Origin: Eledone cirrhosa | Lineage: Eukaryota | Direction of reading: 5' to 3' | Assembly: GCA_964016885.1 (NCBI GenBank) | Contig: OZ024749.1 | Location: 34,100,001-34,164,000, forward strand | DNA length: 64,000 nt | Shown here: positions 1 to 64,000 of the stretch, in pieces | Layout: the number at the start of each line of letters is the position of its first letter | How positions within the stretch are numbered: the first letter of the stretch is position 1 | The notes under the pieces: generated by a model | Told to the model about the DNA's origin: nothing | The model's database searches: none | The model's input: the letters and a program-made list of their open reading frames with translations, nothing else | Made by a program: the position numbers and the translations under genes

Positions 1-996
1 CTTCAGTACCATTCATAAGATGGAAACTTCTGATGATAGTTAATAGTTTCTCATACAGATCTCAATTGCGTTGCCCACATATTAATATGAATACTGGTAC
101 AGCAAGGAATATTGTTAAGGGGTGCAAATGCCTGTGGAATGCACAGTCACTTGCATGTTAATTTCATGAGCATGCAGTTCCGTTCATTAAATCAATTGGA
201 GCACCTGTCACCCAGCAACAACATATATAGGGTGGGTGGAAAGAAAGTTTCATATTGAAAATTACTTTTGATAATTTCACACCATTTGCATGAAAGAAGC
301 AAAATATATTGTAATCCCTAAAGTAATAGAAGCTCATTGCTAATTTCTGTTTTGGGTGTTGAATGACAAGGGTAGCCTACAGTGGCACAACCCCTGGCAC
401 AGCATGAGCCTACTCAGCTAGCATCCCGTTACAAAGTGTGGCTGACCGTGGTAAAGTGCTGAGATGATGGGTATTGTTTATGGACCTCTTGCTTCAGTAG
501 ATGTCAAACCCATTAGAAACTGTCATTCCAAGCTGATGAGTTTAAGATCTGTGATAGATATCCACTGAAGAGGTCATTCTTCAACATCCAGATTGGAGGA
601 AAATATACAAATGTGTATGCTGATGTATGACGGTACCGGTAAATTGATTGTCGGAAACCTGTAAACAACGACATCATTGTTCACCATTAATTCGTAAATT
701 TTTTTTAAAATAAAAACATAATAACCATGTCCTGAAGAAGCTAATTATCGTATCAGTAATGTATGTAAATCTATTCTTTAGACATTACACCATTATCCTA
801 TTTGCATAGTGATTCAAACATGATTACATCATTCTTATTTAAAATATATGTAGCAATTAGTTAACATTAATCAATGTTGTAACACAATTACTGCATCAAG
901 AATCATTTTAGTCATTTAAAAGCACAAACACTTTTAGCTTTACTTTATGTGTGTGTGGGGGGGGGTTATATATATATATATATATATATATATACT

Positions 997-1140
997 GTTA
1001 TATTTGGGGTGGTCATGCTGTTAATATTGCCAATAGAAAGAAAACACACGCACCATATAATTTTCACTTTATTTCTATTGTTCGTTATTCATTCGTTTGT
1101 CTAAGTTATTTTGTCACACACTCTGTGACCTCAGATACAT
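997..1140 (-). mobile_element. Decayed 3' terminus of the PLE family seen at 13155-14560
   Basis: Shares ttatatttggggtggtcat/aatattgccaata/acacgcacca/ttttcactt with 13155-13230 and 16400-16500; decayed HHR-like GTCAC..GTGAC(G)AAA stem at 1100-1135. Confidence 0.55.
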
Positions 1141-1309
1141 AAACGTGCATGTGTGCGTGGGGGGGGGGGGGGGTAAGTAAGTATGTTTTAAAACAGCGAG
1201 CGAGTTTGAAATTAGAATTAGGAGCTTTCGCCGTATTGTGACTGAGGAAAATTTGGCCTGATAGTGGGGTTTAGAATCCTCTAAGAAATGGAAAAAGATG
1301 AGTATTGAC

Positions 1310-1422
<113 letters not shown>

Positions 1423-1507
1423 GGGGTGTGTGGTGATTCAGTAGATTTGTGGTTTACTGAAGAAGGTACCTATATTAGCACTCTGAGCCTCAATGTGAAA
1501 CTTTGTA

Positions 1508-1564
1508 TTTTATCTGATGAGAGCGTACCAACGTTTTGGTACCCTTGAAATATATATAATAGAA
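1508..1564 (+). ncRNA. Type I hammerhead ribozyme, minimal, palindromic stem III
   Basis: ttttat CTGATGA gagcgtaccaa-cgt-tttggtaccctt GAAA tatata TA atagaa; helix I ttttat/atagaa, AUA cleavage triplet. Confidence 0.85.
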
Positions 1565-1665
1565 CAAATATGGTTTTATAAATATAGTTTCCATTTATTA
1601 ATATCATTGATATTATACTCCAGAAAAGCTGTCGAGTGTTTCGAATCTGTTATAAATATATATAT
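1508..1665 (+). mobile_element. HHR plus bulged-hairpin cassette (same family as 21505-21665)
   Basis: HHR followed by tail aaatatggttttataaat..ACTC-CAG-aaaag-CTG-tc-GAGT (1617-1637), ending in TA run. Confidence 0.7.
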
Positions 1666-1719
1666 TTGTTGAATTACTAACAAATTAAATATCCCTTTGC
1701 TTATATATATATATATATA

Positions 1720-2312
1720 TCTTCCTGGGGATTCCATAAGCCTGTAAGATCTTCATCAGGCAGTGACGGTCCACAGAATCAAAGGCCTTCCTAAAGTTAA
1801 TGAAAACCATGACCGCAGGAAGGCACTTTGCTTTAGCTCCCTCTAATAACCTCCTCAGCATCAGGATGTGACTGGTGGTTGATCTTCCCTCTCTGAAGCC
1901 GTTCTGGTTGTCCCTGAGCTTCTTCTCCATCTCAGACTGGATCCTGTTAAGAATCATCCTGTTGAGGGTCTTTGCCACAAGTGACGTCAGTGAGATTCCC
2001 TGTAGTTGTTGGTGTTATAGAGATCTCCTTTCTTTAGCACTGGGACAATGTTACTGATCCTCCACTGATTCGGGGCAACTCCTTTCTCCAGTGCCCGGTT
2101 ACAGAACCCCAGGATGATATCATCAAAATCACACCTCTTCATCACCTCTGATGCCACTCCATCTTCTCCATGAGCCTTGCCCTCCTTGATCCTCTTCTTA
2201 GCTCTCTGAAGCTCCTCTCTGGTGAAGGGCTCTGTCTCAATATCCAGTTCCTCAAACAGCCGCCTGATCTTCCCAGTGCTCGTTATCTGTGAAGGGTGGC
2301 TCTCCTAGTAGG
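1720..2312 (-). pseudogene. RTE-clade LINE reverse transcriptase N-terminal fragment (inverted 5' part of insertion)
   Basis: Translates to ..KKGDLYNTNNYRGISLTSLVAKTLNRMILNRI..QNGFREGRST..FINFRKAFDSV..YGIP, typical non-LTR RT motifs. Confidence 0.9.
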
Positions 2313-2317
2313 GTCCT

Positions 2318-2613
2318 AGGATGAAAACTCAGAGCTGTATGGGAGCCTCCCAAAAGTCAGCTCAAAAGTGACACAGAGGAGACTGAAGTTAGCTGGACAT
2401 GCTCACCGACATCCAGAGTTGACATTGCACTCAGTGCTCCTGTGGGAGCCCCTACATGGACACACTGGAAGAGGAAGACCAAGGTTAACGTATGTTGATG
2501 CCCTAAGGACAGACACTGGTCTGTTGGAGACGCAGGACATGGCAGCGATAATGAGGAACAGAGACCGATGGAGAGAACTCGTCCATGGATCTCGGGAATT
2601 TTACACGCCCTAG
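2318..2613 (+). pseudogene. RTE-clade LINE ORF C-terminus / 3' end
   Basis: RRLKLAGHAHRHPEL..LLWEPLHG..RGRPRLTYVDAL..RDRWR; near-identical to 22870-23165; ends in (TA)n. Confidence 0.9.
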
Positions 2614-2850
2614 ATATATATATATATATATATTCTTTATTTCGTCACACAGTCCGTGACCTGGTCATTGACACAGTTCCTCAAAATGTAATGTTATATG
2701 ATATTGGAGTTGTATGTTTCTGGTTTGAAGGTGCATGACTTATTGGATAGAGTGTTAGGCGGCGCGTTGTGACATTCAGCAATACACTACTTGATATTAC
2801 TTGTCCATTTGATAGAACGCGAGAAACCAATATTATTATTCTGGATTGAC

Positions 2851-3032
2851 AGTATCAGTAGATGGTCGGACGCTATGCTGCAAGGCAGCACAGAGTTACG
2901 GCCCTTTGCGGTCTAAGTTCAAATCCCGCCGAGGTTAACTTTCCCTTTCCTCCTTACAAGGTCGATAAAATAAAGCACCAGTAATGCACTGGGATAATTG
3001 CTGGCCTTGTGCCAAAAATAGAAGCATTTATT
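2851..3032 (+). mobile_element. tRNA-derived SINE (family A, Deu/Nin-like core)
   Basis: A-box-like tgacagtatcag, B-box gttcaaatcccg, core ccttacaaggtcgataaaataaagcaccag, tail gctggccttgtgccaaaa. Confidence 0.85.
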
Positions 3033-3926
3033 ATGCTAGGCGCCTTATATCTTCTTTACGAAAACATTTTGTCTCTACATGCTATTGAACCAACATAATT
3101 TTAAAGAAATCTATTGTCTGCTGAAATACTAAGGCAATAAAGAATAGTAACTCCTTATATGTTAATTTATACTCTTACTTTTCCAGATCGTGTCAGGGAG
3201 ATTATATTTCCATTCATCTTTCTATTGCTCCTAATATTCTGCAGGTTGCAACTCCTGGCAGGATGGGGCAGTGTTTGGGCTCAGAACGCACAGAGCCATA
3301 TAGAACCCTGAAAAGCATCTCGTCCCAACATTTAAGAATTTCATCAATCCATTAACACATTCATTGGTAATATATTTATCGATTGTGAAAGTACCAAAGA
3401 GTTCGATAGGATTTGAACTCAACAACCAAAGAGCCGGGAAAAATACTGAAGCATTTAATTCGACACACGAACTGTCTAGCCATTGTGCTGCCTTGTCCAT
3501 TGTATTGAACGTGAACTATGATGAACGAAGGATAAAAGTACATTACATTAAATATGGAGGTATCGGCATAAATGAATGATAATGGCAGCCATGTTTTAAT
3601 TTCGTATGAACAATTTCTTGTGAATACTAATGCTACAATTCTAGTTACGCGTGACCCGAATAAATACGCAGACATTACATAAATAATAATGCTTGCTTAT
3701 ATAATCAATGTCGATTATTTACGCTGTCAATATTGTTATTCTTGTTGTGTATATTGTTAATACGCCTGCTGTTTCTACTCTTTCACAGAAGTAATTTATC
3801 GTCCTCAGGGCCCTATATGAAAAACAGTTGGTGTAAACAGCTGAAAGAGATATAAAATGATTAACGTATTCACGCCAGCATAAGGTAAAAGGTAATTATG
3901 TATATACGTAGCAACGCATATACGCC

Positions 3927-3990
<64 letters not shown>

Positions 3991-4165
3991 CAATCTATGC
4001 ATATATTCTTTTACTGTGTTCATGGTCATATTGTATCCTGTCCATATTTTTTCAAGTCTGGTGTACCTTTTTCCGATATTTTTTACTGAAACGCTTTGTA
4101 ATGGGACATAAATGCAAACACAAACATAAATATAGACACACACACGCACACACACACATACACAC

Positions 4166-4215
<50 letters not shown>

Positions 4216-4499
4216 ATACATACGAATACATATAGAGGTGTTTGTAAGTTGATGGATGACATTTTGAGAGTAAGTTTGTGTGTGCATGTGTCTACGTAAA
4301 AATGATTAGCAACATATACATTGATATATGCACAAGATGTTTCATTATTAAGGCGTCAGTTAACCATGATTTATATTAGAAAACATGACCTCATATAGAC
4401 ATCCATATATATGGAAATGCCTGTGTGCTGTTATATGTGTACTTGCATAAGTGTGTACCTCTTTATATATTTTGCTTCCGTTTGCGTATTCCATTGAAA

Positions 4500-4890
4500 C
4501 AGTGATACATCAACAATTGCTTAACACTATATGGACTCAAGCGGGAGATAAACCTGAGAAATTTGAAAATATTGAAAATACCATAAATACCAATATTTAA
4601 TTCGCGATGGAATTTAACAAGGAAAAACTCCTCTTTTCAGATATCTTGATAAAAATAATAGATGGGCAGATTGAAAAAGATACTCAAAAACTCAAAACAA
4701 TACTTACTATTCACATCCTGTGATCCTAAACAGACACAAATAAATATTCCGTTTACTTTGACGAAACGAAAATGCACAATTGTTTCCAAACTGACTTTAT
4801 GAGACCAAAGAGTGATAGAATTACTAAATATCTTAATCTTCTGAAAATTTCTTCCCGTTTTATGGGAAAAGGAATCGAAAGAGCGAAAAG
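4500..4890 (+). pseudogene. Heavily decayed Penelope-like (Neptune-type) RT fragment
   Basis: Frameshifted YINNC(=YIDDC)..IWT..NI*FAMEFNKEKLLFSDILI..SKQYLLFTSCDPKQTQINIPFTL.KR.CTIVS, matching the PLE RT motif C / primer grip / thumb order. Confidence 0.7.
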
Positions 4891-5471
4891 TTTGCAATAT
4901 TTATGGCTGGCAAAAAAATATAACAAAAGAAAACACACTTCCAATTTGTACCATGATATAATCCGAGGAATATTGACATTCATAATAATATTCATTGGAA
5001 TTTACCCATTTTGTATAATGATGAATGAAAAGGAAAAAGTTTGGAGATTCAACAAAATGAAAAGAACAAACAACAACCATAAAATTAGAAAAAAATCATC
5101 AAAATGGCAAATATTCACAAACAGAAGATGCATATATTATCAGGCGGACAACATTAATCAGTGCGACTTACGGTCAGCAGGATGTGACATTGAGGGAAGT
5201 ATAGCTACCCTTTCTAACTATGTCTCTCCATATAATAGATCAGTTATGAAATACATTCTAGTCGTGACCTTCCCAGCTGTTCTAAATTAGATCCGGAACT
5301 ACGTTGTTCAATATACTCTTTATTTAGGAGAGTTGGGCGTGATTTGTGGTAAATCAGGTTGATCATTCTACCGGGTCGAATGGCCATCTTCCCGATTGAA
5401 TATCGAGATAAGTCGATATTTATTCGAATCACATTATTTGTTAAGCAGCTCTCGCTATTTCTCAACGTATA

Positions 5472-5547
<76 letters not shown>

Positions 5548-5724
5548 TTACTGTTTCTCTCTCTCTCACTCTATATATATATATATATAAATATAATTCA
5601 CTCTCTCTCTAACATTTATTTCATTCCTTGAGAGGTTGGTGTAAGGGGTGTTGTGAGGTCTGATTTACTCAGCGTATGTGTGATATGAGGAAGGGATTGA
5701 AGAGATCCGGTTACCTGTACATAA

Positions 5725-5802
<78 letters not shown>

Positions 5803-5876
5803 TTATATATATAAATATAAATTTATATTTATGAATATCTATATCTATCTAAACATATATAGAGAGAGGAGAGGGG

Positions 5877-5911
<35 letters not shown>

Positions 5912-5913
<2 letters not shown>

Positions 5914-6066
5914 TGTTTCTTTATTAGCCACAGGGGCACAAAAGAAGGGGACAAATACAAAGGGAGAAGTTTACATACAATAAAAACGTGTAAAATGTTA
6001 TCACAAATGCAATTTAAAAAGTTAGTCGATTTTCCCCAATAGAGGGAGACAGTTTATATGGGTAAC
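5912..6066 (-). mobile_element. 5'-truncated 3' UTR of Tx1/L1-like LINE in (GATA)n
   Basis: Similar to 6131-6300 and reverse of 60790-60940; bounded by (GATA)n on both sides. Confidence 0.6.
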
Positions 6067-6130
<64 letters not shown>

Positions 6131-6131
<1 letters not shown>

Positions 6132-6525
6132 TATTTCTTTTATTTGCCACTAGGGCATCAAAAGTGGGACAAGTACAAAGGGGGGAGTTTACACAAAAAG
6201 GCGTCCTCAATAAGGAGGAGGCAATAACAAAATATAAAAATAAAATAAGATATAACAAAAAATAAAATTTTTAACAAAATCCTCAATAGAGAGGAGGCGC
6301 CTTGGGGGGTCGCACACACCCCCGAAAAAAGTGTGCAACCCTTCTCCTCAGGAGCACAGAGAAGGGGTGCTCCCTTGGTCTTTCATCTTCCTCACCTATA
6401 GTCTGATGTAGAGTGAAGGCCCATTCACACGGGCCATTCTCGCCACTTTCACCCATCTTTCATAGAAACGGCTGGGGTGCAGCACCTCTCTCTCCATCCT
6501 GATCCTTCTTCCGAAATGATATCGG

Positions 6526-6527
<2 letters not shown>
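6131..6527 (-). mobile_element. 3' end of Tx1/L1-like LINE inserted in (GATA)n
   Basis: ORF end FRYHFGRRIRMEREVLHPSRFYERWVKVARMARVNGPSLYIRL* then 3' UTR ending in aataaa; second copy at 60627-60940. Confidence 0.65.
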
Positions 6528-6598
<71 letters not shown>

Positions 6599-6918
6599 GG
6601 AAGCCTATAAACATATCAGTATATTTGATCAGTTATCCAGTCATGCATAATAAATATTTGTGTATTTGAATTACCGATATTACTAATCGTTTAACATATT
6701 AACTATATTACAAATTCTAACTGCTATCTGATCTCCTACCCATGTGTCGCATAATAATTATTACATCATAATAATTACCTCAGCAGTTCAAAGAAAATAT
6801 TTAAACTGCTTTCAAACATTCTTGCCTTTTCTGAAGCGAAAATACCTTTTCATAAACGAAACTTTTGAATGCAGCACAGGAAATAAAACTCTCACACACG
6901 CAAATACACATACGTACA

Positions 6919-7045
6919 TACCAACACGCGAGTATACAGGCAGATAGACACACACACATACACACCAACACGCGAGTATACAGGCAGATAGACACACACA
7001 CATACACACCAACACGCGAGTATACAGGCAGATAGACACACACAT
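6919..7045. repeat. ~44-bp minisatellite x3
   Basis: accaacacgcgagtatacaggcagatagacacacacacatac repeated three times. Confidence 0.9.
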
Positions 7046-7047
7046 AT

Positions 7048-7092
<45 letters not shown>

Positions 7093-7095
<3 letters not shown>

Positions 7096-7139
7096 ATGAT
7101 TTCTAATGAATGAAACAGTTCTAGTCCTGTAGAATCTCA

Positions 7140-7143
<4 letters not shown>
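7093..7143 (+). mobile_element. Fragment of HHR cassette family 1 between TA tracts
   Basis: tgatgatttctaatgaatgaaacagttctagtcctgtagaatctcatct, matches 7938-7986. Confidence 0.8.
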
Positions 7144-7175
<32 letters not shown>

Positions 7176-7380
7176 CACACACACACACACATATTCACAC
7201 ATATATTCACACAAACACACATATATTCACACATACACACATATATTCACACACACATACACACATATATATATATATATTCACACACACACACACGCAC
7301 ACACACACATATTCACACACACACATATATTCACACACACACATATCCACACACACACATATATATATTCACACACACAC

Positions 7381-7593
7381 ATGATTTTTAATGCGATGAA
7401 ATACCAATGATCGTTGGCAAATCACTGATGAGGGACTCATTTTATAACATGTAATCCATGTGCAACCATGCAGTATTCTTCTCCCCATATTTTCATATAT
7501 ATATATATATATATATATAAACATGAGAAGAAAGAAGAATACGGCGTGGTTCCAAATGGGTTACATATGATAAAAATAGTCCTTCGTCAGTGA
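7381..7593. mobile_element. Two tail-to-tail fragments of a short interspersed family (also 46391-46510) separated by (TA)n
   Basis: 7424-7495 is the reverse complement of 7519-7593 (cactgatgaaggact..atgtaacccat..); contains CTGATGA but no clear complete HHR. Confidence 0.65.
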
Positions 7594-7624
7594 TATATAT
7601 ATATATATAGTTTTAATATAGATG

Positions 7625-7675
7625 AGATTCTACAGGACTAGAACTGTTTCATACTTTAGAAATCATCAGGAATCT
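7625..7675 (-). ncRNA. Type I hammerhead ribozyme (inverted-arm copy)
   Basis: Reverse complement of 7931-7981 with one stem II change. Confidence 0.8.
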
Positions 7676-7846
7676 GGGTATCAAAAAATAAATATGGTAT
7701 TTATAGGCCTCTTCAGGTGGTAGGAGAGGGTGGGGAGTGGGATGGGTGGAGGTCATTGGTTGATAGAATTCTTTCTGCCTTTGTTACTCTAAATATAAAT
7801 TATAGCTTTAAAGAATTAGCTTTTAATGAATTCCCTTTTCTATCAA

Positions 7847-7908
7847 CCAATGACCTCTACCCATCCCACTCCCCACCCTCTCCTACCACCTGAAGAGACC
7901 TATAAATA
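7847..7908 (+). promoter_or_regulatory. Putative Pol II promoter (CCAAT, CACCC-rich tract, TATAAATA) upstream of the HHR
   Basis: CCAAT 7847-7851, ccccaccc ~7871, TATAAATA 7901-7908, 30 nt before HHR helix I. Confidence 0.45.
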
Positions 7909-7930
7909 CCATATTTATTGTTTGATACCC

Positions 7931-7981
7931 AGATTCCTGATGATTTCTAAAGAATGAAACAGTTCTAGTCCTGTAGAATCT
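7931..7981 (+). ncRNA. Type I hammerhead ribozyme
   Basis: AGATTC CTGATGA tttct-aa-agaat GAAA CAG-ttctagtc-CTG TA GAATCT; 6-bp helix I, full stem III, GUA cleavage after 7975. Confidence 0.9.
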
Positions 7982-8067
7982 CATCTATATTAAAACTGTT
8001 ATACTCTGCTTTGTATTGAGTACCTTACTTACTGTGGTTACCTCCGATTCAACCCGGAGTAACGTAC

Positions 8068-8114
<47 letters not shown>

Positions 8115-8115
8115 A

Positions 8116-8208
<93 letters not shown>

Positions 8209-8428
8209 CACACACACATATATATGTATTCACACACATATATATTCACACACACATATATATATATTCACACACACACATATATATGTATTCACACACA
8301 CACACATATATATGTATTCACACACACACACACATATATTCCCTAAAATAGCTAATTAAATACACTCGTGTTTCTCTCCAAAAATATATTCCTCACCTCA
8401 CACGTCTCTTTTTATATTTCTCATTCTA

Positions 8429-8560
8429 TATTCTGATGAAGGACTGACGTTCGATACAGTAAGGGTCATTTCCTACTGTATCAAGCTTTAAACTAATATT
8501 TAGCTTCATTGTAATGTATCGTATTCGTGTGTTGTTTATCCGTTTACTTTTCACATTCAC
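8429..8560 (+). mobile_element. Decayed minimal HHR plus tail (family 6; tail also at 12045-12112, 17025-17100 minus, 24620-24700)
   Basis: CTGATGA aggac-tgac-gttc GATA cag ta aggg; tail tcaagc.ttaaac.aa.at..cttcattgta..ttttcaca. Confidence 0.55.
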
Positions 8561-8676
8561 ACAAAACATCTCTCATTAATACCCAAACACATATGAGAAG
8601 TTACAAGACGAAAATTTATTGAAACATTTACAGTAAATTTACAAGCCAACGAGAGAGATATATGAGGTCTCTCGAC

Positions 8677-8710
<34 letters not shown>

Positions 8711-8788
8711 ATTCAAAACAACAAACAGCGAAAGACGCGTTCCGGACTTGTCCGACCGACAACCTTTTCCCCCACCCCGGAAAAAAAA

Positions 8789-8824
8789 CCCCAGTTGATG
8801 GATGTGAATCCGAAATATATAGGG
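8789..8824 (+). ncRNA. Decayed minimal hammerhead ribozyme
   Basis: ccc CAGTTGA tggat-gtga-atcc GAAA tata TA ggg; two core substitutions. Confidence 0.5.
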
Positions 8825-9060
8825 ACTATTAAATCTCTCCCAAGGTAACTCTCTCTTGTGTTGTTATTTTTATTTTAACCTTTATACTCTTCCCTCATTC
8901 TACACATCTCACACATCTTATACACACCACGCATCTCAACGTACACCCAATTACATCTCTCTCTCCACCACCGGACCTTGTTACCCGGAGATTTACCCAT
9001 TTGCATTGTCGAGGCTTCCAAACGACTTAAAGATATTTACATATATATATATATATATCA

Positions 9061-9254
9061 GATGGGGTGTGGTAAAAAAACCAGGTAGACCATAACCCAC
9101 CAGAGTACTCGACTTAGGGTAGTAGAGTGGTTAATAGGAAAAGAGTCAGGTCCCCGACGGCTGAGCTCCGGCCGTTTCGACAGCTAGATCTCAACGTTCA
9201 GATCTAGCTGTCAAAACGGCCGGAGCTCAGCCTTCGGGGTCCTGACTCTTTTCA
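9061..9254 (-). mobile_element. Fold-back cassette, family 2
   Basis: Palindrome centred ~9195 (gaaaagagtcagg..ctgactcttttc) with tail to the left; (TA)n flanks. Confidence 0.9.
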
Positions 9255-9258
9255 TATA

Positions 9259-9307
<49 letters not shown>

Positions 9308-9309
<2 letters not shown>

Positions 9310-9498
9310 CGAAGGAAATGTGGTAAGGAACCAGGTGGACCATAACGCACCAAAGTACTCAATACTTAGGGTAGTAGAGTGGGTAATAGGAACGAGTATG
9401 ACCCCGACGGCTGAGCTCAAGCCGTTTCGACGGCTAATTCTGGACTCAGAATTAGCCGTCGAAACGACTTGAGCTCAGCCGTCGGGGTCCTACTCGTT

Positions 9499-9501
<3 letters not shown>
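9308..9501 (-). mobile_element. Fold-back cassette, family 2
   Basis: Palindrome centred ~9444; tail contains gtactcaatacttagggtagtagagt (bulged hairpin on minus strand). Confidence 0.9.
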
Positions 9502-9556
<55 letters not shown>

Positions 9557-9827
9557 CATATATGTGTGTATGTGTGTGTTTCCTTTTAATATTTGTATAT
9601 GCCCTGTAACTGTTCATCAAAATGTGATCGATAAAATAAATGCTGAGATCGATCTGATGTACTGAATCCTTTCATGGCGGTGCCTCGGGATGGTTGGCTA
9701 CAGTCTAATGACTGAAAACAAACATATATACATGTATGGGAAGGATATATATTTGTGTGTGTGTCAACGCCAGTTTAAGTTGCTTAAATTGAATTATAGA
9801 CAGCACCAAATCGAACACTCTCTCACC

Positions 9828-9877
<50 letters not shown>

Positions 9878-10135
9878 GTAGGAGGTGAGTTTTATTGTAG
9901 TACAATAAAGCAATGCAGATATCGGATAAGAAGCACTCTACAGTTTGTAGGACTGGAGTATACATAATATATAAGATCAAAAGATGGTTAAAGGAGTTCC
10001 ATGTATTTTATTATGCGCATTTCAAAAACAAACATCATCATGCAATAATATTTGTGTTTTCATCAGATAAAACAGGAGGACATGATATGAAGGCTAAAAA
10101 ACACTTGTGGATAGTGCAGTTTTAAAACTTTTCAC

Positions 10136-10546
10136 ATATGTACGTATGAATTCACCGAACATTTATTATAATGCTCGGTGTGTCTGTACGTATACATACT
10201 TATTTTTAAGTAACAGCCGTACTAAGTGTGAGAAATGAAATTTCGTTTCATTTTTTCCGTTTATCGTTTTCGGTGCGCCCGGCCGATTAACTCACTCAAT
10301 ATGCAAATTAGGCTGCTCAGCCGTTAATATGCATAAGGAAAGTATATACTTTCAGACGTTCAATCATCTGGCAGGAAGATATACGTTGCTGACGATAGCT
10401 AATAAGCTTGAAACTAGTACAGCATACCTTTGTCAGTGTTGAACAAATGAGCAACGATGGTTGCTAGACACGGCTTAATTCGGGATGTTTATTTACAAAC
10501 ACACCGAGCATTATAATAAATGTTCGGTGAATCCATATGTACATAT
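10136..10546 (+). mobile_element. HHR-containing element with ~50-bp terminal inverted repeat
   Basis: 10136-10188 is the reverse complement of 10494-10546; internal ATGCAAAT at ~10301 and HHR at 10385. Confidence 0.75.
10385..10423 (+). ncRNA. Minimal type I hammerhead ribozyme
   Basis: gttg CTGACGA tagct-aata-agctt GAAA ctag TA cagc; palindromic stem III CTAG. Confidence 0.85.
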
Positions 10547-10817
10547 ATATATATGTGTGCATGTATGTATATATATATATACATACTACTGTACGTCTGT
10601 ATACATATATGTATGTACGTATACATACTTATATCTAATATATATATATATGTATAGCGGCTCGTTTATCGGTCGCTGTCTTCAATTTGCATAGTTGTAT
10701 AAACGTAATGTTATAACTCCAAGGTAAAATTCCTTGTTGAGTGCTTTAGCTGCACATCCCGACTGCATTCGTTAGCGTGGCTCCAACCAGAGCTTCGATT
10801 ATGTTGTACTTCTTTCT

Positions 10818-10850
<33 letters not shown>

Positions 10851-11123
10851 GATTCTCTTTATTTTTCAATTCACATTCCACCGTTGCGAAACTTATTTGG
10901 GTTTCGAGGTTCAAATTCGTCTACAGAACAGGTTTGAATTTCGAAATTTAAATATGTCCAGGAATCATGGCTGTTGCCAATATAAGCTTGTCTTTATTGA
11001 CTTATATCGAGACAGACAAATTGTATTTACTTTAATTAGTTTATTTCATTAATGGCTAACTTTGTCTGTTGCAATATGAACACATTTCGTGTTTATCATA
11101 TATTTTAAATATATATATATATA

Positions 11124-11300
11124 TAGGAAAAGAGTTAGGACCCGACAGCTGAGCTCCGGCCGTTTCGACAGCTAGTTCGGATCTAGCTGTCGAAACGGCC
11201 GGAGCTTCGAGAGTCGGGGACCTGACTCTTTTCCTATTACCCACTCTACGAGTACTCTGGTGCGTTATGGCCCACTTGGTATCTTACCACACCTTCTTTG
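11124..11300 (+). mobile_element. Fold-back cassette, family 2
   Basis: Palindrome centred ~11178; internally deleted tail hairpin (actctacgagtact). Confidence 0.88.
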
Positions 11301-11542
11301 TTTAATATATATATATATAAAATCAATAATAATGAGTTCAAATCTCAGGCGATCATTTACAATGAAATAGCTCGAAGAAAGACTATTCTGAGCCGTGTAA
11401 TATAGGTTAACACAAATCAATATATTTGATAAACAAATCCTCATATTTATGTATGTATTGTAAATGACCAAGTTAGCTAGATAGAAATATACTAATAATA
11501 TATATATCGTACTGCCTCACTGTTTTGTTCCCGTTCCATTTT

Positions 11543-11576
<34 letters not shown>

Positions 11577-11582
<6 letters not shown>

Positions 11583-12018
11583 ATGAAATAACAGGAGGCT
11601 GGACTGGTGTAAATCCTTGAAAAGTTTATTATACTATGATCATTTCAATGACCGGGTTCCATATGAATCCGGTGTTATCATCAGGTATTGGAATATAACA
11701 AAGGAATATGTAAAAGGTCTCTGTCTCTGATTTTTCGGACCCATGGCCTTTTACAGATTCCTTTGTTATATTTCAATACCTGATGATAACACCGGATTCA
11801 TATGGAACCCGGTCATTGAAATGATCATAGTATAATAAACCTTTCAAGGATTTACACTAGTCCAGCCTCCTGTTATTTCATTTATAATTAACTCCGTATT
11901 CGCACCACAAACGAAGATGGATGAACTGCACTGCGTTGAGTACTCTTCACAATATTACACCAGGATTGACCATACGGAATGACCAGTTCTATCCAGTGGT
12001 GAACCAACAAACCTAAAG
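11577..12018 (+). mobile_element. Fold-back HHR cassette, family 4 (~140-bp arms plus tail)
   Basis: Arms 11577-11718 and 11745-11886; tail ACTC-CGTA...TGCG-tt-GAGT 11891-11941; (TA)n flanks. Confidence 0.9.
11776..11833 (+). ncRNA. Type I hammerhead ribozyme (mirror copy on minus strand at 11631-11688)
   Basis: atac CTGATGA ..accgg-attc-atat-ggaa-cccggt.. GAAA tgatca TA gtat; palindromic stem III. Confidence 0.8.
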
Positions 12019-12121
12019 ATATATATATATTATATATATATATATCGAGCGTTAAACCAAGATATATCCTCATTGTACTTGTTTGCTGTGTTTTGCGTTT
12101 ACTTTTCACATACATGTGTAA

Positions 12122-12210
<89 letters not shown>

Positions 12211-12366
12211 TGACTGCTAGTTTTCTACCCCTCTTCGTCTTATCCGTTTTTTTGCTTCATACAGCTCCCCCCGCCACCAACCACCCTCACCCCACCGCCA
12301 ATAATTTCCTCCTCCTTCATGTCATCTATTTTAACACACAAACAGTAGCACACATATATAAAATGA

Positions 12367-12414
<48 letters not shown>

Positions 12415-12524
12415 GTGTGTATGATTACATATATATATATATATATATATACACACGCACATATATATGTATGTATATACATACATATATGTTTGTGTGT
12501 GTATGATTATATGTATTTGTAATC

Positions 12525-12603
<79 letters not shown>

Positions 12604-13000
12604 CAATGAATACGATAAGATCTTAACAAAACTTCGAAATGTCATAGCAAATACTAAACTGTCATTGTTATTGCTGTTTTTATATTTTCCCCCGCAAGTA
12701 CAATAATATACCCCGAGTTGCCTCTCTTGACGGAAATACTTATTACACATGACTTAAGCGACAACAGATACTTAAAACATCAAGTCTGCCCTCTAACAAA
12801 GATAGAATATTCAGATTCTTTTAACGTTTGTATGATGGTATTTCTTCTTCCTTAAGTAAGTAGTATATGTAGAAATCTAATAGCTAGCATAAAAAATGTC
12901 AACTTCATTGTACTTTCGAGGGTTGGTTGGAGGTGATGTTTATACAGTTATGTGTATATTACAGTTTACAGTTATATATATGTATATATATAAACACATG

Positions 13001-13121
<121 letters not shown>

Positions 13122-13154
13122 CGTGTGCGTGTGCGTGTGTGTTTATATATATAT

Positions 13155-13582
13155 ATTGTTATACTTTGGGGGGGGGGGGGTAATGTTGCCAATAAGAAGC
13201 ACACGCACCAGTTGCTTTCACTTCAATTTATTATAATAAATTTATAAATTTAGGAATTTATAAATTTCCGGTTGGTTGGTTGGTTCCACAACCAGATGGC
13301 TGTTTATATATTGTCAAAGTTCTTTCGTCACACATTCTATGACCTGTTCAGTGACTGGGGATTCTTTTCTTTGTTTTTGTGCCTCTCCTTTGTTCTGTCC
13401 TACGCCATCTTGTTTCTGTGTGTGTGTTGTGTGCTCAGTCTGCGCATGCGCCACATCCGGGTGTGTCTGTGTGTGTTTATATTCGTTTATTTATTTGTTT
13501 ATTTACATGTTACGGGGTTGTTTGTTCTATGTGCGTGTGTGTTTTCATTTTGTCCTTAATTGTAAGTTGTGATGTTGCTGTT
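13155..13582 (-). mobile_element. 3' UTR / pLTR of the PLE, with variant HHR at 13313-13355
   Basis: Downstream of the GIY-YIG ORF; minus strand gtca CTGAACAG gtca..tgac GAAA gaac TT tgac; GCGCATGCGC and AAGATGGCG motifs upstream of it. Confidence 0.6.
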
Positions 13583-14560
13583 CTACTCATGTTTTCTATT
13601 TAATTTTGGTTGTAATTCTTTTATGTTTATTGCCTCTGTGATTTGTCTAAACATTGCGTCTTTTCTGTGTGTAGATTCTATTTTTATTTCTATGTTCTCT
13701 AATTTACCCTTATGTTCTATGTTAGCATGTTGGTAGAGTACAGATGATTCTTTACTATCTTGAAGGTCTCGCCAGTGTTCATTTATCCGTTCCCCTACAC
13801 TACGAGCTGTCTCACCTATGTACACTATATTTTTATCTCTACATTGTCCTTCAGTACATCTTATGCTATATACTACATTTCTAGTTTTACAGTTAATATG
13901 GGGGATTAATTTACAGGTTATACATTTCTTATCTATACAGGGGAGTCTTTGAAAAGGGTATGTCTTGCTAATAAGTGTTTTTATGGAGGTACCTGGTCTT
14001 TCTACTATCTTAATATTGAGTTTATGTTTATCTAGGGCCCTTCTAAATTTGTAAGCTAATTCACCTCTAGGGGTTGTATCGATGAACATTACACTCTGGT
14101 ATTTATTGCTATCATACCATGAGTTTATTCTATTAGCCTTATTCCTAGTTCTTTCTATTCTATTCCAAAATTTGCTCCTATACAAGGGGTAGGTCCCATT
14201 TGTGTCATTATTTACCATTTTTTCCCATTTGGTTCTGGCTCCTCTATACACTCTGATTTTATCTCTCTGATTGTAACCAGAGAACTGCATATGGTGGATA
14301 AAGTGTTGTATGTGTCTCTCTAGTTCTTCGGGGTTGCACATGCGGGACACGTTTCTCATCACCCGTACCAAATCCGCAATCAGTATGTTGATTTTGGTAT
14401 GGTCCGAAACAGCTGAGTTTCGGTGGATCAGAAATTTGGAAGTCATGGGTTTGGCATAATGGGAATGGAGGATTTGTTTTTTGTTATTAATGGTATCTAA
14501 ACCAGAGCTCTGTGTCTAGTACAGGTAATCGATGGTTGGGGTGTTTGCTTGGGTAGTCTA
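13583..14560 (-). pseudogene. Penelope-like element ORF fragment: RT primer grip/thumb, Cys linker, GIY-YIG endonuclease
   Basis: Frameshifted upstream VTIDYPSKHPNHRLPVLDTELW..HYAKPM, then 287 aa with PCIDKKCITC, NVVYSIRC..YIGETARSVGERINEH..H..EA..I..PKLNR. Confidence 0.92.
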
Positions 14561-14600
14561 TAGTAACTCTAATACTCTGGTGGATGGAAAAGAGGAAAGA

Positions 14601-14639
14601 AAGTTCGACGTGTCGGGCTTTAGCCCTTCTTCAGGTGAA
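14601..14639 (-). ncRNA. Decayed minimal hammerhead upstream of PLE ORF fragment
   Basis: gttcac CTGAAGA agggc-taaa-gccc GACA cg TC gaac (GAAA to GACA). Confidence 0.6.
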
Positions 14640-15744
14640 CAAAATTAGAGACAGGATCACAAACAGAAATAAAGGAGGTCCAAGTAAAGAAAAAATATAT
14701 ATATTTTTTTTTTGTGTGTATGTTAGTGAGTTTGTATTTGTGTGTGTGAGTGTGTGTGTGTTATATTTGATATGTTTGTATTTGTGTGTGTGTGTTATAT
14801 TTGATATTGTGATGTTGAACGACTTTTGATGAAACACTCAGCATAAGAATACGACATGTTTGTAAGAAAGTTGGGATACTCTGCATTCCTTTAAATTATT
14901 CTATCAAGATTGTGAAATGATGAAAATGGACGTTACAAGTGGGATTTGGATTCAATGGAATATGCACTTAGCTAATGATTTGATGAAGGCATATACATGG
15001 TGAATAAAACGGAGATAGAAAGAGTATTAATATATTTCTTATAATTTACTGTTGCAGCTCCATAAATAATTTCCTTTTCAGAAATAGAGAGTGCTAGTCT
15101 TATTATAAATGTATTATTGATTCGAACAAGAAATTCAGGAAACAAGCTTAGAGCTCAATAGATCTTAGTTTTGTTCTTGACAAAGACAATTAATTCAGAA
15201 ATATGAGCTACAATAGTGTAGAAAAGTAGATTCAAATAACTAACACCAACTAGGAATTGAGCTTTATAATGTAGTCAAATGATTTAGTGACTAGAGATTC
15301 ATTGGGGTGTAATTAAAACATGTGTCGCTCTACGCCAAATCTATTAGCATTTACTTTAACGTAGACGTGCCAACCTCTAAAAACCCAAACGAGGAGTACC
15401 TTGAAAAAAAGTGCTCCAAAACGGGGAGAAATAGGGCAAAATGGGAGGATTTTACATAATGAAAGCTATACCAATTTTCACAAGAGAAGACATCTGTCAC
15501 ATACCCCAAAGTGGTTAGGAGATATCACCGTCGGACGGAGAGAGTTGACGGGTCTGCTTGATGTCAACTTTATACTTTGTTGAATGCTATTCATGCTCTC
15601 ATCGGGGGTTGACATCTCGCAATAACTCTCCCCCTACCGCCGCCCTCCAGCTCCCTGGCCTCGCTAGCAAAAATCCCGACCTGTCTACTTCTATGTCGAA
15701 GTGGATCTTTTATGGGTTTTTTTCTCTCTCACATCTTTATTGCC

Positions 15745-16197
15745 AGCCTCTCGTAATCGGTAGAGCGTCGGACAAAATGCTTTGCGGTATTTAGTTACGA
15801 CTTTCTACGTTCCGAAGTCAACTTTGCCTTTCATTCTTCGATGGTCAATAAAGTAAAATACCAGTCATGTACTGGGATCAATCCAATCAACTTCACTCCT
15901 GCCTCACCAAATTGCAGGCCATGTATCTAAATTAGAAACCTTTATTATAGCACCTTAAGGGCGGTGGATTGGTAGAATCAGTAGAGCGCAGGACAAAATG
16001 TTTTGCAGTATAGAGTTACGGCCTTTTACGTTCTGAGTTCAAATCTCACTGAGGTCGGCTTTGCTTTTCACCCTTACGGGGTCAATAAAATAAAGTACCA
16101 GTCACGCACTGAGGTCGATATAATTAACTTTTCCCATACGCCCGCCCCGCCCCCTTCAAATTGCTGGACTTGTGCCTAAAGTAGAAACAATTATTAT
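15745..16197 (+). mobile_element. Two adjacent family A SINEs
   Basis: Heads tcggtagagcg..gacaaaatg at ~15757 and ~15980, each with core and tail. Confidence 0.85.
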
Positions 16198-17236
16198 AGT
16201 GCCATTTTTAACTGAAGGACTTTGAAATAAAAGTAACTGTTCCTCTTCTATTACGTCTAACTTCTGACCTTTGTTGGAGAGGCATTAAGAATAGAACAGA
16301 AAGAAATATAGTTATTCAGAGGTTAGCCAAGTCAAATGTCTACCAATATGCATGAGTGTACGCGTATATATATATGTGTGTGTGTACGTGCGTGTGTGTG
16401 TATTGTTATATTTGGGGATGGTCATATTGTTCTAATATTGCCAGAAATAATAACAGAACACACTCACTGTTTGGGTTGGTTTTCACTTCTGTATCTTTTA
16501 TATCTCCATAGTTACTTTATCTGGCAATCAATGTTTATCATTGATTGACCAACGGTTAAAAATACAGATATAAATATATATATATATAGTCTATCAAAAT
16601 GTTTATATATATATATATAGTAGAATGATCGAGAATCGGAATATCGGCCCACGAAATCACGATAAACAATATCCCACATGTGTGGCAGAGGGCTCAATAG
16701 TTTGGATAAACCAGAGCTATAACTATCGTTAAAATACCAACACACAGAGATCATGCCTAAAATCACCCGTGCAGCCGAAAAAGAACGACCAGGAAGATTC
16801 GGGTCACTCAAATAAAATATCAATAAATTAATAAATTAAATGAATGTAAAAAAACTCACCCGGACCCGCTAGAAGGATGTTAAAATCTAGCTTTTTGGGT
16901 TTCTGCAATTCCTTAATCAAATCACTATCAGCCCACATAAAAAATATATATGACTTCTAGTGAGGAGATGAACGAGATATAAACACACACGCACGCACAA
17001 ATATGTATATGTGTGTGAGCAAAATGTAAACAAAAACAATAAAGTAAACAACACAGTACAATGAAGAAATATATTAGTTTAACACTTGATATGCTTCATT
17101 AGAAGATAGAATGGGAAATAATGAAATAGAAAGATAGAGAGAGAAGAGGAAGGAATGGAAGGAATCCTTTTAGTAAAAATACGTATGTAATCAGTTAGCC
17201 ATTTTAAACAAAACAAATACACACACACACACACAT

Positions 17237-17284
<48 letters not shown>

Positions 17285-17344
17285 GTAAAAATATATATAT
17301 GAACTTGCAAACATCTACACGTATATATATATATATATATATAT

Positions 17345-17855
17345 ATAAGTTAAAACAATGAAATAAAAAATCAAGTCATTAGAGATATACTTCACTGCTT
17401 TACGATCGTTTCTAGATGATGATAATATATTGTAGCTATATTTCGTTATTTATGTATGTAAGGCTAGTTACAAAATATCAGACAAAGAGAATATTTACTT
17501 ACATGCATATCACCAACTGTTTTCAAAAGCAATCATTGCTTTTGAAAACAGCTGGTGATATGCATGTTAGTAAATATTCTCTTTGTCTGATATTTTGTAA
17601 CTAACCTTACATAGATAAATAACCAAGTATAGCTACAATGTATTATCATCATCTAGAAACGATCGTAAAGCAGTGAAGTATATCTCTAATGACTTGATTT
17701 TTTTATTTCATTGTTTTAACTTATATCATGACTCTGTTTTCCTTTTAATGTTTTATTGTTTTCCGGGATTTATCTTAACCTACAACATTTTCAACATATG
17801 GATTACATTGAGTTCTTCATGCAGAACAGACCCCACAACTTACCGTGGATATCTC

Positions 17856-17856
<1 letters not shown>
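17345..17856 (+). mobile_element. Near-perfect ~190-bp-arm fold-back cassette with decayed long-stem-II HHR and bulged-hairpin tail
   Basis: Arms 17345-17532 and 17535-17722; ttgctt TTGAAAA cagctggtgata..tatcatcatcta GAAA cgatcg TA aagcag; tail ACTC-TGT..ACA-tt-GAGT 17731-17813. Confidence 0.85.
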
Positions 17857-17934
<78 letters not shown>

Positions 17935-18085
17935 AGGAGTTGACGGACCCAGCATATTTATCAATGCCAGGACCGGTTGTATTTCAGCGTACTCAATAGA
18001 TAATGTAGAATACATTCCCAGAGTATACACATCACATAGTTATTCCTTTCAATACAACACACGTAAACGGGTGCCTATAGTAGTT

Positions 18086-18188
18086 CCCGGACTCGAGTTT
18101 CGGCCACATTTAATGCTGTAGTAAGGTGCACTGCACCCTCTGTCTGCATATATTATGCATAATCAGTGCATGTGGCTTCATCAGCGGG
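18086..18188 (-). ncRNA. Type I hammerhead ribozyme with branched, extended stem II
   Basis: cccg CTGATGA agccacat..~60 nt..atgtggcc GAAA ctcgag TC cggg; palindromic stem III, GUC triplet. Confidence 0.88.
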
Positions 18189-18673
18189 TATCGTCTAATC
18201 AATAACCAATCGATCGACAGAATCCAACCCCAGTCCATGCCGGCTGTGACTGTTTGTGACGGCCGACACAGTAAAGTGATTAGCAACTGGAATCTGATAC
18301 AACTCTGTCCGCCGATCGGCCACCGATTTACAAATTTACGTGGTGGCGGGAGATTAGAAAACAAATATTTCCGCTCCCGCCAAAAGCACTCAGCCAACGT
18401 GTCTCAAACACAAATTAATAATATAGTGAAAAGTTGGTTATTAGAAAGAGCAGTCTCATATCGTTGAATAATAGAATGGTAGCATTCGGCTCAGGTCTCC
18501 AAGTTCCATGGCGATAGGATGGCGATAGTAACAGTGGTAGTGCCTAGAACCTTTATCGGACATTAAATGCCAGCATCTACTATACAGCGACATAGAGTAG
18601 CTTGCTGGTAGCGACAGCCACGTGTGTAAACCAGTCAATTTCACAACTTAAACGATTTAATAAGCGAGTGAGA

Positions 18674-18796
18674 GAGAAAATATGTAGGTTATTACGTGAG
18701 AAAATATATAGGTTATTACGTGAGAAAATATATAGGTTATTACGTGAGAAAATATATAGGTTATTACGTGAGAAAATATATAGGTTATTACGTGAG
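18674..18796. repeat. 24-bp tandem repeat x5
   Basis: gagaaaatatataggttattacgt repeated. Confidence 0.95.
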
Positions 18797-18957
18797 TAAC
18801 TAGTGGTTACTAGCGGCGACACTGGTCGAAGGACTCGATGCTGTTACGATTAAGAGTTGGGATCCGATCGCCTGATCAAACCCGACCGAGTTGATCGATA
18901 TAGAAACAATTGTAATATGTAATAAAGTTTCACAAAAAACTGCAACTCTTATTGTCA

Positions 18958-19035
<78 letters not shown>

Positions 19036-19174
19036 TGTGTATATGTTTATGTGTATCTATGTGTATATGTGTTATGTATAAAGCCCAATACGAATTATTC
19101 TTATAGTACATTTATACATAATCAAAGAACACACACACACACAGGTACGTACTAAAAGAGATCTCTGCTTATGA

Positions 19175-19253
<79 letters not shown>

Positions 19254-19604
19254 GCTCATTGTTTATACACCTTTCCTGTCGTTAAACAGATTAGATACTA
19301 ATATGTATTGTGTTCATATGTCAGTGTATTCATACAAAATGATATATACGTATGTGTAGTAAGTATCATCACGTGATTCTCTCAAACGAGGTTGGTATGT
19401 ACGTCTACGGAATATATTCCGGAAGCAGGTAAAGTACTATTGTGACGTCCATTTCCTTGCTACAAAGGAATGTTTAGTCAAACAATGCTTTGAATTCATA
19501 CAGAAAGGTCTTAGTTTGATTGTGAATATAATTACAAGCACATATCCCATTGTTTTACGAGCGAAATAAGTAATATTCGGTTTCTTCATTAAGCTATGGG
19601 TTCT

Positions 19605-19643
<39 letters not shown>

Positions 19644-19648
<5 letters not shown>

Positions 19649-19875
19649 GGTGTCCCCAAAAAATGTATACAGGCTTCAGCAGCAAAAAGAAAACTGCATT
19701 AAAATAAATTCTGTTTATATGCATTGTTTAGATTATGTAAACATACATTTTTTTGTGTTTACATAAAATTGAATTATGTTTGTAGATCATTTTATTTTGG
19801 GGAAAGGCTCTGCATTCTAATAAATATTGCTTGTACAGGTAATCAAAGTGTGTATACATTTTTGAGGACACCCTT
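19644..19875. mobile_element. Tc1/mariner-type MITE
   Basis: TIR tacagggtgtccccaaaaaatgtataca / tgtatacatttttgaggacaccct, TA flanks. Confidence 0.8.
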
Positions 19876-20499
19876 TATATATATTTATATATGTGTGTGT
19901 GTGTGTGTGTCTGTCTGTCTGTCTGTCTCTGTGTGTGTCTGTGTTTGTGCGTGTCTATGTGTGTGTGTGTGTGTCTGTGTTTGTGTGTCTGTGTATGTCT
20001 GTGTGTGTGAGAGTGTTTGTCTGTGTGCAGAATATCCGCAAATAAAAGGACCAAAGAATACAATACTCAATCTAGTACAAGAGAGCTTATTTAGTTTATA
20101 TTAAAACGTCATATACTTAATATGTATGCACGATCTTAGGTTTCGGGGTCCAGTTATGGCCACCACTGCATAGTGGAGGAGCCGTTTTCACTCATCAGGC
20201 ACAAGGACAAATTTAAAGAAAAAACTGTTACCTCACGAAAATTGACCTGAGAAATTGTTGGCCTTGTGCCTAAATCAGAAACCATTATTATCAGCAATTA
20301 CTTATGCACGAAGCAGATAAAGAATTATACTATACTATAGTATACTACGACCCTATAGTAACTATAGAGTCGTAGTATACTATAGTATCTATGCAGTAAC
20401 ACTAATGGATGTAACTGAAGTTGAAAGAAATATGAATGTAAAGACAGAGATCAAAACGTCTTATTTACATATTTCTCTGTAGATTGAATAAGAGGAACA

Positions 20500-20543
20500 G
20501 TTTGACCTAAGTTTCGGTTCTTATTGGAAACACCTTCAGAAAC
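20500..20543 (-). ncRNA. Decayed minimal hammerhead ribozyme
   Basis: gttt CTGAAGG tgtttc-caataa-gaacc GAAA cttagg TC aaac. Confidence 0.6.
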
Positions 20544-21148
20544 TCTCTACATTTCCTGCTATTCACTGAATAGAAAACCATCAAATGAAGCACTAACAGC
20601 GAACTGGAAAAGCCGCTGATTTACCTACTATTAGTGCTTATGGTGGTAGTATCGAGTTGATATGTACCGTTAATATGCATCAGAGAATATTTACGAAAAT
20701 AAGGTAGACAAAGAACAAGAGCAACCGTCAGCGATATTGGGTCGCATGACCTTATGGTTATTATTTATTTTATAAATGTCATATATTTAGCAATAAACAT
20801 TCGAGGTATATCTCCAACAAATGTTCAGGGATTCCGTTTTCTTAGCTATGTGCTAAGTATTTCGTCCGTCTTTTGTTTGCTGTATGGGTGAATGTGTGTG
20901 TATGTGTGTGTGTGTGTATGTGTGTGTTTGTGTGTGCGTTGTTGTTGTGTTTTTGTTATTTTCTTCTTTGTCCCGAATGTATTAACTTGACAGGAATTTC
21001 CGGTATAATGTTGTTTTTATTATTATTATTATATATATATATATATGGGGGTGGGATAGAATACATGCACATATATATAAATATACGGGGGCTAGAATAC
21101 ATATATATATATATATATATATGAGGGTGGGGTAGAATACACACAGGC

Positions 21149-21425
<277 letters not shown>

Positions 21426-21600
21426 ATAAATATATATATATATAAATATATATATATCTACATATATGCAAAAATTTTATTTAAAATTGTTGGGTTACAA
21501 CGAGTAAATATTTTATAACTGATATAAAAGCACTCAACAGATTTTGGAGTATTTTACGATATTAAACAAATGGAAACTACATTTATAAAACCATATTTAT

Positions 21601-21660
21601 TTCATTATATATATTTCAGGGATATCATATTAAAAATATGGTATGCCCTCTTCAGACAAA
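21601..21660 (-). ncRNA. Type I hammerhead ribozyme, followed by bulged hairpin at 21550-21532
   Basis: tttgt CTGAAGA gggcataccatatt-ttt-aatatgatatccct GAAA tatata TA atgaa. Confidence 0.82.
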
Positions 21661-22185
21661 ATACAATATATAAACAGTTTTATAAATGAATTTGACATAC
21701 CTTGGAAAATTTACAACTTCCATTTAAAAAGTTGTTATGGTAGTGAGAATGTTAATGACAGTTAGAAAGAAAGACGGAGAAAAAAGGAAAAAAAGAAAAA
21801 GAAAGAGCGGAAGGTGAAGAAGATGAAGAAATGTACTGTGGTGTCTATATAGTTTGTATATGTGTATTTATTATCATTGTTATTATTACTATCAACCAAG
21901 GTCATTGAACCAACATCTTACTCCCCTGACTATTACCCCCCACCCCACCCCCTGCTATTTCTGCCTGTAACATATGGATGATAAAAATTCGGGTTTGTTT
22001 TAAGATGTTATTGTTTATATTATGTCAGATGAACACAGACGGCGCTAGAAATTTCATCGGGTTTTATTCCTGTCTATACAAAAATGGCGAGGACTTATTT
22101 TAGCTTTTGTTTCGCTTCAATGTCAGAAAAAGACATCAATCGAGAAATATTCCGGAAAATATTTACTCTCTGGGTACTTGCTTTC

Positions 22186-22227
<42 letters not shown>

Positions 22228-22234
<7 letters not shown>

Positions 22235-22660
22235 TGTAATAAACAACATAGTATGTTGGTTAAATTCCTGAAAACTGTAGAGTGCTCAACTAATCGGGCT
22301 GGAAAGTGCCAATCATATATGTAATATAGAATATGCTTCAATCAATCCCGGTTGGAGCTGTATAAATGAAGTAATTCCGTCGGAAAGGTCCAGGAAAAAA
22401 GAGTGCTCTATGTAGGTTACAGAGCTTAATAATTCCGACGGAATTACTTCATTTATACAGCTCCAACCGGGATTGATGGAAGCATATTCTATATTACATA
22501 TATGATTGGCACTTTCCAGCCCGATTAGTTGAGCACTCTACAGTTTTCAGGAATTTAACCAACATACTATGTTGTTTATTACATAACTATTAAGCTCTGT
22601 AACCTACATAGAGCACTCTTTTTTCCTCGACATTTCCGACGGAATTACTTCATTTATATA
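22228..22660 (+). mobile_element. Fold-back cassette, family 5, with circularly permuted ~200-bp arms
   Basis: Right arm 22433-22657 has terminal direct repeat ttccgacggaattacttcatttata; left arm is a permuted reverse complement; hairpin GCTC-TGTA-acc-TACA-ta-GAGC 22594-22614. Confidence 0.85.
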
Positions 22661-22664
22661 TATA

Positions 22665-23162
22665 TGGGCGGCGTGTCACAGCTTGAGATCGGTGTGGAAG
22701 TCGGACCTTCGTAGAGACCTGAAAATCCGCCTCTTCATTGCTGTAGAGGAGTCTGTGCTGCTGTATGGGTCTGGGACTTGGACACTGACCAAGAGACTCA
22801 CTCAGATGGTGGATGGGTGCTACACGAGAATGCTGAGGATGGCTCTGAACATTAATCAGTATACACTGAGGATGAAAAACTCAGAGCTGTATGGGAGCAT
22901 CCCAAAAGTCAGCTCAAAAGTGACACAGAGGAGACTGAGGTTGGCTGGACATGCTCACCGACATCCAGAGTTGACATTGCACTCAGTGCTCCTTTGGGAG
23001 CCCCTACATGGACACACTAGAAGAGGAAGACCAAGGTTAACATATGTTGATGCCCTAAGGACAGACACTGGTCTGTTGGAGATGCAGGATATGGCAGCGA
23101 TAATGAGGGACAGAGACCGCTGGAGAGAACTCGTCCATGGATCTCGGGAATTTTACCCGCCT

Positions 23163-23202
<40 letters not shown>
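22665..23202 (+). pseudogene. 5'-truncated RTE-clade LINE 3' end with (GA)n tail
   Basis: LKIRLFIAVEESVLLYGSGTWTLT..DGCYTRMLRMALNI..RRLRLAGHAHRHPE..RGRP. Confidence 0.92.
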
Positions 23203-23204
<2 letters not shown>

Positions 23205-23570
23205 AAATAGGCCTGGCATCAGCACTGCAAACCGTAACAGAGGGCGTTCTCGGCGAGGGAGTTATTTCAGAGGTAGTGGCATGGCTTCTGGATATTATCC
23301 TTATGCGCCAAGATCTAGGCCTAGATACAGGTAAAGATTATACATACGCCATCTTTCAAAGTGAAGCTTCAGACACTATTGTACCATGTGAATCTCCACA
23401 GTTTATGGCAACTGTCATTTTCTTTCCATGGCACCCAAAGCATCCACTCGCTTCCGGAGGTCGCTTTGTCACCACCCCTACTGAGCACTCTTTACTTGGA
23501 GGATTTCCAATGTATTAAAGAATATTTTCAAGGAGATTGCATTTCATCTGCCACGCTTTTTAATTTGTAA

Positions 23571-23610
<40 letters not shown>

Positions 23611-23611
23611 T

Positions 23612-23783
23612 TTTATAGAAGGAGCTTCTACAGGACTAGTACTGTTTCATTCATCCTGAAGATTTCATCTGAATGAAACAGTACTAGTCCTGTAGAAGCT
23701 CCTTCTACAAAATAAAAATAAAAAAAAAATAAAAAATTTTACTCTGCCATGTATTGAGTACCTTACTTACTGTGGTTATCCCC
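23612..23783 (+). mobile_element. Fold-back HHR cassette, family 1
   Basis: Inversion junction just 5' of CTGAAGA tttca-tc-tgaat GAAA cag-tactagtc-ctg TA gaagct; hairpin 23741-23759. Confidence 0.88.
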
Positions 23784-23803
23784 GACTCAACCCGGGACCT
23801 ACG

Positions 23804-23831
<28 letters not shown>

Positions 23832-23834
<3 letters not shown>

Positions 23835-24023
23835 ATTGTTTCTACTTTAGGCACAAGGCCAGCAACTACCCAGTACATTACTGGTACTTTATTTTATCGA
23901 CCCCCGTAAGGATGAAAGGCAAAGTTAACCTCGGCGGGATGTGAACTCAGACTGTAAAGGGACGTAACTATGCTAGAAAACATGGCATCCAACCCTCTAC
24001 CGATACTGCCAATTCACCGCCCT
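23832..24023 (-). mobile_element. Family A SINE, full length
   Basis: Reverse complement of the family A consensus. Confidence 0.9.
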
Positions 24024-24034
24024 TATATATATAT

Positions 24035-24262
24035 AGTAATAATAATAAATTTGAAAACTAAAATCCAAAGTGGACTCGATAAGGATAAATATATATCAAA
24101 TATATAAGAACCGTAGAGCAAATATTTATTAAAATAACAGATTAAAGTTTAAGCAAAGAATCGCTGCTTTCACCCTTAACGGGATCTTCTGAAATTGTTT
24201 CAGAAGATCCCGTTAAGGGTGAAAGCAGCGATTCTTTGCTTAAACTTTAATCTGTTATTTTA

Positions 24263-24268
<6 letters not shown>
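24035..24268 (-). mobile_element. Fold-back cassette, family 3 (variant HHR core CAGAAGA)
   Basis: Perfect ~70-bp arms centred ~24196; tail to the left. Confidence 0.88.
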
Positions 24269-24299
<31 letters not shown>

Positions 24300-24332
24300 A
24301 AACAGGGGGTCCGAGCGGGTAGGGCAGAAGGT

Positions 24333-24366
<34 letters not shown>

Positions 24367-24718
24367 TAGGTGTACGTGTGTATGTGTGTATGTGTGTATG
24401 TGAGTGTGAGAGTTTGGAGAAGAACGAGGTTCCATGTTCGGGTAATAGGAAAACCTGTGTGTACACGAGGTGGGGTGTAAGTCAGTGTGTGTGTGTGTGC
24501 GTGTGTATGGAGAGGGGTTGGACGGAGTCTGGAGGCCCAGTATGTGTGTCGTTTTGGAAGCCTCAATAATGCAGATGGGTAACAGAATCAGGTGGTAATG
24601 AGTACGCTACCTCTTCCTGCTATATCAAGCGTTAACCTAATATATACCTTCCATATACTGTACCGATTGTGCTATTATTTCATTTCTGTTTACCTTTTAC
24701 ATATATATATATATATAT

Positions 24719-24912
24719 AGGAGAATGTTTTACCCCGACGGCAGAGCTCAAGCCGTTTCGACGGCTATTTCTGAGTCCAGAAATAGCCGTCGAAACTGCT
24801 TGAGCTCTGCCGTCGAGGTTAAACATTTTCCTATTACCCACTCTACTACCCTAAGTATTGTGTACTCTGGTACATTATGGTTCATCTGGTTCCTTACCAC
24901 ACTTCCTTCGTT
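24719..24912 (+). mobile_element. Fold-back cassette, family 2
   Basis: Palindrome centred ~24775 with compensatory ggcagagc/gctctgcc; tail ccactctactaccctaagtattg. Confidence 0.9.
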
Positions 24913-25516
24913 ATATATATATATGTATATTTATAGATATATATTTATATATATTTTTTTTTTTTACTATCGTTCTGAGAGTGAACGATCGATTCAATTA
25001 TATCATTACTGATCGAAGTGATTAAATCAATGTAGCAGATATAATTTAAATAAACAAAATAAAACTACAACAATGAGTATAGCAAAATACAGAAAAAAAG
25101 AAAGACTTAGAGTGAATTAAGAAGAAATTACTTAATTTAAGGTGATTATCTCTGTACAAAGGTTTCAATGAAAGGATATTACTGGAGTTGGTTTGCTAAA
25201 TTAAAGTGAACTCGTTTCATGAATTACCGAAAATAATGCAAGTAAGAAAGTGAAGAAATGTTAAGACAGTAAATTAAATACGCATTATCTGACCTTTTTT
25301 ATTTGTTGTTGTTATTGTTGTTGTTGTTTTAGATGTTGAAACAAAGAAATTATTTCTTTGTAGTAAGAACATAGATAGATATGGAAGTAGATTTGTTGCC
25401 ATTTTACCAAACTATTCGAACGGAAAGCTGGGTAATAATGTACGCCTACAGAAATATAACCGTGTCCTAGTGTAGATAAATGTATGATAGCGTATATATT
25501 TGTGTGTAAAATACGA

Positions 25517-25555
<39 letters not shown>

Positions 25556-25584
25556 CACATGTGTTTGTCTGTCTGTGTGTAGTG

Positions 25585-25670
<86 letters not shown>

Positions 25671-25934
25671 GTGTGTGTATGTGTGCACATGTGTTTGTCT
25701 GTCTGTGTGTGTAGTGTTTTTTTTTTATATGTATATATATATGTTAGTATCAGTATGCATTGATATTAGAAAAAGCATAGGCACACGCGATTTCAAAACA
25801 CATACACACAGACAGACATATATATATATATCCAGGGAGTGTAACGCGGAGTTACTGTAGGTTCACCAGGGTGAGCACTCGATGTTTAGGTTCACTTCAG
25901 TATCGAGGTGTAGAGCTAGACAGAGCGTAATATA

Positions 25935-26326
25935 ATAATTGTTTCTACTTTTGGCACAAGGCCAACAATTACCCAGTGCATTACTGGTACTTCATTATAT
26001 CGACCCCGTAAGGATGAAAGGCAGAGTATAAAAAATAATAATTGTTTCTACTTTTGGCACAAGGCCAGCAATTATAAGTGTATTACTGGTACTTTATTTT
26101 ATCGACCCCGTAAGGATGAAAGGCAGAGTATAAAAAATAATAATTGTTTCTACTTTTGGCACAAGGCCAGCAATTATAAGTGTATTACTGGTACTTTATT
26201 TTATCGACCCCGTAAGGATGAAAGGCAAAGTTAACCTTGGCGGGATTTGAACTCAGATCGTAAAGGGACGTATCTACGCTGGAAAGCATGTCTGACCCTC
26301 TACCAATACTGCCAATTCACCGCCCT
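25935..26326 (-). mobile_element. Family A SINE with triplicated 3' half
   Basis: Three ~105-bp core-plus-tail units and one head; TSD-like gag(c/t)gtaatataata at 25923 and 26327. Confidence 0.88.
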
Positions 26327-26477
26327 GAGTGTAATATAATAGTACAAGGACGAATGGTTACTCCTTCGTTACGTTTATTGGTTGGTGACGCGCGATTCGC
26401 TACCGATTAGCTCAAGGTTCGATCTGTGTCGCTCTAGCCCGACTTTGGAATCAAAAGCTCGTCGGACCTCTGTGGTA

Positions 26478-26522
<45 letters not shown>

Positions 26523-26525
<3 letters not shown>

Positions 26526-26905
26526 CAAAGTCGGACCTGGCGGTTGAGTTCTTGCAGTTTCGACTGCAAATTTCAGACTGGGATAAAATTCCCTGTTGTG
26601 AATAAACCGTCTCATCAAGGGCGTGACCTAAGGTGATTGACACTCAACCAATCCCTAAAATACAAAATATATAAACAAATGATTCTACAACTTACATTAA
26701 TCGCCTTCAAAGAAACCATATCCACTTATCCACTTATTGACACGTCAATCACCTTAGGCCACGCCTCATTCATAGCAGGGTGTTTTACCTGCAGTCTGGA
26801 ATTTGCCGTTGAAACGACAAGAGCTCAGTAAATATAGTTACACTCTACTATCCCAAGCACCGAGTACTCTGCTGAATAATGGTCAGACTAGTTTAAAACT
26901 GGTAT
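26523..26905 (+). mobile_element. Older, longer fold-back relative of family 2 retaining the HHR core
   Basis: Left arm minus strand: ccc TTGATGA gacgg..cagtc GAAA ctgc..; arms 26540-26642 and 26744-26828; tail actctactatcccaagcaccgagtact. Confidence 0.75.
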
Positions 26906-26945
26906 AATCCTTATCTATCAATCTATATACATACATACATACATA

Positions 26946-27556
26946 CATGGTGGCTGCCAACTCGTTTTCGAGTACGGCCACTACTTTATATCCATGTAGG
27001 AGAACCCCTACTGATGCGCTGAACGAGTGTGACTGTTTAGTCCAGCCAGCGACTTGAAAACTCTGGTACAAACACTACACCTCCGACAATTATTGTCACA
27101 TAGTGCTGGGCCCATGGTACCATGTGATGATAAGTGCAGAGAGATCTCCAGATATAAAACAATGCCTGTGCCGTGAAGCTTTTATAGTGAGCAAAGGCAC
27201 TGCACAAAGCCAGTCCCACTCTCTTAACCAAGATGATATTTACCAAAAAGAAGAACATGTCAACATCATTGGCTACCATCAGGGTTGCAGGTGTTATATC
27301 AGAGTTTTCCTTCTCCTAGAATTCTGCCTTGACAAAGAGTAAGGGGTCATCTCCCCCGGTGATTTTGGATGGCCATTGACTCTTAAGAGCTCCTTTGCCC
27401 TTTGACAGGTTTTGTTTTTAGTCCTGCAGGATGTCCAAAGTCACCCTCCTCACCAAGAAACATTGGTGGGGTTGCCAGTTTAGTCGCCAATGACCCGACC
27501 ATGAGACAGGTTGTACTGGGATACATGTTACCAGTAGCACCAACTGGTGACCTGAC
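26946..27556 (-). mobile_element. Non-autonomous RTE-related element with (ATGT)n tail (copies 28115-28305, 31865-32125, 51948-52276, 56053-56625)
   Basis: Multi-copy; RTE 5'UTR-like ctaggagaaggaaaactctga; ends gcagccacc-(atgt)n; flanked by (TACA)n. Confidence 0.75.
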
Positions 27557-27594
27557 ATACATACATACACACATACATACATAATATATATATA

Positions 27595-27625
<31 letters not shown>

Positions 27626-27687
27626 TACATACATACATACATACATACATACATACATACATACATACATACATACATACATACATA

Positions 27688-28040
27688 CATGGTGGCTGCC
27701 TCCTCGTTGTCGAGTATGGCCATTGCACGATATACCATTATTAATAATAATTAATTAGTTCTATCGTGCAATGCCTGTGCGTGAAGATATTTTTTAAAGT
27801 GAGGAAAGACTGTGCACTGAGCCAATCCCAATCTCTGAGCGACAGTAGCTATAACCCGAAAAGAAGAAAAGATCAACATCATCGGTAACTACTGAGCCGC
27901 AGGTTTTATATCGGAGTTATCCCAGTTTCCTGAGTTGCCTTCTAGAAGAATGTCCTGAGAAAGGCTAGGGGTCCTTCACTCCCAGTGGTTTAACCGCGCG
28001 ATCGGGTGTCCAGCCCGACTATTTCTATGTCCCCGCGCAT
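27688..28040 (-). mobile_element. Second subfamily of the (ATGT)n-tailed element (copy at 57205-57755)
   Basis: Shares tail atggtggctgcc..tcgagta.ggcca and caatgcctgtgc; distinct 5' end gcgcggggacatagaaata. Confidence 0.75.
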
Positions 28041-28363
28041 ATACATACACATGCACCCATGCATATACACATATACACGCACATGTACATGTGTATATAC
28101 ATATTTACACACTTTTGGATGGCCGTTGACCCTTATGAGTTTCTCCGCCCTTTGTCAGGTTTTGTTTTTTGTCCTGCAGTGTGTCCAAAATCACCCTCTT
28201 CACCAAGTAAACTTGGTGGGGTTGCCGGTTTAGTCGCCGACGACCCGACCATACGACAGGTTGTACTGGGTTACATGTTATCAGTAGCACTCAAGAGTGA
28301 CCCGACATACATACATACATACATACATACATACATACATACATTTATTTGACTACTTATTGT

Positions 28364-28438
<75 letters not shown>

Positions 28439-28439
28439 T

Positions 28440-28860
<421 letters not shown>

Positions 28861-28996
28861 GACAATGATAGCTAATGAAACATTGTGAGGATAACGGAGG
28901 CAGAGACATGTATGAATATGCTTAGTTAGTTATTGGTAAATGTCAGCGGATTGTATCCTAGCGCCATGTCGGAGACATGTTATTACTCTATGATAT

Positions 28997-29545
28997 TGGT
29001 GGTGGATTGGTAGTATCGGTAGCGGGTCGGACGCCATGCTTTCCAGCATAGTTACGTCCCTTTACGATCTGAGTTCAAATCCCGCCGAGGTTGACTTTAC
29101 CTTTCATCCTTACGGGGTCGATAAAATAAAGTACCAGTAATGCACTGGGTAATTGCTGGCCTTGTGCCAAAAGTAGAAACAGTTATTGGCAGTATCGGTA
29201 GAGGGTCGGACGCCATGCTTTCCAGCATAGTTACGTCCCTTTACGATATGAGTTCAAATCCCGCCGAGGTTGACTTTACCTTTCATCCTTACGGGGTCGA
29301 TAAAATAAAGTACCAGTAATGCACTGGGTAATTGCTGGCCTTGTGCCAAAAGTAGAAACAGTTATTGGCAGTATCGGTAGAGGGTCGGACGCCATGCTTT
29401 CCAGCATAGTTACGTCCCTTTACGATCTAAGTTCAAATCCCGCCGAGGATGACTTTACCTTTCATCCTTACGGGGTCGATAAAATAAAGTACCAGTAATG
29501 CACTGGGTAATTGCTGGCCTTGTGCCTAAAGTAGAAACAGTTATT
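28997..29545 (+). mobile_element. Head-to-tail trimer of family A SINE (~180-bp unit)
   Basis: Three near-identical units; single TSD ttattactctatgatatt at ~28980 and ~29541. Confidence 0.92.
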
Positions 29546-29831
29546 ACTCTATGATATTAAGATGAGAAGCTTATAAATATAAGCGATATTGGGTAAAGTC
29601 CAATTATCAACGTTGGGCGACCATCGATTATATTAAAACCAGATGTGTCTTGATTTAGATTTGTGTGTATGTTGGTGTGATCGTCTGTTTAACTGTAATC
29701 TAGGGTACTTTTCTACATTTCTGTATACACACGTACACACACATACACACACAGACAAACGTATATATATACATATATATATATGTGTGTGTGTGTGTGT
29801 GTACGTGTGTATACATATGTGTGTACGCGTG

Positions 29832-29866
<35 letters not shown>

Positions 29867-29951
29867 ACGTGTGTGTACGTGTGTATACATATATATATAG
29901 ACATATACCTTTGTGCGTGTATACATACATATATATTTGTGTGTATACATG

Positions 29952-30003
<52 letters not shown>

Positions 30004-30077
30004 CATATATATATGTGAATATATGTGTGTGTGTGTGTGTGTGTGAGTGTACATATATATATGTTTATATTTATGTG

Positions 30078-30146
<69 letters not shown>

Positions 30147-30249
30147 ATAATGAAAGAGAGATAAAATAGATAAACATAAATTTTTTCTTGTCTCTTGTGA
30201 TTACTTCGCTCTTAAAATGTTAGCTGCAAAGTAATCGACAGTATAGGAC

Positions 30250-30745
30250 TACAACATCTACAACAATTACAACAACAAAATCACCCACAACAACCACAAC
30301 AATAATTACAACAACAACAATGATGTTAACGGACAGATTTGGACAGTGTCAAGAACCACAACAACAAATACAACAACAAAGGCACAACAACCAAATCAAC
30401 GACTACAAGAACAACAACAATCTTAACCGACAAAATTGGACAATGATAACAACCACAACAACAACAACAGCAACAACAGCAATAACAATCTTAACCGACA
30501 GAATTGGACAATGATAACAACCACAACAACAAATATAACAATAAAACCACCATCACTACAACAACAACCAAAACAACGACAACAACAACCAAAACAACGA
30601 CAACAACAACAACAGCAACAATCACTACAACAACAACAACAACAACAAGAACAACAATCACTACAACAACAACAACCAAAACAACAACAACAACAACAAC
30701 AACCACAACAACAGCCACAATAACAACAGCAACAACCAACAAGAA
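30250..30745. repeat. (ACA)n-derived low-complexity tract
   Basis: Degenerate AAC triplet repeat giving poly-T/Q/N frames. Confidence 0.9.
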
Positions 30746-31043
30746 ACCTGAACCGAATAACGATAATGCTAGTTAAAACAAAAGGAAAAATCTTCGAGCC
30801 TCAACTAAGGAAATTATATCTTTGGGATTAAGTATCGAGGCAGAATCTTCTTGAAGAGTCTAATGATAGCATCAGTTGAGCAGATCTTCTATTGAATTTC
30901 CATCGATTCATGCGTGCCAAACTGAATTAGCAGTCAGTAAGGCATTTCGTAACTAATTTATCGGCAAAATTCAATCGGAAAGTAAACGCGTACAAACGCA
31001 CAACACACTAATATATACACCAACATATACACAGACAGAGACG

Positions 31044-31096
<53 letters not shown>

Positions 31097-31417
31097 ATTA
31101 TTATTATTATATATATATATATAATTATTATTATGATTATATATGTATATATACATACATATATATTATTATTATTATATGTGTATATATACATATATAT
31201 TATTATTTTTATATATGTATATATACATACATATATATTATTATTATTATATATGTATATATACATACATATATATTATCATTATTATTATTATATATAT
31301 ATTATTATATATATATATATATATACACACATATATTATTATATATATGTATGTACGTGTACATTATATATGCCATCTACATATATACATGTGTTGCTGT
31401 ATTCATACACACACACA

Positions 31418-31466
<49 letters not shown>

Positions 31467-32131
31467 CTAAAGGCCACAAATTGGATAAGACTTAGTCAAT
31501 GTAAAGAACTAATGTTTATTTTTCAACTCCGGAACAATGGAGATTTTAATTTATTCCGGCGGGAATTGAACTTTTCATCATAACATACAGGAATGTCACT
31601 AAATATAGCAACGTATTTTGTTCGACGCTCTACTGCTTCTGCTAACGAACGTTATTCCAACAAATAAGAAAGACTGCTAAGACGGTCATAGCTATAGCTT
31701 TGTTACACACGGCTTGCTTTTAAATGTTATTTAAATAAAATATATACAGACAGGCTTATAAGTACGAGCATCGTGGTGTTGTTAAGGAATTCCTTTCGCA
31801 TCTATGAACATCTGGGTAAGTGTTTTCTGCGATATCTTCGAGTGGACCAATTGCCTGTGAGTGCTATTGGCAACATGTAACCCAGTACAACGTGTTACAT
31901 GATCGGGTTGTCACGACTAAACTGACCTCCTCACAAAGCCAGCTATGTGAGAAGGATGATTTTTGGACACCCTGCAGGATGAAAAACAAACCTCGTCAAA
32001 GGGAAAAAGAACTCAGGAGAAACAACAGCCCTCCGAGAGCGTGTATAAAAACAACGAGTAGACAAGGTTTGTTAGCTATTGTTGGCAGTTTATTTAGTTT
32101 ATCTAGGAGAAGGGTCACTCTGATTTCAAAA

Positions 32132-32340
32132 TCGGTGGATTGGCAGTATCGGTAGAGCGTCAGACACCATGCTTTGCAGCATAGAGTTATGACCCTTTAC
32201 GTTCTGAGTTCAAATCCCGCCGGGGTTAGCTTTGCCTTTCACCCTTACGGGGTCGATAACATAAAGCACCAGTAATGCACTGGGGTCCATTTAATCGACT
32301 TTCTCCTCCAACAAAATTGCTGGCTTCGTGCCTATAGTAA
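32132..32340 (+). mobile_element. Family A SINE (long-tail variant)
   Basis: cggtggattggcagtatcggtagag..gttcaaatcccg..gtcgataacataaagcaccag. Confidence 0.88.
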
Positions 32341-32373
32341 TTATCATTATATTTGTCTTATTTTATTTCACAG

Positions 32374-32509
32374 ATTGCAGAAAATCTATTTTCCGCCAGT
32401 CTTTGATAATACGAAAACGTTCAAGTTATGTCCTTCAAAGTAGCAAATCATGGAGCCCTCGCTACACTTATTATGGCATCTATAAATACAATGCATGTAC
32501 TTACTTTCG
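32374..32509 (+). CDS. Possible isolated host exon (weakly CUB-like)
   Basis: Acceptor ttttatttcacag, open frame CRKSIFRQ..SWSPRYTYYGIYKYNACTYFR, donor gtaaat; unique sequence only. Confidence 0.25.
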
Positions 32510-33737
32510 GTAAATCAGCCTATATAAAAGCCCGCCCAAGAAGAAGAAGAAGAAGAAGAAGAAGAAGAAGAAGAAGAAGAAGAAGAAGAAGAAGAAGAAG
32601 AAGAAGAAGAAGAAAAAGAAGCTCCTCTGCCGATTCTGCTGATCCACCACCCCTATTAGAAACGGGATGAAACATATGGTAAGACATATGGCAAGAAACG
32701 GGACGAGAATGTCCAGGAAAAGATGGCGTCGAGAAAATACCTCGATCAGGAAATTACCACGAAAAAAGAGGCGGTGGGTTTGTCAACAGAGAAAATAAAA
32801 CATTGATTTTTAGCACAGAATCCATCCGGTTGAAGAGACAAATAAGAACTCTTTGAACAATAAGAATGATTTCTTGATCCTCGGTTTACTTGATCAGTTT
32901 TACTTCCGGCAGCTATTTTTACATGTCCGGCATTACAAGCAACGAGGAATTAGTTTCGTGATTATTGTGAAATACAACACAACACTATATCGATATCTGA
33001 AATTCTTATCTTAATTACAAATTTCCAAGCTCCATTTCCTTTCCCTTGTACCATAGAACGGAAATATACAGCGGAAATATATCAGCACTGAATTGCGCAG
33101 CGATGGAGAAAGATGGAGGATTGGAAGAGGATGGAGATAATGGGAAAATGGTGGTTGTTTATGGTTGTTGACAATGATTATAATGATGATGGTGATGATG
33201 ATGCTGTGGTGGTGGTGGTGGTGGTGGTGGTGGTGGTGGTGGTGGTGGTGGTGGTGGTGATCATGATGCTATGGTGGTGGTGATGGTGGTGTTGGTAGGC
33301 GTGGGGGTGGTGATGCTGATGATGGTGGTGGTGATGGTGATGATGATGATGATGATGCTATGGTGGTGGTGGTGGTGGTGCTATGGTGGTGGTGGTGGTG
33401 TTGGTGATGGTACTGGTAGGAGTGGGGGGATGATGGGGTGATGATGCTGATGGTGGTGAAGACGATGATCATGATTTTGATGAAAATGATGATGATGATG
33501 ATGATGATGATAATCATGATTATGAAGAGGGAGAAGAATGGGAGGAGGGGGTAAGGGATGGGAGGAGGGGGAGGAGGAGGAGAGGGAGAAGGAGGATATT
33601 GTCGATGAATATGAAGAACGTGGTAATGAGATGGAAGAGGTGAAGGAGAAAAACTGTTTTGACAACAATAATTAAGAATAACAACAACAAAACTTAATTA
33701 AGGATAATTAACGAGAGACAGACAGACAGACTGATTG

Positions 33738-34116
33738 ATATATATATACTTATATATATATATATATACTTATATATATATATATATACTTATATATATA
33801 TATATATACTTATATATATATATATATACTTATATATATATATATATATACTTATATATATATATATATATATACTTATATATATATATATATATACTTA
33901 TATATATATATATATACTTATATATATATATATATACTTATATATATATATATATATATACTTATATATATATATATATATATATACTTATATATATATA
34001 TATATATATACTTATATATATATATATATATACTTATATATATATATATACTTATATATATATATATACTTATATATATATATATATATATATATATACT
34101 TATATATATATATATA

Positions 34117-34149
<33 letters not shown>

Positions 34150-34470
34150 TTATATATATATATATATACTTATATATATATATATATACTTATATATATA
34201 TATATACTTATATATATATATATACTTATATATATATACTTATATATATATATAAGTATATATATATATATATATATATATATACTTATATATATATATA
34301 TATACTTATATATATATACTTATATATATATATATATACTTATATATATATATATATATATATACTTATATATATATATATATATATATACTTATATATA
34401 TATATATATACTTATATATATATATACTTATATATATATATATACTTATATATACTTATATATACTTATA
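33738..34470. repeat. (TA)n tract punctuated by CT
   Basis: Unit ct(ta)n repeated over ~730 bp. Confidence 0.97.
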
Positions 34471-34852
34471 TCTCCACTGAAAGTTTTCATGAAATAGTCT
34501 TTTAAGACTATACAGAGCATTTGATGTTATTCCAAATTGAAGGATAAGTGTTTCAAACTTTATTTTATCATGAGTTAAAGGTCTATAGATTTTTCCCTGG
34601 ATTTTACTAAATTCTGTGGATGAATTTGTATCCTGATTCTCTTTTGAGATGAGTTTGAGTTATTTTTCCTAAATCCTTTCGTTAACTACTTTTCCCATCT
34701 TGACGTTATAGTCGCATATATGTTATAGAATGCCGTTAGCTTCTTGCTAAAACAATCTCTATACCTCTCATTTATATATACTTATATATATATATATATA
34801 TACTTATATATATATATATATATACTTATATATATATATATACAATTAAGTA

Positions 34853-34892
<40 letters not shown>

Positions 34893-34896
<4 letters not shown>

Positions 34897-35090
34897 AACC
34901 AGTAAGACCCCGACAGCTGAGCTCAAGCCGTTTCGACGGCTAATTCTGGACTGAGTCCAGAATTAGCCGTCGAAACGGCTTGAGCTCAGCTGTCGGGGTC
35001 TTACTGGTTCCTATTACCCACTCTACTACCTCAAGTATTGAGTACTTTGGTGCGTTATGGTCCACCTGGTTCCTTACCACATTTCCTTCG

Positions 35091-35092
<2 letters not shown>
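34893..35092 (+). mobile_element. Fold-back cassette, family 2 (perfect 60-bp arms)
   Basis: Centre ggactgagtcc ~34953; GAAA cggct-tgagctc-agctg TC gggg; hairpin 35020-35043. Confidence 0.92.
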
Positions 35093-35146
<54 letters not shown>

Positions 35147-35471
35147 TATTTCTATTAAAAATGTTATTATATTTATGTGCTGAGGGGGAAATGCTTCTTA
35201 ATTAGGGAGAGAAAGATCTTAGCTAATGGTGTGGCCACCTCCATATTATATGGTGGGTTATACCATATAATGCGTCGGGATCTATTTTTCCTTGGACTTT
35301 GGACTATGCTCATACTTAGTATATGCTACCTTAGTATATGCTACCTTAGTATATGCTACAAATCCACTCCAAGCAAGAGCTTAATTGTAATATTGGGTCA
35401 TCAAGTATGAAATTTGTAGAAATTTGTTTTTTTTCTACAATTTTCTACAAATTTCATACTTGATGGCCTTT

Positions 35472-35556
<85 letters not shown>

Positions 35557-36557
35557 GCGTGTGTGTGCGTGTAGATATATTAATCGGTTGATAGGTTGAT
35601 AGATTGATAGATTATCACAATACGTACATATACACACATACACACACGCGCAGAGACATATACACATATATGCATATGTGTGTTTATATAAATAACGTGT
35701 ACAAAAACCGTCAATTGCCTTAACTTGAACGTAAAAACCAACCACGAACCCAAGCGAACGTAAAATATATACACCTGCAGTTGACCTTATTCACCAAACC
35801 CAGATCACTCCAGGAAGAGTTATACCACACCCATCCTTCTAAATTATATCATATCCCTCTCCCGGTAACACAATCACTGACCTATACTAATTACTGTTGT
35901 GGGGGCTGACAGGCGTCATCAGGCAACAGCTGTCACAGAAATATCCTATCAAATATTTTCTCATAAATAATTTGATAATCGCTTGAGAGAAATATTAACT
36001 ACCTTTTAGTTGTCTTCATATAAGAGTTCTTCTTAATCTTTTCCTTCTTTATTTCTTCTTTTTCTTCGTCTGCTTTTTCTACTACTACTACAACTACTGC
36101 TACTATTACCACTACTACTACAATTACCACTTTATTTTTTCTTCGTTTTCGTTTTCATTTTCTTCTTTCTTCTTTTTTTTCTTTTTCTACTCTTTTTTCT
36201 ACTACTACTACTACTATTGCTACAATTGCTACTACTACTACTACTACATCTACAACTACTGTTACTACTACTACTACTACTACTTCGCAGTCTCTTCTCC
36301 TTCCCTAACTCCTCCTCCTTCAATTACTGGTCTTCTTTATTGTTCTTCTCATCCCATACATCCACAAAAACCTTCTGAATGCCAAATTGCATTCCTATGT
36401 ACTGGATACTATTAAATTATCTTAACATTCAACTCTCTTCCATTGTCTTTATATATACTTTTCTTCAGCTACGCTTTCACTCTTTCTCCCTCTCAGTCTC
36501 TCTCTCTCTCTTACTCACACATTCACTCTTTCTCTCTCTCCCTCATTCACTCACACA

Positions 36558-36627
<70 letters not shown>

Positions 36628-36794
36628 TCTCATTCACTCACACACACATACACACTAGCTCTCTCGTTCTATCTTTCTCGTCATAAATTCTCTTCATATG
36701 ACGTGCTTGTATTTCATTATCTGTCAGAGTTTATGCATGCGTATGAGTATATGTGGGCGTATATGAGTGTCAGTATCTTTGTGTGTGTATATGT

Positions 36795-36846
<52 letters not shown>

Positions 36847-38379
36847 AAGAGAAGACAGAAAGAGAAACGAGAGAAAGAGAGATAGAAAAGAGAAAAGAAA
36901 AGAGGGATAAAGAGAGATAGAAAAGAGAGAGAAAAGAGCGATAAAGAGAGATAGAAAAGAGAGAGAAAAGAGGGATAAAGAGAGAGAGAAAAGAGGGATA
37001 AAGAGAGATAGAAAAGAGAGAGAGAGACGGGTGCGTGAGTTGGTGTTTCGGTTTATAATGTAGTTCGAGTATAATTCACTTGATAAGACGTCGTATAATT
37101 TATCCAAAGGCTATGGGTTTGTACCCTATCGACGGCACCACACTGATTGCAGTGCATAGTTCATGAAACCTTGTGTTTGTCAATTCACAACTTACCATTT
37201 TAACCCTATTGTTTACCATATTTCTAATGAAATACACTGCCTATGATTTTCAAATTATTTTGAAAATAATCAAGAATTTGAAGTGATTTAGTAATATAAC
37301 TAATTTTCTCATTATCAAGTTGGTGTTTGAAAATTGCTTAACAAAGCTTCTTGCAGAAAGTTATAGTGGAAGGTTTTTAAATAAATATAAATACTTTAAA
37401 ATAAACAGCTTTGAACGATCAAACCAGAGGTTGTTTCGAGCAGTTTGATACGTTAAAGAGTTGAATATTGTATACATTTGTAAGATAGTCCCCTAACGTA
37501 CAAAACAGAAAGGAAATGGTCTTGGCTAGAACACACGCAACTGTAGCTCTCTTCATTTAAAGCTCACCATGTGTACAACAAAAACCAACAACCAACGTCT
37601 AGTTAACCCGGTAGTTGCTTATATTAATTCAATAGATATCTAACAGTTGCAACGTCCTGGATGTTTCAGTGTCCTGGATGTTTCAGTGTCCTGGATATTC
37701 GGTCTCTGGAATAAAATAATTAAATTAACGTGTTCCTTACTTAGTATTACACTGATATGTCTATGCATGGTCCCGTAAACTATTGATAGATTCGTAAGGG
37801 CACCGTATTAACATACGGCATTTCTTGGGCATTTTAAGCCTGACGGAGCCCATCTCTCCAGACCTGAGTACAGCAGATTTCTTCCAGAGAGAGAGAAAAT
37901 GAGAAAGTGATATAGGTGAAGAATCGACCCTAGTACAAGACAGGTACATTTTTATCGACCTCGACGGGATTTGAACTTAGAGAGCAAAAAGCCGGAACGA
38001 ATACCATAAAGACTCTGCCAATTCGCTGCCTGTATATGCTTACTAAAATAATTCTTATTCAGATTCAGTATTGACAGAATGTGTGAGAAAAGCGATTCTT
38101 TAAGCTTCATGTATAGTCATTGGTTTCCAAACAGTCTCCTCTCCGCTTCCCAATTCCACTGACAACGACAAAGGTAGAACCAAGTCAATGGTAAAAACAC
38201 TTCTCCACGACGCCACCTAGTGAGATTGAGCCTGGCATATCATGATTGCAAAACGAACTTCTTAACAATTCGGGTATCCTGAGACCTACAACTGGTAATA
38301 TTAGTCTCGAGTAAAGTACTTGAAGATTGTTATTTCACATTTAACTAACGATTTCGTCTCATTAATAAGTTAAGGTACA

Positions 38380-38448
<69 letters not shown>

Positions 38449-38540
38449 GCATGTATGTATATGCGTATATATATATGTGTTTATATATATATTTATATAT
38501 AGATAGATAAATAGATATACGAATACACGCACATGCGTAT

Positions 38541-38596
<56 letters not shown>

Positions 38597-38789
38597 TACG
38601 TGTCTTACAAATTCAACCTGTAAGTGGACGGTAAAAATTTGCTGTTTCAAAGTTCAGAATGTCAGCGATGGAACGCCGCTTCTCAATTAGAGGGCAATTC
38701 CTTCTTTGTCACAGCGAAGAAGTGACTAGAATATAAATGAGAAATTTGATGAATATAAAAAAAGACGTGAATACTCTCACATATACCTA

Positions 38790-40560
<1,771 letters not shown>

Positions 40561-40874
40561 TATATGAATATTCTATACAAAATACTCTTGTCCCTGCATT
40601 ATACTGAATACATACGAAATCAATGCCGATACACTCGAGACTGTAATTCAAAAACTTCCAGATAGTAAAGTTCCGGTGAGCCACTTGATTACTGAATACT
40701 GTTATGAATAAATTACATTCTATAGGAGGTAATCTTTCGACCTTTTTCAGGTGAGTATCTCTGGAGAAAGAGATGTACACATTTTTGCATTCCAAAATAC
40801 CTGACTAACTAAAATACGAGCTTTCCTCTTGTCCAACTATTCTCGTTCTCTTTCTATTTTTACTGTCGTCTACC

Positions 40875-40927
<53 letters not shown>

Positions 40928-40959
40928 AGGAAAGACTAACGTCCGAAATGTTAAGGGTT

Positions 40960-40994
<35 letters not shown>

Positions 40995-40997
<3 letters not shown>

Positions 40998-41228
40998 AAA
41001 TAACAGATTAAAGTTGAAGCAAAGAAAGGCTGCTTTCACCCTTAACGGGATCTTCTGAAATTTAAAAAAAAAAAGATCCCGTTAACGGTGAAAGCAGCGT
41101 TTCTATGCTTAAACTTTAATCTGTTATTTTAATAAATATTTGCTCTATAGTTTTATATATTTTATATATATATTATCCTTATCGAGCTCTCTTCAGATTT
41201 TAGTCTTCACATTTATTATTACTATTAT
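40995..41228 (+). mobile_element. Fold-back cassette, family 3
   Basis: Arms aaaataacagattaaag../..ctttaatctgttatttt; tail GCTC-TA..TA-tc-GAGC 41142-41187. Confidence 0.85.
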
Positions 41229-41293
41229 AATATATATATATATATATAGTGAAGAAACATAAGTCAATTGCATGAACTCATAATCCTTTATTT

Positions 41294-41349
41294 ACTGCTA
41301 TATATATTTCGATGATAGCCATTGAATGGCTATGACCTCATCAGGCAGT
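41294..41349 (-). ncRNA. Type I hammerhead ribozyme in a 165-bp island between TA tracts
   Basis: actgc CTGATGA ggtcatagccat-tca-atggctatcatc GAAA tatata TA gcagt. Confidence 0.88.
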
Positions 41350-41411
41350 TAGTCAGTTCTTAGATATGTCAGCTCTGTGTTTATAGTGTTGATGGTATCA
41401 GAGCCTTGGGA

Positions 41412-44257
<2,846 letters not shown>

Positions 44258-45580
44258 AATCATCATCATCATCATCGTCATTATCATCATCATCATCGTC
44301 ATTATCATCATCATTGTAGTGTATTCCACTCCTGTGTTATTTTTCCCTGTTGACTATTCTTATATAAATATACAAAGCTGGTTTGCTTTGGCAGAAACAA
44401 CAACGCTGACAACCAAAGGAAAATCAACAAAAAAAGTCACTCACATAACGAAGGACTCCCATCCAATTAAATGCCAGAATCTAATATATAAAATGTATAG
44501 ACAATATATTCCTCTTGGATCAATATATTCATGATGCTGGGAAGAAATTAGTTAGGTTATTTGCTAAGCAACTTCTAATTAATGATTTCTACTAACTGCA
44601 AAATGTAAGCAATCTCGCGAGATGGGAAAGATGATTAAATCGACCCCAGTGCGTTACTGGTACTTTACTTTATCGATTTTGTAAGGATGAAAGGCAAAGC
44701 TAACCTCGGCGTGTCAAACCGGTGTTGAAATAAGAAGAACTTGTTTGCCGTTTAACTGGATTACAAGAAATCATTTGATTCTATTTCCCACCCCTAATTG
44801 CTTGAGGGTATTCGACTCGCTAAAGTTTCAGAGACTATAACCAGAGTTGAAGACTATCTATCATCGCTTTAAGCCACCACTATGACGTTAACTAGAGAAT
44901 GTGATTCTATTGTCGCCGGTGTGTATTTCTATGAGACAATCTCTCTGTGTTGTTGTAACCTCTTCTCTGCAAACGAAGAGTACATGTATATCACGAGACA
45001 ACAGAAATACCGACTTAGTACATTGCTCCTTTTTGAACCACCTCTAAGTATACACAAAGGATAATAACTTTATAAAACGAAAACAACTCGACTGGAGCAA
45101 TATAAAATCAAGTGATTTGCTAAAAGATACAACACGCAGCTGGGAATCGATCTCATGACCTTACGAGTGTAAGCCAAACATACTATCCACTATGCTACGC
45201 GCACTTTTATTAACAATGATGTAGACCACCTCCAGCTAAAGTGAAAACGAGGAAGCAGATGTTTAATAATTATAATAGTGGCGGGAAATTAATCACATGG
45301 TTTGACTTGTGCCAAACGAGTTAGATTGGCGATTTTCTATGGCGTTTATCCAAGTGCAATTGAACAAACTCTGCAGTGTTGCGCAATGACAATTAGCGTC
45401 AAGAATTAATTATATTTAAAACATGGTTACTGCTATCTAAATTTTGACATAAAAGACAGATGCTTCATATGTTTGTTACAGACAGTACTTTTAATATCCA
45501 ATTGAAATATCATTGCAATTTCCTGCCATTATCAGTAAACCATTACTACAACATTTTGACTATGTTTAATATTTATATAT

Positions 45581-45765
45581 ATAGAAAAAGAGTCAGGACC
45601 CCAACGGCTGAGCTCCGGCCGTTTCGATAGCTAGATCCGAACTGTTCGGATCTAGTTGTCGAAACGGCCGGAGCTCAGCCGTCGGTGTCCTGACTCTTTT
45701 CCTATTACCGACTCTACTACCCTAAGTATTGAGTGTTTTATGGTCCACCTGGTATCTTACCAGAC
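45581..45765 (+). mobile_element. Fold-back cassette, family 2
   Basis: Centre tccgaactgttcgga ~45643; tail actctactaccctaagtattgagt. Confidence 0.9.
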
Positions 45766-45844
45766 ACACAAACAATACATATATATGGATATATACACAT
45801 AAAGATATATACATATATATTTATTTATACACACACACACACAC

Positions 45845-46034
<190 letters not shown>

Positions 46035-46659
46035 AAATATACATGTATATATACTCATGTGTAAATATCCATATATATGTATGGTGTTTGTGTGAATGTA
46101 TGTATGCATGTGCATACACACATACACTCACACATAAATGATTTTCGAAAATCACCATAAAGGAGTTTTAACGAAAAAAAAAACAATTTACCTTAATAAC
46201 AAATATTTTGATAATCCATAACGGAGAAAGCAGGCTTTGCTAACTTCAATTTTTGTACATGTTATAAACATCCTTTATATATATATGCCAGGTGCGCTTT
46301 TCAAACCCTTTTTCGTTATATAACGTGATCTGTATAGATCGTTTTTTAATGTCCACACTTTTTTCACTATATATATATCTATATATATATAAAAAACATG
46401 AGAAGAAAGAATAGTGCGTGGTTGTACATGGGTTACATATGATAAAAATAGTCCTTCATCAGTGATTTTCCAACCTTCATTGGTATTTCTTCGCTTTAAA
46501 AATCATATACCTCCAGTTGGTGCGAGCAATAGCTAAATAAAGCTATTGGGACAAGTAAATCGCGTAAAGCGAGCGAGACAGTAAACAAACATAGAAGGAT
46601 AGCAACGCAAAGATAGGAAAAAACAAGCACATGGGAGTCCGATCAGCTTTAGCTGTGTG

Positions 46660-46920
46660 GATTTCATGGGCGAGAAAGACCAAAATCCAAAGAGGGCTCG
46701 ATAAGGATTGTATATATATATATATATATGATATAATATAATAAAAAGTATACATAAACCTGCAAAGCAAATATTTATTATAATTACAGATTAAAGTTTA
46801 AGAAAAGAATTTCTGCTTTCACCCAATTATGGGATTTTCTGAAACTCTGAGTTTCAGAAGATCCCGTAATAGGGTGAAAGCAGAGATGATTTGCTTAAAC
46901 TTTAATCTGTACTTATAATA
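46660..46920 (-). mobile_element. Fold-back cassette, family 3
   Basis: Centre gaaactctgagtttc ~46848; agttt CAGAAGA tccc..gggt GAAA gca..tgc TT aaact. Confidence 0.85.
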
Positions 46921-47424
46921 TGTATATATACATACAGACAATCATCCTATAATCAGCGTGCATATTATTCAAATTAACATAACGAATCAATAGATCATTT
47001 CATATGCAGCTGAGCAATTCACACAAGAATGAGAGGATAAGTAGTTATATTCATTGAACAATATGCAGACACTACCACTTGAAAACTAGAAATAAAAACT
47101 GCAAGCACATGTCAAAACAACAATGTCAATAATAAGAATTACGATAATCTGGTACATGTATGTCAAGACAGAAACAGATCAAAGCCAGCCATCTCGATAC
47201 TATAATGAAAACTAGAAATGTCTACATTCCGATACATACCTAAATCTCCTTGAAGCAAAATATCTCCTGGAAAGACATTTAAAAGCGATCAAAGAACAAG
47301 GATCTTGTATTGATTTGTTTTATAAAAATAAAAACTGTCACGTGATAATTGGTGCGGGGTGGGTGGGGTTGGGGGGGTTAGGGTTTAGTTTGTTTTTATG
47401 AAATAAATATGAACAATTATATAA

Positions 47425-47630
47425 TGATTTCTATTATAGGCACAAGGTTAACAATTTTGGTGGGAGGGGAAAGTCAATTAAATCGACCCCAGTGCGTGAT
47501 TGGTGCTTTACTTTATCGACCCCGTAAGGATGAAAGGCAAAGCTAACCTCGGCGGGATTTGAACTCAGAACGTAAACGTCCGTAGCTCTTTGCTACACAG
47601 CATGTTGTCCGACGCTCTATCGATACTGTA
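47425..47630 (-). mobile_element. Family A SINE
   Basis: Core atcgacccccgtaaggatgaaaggcaaag and B-box complement ggatttgaac. Confidence 0.88.
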
Positions 47631-49571
47631 GTATAGCTGATAGGTTGCTGCAAATGTTGTGGAAGGAGTGAAGGACAAATAACCAATATTTAGGAAAATA
47701 TTAATCACGAAAATTGTTCTGCCGCGGCCCATAGAAAATTAGTTTGCGGGCCACATGCTTGAGACCCCTTCTCTAACAACTTCTAATTCGCCCTTTTATC
47801 TAATATCAAAGTCTTCAAAATAAACAAGAGCTACACTAAAAATATCATGAAATAGTAAAATAAAACAATAACCCAATGTAACGCAAAGTAACCTCTTCAA
47901 CAGGTCAGTACTGCACTCATCTGTCTAATACAGCCTTTCTTGTGCCGGTGCAATGAAAAGCTCATTTAAAGCTATTGTGAAAACACATTAAGATAATAAT
48001 GTGTCTGATGTAGTATAATGTGCACGGGAAATATTTACTTTGCACCTAATACTCGTAAGAATGAGGGATTTATTATATAAGTAGGGATATCAAAGAAGCG
48101 AATAGAAAATAAAAGTAAATTTTATAACTTAATAAGAAAACACCGAAAAATAAAGAGTTATTTTCTGTAGTAAGTAACTAGGTATGGCATAAAGTTTATA
48201 AATATAGAGACAGTTGAGGATAAAAAGTGTATAACGACTGGTAATGTTAAGAAAATGAAATAGAGCATGAAATGAGAACTTAGAAATGATTATAAATCGT
48301 CAGAAGACAGGGCAGTTTAAATCAAACACATCTAGGCATATCAAAGATCTAATTTTAATGTATTACGCCGTGGGTGAAGACACGGGGCTATGTGATTCGG
48401 ATCCTTGACTTACGATCCTAAGGTTGTGGGTTCGATTCCCAACTTGCGTTGTGTCCTTGAGCATGACATTTTATTTCAAGTTGCCCCCAATTCATTTAGA
48501 TAGCGAAAATTAATTATGCATGTAATTCAAATAGCCAACCTTGTCATGCTGAATTCAAATAGCCAATCTTGTCATGCTGAATTCAAATAGCCAATCTTGT
48601 CATGCTGAATCTCCCTGAGAACTACGTTATGGATACACATGTCTTGTGCAGATTGTTCCGTCGGCCGAACAATTATGACACTCATCATCAGAACTGACAG
48701 AGCAGATCCAAAAACAACAGCAACAACAACATTATCTTTACTACACCTAAACTTAAACTGTAGTAAAGATAGAAGTTCGCAGAAAGTGTATGTAATAGAT
48801 AAATGCAAAATCCAAAAAGGCAAATCGTGATAAAAACAGCAACGAAACAAAATTATAAAGTTAATGCATTACGCCGGAAGGAAACAAAATGTCTTTCGAC
48901 ATTTCGAGCAGAAAGTCCTTTCTCAAGAGAAAGGAGAACAGTATAAGAGGGCAAAAAATATATTATTTCAGATATAGTTAATAAACATGGATTACCAGTT
49001 GTAGAAAGGGCAATGTATATTACAATAAGAGCGCTGTTTGTCCGTCCGTGCGTCAGGCTCATTATATATAGAGAAAGGGGGAGCTCCAAGCGAGAGATAT
49101 ATACATAGAGAGAGAAAAGAGAACACCGTATGTTTTCGAGGTAACAGAAAGAGAAAGATAGGCAGAAAGTTATGACGTCGCCCTCAACTATATAGAGAGA
49201 AGGGAAGTAACAAACGAAAGTACATAGGTAAAGAGAGAAGGGACGTCATTTGTTTAGAGAGAAAGAGAGAGTGTGGGGGCATGTGTGTGTGTGTGAACAT
49301 GTGTGTGAGAGAGAGGGGGGATATAGAAAGAGAGAGTGTGTATTTGCGTGTGTGTGTGTGTGTGTGTGAACGTGCGTGTGTGTGTGTGACAGAGAGAGGG
49401 GGGATAGAGTGGGATAGAGTGTGTGTGTGTGTAAGCGTGCGTGTATGTGAGCGTGCGTGTGTGTGTGTGTGTGCATGTGAGTATGTGTATGAGAGAGAGA
49501 GTGCGTGTGTGAGCGTGCGTGTGTGGAGGGCGTGTGTGTGCGTGTTCGTGTGTGTGCGTATATGTGTGCGT

Positions 49572-49602
<31 letters not shown>

Positions 49603-49644
49603 AGAGAGAAAGCGGGAGAAGAAGACGTTGCTCACATATAGTAA

Positions 49645-49838
49645 TAATAATTGTTTCTACTTTTGGCACAAGGCCAGCAATTACCTCAGTACATTACTGG
49701 TACTTTATTTTATCGACCCCCCGTAAGGATGAAAGGCAAAGTTAACCTCGGCGGGATTTGAACTCAGAATGGCAAGGGGCGTAACTCTATGCGTCAAAGC
49801 ATGGTGTCCGACCTTCTACCGATACTGTCAATCCACAG
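49645..49838 (-). mobile_element. Family A SINE
   Basis: Full length; agtaataata-like direct repeat on both sides. Confidence 0.88.
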
Positions 49839-50590
49839 TAATAATATCTATTTGTTTATTTATTTATTTCTAACAACATAATATTGAATTGTGAACAGCA
49901 AAAAGCTATTAATCACACTCTACGTTGTTTCAGGCAGTTTAGTTGTGGATCAGACCAGAATATATATACATTCATTTTTGGAGAAAGAAATATTTATAAG
50001 GAAATATACAAACACTACCAAACATGTCACTAAAAACAAGAAAGTAACATTACTAGGATATGCTTGTGCAAAATAATAGAGAAATCAGAAAAAAATAACC
50101 TCAGGCATTAATATTAATCACTACTGAGTTAGGATGGAATGTCTCGCTTTAAAAACAAATCTATATGAATATCTGAGTTGGGTATTGCTGTAAGAGAACA
50201 GTGCACTCAATACGCGTGGTTAACAAAACCAATGATAGAAATAATAAGCTAGTAATTTGGGAAAGGGAAATTGAATATATCGACCCTAGTACTTAACTGG
50301 TACCTTAATTCATTGACTCCAAGTAAGATAAAAGAGAAAGTTGACTTCGGTGGGATTTGAACTTAGAAGCATTTTTTGTCCGTTGGTGCTGCTAGTGCTG
50401 CTGCTGCTGCTGTTGTTGTTGTTGTTGTTGTTGTTGGTGGTGGTGTTGGTGGTGTTGGTGTTGGTGGTGTTGGTGTTGGTGTTGTTGGTGGTGGTGGTAT
50501 TAGTGGAGATCGTGGCGGTGCTGCTGTTATGGGTGATACTGCTGTTGGTGGTGGTGTTGTTGTTAATGGTGGTGGTGGTGGTGTTAGTGG

Positions 50591-50621
<31 letters not shown>

Positions 50622-51947
50622 ACTGCTGTTAGTGGTGGTGGTGGTGCTTCTGCTGTTGGCGGTGCTACTGCTGTTGTTGGTGGTGATGGTGGTGGTGGTG
50701 CTATTGCTGTTGGTGGTGGTGCTGCTGTTGGTGGTGCTACTGCTGTTGGTGGTAGTGGTGGTGATTTATAGCAGATTTGGCTGCTATTTCTAGCAGATAA
50801 ATATATCAGAGAAAGGCTTTCATTTTATGCGTGGTAGTGTGTGTGTGTGTGGTGTTGTGGCCTAATCGTATAAGACATTGTGATTGGATAGGTTAGAAGA
50901 GGAAAAGTATTTCAATCCAAGATCAAAATATTTTAGGACGGTGGGTTGGCAGCATAGAGTTACGGCCCTTTGCGTTTTGGGATCGAAAGGATGAAAGGCA
51001 AAGTTGCCCTGGGTAGGATTTGAACTAAGAGCGTTATGAGCCAGAATAAGTATCAATGCCTCTAACATCTCTGCCTGGTCTTCATCTATGTAAATAGTGT
51101 TGGTATGGCCCCGTAACCCCTGATAGAGTCGTAGGGGCACCGTATTGATATAAGGGGTTTCTTGGATATATTAATCGTGGTGGACCCCATCCCTCTCCAG
51201 GCCAGAGTCCAGCAGATTTCTTCCAGAGAAGGATAGAAAATGAGGGAGGGGGAGTGAGAAGGAGGGCGTTTCTGGGACATTTTAAGCGTGGTGGAGCCCC
51301 TCCCTCTCCAGGCCAGAGTACAGCAGATTTCTTCCAGAAAAAGATAAAAAATTAGAAAGAGATACAGAAGAAGAATCGACCCCTGTACTAGACTGGTACT
51401 TTTTTATCGATCTCGAAAGGATGAAAGGCAAAGTTGACCACGGTGGGATTTGAACTCCGAGATCAGAGAACCGGAATAAATACCGCAAAGCATTCTATCT
51501 GACGTTCTAACAACTCTGCCTTGTTTCCACCTATGTAAATAGTATTTAACTTATAATTTATCATTTTCAGTTAGTATTTTTACTACCTCCATTGCCATCA
51601 ACAACATATCAATAATGATTGATTATTAAACGGCCTATAACTCTAATCCCGACGGGTTAATTAATTATGTTTATGACAGCAGAGCATGGAATTGGCAAAT
51701 ATTTATCATATTCTTTTAATCAGGTCTCTGTACAGTTATAAATTTAGTAAGGACTGAATAGTTGATAACGTGAAAGGTTGAAAGTAATTCCACTGGTAAT
51801 CTGGCTTTCTAATCTTCATCCCTCATAATTCTGACACACACACATATGTATATGTGTATATATATACATATATATATATGTGTGTGTGTGTGTGTGCGTT
51901 TGTGTGTGATACATATATATATATATATATGCATATATACATACATA

Positions 51948-52274
51948 CATGGTGGCTGCCAACTCGTTTTCGAGTACGGCCACTACTTTATATCCATGTA
52001 GGAGAACTCCTACCGTTGCGCTGAACGAGTGTGACTTTTTAGTCCAGCCAGCGACTCGAAAACTCTGGCACAAACACCACACCCGTGACAATCATTGACA
52101 CACAGTGCTGGGCCCATGGTACCATGTGACGACAAGTGCAGAGAGATCTCCAGATATAAAGCAATGCCTGTGCCGTGAAGCTTTTATAGTGAGCAAAGGC
52201 ACTGCACAAAGCCAGTCCCACTCTCTTAACCGAGATGATATTTACCAAAAAGAAGAACAAGTCAATATCATTGG

Positions 52275-52276
<2 letters not shown>
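51948..52276 (-). mobile_element. 5'-truncated (ATGT)n-tailed element
   Basis: Matches 26946-27272; (TACA)n on both sides. Confidence 0.85.
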
Positions 52277-52307
<31 letters not shown>

Positions 52308-52323
52308 GACATATGTATGTGTT

Positions 52324-52356
<33 letters not shown>

Positions 52357-52360
<4 letters not shown>

Positions 52361-52548
52361 AAGTATAACCCCGACGGCAGAGCTCAAGCCGTTTCGACGG
52401 CTATTTCTGTCCAGAAATAGTCGTCGAAACGGCTTGAGCTCTGCCGTCGGGGACATACTTTTTCCTATTACCCACTCTACTACCCTAAGTATTGAGTACT
52501 CTGGTGCATTATGGTGTATCTGGTTCCTTACCACACACCTCCTTCGTT
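52357..52548 (+). mobile_element. Fold-back cassette, family 2
   Basis: Centre ttctgtccagaa ~52410; full tail with bulged hairpin. Confidence 0.9.
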
Positions 52549-53100
52549 ATATATATATATATATATATATATATAGGAACAAGTATGACCCCGATGCGTG
52601 TATGTGTGCTTGTGTCTGTGCGTGTATGTGTTTGTGTCTTTGTGTTTATGTCTGTATCTGAGTGTGTGTGTGTGTGCCACATTTCATTTAATACATTACG
52701 CTACTATCGATAAAAGTTAGGTGAAGTAATTATGCTATCGCTACCGTCATCTCCCTTATCATTAAGGTATAACTACTTTAACAACATAAATTTCATTCGC
52801 TTCAACTTTTACGTCTATTTCACCAACATTATCATCATAGTGGTAAAATGATTGTCGATTTGTGATTTTCTACATTAAATAAATAAATAGAGAGTTTAAT
52901 TAAACATTAAGTTTAATTACCATATCACGAAACTACCAGTCTTCCAATGGAATCAAATTTAACAAACGTAAAATACATGAAAGCTGAAATAAATTTTGAA
53001 GTAGAATATAGCTGTTATCTTCCGCTATTTTAGTTCGTTTCACACAATTTTACGAGACCTGTCATAAAGAACCTAATGTGATGTGATATACTTCAACATT

Positions 53101-54144
53101 AATTGTTTCTACTTTTGGCACAAGGCCAGCAATTACCCAGTACATTACTGCTACTTTATTTTATCGACCCCGTAAGGATGAAAGGCAAAGTCAACGTCGG
53201 CGGGATTTGAACTCAGACCGTAAAGGGACGTAACTATGCTGGAAAGCACGGCGTCCGACTCTCTACCGATACTGCCAATCCACCGCCCTAACATGGCGTC
53301 CGACTCTCTACAGATACTGCCAATCCACCGCCCTAACATGGCGTCCGACCCTCTACAGATACTGCCAATCCACCGCCCTAACATGGCGTCCGACTCTCTA
53401 CCGATACTGCCAATCCACCGCCCTAACATGGCGTCCGACCCTCTACCGATACTGCCAATCCACCGCCCTAACATGGCGTCCGACCCTCTACCGATACTGC
53501 CAATCCACCGCCCTAACATGGCGTCCGACCCTCTACAGATACTGCCAATCCACCGCCCTAACATGGAGTCCGACCCTCTACAGATACTGCCAATCCACCG
53601 CCCTAACATGGCGTCCGACCCTCTACCGACACTGCCAATCCACCGCCCTAACATGGAGTCCGACCCTCTACAGATACTGCCAATCCACCGCCCTAACATG
53701 GCGTCCGACCCTCTACCGATACTGCCAATCCACCGCCCTAACACGGCGTCCGACCCTCTACCGATACTGCCAATCCACCGCCCTAACATGGCGTCCGACC
53801 CTCTACCGATACTGCCAATCCACCGCCCTAACATGGCGTCCGACCCTCTACCGATACTGCCAATCCACCGCCCTAACATGGCGTCCGACCCTCTACCGAT
53901 ACTGCCAATCCACCGCCCTAACATGGAGTCCGACCCTCTACAGATACTGCCAATCCACCGCCCTAACATGGCGTCCGACCCTCTACCGATACTGCCAATC
54001 CACCGCCCTAACATGGCGTCCGACCCTCTACAGATACTGCCAATCCACCGCCCTAACATGGCGTCCGACCCTCTACCGATACTGCCAATCCACCGCCCTA
54101 ACATGGAGTCCGACCCTCTACCGATACTGCCAATCCACCGCCCT
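53101..54144 (-). mobile_element. Family A SINE whose 45-bp 5' head is amplified ~20x in tandem
   Basis: Unit acatggcgtccgaccctctaccgatactgccaatccaccgcccta from ~53247 to 54144, contiguous with SINE body 53101-53246. Confidence 0.95.
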
Positions 54145-54159
54145 ATACTTCAACATTAA

Positions 54160-54381
54160 TAATGGTTTCTTATATAGGCACAAGGCCAGTAATTTTGCGG
54201 GAGGGGAAAGTCGATTAAATCGACCCCAGTGCGTGACTGGTACTTTATTTTATCGACCACATAAGGATGAAAGGCAAAGTTAACCTCGGCGGGATTTGAA
54301 CTCAGACCGTAAAGGGCCCTAACTCTATGCTGCAAAGCATAGTGTCTGACCCTCTACAGATACTGCCAATCCACCGCCCTC
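54160..54381 (-). mobile_element. Family A SINE (long-tail variant)
   Basis: TSD atacttcaa(c/g)attaat at 54145 and 54382. Confidence 0.9.
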
Positions 54382-54472
54382 ATACTTCAAGATTAATAAC
54401 GAATTATAAAGAAACAATATCCGTTTCTCCTTTCTGCTATAATTTATGTATATATATATTTCTGCTATAATT

Positions 54473-54537
<65 letters not shown>

Positions 54538-56052
54538 GTATATATTATATTTTGTCTCTGTTTATGTATATGTGTTTATGATTCTATTGTCTATGAATTT
54601 TTAAATAAACACACATTGGCTATTATTATATACAGCAATAATTTCAAAATATATATAAAGAATTTTTGACACCATCTTGTTCTATGAAGCCCATTGCAAC
54701 AGACGAAACTCTGCGACAGAAACATTTTAATGTCGCAAAAGCTTGCAGTATTCAAAAGTTCCTGTATCTTACAACCATTACGAAATACGATATGCTCTGA
54801 ACATTAATAACACAGTTTAGTTAGATGTAAATCTTTGATTTACAGTCGTTAGGTCAAGGATTATATTTTATCCAGGATTTAATGAATCAAGAATTTACGC
54901 ACTACTCGAGATCAACGAGCAAAAGCCGTATCTAATATGGCATTTCGTGCGTAAATCTCTAAGATATTATTACATATTGGATTTGCATAACTCCGTGACA
55001 ACTATAATCATGTCTCACATCCTACTGCTTATGTAAATATCTCTAGATGTTGGAATATATTTAGACGGCACTCTACTATTACCATCTTATACTTCCTCAC
55101 AAATAACAGAAATTCGTACAATACTAGAATGGAGACACTTCTAAGTGACACTTTTGTTGTATCTATTTTTTTAATTCTTTTATTTATTAGTATCATTGGT
55201 GTTGTTGTTGTTATTATTATTATTATTATTCTCTTAAAATCGCTAATCGAAAAACGAGGAAGAATAATGTAAGCTAATGTTACATCCTTACATGTAAAAC
55301 TGTAGGGTTCGAATAAATATGTACACATTGCTAGCTATCACCTTCGTGTACATATACCTATGTGTGTGTAGACATATATATATATATAGAGAGAGAGGGG
55401 TGGAGAAGGGAGGGGGAGACAGATAGAGAGTCTGCGAGTCAGAAACCGAGATCATTAATCATGGGAGTACTCAATGCATGGGAGTACTCAATGCATGGGG
55501 AAATGCTGAGCGGGTATACAGATATGTAAAATTCCGACCGCGGAGCCAAGCCATACATACATACATACATACATATTGAGAAGCTAGGCTTCACAGAAAC
55601 AGAAAGAACACAACTAGTTAGGAAATTACAAGTACAATCCATTAATGGAACAGTAAAAATATGTAAAACATTCCAAAAATGTTGCATCTAATAACTGCAT
55701 ATATACATGTACAGATACAAAGCATATACACATGCACACATACAACTCAAAACATACACATCTACACATACAATAACATCCATATCTACACATGCATGCA
55801 TACATACATATCTACCTAGTTGATGTGTAAATTCCAATGAGAGAGTCTTGTGACTATGTTAGAAACCGACTCCCTCTCTCTCTATTGGTAACACTTTGTG
55901 AAATTATAAAACCAGACGGACATACATACATACATACATACATACATACATACATACATACATACATACATACATACATACATACATACATACATACATA
56001 CACACATGCATACATACATACATACATACATACATAAATTCGTACATACGTG

Positions 56053-56625
56053 CATGGTGGCTGCCAACTCGTTTTCGAGTACGGCCACTACTTTATATCC
56101 ATGTAGAAGAACCCCTACCGATGCGCTGAACGAGTGTGACTTTTTAGTCCAGCCAGCGACTTGAAAACTCTGGTACAAACACTACACTTGTGACAATTAT
56201 TGACACATAGTGCTGGGCCCATGGTACCATGTGACGACAAGTGCAGAGATATCTCCAGATATAAAGCAATGCCTGTGCTGTGAAGCTTTTATAGTGAGCA
56301 AAGGCACTGCACAAAGCCAGTCCCACTCTCTTAACCAAGATGATATTTACCAAAAAGAAGAACAAGTCATCATCATTGGATACCATCAGGGTTGCAGGTG
56401 TTAAATCAGAGTTTTCCTTCTTCTAGAATTCTGCCTTGACAATGGATGGCCATTGACTCTTAAGAGCTCCTTTGCCCTTTGACAGGTTTTGCTTTTAGTC
56501 CTGCAGGATGTCCAAAGTCACCCTCCTCATCAAGAAACCTTGGTAGGGTTGCCAGTTTAGTCGCCAACGACCCAACCATGGGACAGGTTGTACTGGGATA
56601 CATGTTACCAGTAGCACCAAGTGGC
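56053..56625 (-). mobile_element. (ATGT)n-tailed RTE-related element
   Basis: Highly similar to 26946-27556 with a small internal deletion. Confidence 0.85.
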
Positions 56626-57272
56626 ATACGTGCATACATTCATACATACATACATAAGCCTACAGATATAAAGAACAGAGCTTCTATCACATATATATTA
56701 TCGATCTTTACCAATAAGCTCTCAGTGAAGTTATATAAATATAGCAAGCTGGGTACAATTGTAAGGAATAAGATTGATATCATAATAGATAAAAAAAAAC
56801 ATTCTTAAAGCAAAGAAGCAGCAGCTAGTTACATACCAGAATCTATGATAATATATAACATACATACATACATGCACACAAACATGCATACATACATACA
56901 TACATACATGCACACAAACATACATACATGCATACATACATACATGCACACAAACATACATACATACATACATACATACATACATACATGCACACAAACA
57001 TACATACATACATACATACATACATACCTGCACACAAACATACATACATACATGCACACACAAACATACATACATACATACATGCATATATCACCCTCCC
57101 TGTCCCCATCTTCTGTGACCCTACAGCCCTTGTCTTGCCCTTCCTTTTCCGTTTTCATAACCACAAAAGACACTTGCTTTTTTAACAATCAAGAATGCAT
57201 ACATTCATGATCGTTGCCCCCTCGTTATCGAGTATGGCCATTGCACGATATAACATTATTAATAATTATCAA

Positions 57273-57462
57273 TAGGGCGGTGGATTGGCAGTATCGGTGG
57301 AGGGTCGGACGCCATGCTTTCCAGCATAGTTATGTCCCTTTACGGCCTGAGTTCAAATCCCGCCGAGGTTAACTTTGCCTTTCATTCTTACGGGTCGATA
57401 AAATAAAGTACCAGTAATGTACTGGTAATTGATGGCCTTGTGCCAAAAGTGGAAACAATTAT
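57273..57462 (+). mobile_element. Family A SINE nested in an (ATGT)n-tailed element
   Basis: TSD attattaataattatcaat at ~57256 and ~57458. Confidence 0.92.
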
Positions 57463-57831
57463 TAATAATTATCAATTAATTCTATCGTACAATGCCTGTG
57501 CGTAAAGATTTTTTTTAAAGTGAGGAAAGACTGTGCACTGAGCCAATCCCACTCTCTGAGCGACAGTAGCTATAACAAGAAAAGATCAACATCATCGGTA
57601 ACTACTGAGCCGCAGGTTTTAGGTCGGAGTTATCCCAGTTTCCTGAGTTGCCTTCTCCTAGAAGAATGCCCTGACAAAGGCTAGGGGTCCTTCACTCCCA
57701 GTGGTTTAACCGCGAAATCGGGTATCCAGCCCGATTATTTCTATGTCCCCGCGCATATATATGCATATATGTATGTATATATATATATATATGTATGCCT
57801 GTGTAATTTACATGTGTAAATATGTATATAC

Positions 57832-57882
<51 letters not shown>

Positions 57883-58771
57883 TGTTTGCCTGTGTAATTT
57901 ACATGTGTAAATATGTATATACATGTATATATATATACATCTATATATATATTTACACATATAAATTACACTGGCATACATGTATATACATATTTACACA
58001 TACATACTAGCTGATTGATATCTAAATTCCAATGAAAGAACCGTGTTTCCACGTGTTGGAGACCGTCTCTTTGTGTGTTGTTAAGATTTTTTTTAAAGAA
58101 AACCTCTCCACAATACATCAACAGAACAAAATTAATCAATTGACTACACATAAATAAACATTTGTTCTGTGTTAGTTTCAACAAACGACTATGAATAATG
58201 CTTTCTCACTGATTAAATATATTGACGATGAAGCATAAACGGCAAGGTTGTTAAGATAAACAAAGATATATAAACAAAGATATATAAACAAAATTGCCTG
58301 TTTCCCTGTAAATCATTATTCATCTTTTTGAACTTTTCTAAAGTATTATAACTAAATTGTGTGGTTATTATCAACAATATTTAGATGAAAGGGATAATTT
58401 GTTAACGTTTTCGTTGAAATGTTACAAATAATAGTGAATGTAATGGCGTCGCAATCACTAACAAATATTTTTTTAAAATAATAACATTTCCCGAAAGCCT
58501 ATATTACATATAAATACATAAACAAATTATAACGGTAATTTACAGCTATCTGAAATTTGAATGGTTAAATGATGTGAAGTTAAAAGAATGATTGGATTAA
58601 AAAACATAGACACCATAAAGAATATAAAATTAACATTTCTAACAGAAACACAAAAGACTTTATTCGTTTTTTCATATTTTATGAAACAGTGAATAAAGAC
58701 ATTTCAATCGATTGAGGCTGTCATCGTGTTTTTATAACAGAACGTCTCTTTGTTAGTGTTGAAATTAAGAG

Positions 58772-59035
58772 TAGAGGAATAAGAAATAAAAGTCGTACAG
58801 GGTCCCCCCTAGTCTCGTTTTGTTGTGGAACTCTTCTTTGCTGGACGTCAAAGCGCTTTCGTCACTTTGCAAATAGTTTACTCATGGACACAGACGTGGT
58901 GAGAACTTCTTCTGTCATTGCTTCAGAAATAAAGTCTTAAGAAATGCAAAGTGTGTTCGAGACTCATTTATGACAAAAGAAGAGTTCCACAACAAAAGGA
59001 GATAAGGGGCGAGCATGTACGATTCTTATTCCTCT
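58772..59035. mobile_element. MITE-like element with ~60-bp imperfect TIRs
   Basis: tagaggaataaga..tcgtaca..ttttgttgtggaactcttcttt / aaagaagagttccacaacaaaa..tgtacga..tcttattcctcta. Confidence 0.7.
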
Positions 59036-59142
59036 AAAGAGGATTAATGGCACATTCACACGAATGCTGAGAAAGGTCTAGAACATATCCTGAAGACACG
59101 TTGCAAATAAATCGCTCCACGATCCAAACCTTCATTTTTCTG

Positions 59143-59376
59143 CAGGGGCGATGGAAGCATTTCTGAATGAGGCGGGTGGACGGGGGGGGGGGCAAATTTG
59201 GTCAATTTAGTTCCTGTGATTAGTTTACTTGTTATCAAATATCAACCAAGTTATTAAAAAAAAAACTTCGATATGCGATTGTAGCACATATATAAATAGA
59301 TGTGTGTATTTTGGGGAGAAAATAGGCCCCATGGTTTCCCCCACCACCACCCCCCACCCCAGTTCCACCGCCCCTG
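59143..59376. mobile_element. MITE with 14-bp TIR, apparently inserted into a family A SINE core
   Basis: caggggcgatggaa / ttccaccgcccctg; flanks ccttcat.. and tacggggttgattaaataaagtaccag rejoin the SINE core. Confidence 0.6.
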
Positions 59377-60626
59377 TACGGGGTTGATTAAATAAAGTAC
59401 CAGTAATGGACTGGGGTCGATTTGATCGACTTTGCCATTCCCGAAAATTGTTGACCTTGTGCCTAAATCAGAAACAATGTTTTCATTTTTAGTTTACCTA
59501 AAAATAATTTATTATGTTAGTAAACAGCAATACTCTGAGTTGTATATTATTTAGATTAATTTTCCTCGTAAAAATGCTCTAGGGCTTATTTTCAGGATAA
59601 GGCTTATTTTGGATAGCAACATAATCATGCCAGGGCTTATTCTGGGAGATGGGGGAAACACGAGAGTTTTGAAGGCTATATTCTTTCAAAAAGCCTCAAA
59701 TTTTATAGGAAAAGCCCTAAATTTTATCCTCAAAATTTTATCAACTAACGACTCTGAAGATTAAAAATAAAAAAGCTATTATAGTCTAAGTCCTAGACTC
59801 TAGGAGATAGGATGTAATAATAAAAAATTTTTTTTTTTTTAAACAGTTTTCAAAAACACCAGCACACATGGCCAAGAACTAAGGTGTTATGCTCGGTTAA
59901 AAAGCTTCTCCCTGCAAAAGGAATGGAGTTTATTAAAGATACCAAAGGTCAAGGCGTTGCTTGTAATATCCCTCGGCTTTTGTGAAAAACAATATTTTAA
60001 AAAATTAAGGACTTTATTACTTACTGTTAGTATAAGGTGTCCTGTAAACATCAATTTTGTAAATCCCTCACTTGGCCATTTGAAATTACGCATGCGTGAA
60101 CCTCTTTGTGCTTCCCATCCTCTCCCTCCCCCACTTCCTGGCTACGATGTAACGCAGGTAGTCGTTACATGCTCTTGGCTATTGCTTTCTATGGTAAACT
60201 CAAGTTCCACCGTTAATTTGACACGGTGCGGTGACTATATCTAGAAACGATAGTCCCGTCCTTCAGATGACCAACATGGTTTCCCAGTCTCTTGTATATT
60301 TAACATTATTATTCTGTCTCATCAGAAACTTATAATCTTAATATATAGAAATTCTGTCCTCTCACTAAGATTACTTGAAAGATATTTTTACCGAAAGAGT
60401 TGGTTTATATATAGAAGAAATATAGTTTATATTTAGATTACTTAATAATTCCTAATGAATAATATAATGTTAGATATCTTACAAATTACTGCATGATTAC
60501 TTCCACTCAATTATGTGGACATTTATCACTGTTAAAGAAGGAAAGCGGTCATAAAGAATACTATGGTAGAACACACACAAGCAGACAATCGCACACGGGT
60601 GCTCACACACACATCTATCTATCTGT

Positions 60627-60940
60627 CAAGTTTTATGAAAGGTGGGTGAAAGTGGCGAGAATGGCCCGAGTGAATGGGCCTTCTCTCTATATCAGCCTGT
60701 AGGTGAGAGAGGAGGGGAGCACCCGCTCTTTGTGCTCCTGATGAGGAGGGTTGCACATTTTTTTCGGGGGTGGGGGGGGGGCGACCCACGTCAACGCCCC
60801 CTCCCTATTGACGACTTCGATTGTTGAATTTGATTTGTTATACGTTTTTACACGTCCTTTGAAATGTATGTAAACTCTCCCCCCCCCCCCTTGTATTTTT
60901 CCCAATCTTTGATGCTCTGGTGGCAAATAAATAGAAAGTT
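60627..60940 (+). mobile_element. 3' end of Tx1/L1-like LINE in (TATC)n
   Basis: FYERWVKVARMARVNGPSLYISL*, same as 6396-6470; tatc repeats on both sides. Confidence 0.65.
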
Positions 60941-60945
60941 ATCTA

Positions 60946-60989
<44 letters not shown>

Positions 60990-61067
60990 TATATATGTAT
61001 AACAATATGTATATATATATATATATATATATTTAAAAGAATAGAGGTGTAACACACGAGTTATGAT

Positions 61068-61577
61068 ATATTGGTAAAAGGAAAAGAAAATGCTGACAAA
61101 TTGTTCCCAGTGAAAAATTGTTTAATTAGGTATAAGTAAAAATTTGTAATAGTATTGATTAGTATTCAGTTATGGTTTTAAGTTTTTACCGGTTGCGCAT
61201 TTCTAATGCTTTTCAAAAATAATTTTGAGATAGAGCTCCCGTGATGTTTGCTCTAATCTGATTAGTTTTGGAAATTCTACCTGTTTTATGTAAAAAAAGT
61301 GGCTCCAGATGTATGAAAAAATTCTTGTGGTCAAAACAATTTTGATTGGTCGGTAGAGGTCATGTGAATGTAAAAAATTGATTTTGCGCCAAATGTAGGT
61401 TTGTCTCGGCTGATTGAGAAGTCACTGAAAAATAAGTCTTTCAAGACAAATATGTGTGTTAGTAGTAGTAGTAGTAGTAGTAGTAGTAAAGAGGTTCGTT
61501 GTTGTGATAATGGTCAGCAGGATGTGTGTGCGAACCGCAGCCTGCTGACAGGTCAACAGTTCAGATGCCTATTAAGA

Positions 61578-61642
<65 letters not shown>

Positions 61643-62880
61643 CAGAGTAATTCGTGGTAGAGGGATCGGTCAGTAGGAATGTGTCTGTACGCGTGTGGAG
61701 GATATTTTAACATGTTAAAAGATATTTTTCAGCTCTTGTCTTATACGGAGAAGTGTGTGTGTGTGTGTGTGTGTGTGTGTCTCTTTGTATGTTAATGTAT
61801 GCGTGTGTATGTGTGTGTGTATATATGTGTGTGTGTGTGTGTGTGAATGTGTGGGTGTGGGGGTGGACCAGTATTTTTGTGATACTGGTAAAAATGGTGT
61901 ACATTATTCGATATTTTCAGTAAAAACGATTCTCTCAATAGAACATCAAAAACCTTAATAACAAAAGGTGTGAAATGATATATAGTATTGTCATAACACC
62001 AAGGTGTGTGTGAGTGTCCAGATTGTACGTACTGCAAGGGGAATCCATTAGGCCTTGCCGTATTGGAATACTTGTGTACAAATATGTATCTGCCCATCAG
62101 TGTGCAATGCATGTGTGCGTATAGGTATGTGTGTGTGTAGGCACGTTTATATCTATAGACATCAAAAGGTATGCAAATTTGTGTATATTTGTGTTGCACC
62201 ATAGAACATGTGTGTTTATGTATGTCATTGTGTTTATATGTGGATAGAGATGTATGCTGATGTAGGTATGTATGTTGACGTGTGTATGTTGTGGGTTCGT
62301 CTTAGGGAGAAGTGTTTAGACGGGGTCCGTATTTGTTAATAAAGTGAGATTCCTTGCTGATGCGCTGGGTGTGGGTGGCATTATCTTTAAATTTGTAGAG
62401 GGGAAAGATTCTGAAGTTGGGATGATTTTGGGCGGCACAGGTATCAATGTGTTCACTCAGTGGTATTTTCCTGTATTCCCGTATTCTAATTTGGGATCTA
62501 TGGACAGTCATGCGTTGGCGGAGGCTGTTTTTGGTCTGGCCTATGTATTGTTCTCGACAACCTGAGCAAGTTAATACATATATTAGATTTTCTGATGCGC
62601 ATGTGAAATTGTGTTTTACTATAAAACGTTGTCCTTCTTTGAAATAGAATTCCGAACCCTTAAAACAGGTAGAATTTCCAAAACTAATCAGATTAGAGCA
62701 AACATCACGGGCGCTCTATCTCAAAATTATTTTTGAAAAGCATTAGAAATGCGCAACCGGTAAAAACTTAAAACCAAAACTGAATACTAACCAATACTAT
62801 TACTAATTTTTACTTATACCTAATTAAACTATTTTTCACTGGGAACAATTTGTCAGCATTTTCTTTTCCTTTTACCAATA
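61068..62880 (-). mobile_element. 5'-truncated Penelope-like element with inverted pLTR (~220-bp terminal inverted repeat)
   Basis: 61068-61288 is the reverse complement of 62661-62880; GIY-YIG domain inside; TA flanks. Confidence 0.9.
62302..62646 (-). pseudogene. PLE GIY-YIG endonuclease domain (Neptune-like, CCHH)
   Basis: YFKEGQRFIVKHNFTCASENLIYVLTCSGCREQYIGQTKNSLRQRMTVHRSQI..LSEHIDTC..RISKESHFINKYGPRLN. Confidence 0.92.
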
Positions 62881-62887
62881 TATATAT

Positions 62888-63112
62888 ATAAATGAAGTAT
62901 TTCCGTCGGAAAGGTACAGGAAAAAAGAGTGCTCTATGTAGGCTACAGAGCTTATTAGTTATGTAATAAACAACATAAGATAATTATTTCATTTACCAGT
63001 GGTTTCTTGAAGGCAGATGTTATGTCTGTCTTCAGTCGTCAGAATGAATAAATATTTATTCATTCTGACTGAAGACAGACATAACATCTGCCTTCAAGAA
63101 ACCACATAACTA
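62888..63112 (-). mobile_element. Fold-back HHR cassette sharing the family 5 tail
   Basis: Tail matches 22570-22657; palindrome centred ~63053. Confidence 0.85.
62990..63046 (-). ncRNA. Type I hammerhead ribozyme
   Basis: catt CTGACGA ctgaagacaga-cataaca-tctgccttcaa GAAA cca-c-tgg TA aatg. Confidence 0.82.
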
Positions 63113-63194
63113 TATCAGCAATTATCAGTTTACACACACAGACACAACCTCCCCCCCCCCCCTCCCCCCACACACACACATTCTCATTTTAGCA

Positions 63195-63258
<64 letters not shown>

Positions 63259-63305
63259 CGGACAATTCATAATTAATGAAATCGGACAATTCATAATTAA
63301 TGACT

Positions 63306-63356
<51 letters not shown>

Positions 63357-63745
63357 TGCATAAAGTATAAGTGTGGGGGGGGTCTGTGTGTGTGTGTAAA
63401 CTGATAATTGTTGATATAGTTAACTGGAAAGATATTCCGCGTTGAGTTGACCAACGAAACCACAAAAAAAAAATTGTTAAATGACGAAACAAAGTATTCT
63501 CACATTTAACGAGAAACAAAAACAGTGGGAATGTTAAATAAATGAAGGAATCATTGACAGCTTGCACCAGTTTATTCATAGACACGTAGCTTTTAATCTC
63601 ACTTAAGAGTAGGATATCTTAAGATGTCGACGAAAAACATGTCAATCCACTCACAAAATGAACAACATTTTAAGAAGTATTGTATATAGTCATATGTATA
63701 GTTTTGTGTATATGTATATTATATATATATTGTTTACCTTTTACT

Positions 63746-63869
<124 letters not shown>

Positions 63870-63870
63870 T

Positions 63871-63988
63871 TAGTTCAAATCCCGCTTGGAGTTTAACTTT
63901 GCCTTTCATCCTTACGGGGTAGATAAAATAAAGTACCAGTAATGTACTGGGTAATTGCTGGCCTTGTGCCAAAAGTAGAAACAATTAT
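63871..63988 (+). mobile_element. 5'-truncated family A SINE in (TA)n
   Basis: Starts at B-box agttcaaatcccg; core and tail intact. Confidence 0.88.
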
Positions 63989-64000
63989 ATATATATATAT

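Follow-up and report, generated by a model that had tools for sequence, protein, structure and literature searches.

The palindromic insertions of Hydra-clade Penelope-like elements (PLEs) in the Eledone cirrhosa genome follow a rule in which each end lies 2–7 nt before a hairpin of its own, one end per hairpin, and this hairpin is a specific cis-element kept across the Hydra clade. The association of ends with a hairpin was seen in a 64,000-nt stretch of the assembly (GCA_964016885.1, contig OZ024749.1, positions 34,100,001 to 34,164,000; hereafter the window) and is confirmed here as real and general, genome-wide. Programmed twin priming is the likely origin of the ends: a single RNA would be primed by both sides of a break in (TA)n, each immediately 5′ of a separate protein-bound hairpin. 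The evidence for this is genomic throughout, and from it we infer protein binding and priming.

Identity of the Elements

The ORF of family 1 is 714–715 aa long in 14 of the 16 loci fetched and carries RT motifs followed by C-terminal GIY-YIG-type endonuclease motifs (read by eye). The Hydra clade is characterized in PMC8557442 by an RWK-type motif, DKT, a CxCX5C linker, CxxC and CxH around E/N, the lack of CCHH, and (TA)n targets. Translation of family 1 gave RWR, a motif of the RWK type, DKT in place of DKG, the CxCX5C linker, and CxxC and CxH around conserved E and N, with no CCHH, so that each sequence feature given there for the clade is present; the Neptune/Nematis features, a CX2-5CxxC linker with CCHH, are absent. 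The full check covered family 1 alone. RWR is present also in families 2 and 3, and families 2, 3, C7, C8, C23 and the one named for its 17.3-kb element lead into the same kind of ORF N-terminus. The insertion target, (TA)n, and a hammerhead-like motif in the pLTR (found by pattern reading) are likewise Hydra-type features; Rfam gave no match in the window at gathering score, nor in six loci at E<=1. On these features the palindromes are insertions of Hydra-clade Penelope-like retrotransposons, which bears out the preliminary description of them as Penelope-like with a one-sided tail. Genome-wide, family 1 has dozens of near-identical open ORFs (~92% to the query), and with so many of them the family is probably still active. 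The 3′ region of intact family 1 copies (L292:3640-5001) enters a mixed (TA)/(TG) microsatellite of more than 1 kb, and the element may itself spread microsatellites.

Table 1. Positions of the elements and their parts within the window.
Feature	Position	Strand	Remarks
Family 1 element	7609–8068		Head-to-head palindrome within (TA)n; 71-nt extension on right side only
Family 1 inverted tail-less arm	7609–7768	-	Outer end is proximal site P and adjoins (TA)n
Family 1 direct arm (pLTR)	7759–7997	+	Extends ~80 nt further 5′ than inverted arm; arms joined in a 10–14 nt overlap near 7759–7768
Family 1 TATA-like box	7901–7908	+	~25–30 nt ahead of the family's common 5′ stop; candidate transcription start
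Family 1 type I hammerhead-like motif	7932–7980	+	By-eye reading against the consensus; core positions 7937, 7956; cut predicted to follow 7975
Family 1 bulged hairpin H1	8003–8021	+	Starts 5 nt past P; ACTC 8003–8006, UU bulge 8016–8017, GAGT 8018–8021
Family 1 one-sided tail (H1 + spacer)	7998–8068	+	Terminates at distal site D
Solo family 1 copy	7094–7145	+	Ends at secondary P site; no tailed partner
Family 4 P/D palindrome	11576–12022	+	Arm end 11888; H1 11891–11941
17.3-kb family P/D palindrome	17343–17857	+	Arm end 17726; H1 17731–17813
Family 5 palindrome	22228–22656	+	Arm end 22590; hairpin 22594–22614
Family 2 P/D palindrome	34892–35092	+	Arm end 35014; H1 35020–35043
Family 3 P/D palindrome	40988–41229	+	Arm end 41139; H1 41142–41187
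Family 2 P/D palindrome	9067–9257	-
Family 2 P/D palindrome	9308–9503	-
Family 2 P/D palindrome	11123–11292	+
Family 2 P/D palindrome	45581–45765	+
Family 2 P/D palindrome	52353–52548	+
Family 3 P/D palindrome	24030–24270	-
Family 5 element near 62888	62887–63115	-	Partner arm probably carries internal deletion

Family 5 (window 22228–22656; loci L092–L120) forms ~190-nt head-to-tail repeats with two hairpins per unit and no clear hammerhead, and is possibly a non-autonomous unit mobilised by Hydra proteins. Directly past the family 5 tail, an open frame (22587–23165, +) has motifs resembling those near the C terminus of the reverse transcriptase in RTE-type LINEs. A further family is represented by an inverted pair (61062–61288 and 62661–62886) whose tail is short and whose stem is atypical; the 62888 element breaks into its right end. 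At 53151–54283 there is a tandem array with a ~33-nt unit related to an abundant SINE-like repeat.

A Bulged Hairpin Next to the Tail-less Ends

Arm ends in the window were determined by exact outward pairing of the two arms. Six palindromes had been described as having arms that stop just upstream of an RCTC motif, and the positions agree within a few bases, with gaps of 5, 5, 2, 2, 4, and 3 nt between arm end and hairpin in families 1, 2, 3, 4, 17.3-kb, and 5, respectively (Table 1). In family 1, the end at 7997 equals the 7996 of the preliminary description plus one T common to (TA)n. The element at 62888, singled out there as an exception with a shorter arm, is probably none: its partner arm seems to have an internal deletion of ~35 nt, and the last 9–10 nt of matching sequence fall at the usual site near 63114 (a match too short to be proof).

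For the genome-wide check, 140 evenly spaced 10-kb stretches were sampled (1.46 Mb including the window), to which a targeted sample of 150 loci from five family searches was added; counts for family 2 come from the even sample and incidental loci. Ends were placed against one template per family, leaving out 169 that could not be aligned and 127 that did not abut (TA)n, and the distal class was restricted beforehand to ends no more than 25 nt from the tail end of the reference. For ten families taken together, 158 tail-less ends were so placed; 149 of them lie 0–12 nt before the hairpin, hereafter H1, and 129 lie 2–7 nt before it. The tail-less junction is, as had been proposed, an internal site linked to the hairpin. 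Palindromes of the even sample adjoin (TA)n directly at one end only in 136 cases and at both ends in 5. When the palindromes with (TA)n at one end were clustered without regard to family, and 6 of the 81 clusters were dropped as self-pairing artefacts, the motif was present at the arm end in 22 of the remaining 75, compared with 0–1 of 75 for equally large segments at five other offsets and 0.3 in shuffled tails. The strict motif is absent from 53 of the 75 clusters, a Neptune-like family among them.

The motif is made up of RCTC, an upper stem, a loop, a 2-nt U-N bulge, and GAGY, with an interior of 11 to 85 nt. Above the 2-nt 3′ bulge, where the search required no upper stem, 69 of 81 positions pair, as against 20–42 in other registers, and the changes between families are compensating U-A/C-G swaps; the secondary structure is thereby shown by covariation. 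In comparisons between families, sense-strand juxtapositions in the upper stem are G-U in 9 cases and A-C in 3, a bias in favour of a hairpin acting at the RNA level. The folding stability of the region is unremarkable in three of the four strands folded (z -0.4 to -1.6), and family 5 has z -4.2. The hammerhead cut site was considered as an anchor of the ends and rejected, given that the distance from predicted cut to P ranges from ~20 to ~60 nt across families (by eye), while the distance from P to H1 stays at 2–5 nt across those same families.

A Second Hairpin Beyond the Tail

Full-length copies have a leader in which the hammerhead, site P, H1, a spacer, site D, a second hairpin (H2), and the ATG follow one another. 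The tail, which ends at D, is H1 plus spacer. Of 252 placed tail ends in ten families, 250 lie 0–12 nt before H2 and 228 lie at 2–7 nt. The H1–H2 distance in these families is 67–165 nt and tail lengths are about 60–165 nt, varying because H1 itself varies in length. H2 was first seen just past the tail end in read-through copies of families 4, 5, 17.3-kb, C8, and C10; it was then predicted for further families before inspection and tested by pattern search. In family 2 it was found 3 nt past the modal D, with 413 pattern matches (0 in the reversed control) and the same spacer in most of the 100 matches listed; in family 3 it also lies 3 nt past the modal D (506 matches), and in C7 and C23 it lies 3–7 nt past D (21 and 20 matches). 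Copies fetched from the families with a predicted H2 contain the bulged partner strand and the ORF. The same read-through search in family C27 gave no match. The H2 of family 1 is a variant, a short stem with a swapped pair and no bulge, 6–7 nt past D, and occurs in full-length copies only. Short insertions do not reveal H2 because it is never copied into them.

For family 1, 14 of 16 loci have a tail that runs on into the ORF, with 44 nt between tail end and ORF, and the same is seen in families 2, 3, 17.3-kb, C7, C8, and C23. The suggestion that one of the two junctions is made from the RNA's 3′ terminus is therefore not supported: in full-length copies the tail continues through H2 into the ORF, and both junctions are internal. 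Every junction has 0–4 nt in common with (TA)n, and both ends share a U, UA, or UAU match with the target, by which the precise base is selected. Matches that abut the hairpin are nevertheless passed over. In family 1, a 4-nt TA match touching H1 is skipped and a 1-nt match 5 nt away is used, and in C8 a better match abutting H1 is likewise skipped; in family 1 a longer TA match, 12 nt ahead of H1, also serves as a secondary P site.

Pairing of Ends and Lengths of Arms

In the even sample, the 13 reference families contributed 103 head-to-head pairs, comprising 83 P+D, 4 P+P, 2 D+D, and 14 that were unclassifiable. Solo copies in this sample end at D in 48 cases and at P in 41, and since the two are about equally frequent, independent choice of ends would give at most 50% P+D; the 83 of 89 classifiable pairs depart from this with p about 1e-18. 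With solo P and solo D copies both common, only one end is left by many events, and at least five apparent P solos have an inverted D stub of 20–34 nt.

Centres could be mapped on non-palindromic references in 134 of 177 pairs. Of these, 85 are symmetric within 20 nt, 27 have a longer P arm, and 22 a longer D arm, while the D arm begins inside the tail in 9. The corresponding counts for the 63 resolved pairs of the even sample are 42, 15, and 6, and in 6 of the 15 whose P arm reaches more than 20 nt further 5′, the D arm stays within the tail and the two have nothing in common (among the 83 P+D pairs, 10 have a D arm that starts near or inside the tail). The proposal that second-strand synthesis terminates at the hairpin is contradicted by these 15 pairs, including the 6 without overlap, and by solo tail-less copies being as frequent as solo tailed ones: a P arm with sequence missing from its D arm is not a second strand copied from it. 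Neither arm being copyable from the other, both are best read as first-strand products.

Within an insertion, both arms belong to a single subtype. Divergence between them is lower than to other arms (0.060 vs. 0.157 in family 2, 0.042 vs. 0.101 in C8), and their 5′ ends coincide in 86 cases, compared with a mean of 66 and a maximum of 82 in within-family permutations. Same subtype and coinciding ends point to a single RNA as template, or at the least to a single source locus. Among rare variants in family 2, 6 are common to both arms and 77 occur on a single arm. The agreement in subtype might also arise if each cell had a single active source locus, or if the arms underwent conversion early on. 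Copying of a single palindromic master as a whole was rejected, as the palindrome centres differ between copies.

Families without the recognizable hairpin, Neptune-like and others, have the same P+D asymmetry, with 12 P+D pairs in the even sample, which indicates that the hairpin is not required by all PLEs and that a two-site logic extends more widely. The Neptune-like family has a short AATAT-CG context that is alike at both sites. In the window, a 5′-truncated PLE of another clade, with a Neptune/Nematis-like linker and GIY-YIG (13155–14515, -), ends at the tail-less site of its own family, which is without the RCTC hairpin. Its ORF (13583–14515) has the CX2-5CxxC linker of the Neptune/Nematis type, and a Pfam search of this 13.6–14.5 kb ORF gave no match.

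The Common 5′ Stop

Arms of families 1, 2, and 3 have 5′ hot spots ~65–80 nt before H1 and 25–30 nt past a TATA-like stretch. A non-templated G precedes the stop, downstream of that stretch, in truncated arms of families 1–3 (at 34953 in the window, for example), with counts by eye of 4 of 6 for family 1 and 7 of 15 for family 3 (p 0.006 vs. 25%). A non-templated G is the signature of a copied cap. The short palindromes are thus probably copies of the first bases of a pLTR-initiated mRNA, the stop being its capped start. An intron acceptor at the same position, as described for D. virilis Penelope (PMC4209133), is the alternative. The family 2 hammerhead (L385–L389; window 34953–35000) appears to have a degenerate core and a long loop II enclosing the common 5′ stop, so that short copies would lack half of the ribozyme.

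Hairpins in Other Organisms

Of 78 Hydra-like loci fetched from metagenomes, 54 had enough upstream sequence, and before the ORF 30 of these have two hairpins, 12 have one, and 12 have none. As controls, ORF interiors and the reverse strand each gave 0 cases with two hairpins, and shuffled sequence gave 0.02. The spacer between the two is 36–59 nt, and in the register test H1 scored 54 pairs of 58 and H2 scored 41 of 56. Among 20 partial copies at these loci, 7 end 0–5 nt before H1 and 5 end 1–4 nt before H2. Published consensi carry the motif as well. Among the five records of File S7 of PMC8557442 whose ends were examined, it is visible but unremarked in three: twice ahead of the ATG in Hydra-1_Ajap, in Hydra-2_Ajap, and in the record preceding Hydra-1_Obim, by file order probably Hydra-2_Amil. 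Of the other two, Hydra-1_Crog has an imperfect version and Hydra-1_Obim no evident one. The hairpins are an exact marker of Hydra element ends for curators.

Proposed Mechanism and Alternatives

In programmed twin priming, the RT protein would bind H1 and H2, whose structure is supported by covariation, on one RNA. The element's protein would cut the (TA)n tract and both DNA ends would then prime reverse transcription, one pairing with U, UA, or UAU 2–7 nt before H2, its counterpart in the same way ahead of H1; the positions and the one-of-each use of these sites are observed, and hairpin-proximal priming would account for them. Support for this step comes from PAc, the Poseidon PLE of Anolis, where two internal RT starts mapped in vitro bracket the tail and both strands are extended (Frangieh et al. 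2024; PMC11167929). Both cDNAs would extend toward the 5′ end of the same template, which would need strand displacement or a P copy made first. They would stop at a common point, often the probable capped start, or independently, and the D copy would at times stall before or near P. The two cDNA 3′ ends would then be joined head to head via short homology or fold-back, and the product would be the palindrome that is seen, with its H1-plus-spacer tail on one side only. A dimer with two active sites on one RNA would be the simplest way to enforce one P and one D. A bolder version, to which we give about one chance in three, holds that double TPRT is obligatory and RNA-programmed in Hydra-clade PLEs: the tandem bulged hairpins would load two telomerase-like RT active sites onto one RNA, both ends of a double-strand break would be primed in fixed registers, and the tail would be a ruler between the loading sites. 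On this view the tail and inverted pLTR of all endonuclease-bearing PLEs would stem from the same two-site logic, with other RNA motifs.

The same ends could conceivably be made on DNA, if the GIY-YIG endonuclease cut a transposition intermediate or extruded hairpin just 5′ of H1 or H2 and the ends were points of cleavage or resolution. Craig et al. ascribe the tail to EN-mediated resolution (PMC8557442), earlier work cited in the PAc paper found the tail to be required for EN recognition of plasmid DNA (PMC11167929), and the symmetric class (85 of 134) could arise from a folded-back duplex. We nevertheless regard this as unlikely: the excess of G-U over A-C juxtapositions favours RNA, the U, UA, or UAU common to both ends and target is as expected of priming, non-overlapping P and D arms are incompatible with one folded-back duplex, and the PAc sites were mapped as RT starts (PMC11167929). 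Processing of the transcript just 5′ of H1 or H2, followed by ordinary 3′-end TPRT on two RNA species, would predict the same end positions and similar solo frequencies, and RNA-seq read ends coincide with the PAc start sites (PMC11167929). It is a somewhat poorer candidate still, as two freely mixed RNAs would give P+D in at most half of pairs, and a 3′ extension of the PAc RNA left the product unchanged (PMC11167929).

Strict asymmetry, arms of the same subtype, and near-perfect palindrome centres, all observed, are what would be expected if a single cDNA from the tail end folded back and its second strand halted at the protein-bound hairpin, and self-priming has been suggested for PLE palindromes (PMC3846280). 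Such a route leaves no room for a tailed arm shorter than its partner. Among the 134 resolved pairs, however, 27 have the longer arm on the P side and 9 have arms without overlap, and neither solo P copies nor a second hairpin behind D would be foreseen; we hold it to be quite improbable as the source of the ends, and fold-back may serve as the joining route for some palindrome centres. Finally, the ends might lie at the best local TA match through microhomology alone, with the hairpins kept for control of translation or of the ribozyme. The 0–4 nt shared at every junction and the secondary family 1 site agree with this, but the better matches touching H1 that are skipped in family 1 and C8, and a 2–7 nt rule holding at two sites, in ten families with different H1–H2 distances, and in other organisms, make it very improbable indeed.

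Comparison With Known Systems

The origin of inverted pLTRs and of the one-sided tail is posed as an open question in published work on PLEs. A search of openly accessible literature, outside the early Penelope work, turned up no account of hairpins in duplicate or of one site being used strictly per end; the words "hairpin" and "palindrom" do not occur in the main text of PMC8557442, and the part consulted of a preprint has nothing on end formation (bioRxiv 10.64898/2026.07.22.740005). The tail and two internal start sites are already known. What appears to be new is that an RNA element, duplicated and found clade-wide, marks both sites, and that P+D pairing is enforced. As in the families described here, the Hydra clade has tandem and inverted pLTRs and a one-sided tail, given as 30–40 bp, in contrast to about 60–165 nt here (PMC8557442). 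PAc resembles our elements in that its two internal starts bracket the tail downstream of the hammerhead at an AT-rich target, both strands are cut and extended, and a dimer is predicted (PMC11167929). It differs in belonging to another clade, in having a single AC-rich stem-loop with no duplicated motif described in that text, and in showing in vitro no start-site difference between strands, whereas here every site comes with a hairpin copy of its own and the two ends use different sites (PMC11167929). Read-through copies in E. cirrhosa, like PAc, have both borders of the tail internal to the template RNA.

In LINE-1 twin priming, both target ends prime on one RNA, the first at the poly(A) end and the second at a chance internal site, and the cDNAs are joined head to head by microhomology, giving an inversion without duplication. 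The non-overlapping pairs seen here look alike. Our elements work in a similar way but depart from the L1 form: each of the two sites is internal and at a fixed position, their joint use is usual, and most copies overlap, forming a palindrome. In telomerase RNA, a template-boundary stem and TRBD-binding stems are present, and a protein-bound stem sets the template register. The boundary stem of telomerase halts copying from the 5′ side of the template, while the hairpin here is 3′ of the start. If programmed twin priming is correct, it would explain the long-puzzling one-sided tail of Penelope-like elements and the filling of genomes with palindromes of 200–500 bp, which would be abundant because the signals lie at the mRNA 5′ end as well as in the 3′ pLTR. 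Twin priming would then exist, beside LINE-1, in a second form that is programmed and belongs to an RT related to telomerase.

What the first reader, a model, noticed from the sequence alone, without database searches (positions are those of the whole stretch)
17345..17856. Fold-back centres cluster at the 5' edge of the ribozyme
Seen: centres at ~17533, ~21315, ~23655, ~24196, ~46848 and ~63053 lie in or just upstream of HHR helix I or the core. In family 1 a TATA box sits 30 nt before helix I. Inference: the template RNA starts just before the HHR, is copied uncleaved, and the RT turns around at the RNA 5' end. Copies 7610 and 11577 extend further upstream and would come from longer transcripts.
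Basis: inference. Interest (0 to 1): 0.7.

Follow-up and report, generated by a model that had tools for sequence, protein, structure and literature searches.

The report
Penelope palindromes joined at ribozyme edge
These short mirror-image insertions in an animal genome have the known layout of Penelope-type jumping-gene pieces, and in four of five families with a whole self-cutting RNA motif the mirror point sits at the motif's first bases, likely because the copied RNA starts there, which would let the DNA junctions be used to map RNA start sites and to test how these elements make inverted copies.

Summary
The six listed centres are real and lie 2-11 nt before a type I hammerhead core; the TATA box is exactly 30 nt before helix I. 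The list is selective: of 19 non-microsatellite palindromes, 7 join at helix I, 2 further upstream, 7 (one family) inside helix II, 3 have no hammerhead. Genome-wide reads for family 1 show a 10-20-fold depth step at helix I, and 8 of 12 listed inversion joints at 7933-7939, none upstream. Junctions are private to each locus, so they form at insertion. The anatomy (inverted arm, tail on one end, (TA)n target, hammerhead) is the published Penelope-like-element layout. A template 5' end at a TATA/Inr start site is the likeliest cause of the clustering, but no RNA run was available. 'RT turns round' is less likely than two cDNAs primed from both sides of one cut and joined head to head: 9 of 19 centres have 0-1 nt, and twice the tail-less arm reaches further 5'. 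The scan noted this two-ended model before on other DNA of this genome. I found the junction-at-helix-I pattern in none of 8 paper searches. Known kind, new and testable detail.

The parts
17348..17533 (-). Short inverted arm of the headline element: whole hammerhead, no tail; outer end runs into (TA)n through a TAT overlap
   Evidence: same end (17726 equivalent) into (TA)n in 15 contigs and 25 reads
17534..17534 (.). One-base centre (C on +, G 5' of the short arm's sense strand); nearly private to this locus
   Evidence: contig depth 39.6 over 17518-17529 against 39,000-159,000 at the arm's peaks
17535..17541 (+). Helix I 5' strand, first bases of the long arm
   Evidence: pairs with 17668-17674
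17542..17548 (+). Hammerhead core, U3:A8 variant of CUGANGA
   Evidence: the variant is described for PLE hammerheads in PMC4209133
17549..17655 (+). Long helix II (107 nt) holding an intron-like stretch 17566-17632 (GTAAGT in the short arm and in nearly all other copies, AG at the end)
   Evidence: T>A at 17568 in 111 of 112 and 76 of 77 reads, no skip joint; splicing untested
17656..17674 (+). GAAA, palindromic helix III (CGATCG), predicted cut after 17667, helix I 3' strand
17727..17856 (+). Tail, present on the long arm only, with a variant of the shared GAGYRC motif at 17808-17815; ends at (TG)n/(TA)n
7609..8064 (+). Family 1 copy with promoter: short arm 7609-7768 (-), long arm from 7768; CCAAT 7847, TATAAATA 7901, Inr-like A 7931 = helix I start, core 7937, predicted cut after 7975, short-arm end 7997, tail motif 8016, long end about 8060
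7094..7143 (+). Solo family 1 unit between (TA)n runs: starts at core base U4, ends near the short-arm end, no tail, no partner arm
21268..21425 (+). Family 1 palindrome, centre 21314.5 inside helix I; short arm ends in (CT)n
23616..23800 (+). Family 1 palindrome; long arm starts 2 nt before the core (23654), short arm stops in helix II
24036..24266 (-). Family 2 palindrome (core CAGAAGA), centre 24196 at helix I start; arms 69 of 69 identical
40996..41229 (+). Family 2 palindrome, centre about 41063; the tail-less arm keeps helix I and core, the tailed arm has an A run there
46690..46920 (-). Family 2 palindrome, one-base centre 46848 directly before helix I
62892..63105 (-). Palindrome with centre 63053.5, 2 nt before helix I; core 63042
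11577..12016 (+). Palindrome whose arms reach 33 nt (and up to 62 nt) upstream of the core at 11780
34894..35091 (+). Example of family 9195 (7 copies: centres 9195.5, 9444.5, 11179, 24775.5, 34953, 45643, 52410.5): only the 3' half of a hammerhead, junction 17-21 nt before GAAA
22231..22658 (+). Palindrome without hammerhead; 201-nt permuted unit; the tail-less arm reaches 47 nt further 5' than the tailed arm
13345..14515 (-). 3' part of a retroelement ORF (13583-14515) followed by NRF1- and YY1-like motifs (recalled labels) and a degenerate hammerhead at 13351: the pLTR order expected of an autonomous partner type
62302..62715 (-). GIY-YIG endonuclease fragment inside a 1.8-kb two-armed insertion (arms 61066-61288 and 62661-62883)
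   Evidence: Pfam PF01541 E 1.7e-07

Best explanation
These are short two-armed insertions in (TA)n with the layout of Penelope-like (PLE) terminal repeats, likely made when a PLE enzyme primes two cDNAs from the two sides of one cut on an uncleaved RNA, and the junction likely falls at helix I because the RNA is predicted to start there. Shown: the layout, two fixed 3' ends flanking a shared tail motif, junctions private to each locus, and their clustering at helix I in four families. Inferred steps: (1) a promoter in the terminal repeat starts the RNA at or within about 10 nt of helix I, so the hammerhead is the RNA's 5' end; (2) the protein binds the tail and starts reverse transcription at two sites either side of it, one on each target strand; (3) both cDNAs run through the uncut ribozyme until they stall or run off the 5' end; (4) their 3' ends are joined head to head by an end-to-end template jump or 0-4 nt of microhomology. 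Copies 7803 and 11732 would come from read-through RNAs that contain the promoter; family 9195 would have its own fixed 5' end inside helix II.
For: Clustering: 7 of 9 whole-hammerhead palindromes, 4 of 5 families. Family 1 genome-wide: depth 129,000-197,000 over 7848-7907 against 2.0-2.2 million over 7948-7967 in contigs of X1; 77-80 against 1425-1573 in + mates of X7, flat upstream rather than decaying; 8 of 12 listed opposite-strand joints have their 5' end at 7933-7939, none further upstream; loose ends before 7933 have the inverted arm as consensus (351 and 419 reads). Family 17534: another locus starts at 17536 directly after (TA)n (13 reads), another joins its inverted arm at 17538 (1 contig). 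Two non-palindromic copies (1514, 21655) share sequence from 11 nt before C3 only. TATA at -30 and Inr at 7931; TATAAA at -41 of core 41344, background 2% per 11 positions. Made at insertion: arms pair by locus (distance 0.073 within, 0.177/0.179 between, family 9195). Two-ended: 0-1-nt centres in 9 of 19, too tight for a hairpin loop; second 3' end fixed (7 of 7 in family 9195; 434 and 548 reads at 7997; 17726); solo tail-less copy 7094; tail-less arm longer at 22409 and 41063. In vitro a PLE protein cut and extended both strands, started at two sites flanking the tail, and used uncleaved RNA (PMC11167929).
Against: No RNA evidence for any start site. Only 2 of 9 cores have a TATA that fits; the shared upstream sequence of longer 17534-family copies shows no TATA near -30. 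12 of 19 palindromes do not join at helix I. Positions 7933 and 7948-7951 vary between subfamilies, so alignment ends and joints pile up there for a technical reason, and diverged upstream sequence could deepen the depth step; the step in the - mates is only 5-6-fold (an EcoRI site at 7828 inflates upstream depth); 28 of 43 joints were not shown; X1 and X2 are one sample and RAD reads count few loci many times. Direct tandem joints put a 5' break at 7917-7921, 10-14 nt before the predicted start. One search gave only 2 joints and cannot say what share of copies stops at 17535. In 7803, 23661 and likely 11732 the tailed arm reaches further, as fold-back predicts; short-arm ends overlap the target repeat (TAT, or CT at 21268), as a switch to the target would give; 22409 comes from a permuted template and 41063 may have changed after insertion. 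No autonomous partner was tied to any family.
Confidence: 0.45

Rival explanations
1. One reading: one cDNA runs from the tail to the RNA 5' end at helix I, turns round on itself, copies itself back and jumps to the target at a TA overlap.
For: Same clustering data. The tailed arm reaches as far or further 5' in most asymmetric cases (7803, 23661, likely 11732). Short-arm ends overlap the flanking repeat, including (CT)n at 21268. Centres of 2-4 nt (9444.5, 24775.5, 52410.5, 24196) could be snap-back loops.
Against: 0-1-nt centres in 9 of 19; tail-less arm longer at 22409 and 41063; solo tail-less copy 7094 and direct tandem joints at the same second end; in family 9195 nearer TA overlaps are passed by and the same end is used 7 of 7 times.
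Confidence: 0.25
2. The 5' edge is not a transcription start: copying stops or switches at helix I or helix II because the new cDNA can pair with its own earlier copy of the helix, or because an intron ends there as in Drosophila Penelope.
For: Family 9195 joins within what would be helix II; 21314.5 and the 17538 locus join at small palindromes in helix I. In family 1 CAG ends at 7932, and joints pile at 7933-7934; the Penelope intron ends at the 5' end of helix I (PMC4209133).
Against: No AG before helix I at 17535, 63053, 1514 or 21655. Helix I self-pairing would give arms of about 20 nt, not arms with a whole hammerhead. Family 9195 centres differ in length and letters between copies, unlike an inherited loop. 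In the 17534 family depth stays flat along the 107-nt helix II in - mates of X7 (77-83).
Confidence: 0.15
3. Self-priming on an antisense RNA (Arkhipova 2013): the centre is where synthesis starts, from the folded-back 3' end of an antisense transcript.
For: Published reading of palindromes at head-to-head PLE junctions, also explaining intron retention (PMC3846280); the intron-like stretch in the 17534 family is retained.
Against: Gives no reason for two fixed outer ends around a shared tail motif; later in vitro work shows target-primed synthesis on sense RNA; needs antisense RNAs ending at helix I in four unrelated families.
Confidence: 0.07
4. Ordinary random 5' truncation plus ascertainment: PLE copies are short and the hammerhead is near the 3' end, so recognisable copies seem to start at it.
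For: New Chlamys PLE insertions have a median length of 128 bp (PMC9977147); 12 of 19 centres are elsewhere; alignment artefacts add to the step.
Against: Family-level P 0.009-0.00005; flat-then-step depth profile; family 9195 long arms start within 5 nt of each other across two subfamilies; 17534 joins 320 nt from its 3' end exactly at helix I.
Confidence: 0.08

Closest known systems
Inverted 5'-truncated pLTR plus one-sided tail of endonuclease-bearing Penelope-like elements (Craig et al. 2021, PMC8557442, passages; Arkhipova et al. 2013, PMC3846280, parts 1-4 of 5)
   Same: Head-to-head inverted copy, tail on one end only, (TA)n target, palindromes at the junction, TATA and Inr motifs in the repeat.
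   Different: Here the units are ORF-less and 150-450 nt, tails are about 65-130 nt rather than 30-40, and junctions fall at the first bases of helix I; those papers leave the mechanism open or propose antisense self-priming.
Minimal type I hammerheads of PLE terminal repeats (Cervera and de la Pena 2014, PMC4209133, parts 1-2 of 4)
   Same: Palindromic helix III, long helix II, U3:A8 core variant, pairs of motifs 100-700 bp apart on opposite strands, many single truncated copies.
   Different: That paper proposes cleavage and circular templates; these copies run through the uncut site and start at helix I. It does not map junctions in the parts read.
Anole Poseidon PAc in vitro (Frangieh et al. 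2024, PMC11167929, parts 1-2 of 4)
   Same: Two internal start sites flanking the tail, both target strands cut and extended, uncleaved RNA as template, AT-rich target.
   Different: It does not follow the 5' junction or inverted products in the parts read; its start sites are not homologous to the target, while the ends here overlap TA.
Animal non-LTR retrozymes (PMC7229834, passages; bioRxiv 10.64898/2026.07.22.740005, part 1 of 5) and newt satellite 2 (promoter cited in PMC2220036, passage)
   Same: Non-coding, type I hammerhead, likely moved by PLE proteins; a 77-nt tandem form of family 1 exists in the reads. From recall only: newt ovary transcripts start a few dozen bases before the cut site and keep the ribozyme whole.
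   Different: The window's copies are single head-to-head pairs, not tandem arrays, and their ends do not match cut-site-to-cut-site monomers.
LINE-1 twin-priming inversions (recalled)
   Same: Both target ends prime synthesis.
   Different: Twin priming inverts the 5' part without duplicating it; here the same 3' part is present twice.

Membership tests
Penelope-like element (PLE) terminal-repeat insertion | Inverted 5'-truncated copy joined head to head to a direct copy | tested here: met
   19 palindromes
Penelope-like element (PLE) terminal-repeat insertion | Tail on one end only | tested here: met
   longer (about 65-130 nt) than the 30-40 bp in PMC8557442
Penelope-like element (PLE) terminal-repeat insertion | Type I hammerhead in the repeat, in the sense that leads into the tail | tested here: met
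   9 of 19 whole, 7 of 19 3' half only, 3 none
Penelope-like element (PLE) terminal-repeat insertion | Insertion into microsatellite or AT-rich target | tested here: met
   (TA)n flanks
Penelope-like element (PLE) terminal-repeat insertion | RT plus GIY-YIG ORF linked to the same repeat (autonomous partner) | tested here: inconclusive
   No ORF in the short palindromes; separate GIY-YIG fragment and an ORF piece whose best relative is an RT-domain protein (RVT_1 below its cut-off); no family was tied to an ORF; no genome held
Penelope-like element (PLE) terminal-repeat insertion | Retained spliceosomal intron near the 5' end | tested here: inconclusive
   Intron-like 17566-17632, no skipped form in DNA; no RNA
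Type I hammerhead ribozyme | Core bases and helices I-III | tested here: met
   16 hits scoring 15 or more against 1 and 2 in two shuffles; 17 pattern matches against 1.8 expected; Rfam found none at gathering scores; folding z-scores weak, -1.9 to 0.8
Type I hammerhead ribozyme | Self-cleavage | not testable with these tools
   needs an in vitro assay
Non-LTR retrozyme | Tandem units each with a hammerhead | tested here: not met
   Window copies are single pairs; a 73-77-nt tandem form of family 1 appears only in reads
Non-LTR retrozyme | Circular RNA | not testable with these tools
   no RNA holder listed
MITE / fold-back DNA transposon | Terminal inverted repeats with fixed internal structure | tested here: not met
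   One end is an unpaired tail; centres differ between loci; arms pair by locus

The most novel reading that the evidence does not exclude
In several Penelope-like families the hammerhead is the very 5' end of a capped RNA and stays uncut during copying; two cDNAs primed on both sides of one cut run off that end and are joined to each other, so the thousands of palindrome centres in the genome are a fossil map of RNA start sites and a direct record of how PLE inverted repeats form.
Probability: 0.3. Interest if true: 0.68.

Novelty: new variant of a known kind. Interest (0 to 1): 0.45.

Why it matters
How PLEs make their head-to-head repeats and what their hammerheads do are stated as open in PMC8557442 and PMC11167929. 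If junctions mark the template's 5' end, the ribozyme is not cut before copying and sits at the RNA's start, and junction counts in any PLE-rich assembly can separate three mechanisms (two-ended priming, fold-back, antisense self-priming) without new experiments. The elements themselves are of a known kind.

Tried and rejected
Rfam at gathering scores found nothing. The inverted-repeat tool was swamped by microsatellites and the first self-BLAST timed out. No whole genome is held. No RNA holder listed. A metagenome scan for the family 9195 motif, meant to find its missing 5' half, gave 0 loci. Inherited master palindromes rejected: arms pair by locus and the 17534 centre is nearly private. Centres at the cut site rejected for this window (0 of 19; 1 of 12 listed joints touches 7975). 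A cap-derived G at the centre: seen at 17534, and only weakly or not in the other one-base centres (46848, 45643, 20360 are A/T); not used. A head-to-head join of two different families inside 22409: best match p 0.003 uncorrected among 20 tests and the motif reads both ways; not established. A permuted (type II) hammerhead in family 9195: no core downstream. The shuffle control was not usable. PMC5850863 is not held; newt start-site papers were seen only as references.

Full report
What is there. The window is AT-rich animal DNA full of microsatellites; the best relative of its longest retroelement ORF piece is labelled Octopus vulgaris by its source (61% identity). No whole genome is held. 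At 17348-17856 lies a palindrome between simple repeats: a short arm (17348-17533), one base (17534), and a long arm that repeats the short arm (179 of 187 columns identical) and goes on for a 130-nt tail. Each arm holds a type I hammerhead motif: helix I starts on the first base after the centre, the core is the U3:A8 variant, helix II is 107 nt with an intron-like stretch, and helix III is the palindrome CGATCG. Rfam does not detect these motifs, but a descriptor scan gives 16 hits scoring 15 or more against 1 and 2 in shuffles, and the plain core pattern 17 matches against 1.8 expected.

Check of the observation. All six listed centres lie 2-11 nt before the core; 41063.5 is a seventh. TATAAATA starts at 7901 and helix I at 7931, whose A fits an initiator (consensus recalled). 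7803 and 11732 reach further upstream. An unbiased scan kept 66 centres; after dropping 47 by eye (46 in simple repeats, and 7507.5), 19 remain: 7 at helix I, 2 upstream, 7 of family 9195, 3 without hammerhead. Family 9195 has a good 3' half (GAAA, a 5-6-bp helix III, GUC) but no CUGANGA; its long arms all start 17-21 nt before GAAA, across two subfamilies. So the title holds for 7 of 9 whole-hammerhead palindromes (4 of 5 families; P 0.009 to 0.00005 under random truncation, window chosen afterwards) but for 7 of 19 overall. The wider rule is a fixed 5' end per family, which is helix I in four families.

Genome-wide test. No RNA holder was listed. I laid DNA data on single arms. Family 1 (7768-8064; two contig sets of one sample and two RAD read sets): contig depth is 129,000-197,000 over 7848-7907 and 2.0-2.2 million over 7948-7967; + mates give 77-80 against 1425-1573; - mates only 5-6-fold, because an EcoRI site at 7828 inflates upstream depth. 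The upstream profile is flat, not decaying. Of 43 joints 15 were shown; 12 change strand, with 5' ends at 7933-7939 (8), 7952-7955 (3) and 7975 (1), none upstream. Loose ends before 7933 have the inverted arm as consensus; those before 7934 are mixed (agreement 0.41-0.45). Two 3' ends run into (TA)n, at 7997 and 8054-8063. Caveats: 7933 and 7948-7951 vary between subfamilies, so alignments end there anyway, and diverged upstream sequence could deepen the step. Three joints go back 73-77 nt (7993/7994 to 7917/7921), a tandem form whose 5' break is 10-14 nt before the predicted start. The 17534 family (17518-17856): the window's own centre has depth 39.6 against tens of thousands in the arm, so it is nearly private; one other locus starts at 17536 straight after (TA)n (13 reads), another joins its inverted arm at 17538 (1 contig); some copies go on upstream with a shared AT-rich sequence lacking a TATA near -30 (7 contigs); the short-arm end 17726 recurs (15 contigs, 25 reads). 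Only 2 joints were listed, so the share of copies that stop at 17535 is unknown.

What it is. Inverted arm, one-sided tail, (TA)n target and hammerhead are the published layout of Penelope-like terminal repeats (PMC8557442 passages; PMC3846280 parts 1-4 of 5; PMC4209133 parts 1-2 of 4). The window also holds a GIY-YIG fragment, an ORF 3' part followed by promoter-like motifs and a degenerate hammerhead, and a tail motif GAGYRC in 7 of 10 tails against 6.5% background (motif picked by eye), which ties the families, 9195 included, to one machinery. No family was linked to its own ORF. Arms pair by locus rather than by arm type (0.073 within, 0.177 and 0.179 between; 9 of 14 arms nearest their own partner in family 9195, 3 of 6 in family 2), so each palindrome was made at insertion.

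How it likely works. The template was not cut: tailed arms run through the cut site, no centre of 19 is at it, and a PLE protein used uncleaved RNA in vitro (PMC11167929 parts 1-2 of 4). The fixed 5' end is most simply the RNA's start: the TATA-Inr spacing of family 1 points at the first base of helix I, core 41344 has a TATA 36 nt before helix I, and two non-palindromic copies share sequence from -11 only. Against this, only 2 of 9 cores have a fitting TATA, Drosophila Penelope starts 46 nt plus a 75-nt intron before helix I (PMC2377424 passages and Discussion), and there is no RNA evidence; I put the start-site reading near 0.55. For the second arm I prefer two cDNAs primed on both sides of one cut to a single turning RT: 9 of 19 centres have 0-1 nt (two of these have another reading), the short-arm end is fixed like a second start site, a solo tail-less copy exists (7094), and the tail-less arm reaches further 5' at 22409 (47 nt) and 41063 (9 nt), which a copy of the long arm cannot do. 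In vitro both strands were cut and extended from two starts flanking the tail. Fold-back keeps real support: the tailed arm is the longer in 7803, 23661 and likely 11732, short-arm ends overlap the target repeat, and both counter-examples are imperfect. Antisense self-priming, structure- or intron-set ends, and plain truncation (new PLE insertions of median 128 bp, PMC9977147 passage) rank lower.

Novelty. The kind is known. Eight paper searches and the parts read showed no report that junctions cluster at helix I or mark a start site; subscription papers, PMC5850863 and supplements were not seen. Retrozyme papers were read in part (PMC7229834 passages; bioRxiv 10.64898/2026.07.22.740005 part 1 of 5). 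A newt precedent for a promoter-set 5' end just before an intact hammerhead is recalled; only its references and a passage on the promoter were seen. Earlier notes of this scan reached the two-ended model for other families in this genome, and one reports turns nearer the cut site in a retrozyme family, so the helix I rule is family-specific. Verdict: observation real but selective, interpretation half supported, new variant of a known kind, interest 0.45.

Noticed in passing
window tails, e.g. 8016-8023, 17808-17815, 11936-11945, about 35040, about 62935 (-): A near-palindromic motif GAGYRC(TC), often able to pair with an upstream ACTC, lies between the two 3' ends in 7 of 10 families strictly and all 10 loosely; a candidate protein-binding signal.
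   Followed up: partly
window 7917-7993 (seen in reads): A high-depth tandem form of family 1 with a 73-77-nt unit that holds the whole hammerhead; a very small retrozyme-like repeat.
   Followed up: no
window 17566-17632: Intron-like stretch inside helix II of the hammerhead; splicing would shorten helix II. Retained in DNA copies.
   Followed up: partly
window 9134-9257, 9389-9500, 11125-11319, 24719-24911, 34894-35091, 45581-45765, 52357-52547: Family 9195: seven palindromes with only the 3' half of a hammerhead and a fixed start; source of the 5' end unexplained.
   Followed up: partly
window 22231-22658: Permuted 201-nt unit: each arm is about one unit long; the unit shares its tail with the 63053 element and has a 7-bp mirror at about 22568 that may be an older head-to-head junction.
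   Followed up: partly
window 61066-62883: 1.8-kb two-armed insertion whose outer ends lie at the same ORF position, as if the template was antisense to a GIY-YIG ORF.
   Followed up: no
window 35190-35468 (-): Palindrome on a PLE-like ORF piece, far from any hammerhead.
   Followed up: partly
window 1514+, 10066-, 18184-, 21655-, 41344-, 14633-, 13351-: Further hammerheads without a partner arm; helix III loops are different 6-nt palindromes (TATATA, TGCGCA, CTCGAG, TGATCA, CGATCG).
   Followed up: partly
window 13403-13451 (-): YY1- and NRF1-like motifs (labels recalled) 50-100 nt before a degenerate hammerhead at the 3' end of an ORF piece: a TATA-less promoter type.
   Followed up: no
window 2830-3034, 23833-24043, 26130-26326, 28979-29546, 49642-49836, 53100-53290, 57255-57467: Abundant SINE family of about 190 nt, with tandem copies at 29006-29546; resembles octopus SINEs from recall.
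   Followed up: no
window 53247-54145: 90-bp tandem array inside a SINE copy, with long open frames on both strands.
   Followed up: no
window 20332-20388: 28-bp-arm palindrome with one-base centre, not in (TA)n and without hammerhead.
   Followed up: no

What the first reader, a model, noticed from the sequence alone, without database searches (positions are those of the whole stretch)
34893..35092. Family 2 palindromes are centred in HHR stem II, replacing the catalytic core with a mirror image
Seen: seven copies keep the 3' half of an HHR (stem II 3' strand, GAAA, cggct/agccg stem III, GUC, gggg) on both strands but lack CUGANGA; symmetry centres fall in the stem II loop and differ slightly between copies. 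The older relative at 26523-26905 retains TTGATGA-gacgg..cagtc-GAAA, showing the ancestral full ribozyme. Inference: nascent cDNA snaps back on stem II and self-primes, or two cDNAs anneal there; the product is a dead but perfectly paired hairpin generated independently many times.
Basis: partly seen in the sequence, partly recalled or inferred. Interest (0 to 1): 0.8.

Follow-up and report, generated by a model that had tools for sequence, protein, structure and literature searches.

The report
Retroelement palindromes mark capped RNA starts
Thousands of short DNA palindromes in this genome are head-to-head pieces of a Penelope-like retrotransposon whose centres likely mark where its capped RNA begins (or, rarely, where its ribozyme likely cut it), a genome-written record of how these little-understood elements likely copy themselves.

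Summary
Observation confirmed, mechanism revised. The seven window copies belong to a family of at least 12,941 short palindromes. They come from a Penelope-like element with the Hydra-clade motifs. Both arms of the focal copy match an intact 3.5-kb tandem unit exactly. Source ribozymes carry a U3-A8 core, not CUGANGA. Snap-back on stem II is not supported: its predicted products have 0 and 1 genome hits. Arms stop 11-22 nt before GAAA, at an Initiator-like motif. An untemplated C follows on both arms in 106 palindromes, against 2 with T; extra C is the known signature of copying a 5' cap. A second family is centred 30 nt after a TATA box and upstream of its core, so lying in stem II is incidental. 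A minor class ends at the ribozyme cut site: 192 copies, against 1 and 6 at neighbouring positions. Best reading: two cDNAs are primed at two internal sites near the RNA 5' end, run off it, and are joined head to head. No RNA data were available.

The parts
34893..34952 (-). Short arm: copy of the element from position -18 (G of GAAA = 0) to the first internal priming site at the end of hammerhead stem I
   Evidence: 0 differences in 60 nt from the intact tandem unit in L261
34953..34953 (.). Single untemplated base at the centre (G on +, C on the tail-arm cDNA strand); likely a copy of the RNA cap
   Evidence: genome-wide C bias
34954..35092 (+). Long arm: position -18 (A of an Initiator-like motif, likely transcription start) to the second internal priming site
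   Evidence: 0 differences in 139 nt from the L261 unit
34964..34998 (+). 3' half of a type I hammerhead: stem II 3' strand 34964-34971, GAAA 34972-34975, stem III, predicted cut after 34994, stem I GGGG 34995-34998
   Evidence: sequence; pairing in the full source ribozyme
35008..35014 (+). TTCCTAT, first priming site; shares TAT with the (TA)n target
   Evidence: short arms end here
35015..35092 (+). Tail between the two priming sites; in source units it continues into the 5' UTR and ORF
   Evidence: (L149)
34857..34892 (.). (TA)n target, left
35093..35144 (.). (TA)n target, right
9308..9503 (-). Family copy, arms stopping at about -14 and -18
24719..24912 (+). Family copy (CTCTGCC subfamily), same centre type as the 9308 copy
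52353..52548 (+). Family copy (CTCTGCC subfamily)
9068..9241 (-). Older-subfamily copy
45597..45762 (+). Older-subfamily copy, arms stopping at -18 and -17
11123..11302 (+). Older-subfamily copy, asymmetric centre
26523..26905 (.). Diverged sister-family inverted insertion; whole hammerhead on the minus strand at 26618 with the same Initiator-like motif at -18
7901..8050 (+). Second hammerhead family used as control: TATAAATA at 7901, likely start at 7931, core CTGATGA at 7937; its palindromes (e.g. 21260-21368, 23604-23721) keep core sequence

Best explanation
These palindromes are short head-to-head insertions of a Penelope-like retrotransposon, likely made when its reverse transcriptase primes twice from a cut (TA)n target at two internal sites near the RNA's 5' end and both cDNAs likely run off the capped end, after which they would be joined by end repair. 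Shown: the source element; the two fixed outer ends (+43 and about +119 from GAAA); stops at -11 to -22; the extra C; coupling of the two arms; a second stop class at the ribozyme cut site. Inferred: -18 (with -22 as a second site) is the transcription start; the C copies the cap; both cDNAs usually come from one RNA molecule; RNAs cut by the hammerhead give the tiny class; RNAs with continuous sequence upstream (uncut 3' repeat, tandem read-through or circle) give the long class. The catalytic core is missing because transcription likely begins inside loop II, downstream of it, not because a cDNA folded on stem II.
For: (1) Of 58 tail arms reaching -11, 51 stop at -11 to -22; of all 90 sampled, 1 stops between -23 and -50. 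(2) A YYANWYY motif (recalled Initiator consensus) has its A at -18 in 22 of 28 distinct ribozyme variants, including lineages with unrelated loop II sequence; an older subfamily stops at -17/-18 in about 35 of 50 listed, under a pattern that required both arms to reach -17 (hand tally). (3) Extra base on both arms after -18: C 106, T 2, G 34, of which 30 are templated by a known subfamily. (4) Second family: 1,014 palindromes; ends lie 30 nt after TATAAATA; of 29 arms reaching +1 with a further base, 23 have C where the template gives G; 1 of 50 reads through (hand tally). PMC6885630 (passages) shows +C with capped and not with uncapped RNA. (5) Cut-site class 192 against 1 and 6; 22 of the 24 listed inserts there are A/T only, as expected for an uncapped end. 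(6) Arms share their fate: all 13 long insertions whose partner was found have a partner passing -23. (7) In 17 of 58 insertions the tail-less arm reaches at least 5 nt further 5' than the tail arm, which one folded cDNA cannot give. (8) Template jumps join at -14 to -21 and at the cut site. (9) Two internal start sites bounding a tail were shown in vitro for another Penelope-like element (PMC11167929, parts 1-2 read).
Against: No RNA evidence was obtained. Stops spread over 12 nt, so trimming or several starts must be assumed. Among palindromes with both arms in the hot spot, the tail arm is the longer in 24, the shorter in 9 and equal in 5, a lean towards fold-back. Of 18 5'-UTR-bearing loci that reach stem II, 12 run seamlessly through -18 and only 6 begin there (hand classification; two loci are one insertion), so most long copies were not made from a simple monomer RNA starting at -18. 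The motif also reads as a 3' splice site. A few insertions have discordant arms (L016, L022, L074, one row). 33 of 100 listed source cores have a C3-A8 mismatch. 26 of 50 listed cut-site palindromes have no insert and could arise through CG microhomology. The cap signature is documented for MMLV RT, not for a Penelope-like RT.
Confidence: 0.8

Rival explanations
1. One cDNA snaps back, either on stem II or at the end of the RNA, and copies itself to make the mirror arm.
For: Arms are nearly identical within a copy; the tail arm is longer at the centre in 24 of 38; self-priming was proposed for head-to-head palindromes of Penelope-like elements (PMC3846280, Discussion read).
Against: Stem II snap-back product 0 hits (two main young subfamilies tested); distal-hairpin product 1 hit, against 12,941 palindromes; 17 of 58 insertions have a tail-less arm carrying sequence absent from the tail arm; C on both arms in 106; the second family is centred upstream of its core.
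Confidence: 0.07
2. The reverse transcriptase stalls at a fixed obstacle in a longer RNA: a fold, a bound protein, or a 3' splice site or branch point (YAG at -19 to -17).
For: A pyrimidine-AG motif is conserved at -19 to -17; an intron ends at the Drosophila Penelope ribozyme (PMC4209133, passage); A-runs occur at some junctions.
Against: A pause would act on each arm separately, but arms are coupled; pass rate is 7 of 58 against 12 of 18 depending on template context (p = 1.6e-5); it does not predict the C bias or the 30-nt TATA spacing of the second family; arms include the AG and intron-side bases; loop II sequence differs between lineages while the stop does not.
Confidence: 0.09
3. Long inverted insertions collapsed after integration, or a few preformed palindromes were copied whole.
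For: About 40 of 100 listed very short palindromes are centred on the self-complementary stem III (hand tally), which fits later deletion; some centres recur.
Against: 34 distinct junctions in 38; recurrent centres occur in both orientations relative to the tail and in different subfamilies; untemplated bases lie at the centres; lone arms and template jumps share the same boundary.
Confidence: 0.04

Closest known systems
Hydra-clade Penelope-like elements (PMC8557442, section 11 and passages read)
   Same: Single RT plus C-terminal GIY-YIG ORF with RWR, DKT and CxCX5C; (TA)n targets; hammerhead; tail at one end; inverted 5'-truncated copy at the 5' end.
   Different: Unit is 3.5 kb (most described families are under 3 kb); U3-A8 core with a long loop II; the parts read give no link between inversion centres and a capped start or the cut site.
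Poseidon element PAc of Anolis (PMC11167929, parts 1-2 of 4 read)
   Same: Two internal reverse-transcription starts bounding a tail; both target strands cut and extended; AT-rich targets; hammerhead in the repeat.
   Different: Different clade; tail about 75 nt here; that study found no RNA reads ending at the ribozyme cut site, whereas insertions here pile up there.
Head-to-head palindromes in Adineta Penelope elements (PMC3846280, Discussion and passages read)
   Same: Head-to-head inverted repeats with palindromic junctions; TATA- and Initiator-like motifs in the pseudo-LTR.
   Different: Interpreted there as self-priming on an antisense template, with a sense template not excluded; here the data favour two cDNAs from the sense RNA.
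Penelope-element hammerheads, including the U3-A8 variant of Schistosoma Cercyon (PMC4209133, passages and Discussion read)
   Same: Type I topology, U3-A8 covariation, palindromic loop III, pairs on opposite strands.
   Different: Full-size stems and a ~37-nt loop II holding the likely promoter; genomic footprint of cleavage.
L1 twin priming (recalled, no call)
   Same: Two primings on one RNA give an inverted 5' part; the non-overlapping cases here (L004, L005, L017, L070, L075) look like it.
   Different: Here both cDNAs usually copy the same stretch, giving a palindrome, and priming sites are fixed internal sites, not poly(A).

Membership tests
Hydra-clade Penelope-like element | Single ORF, RT with C-terminal GIY-YIG endonuclease | tested here: met
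   717-719 aa ORF with YIG at 606; 403 full-length relatives; Pfam and PDB gave no hit for P0001, so domain naming rests on motifs
Hydra-clade Penelope-like element | RWK-type motif, DKT for DKG, CxCX5C linker | tested here: met
   RWR 37, DKT 117, CxCX5C 572 against the definition
Hydra-clade Penelope-like element | Insertion into (TA)n; tail at one end; tandem and inverted structure | tested here: met
Hydra-clade Penelope-like element | Absence of the CCHH motif; phylogenetic placement with reference Hydra proteins | not tested
   no reference set was fetched and no tree was built
Type I hammerhead ribozyme (source copies) | Three-way junction with stems I, II, III, GAAA and NUH | tested here: met
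   minimum-energy fold of the L261 ribozyme is hammerhead-shaped; stem II covariation CGGCT/AGCCG to CAGCT/AGCTG. Single-sequence folds of five other copies were not cleanly hammerhead-shaped
Type I hammerhead ribozyme (source copies) | Pairing of core positions 3 and 8 | tested here: inconclusive
   hand tally of 100 listed cores: 62 U3-A8, 33 C3-A8 mismatch, 5 other, 0 canonical C3-G8
Type I hammerhead ribozyme (source copies) | Self-cleavage | not testable with these tools
   indirect only: 192 insertions end at the predicted site against 1 and 6 nearby
Type I hammerhead ribozyme (the palindromic copies) | 5' core and stem I and II 5' strands | tested here: not met
   absent; the copy folds as one 60-bp hairpin
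Non-LTR retrozyme | Short tandem repeats, each with a whole type I hammerhead | tested here: not met
   copies are dispersed inverted pairs without a core; definition from preprint 10.64898/2026.07.22.740005, part 1 of 5 read
RNA polymerase II core promoter (TATA/Initiator) | Capped transcripts starting at the Initiator A | not testable with these tools
   indirect only: motif, TATA spacing and C signature; consensus motifs are recalled

The most novel reading that the evidence does not exclude
The 61- and 137-nt cDNAs are the Penelope counterpart of retroviral strong-stop DNA. Reverse transcription starts near the capped 5' end, runs off it, and normally jumps to the 3' end made by the hammerhead, using the 40-nt overlap between the start site (-18) and the cut site (+22). 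Repeated jumps build pseudo-LTRs and seamless tandems such as the five-unit array; the palindromes are intermediates integrated before the jump. A telomerase-related retroelement would then have reached an LTR-like strand-transfer cycle with a ribozyme defining the repeat.
Probability: 0.3. Interest if true: 0.82.

Novelty: new variant of a known kind. Interest (0 to 1): 0.63.

Why it matters
How Penelope-like elements, the sister group of telomerase, make their tandem and inverted insertions is an open question. The papers read call for an in vitro system (PMC8557442), leave sense versus antisense template undecided (PMC3846280) and note the lack of in vivo evidence for ribozyme cleavage (PMC4209133). 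Here thousands of insertions give base-level readouts: a sense, probably capped template; two primings; a probable start site inside the ribozyme, which would leave the 5' copy unable to cut itself; and a cleavage footprint for a U3-A8 hammerhead. The approach maps start and cut sites from a genome alone and held for a second family. The palindromes may also be a large source of perfect hairpin RNA (untested).

Tried and rejected
Rfam listed no hammerhead among the 150 of 330 matches shown, only hairpin and simple-repeat matches below family thresholds. A DNA search of the genome returned nothing because common words are skipped. Pfam and PDB gave no hit for the ORF. My first clade guess, Neptune, was dropped. 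A pseudoknot between loop II and the stem I bulge showed no consistent covariation by eye. Stalling at a U-run or at a distal loop II hairpin was dropped because the older lineage lacks both yet stops at the same place. A fixed distance from the primer was dropped because both arms and lone arms stop at the same site. Depletion of the partly C3-A8 subfamily among cut-site copies was inconclusive (7 of 50, against 6 of 36 or 20 of 41 depending on baseline; hand tallies). One search counted read-through arms and did not test snap-back; one search did. Target-site duplications cannot be read in (TA)n. Three look-ups of earlier findings returned nothing. Literature searches surfaced no paper tying Penelope inversion centres to capped starts or to strong-stop transfer; subscription papers are not searched and no supplements were opened, so prior description is not excluded.

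Full report
Numbering. Positions are relative to the G of the hammerhead GAAA (0 = window 34972). The predicted cut lies between +22 and +23.

1. Seven copies are in the window. Each is a short inverted arm and a long arm between (TA)n tracts. The short arm always ends at TTCCTAT (+43); the long arm ends about 75 nt further on. The focal hairpin is perfect over 60 bp. The window lies in a 3.0-Gb genome, where a 34-nt piece of the ribozyme's 3' half has 44,229 exact hits and the head-to-head form with a spacer of at most 30 nt has 12,941. These are exact-match counts, so lower bounds.

2. The source. Unfolded copies run upstream into a 3' UTR of about 1.1 kb and a reverse transcriptase-endonuclease ORF. 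A seamless five-unit tandem array (period 3,543 bp, units 99.8-100% identical) has open 717-719 aa frames in the two units translated, with RWR, DKT, CxCX5C and YIG motifs. These match the Hydra clade as defined in PMC8557442; no tree was built. Both focal arms are identical to this unit (0 of 139 and 0 of 60 differences), both begin at -18, and one extra base separates them. In source units the tail continues into the 5' UTR and start codon, so both outer ends are internal sites of the RNA, each sharing TAT with the target. This agrees with the two internal initiation sites shown in vitro for an Anolis element.

3. The source ribozyme. The core is cccc-YTGANAA-G, with 2,928 hits. Of 100 listed cores, 62 are U3-A8, 33 C3-A8, 5 other and none canonical (hand tally). 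U3-A8 is a known covariant in Penelope-element hammerheads. The native 5' strand of stem II differs from the mirror arm, so the mirror arm is a copy of the 3' side. The array's ribozyme folds as a hammerhead at minimum energy. The relative at 26523-26905 is a diverged sister family.

4. Where arms stop. I mapped 90 insertions chosen only by their tail end, the first 90 of 15,369 hits. Tail arms stop at -51 or beyond in 6, -50 to -23 in 1, -22 to -11 in 51, -10 to +19 in 5, +20 to +25 in 8, +26 to +43 in 6 and beyond +43 in 13. Of 58 adjacent partners, 49 stop at -22 to -11. The 38 with both arms there show 34 distinct junctions. Recurrent centres occur in both orientations, so they formed repeatedly.

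5. Not snap-back. A cDNA folding on stem II would keep the whole loop; that product has 0 hits. Folding on the distal hairpin gives 1 hit. In 17 of 58 insertions the tail-less arm reaches further 5' than the tail arm, by up to about 160 nt in this sample; it contains sequence that a tail-primed cDNA lacks, and it cannot itself supply the tail. Against my reading, within the hot spot the tail arm is the longer in 24, the shorter in 9 and equal in 5.

6. The stop behaves like an RNA end. The arms share their fate. All 13 long insertions among L031-L060 whose partner could be found have a partner that also passes -23; for the rest no partner lay within the fetched DNA. Among 50 listed palindromes with both arms reaching -18, six have C next on both arms and two pair C with the templated A (hand tally). 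Template jumps join at -14 to -21 and at +23. An older subfamily with an unrelated loop II stops at -17/-18. What is conserved is a YYANWYY motif with its A at -18, in 22 of 28 distinct variants; this is the Initiator consensus as I recall it. Young lineages also have a TCATT motif at -22 and a TATTTAAA 29 nt upstream of -18. Genome-wide, the base after -18 on both arms is C in 106 palindromes, T in 2 and G in 34, 30 of which read the template of the ATTCAG subfamily. Extra C is what MMLV reverse transcriptase adds opposite a cap and not on uncapped RNA; extending this to a Penelope enzyme is inference.

7. Control family. A second hammerhead family in the window (27,663 hits) forms 1,014 palindromes under one pattern. 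Their arms end at +1 or +2 of a CCAGATT motif 30 nt after TATAAATA and 6 nt before CTGATGA. Of 29 arms reaching +1 with a further base, 23 have C, 4 G (templated), 1 T and 1 A; three palindromes with a single ambiguous base were left out, and two rows may be a duplicate. One of 50 reads through. These palindromes keep the core on both arms. Loss of the core in family 2 therefore follows from where its RNA starts.

8. A cleavage footprint. Palindromes with both arms ending at GGGG (+23) number 192, against 1 centred 3 nt upstream and 6 centred 4 nt downstream. Of 50 listed, 26 have no insert (compatible with CG microhomology), 22 have only A/T and 2 have C or G. The contrast with the C at -18 fits an uncapped, cut end. 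This is indirect evidence that the U3-A8 ribozyme cuts in vivo; PMC4209133 noted the lack of such evidence and PMC11167929 found no RNA reads at the site in Anolis.

9. Mechanism. Transcription likely starts at -18 or -22 inside loop II of the upstream repeat, so the 5' copy of the ribozyme is incomplete. The element protein cuts both strands of (TA)n and primes at +43 and about +119. On that 5' copy both cDNAs run off the cap after about 61 and 137 nt, and end joining with small deletions or insertions fuses them. Copying one stretch twice would need strand displacement (recalled: these enzymes lack RNase H). Cut RNAs give the tiny class. Templates continuous upstream give long pairs: 12 of 18 UTR-bearing loci run seamlessly through -18, which a monomer RNA does not explain. 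Tandem read-through, circular RNA (proposed in PMC4209133) or a jump from the 5' to the 3' repeat through the -18 to +22 overlap all fit, and I cannot separate them.

10. Novelty. Inverted truncated copies, tails, hammerheads, the U3-A8 variant, internal promoters and internal initiation are known for Penelope-like elements. Head-to-head palindromes were read as antisense self-priming. In the searches listed under Tried and rejected I found no account linking the centres to capped starts or to cut sites. Papers seen: PMC8557442 (passages, section 11), PMC11167929 (parts 1-2 of 4), PMC4209133 (passages, Discussion), PMC3846280 (passages, Discussion), PMC2377424 (passages), PMC6885630 (passages), preprint 10.64898/2026.07.22.740005 (part 1 of 5). 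No supplements were opened.

Verdict: a real feature and a new variant of a known kind. Interest 0.63.

Noticed in passing
L262:6671-10000 and L263:1-240 (G000 C1, about 91.489-91.493 Mb): A 55-bp piece of the ORF is repeated head to tail about 60 times between the two inverted arms of a very young insertion; it looks like reiterative copying by the reverse transcriptase, reminiscent of telomerase repeat addition.
   Followed up: no
L261 and L262 (G000 C1:91,473,000-91,489,200): Seamless five-unit tandem array of the full element, 99.8-100% identical, with open reading frames in the two units translated; likely a very recent insertion.
   Followed up: partly
L149/L201/L202, L139, L220, L212, L219, L228: Multi-segment insertions whose segments begin at -14 to -21 and are joined to internal points of the 5' UTR or ORF; L205 and L207 join at the cut site.
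   Followed up: partly
L014: An arm of this family is joined at -19 to a hairpin of the unrelated family seen at window 24122-24270, suggesting a jump between RNAs of different families.
   Followed up: no
window 24122-24270 and 46811-46885: A third palindrome family with a hammerhead-like core variant; at 46811 both arms end in AGTTT preceded by G, the same pattern as a cap copy.
   Followed up: no
L016 and L022: Same rare subfamily; a stem III variant sits on the tail arm in one and on the short arm in the other, hinting at two different RNA templates in one insertion.
   Followed up: no
L021, L129 and rows: Runs of A in the cDNA (T on the sense strand) directly beyond -21, possibly slippage at the start site.
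   Followed up: no
window 11620-11900, 63005-63099, 1457-1600, 21655, 41344: Further minimal-hammerhead motifs and inverted pairs (CTGATGA or CTGAAGA ... GAAA); several Penelope-like families appear to share this window.
   Followed up: no
L231, L235, L236, L237, L243, L251: Copies of the second family with nearly identical flanks at six places on C1; probably carried inside a larger repeat.
   Followed up: no
window 41913-44263: A (TA)-type self-complementary tract of about 2.3 kb that dominates inverted-repeat scans.
   Followed up: no
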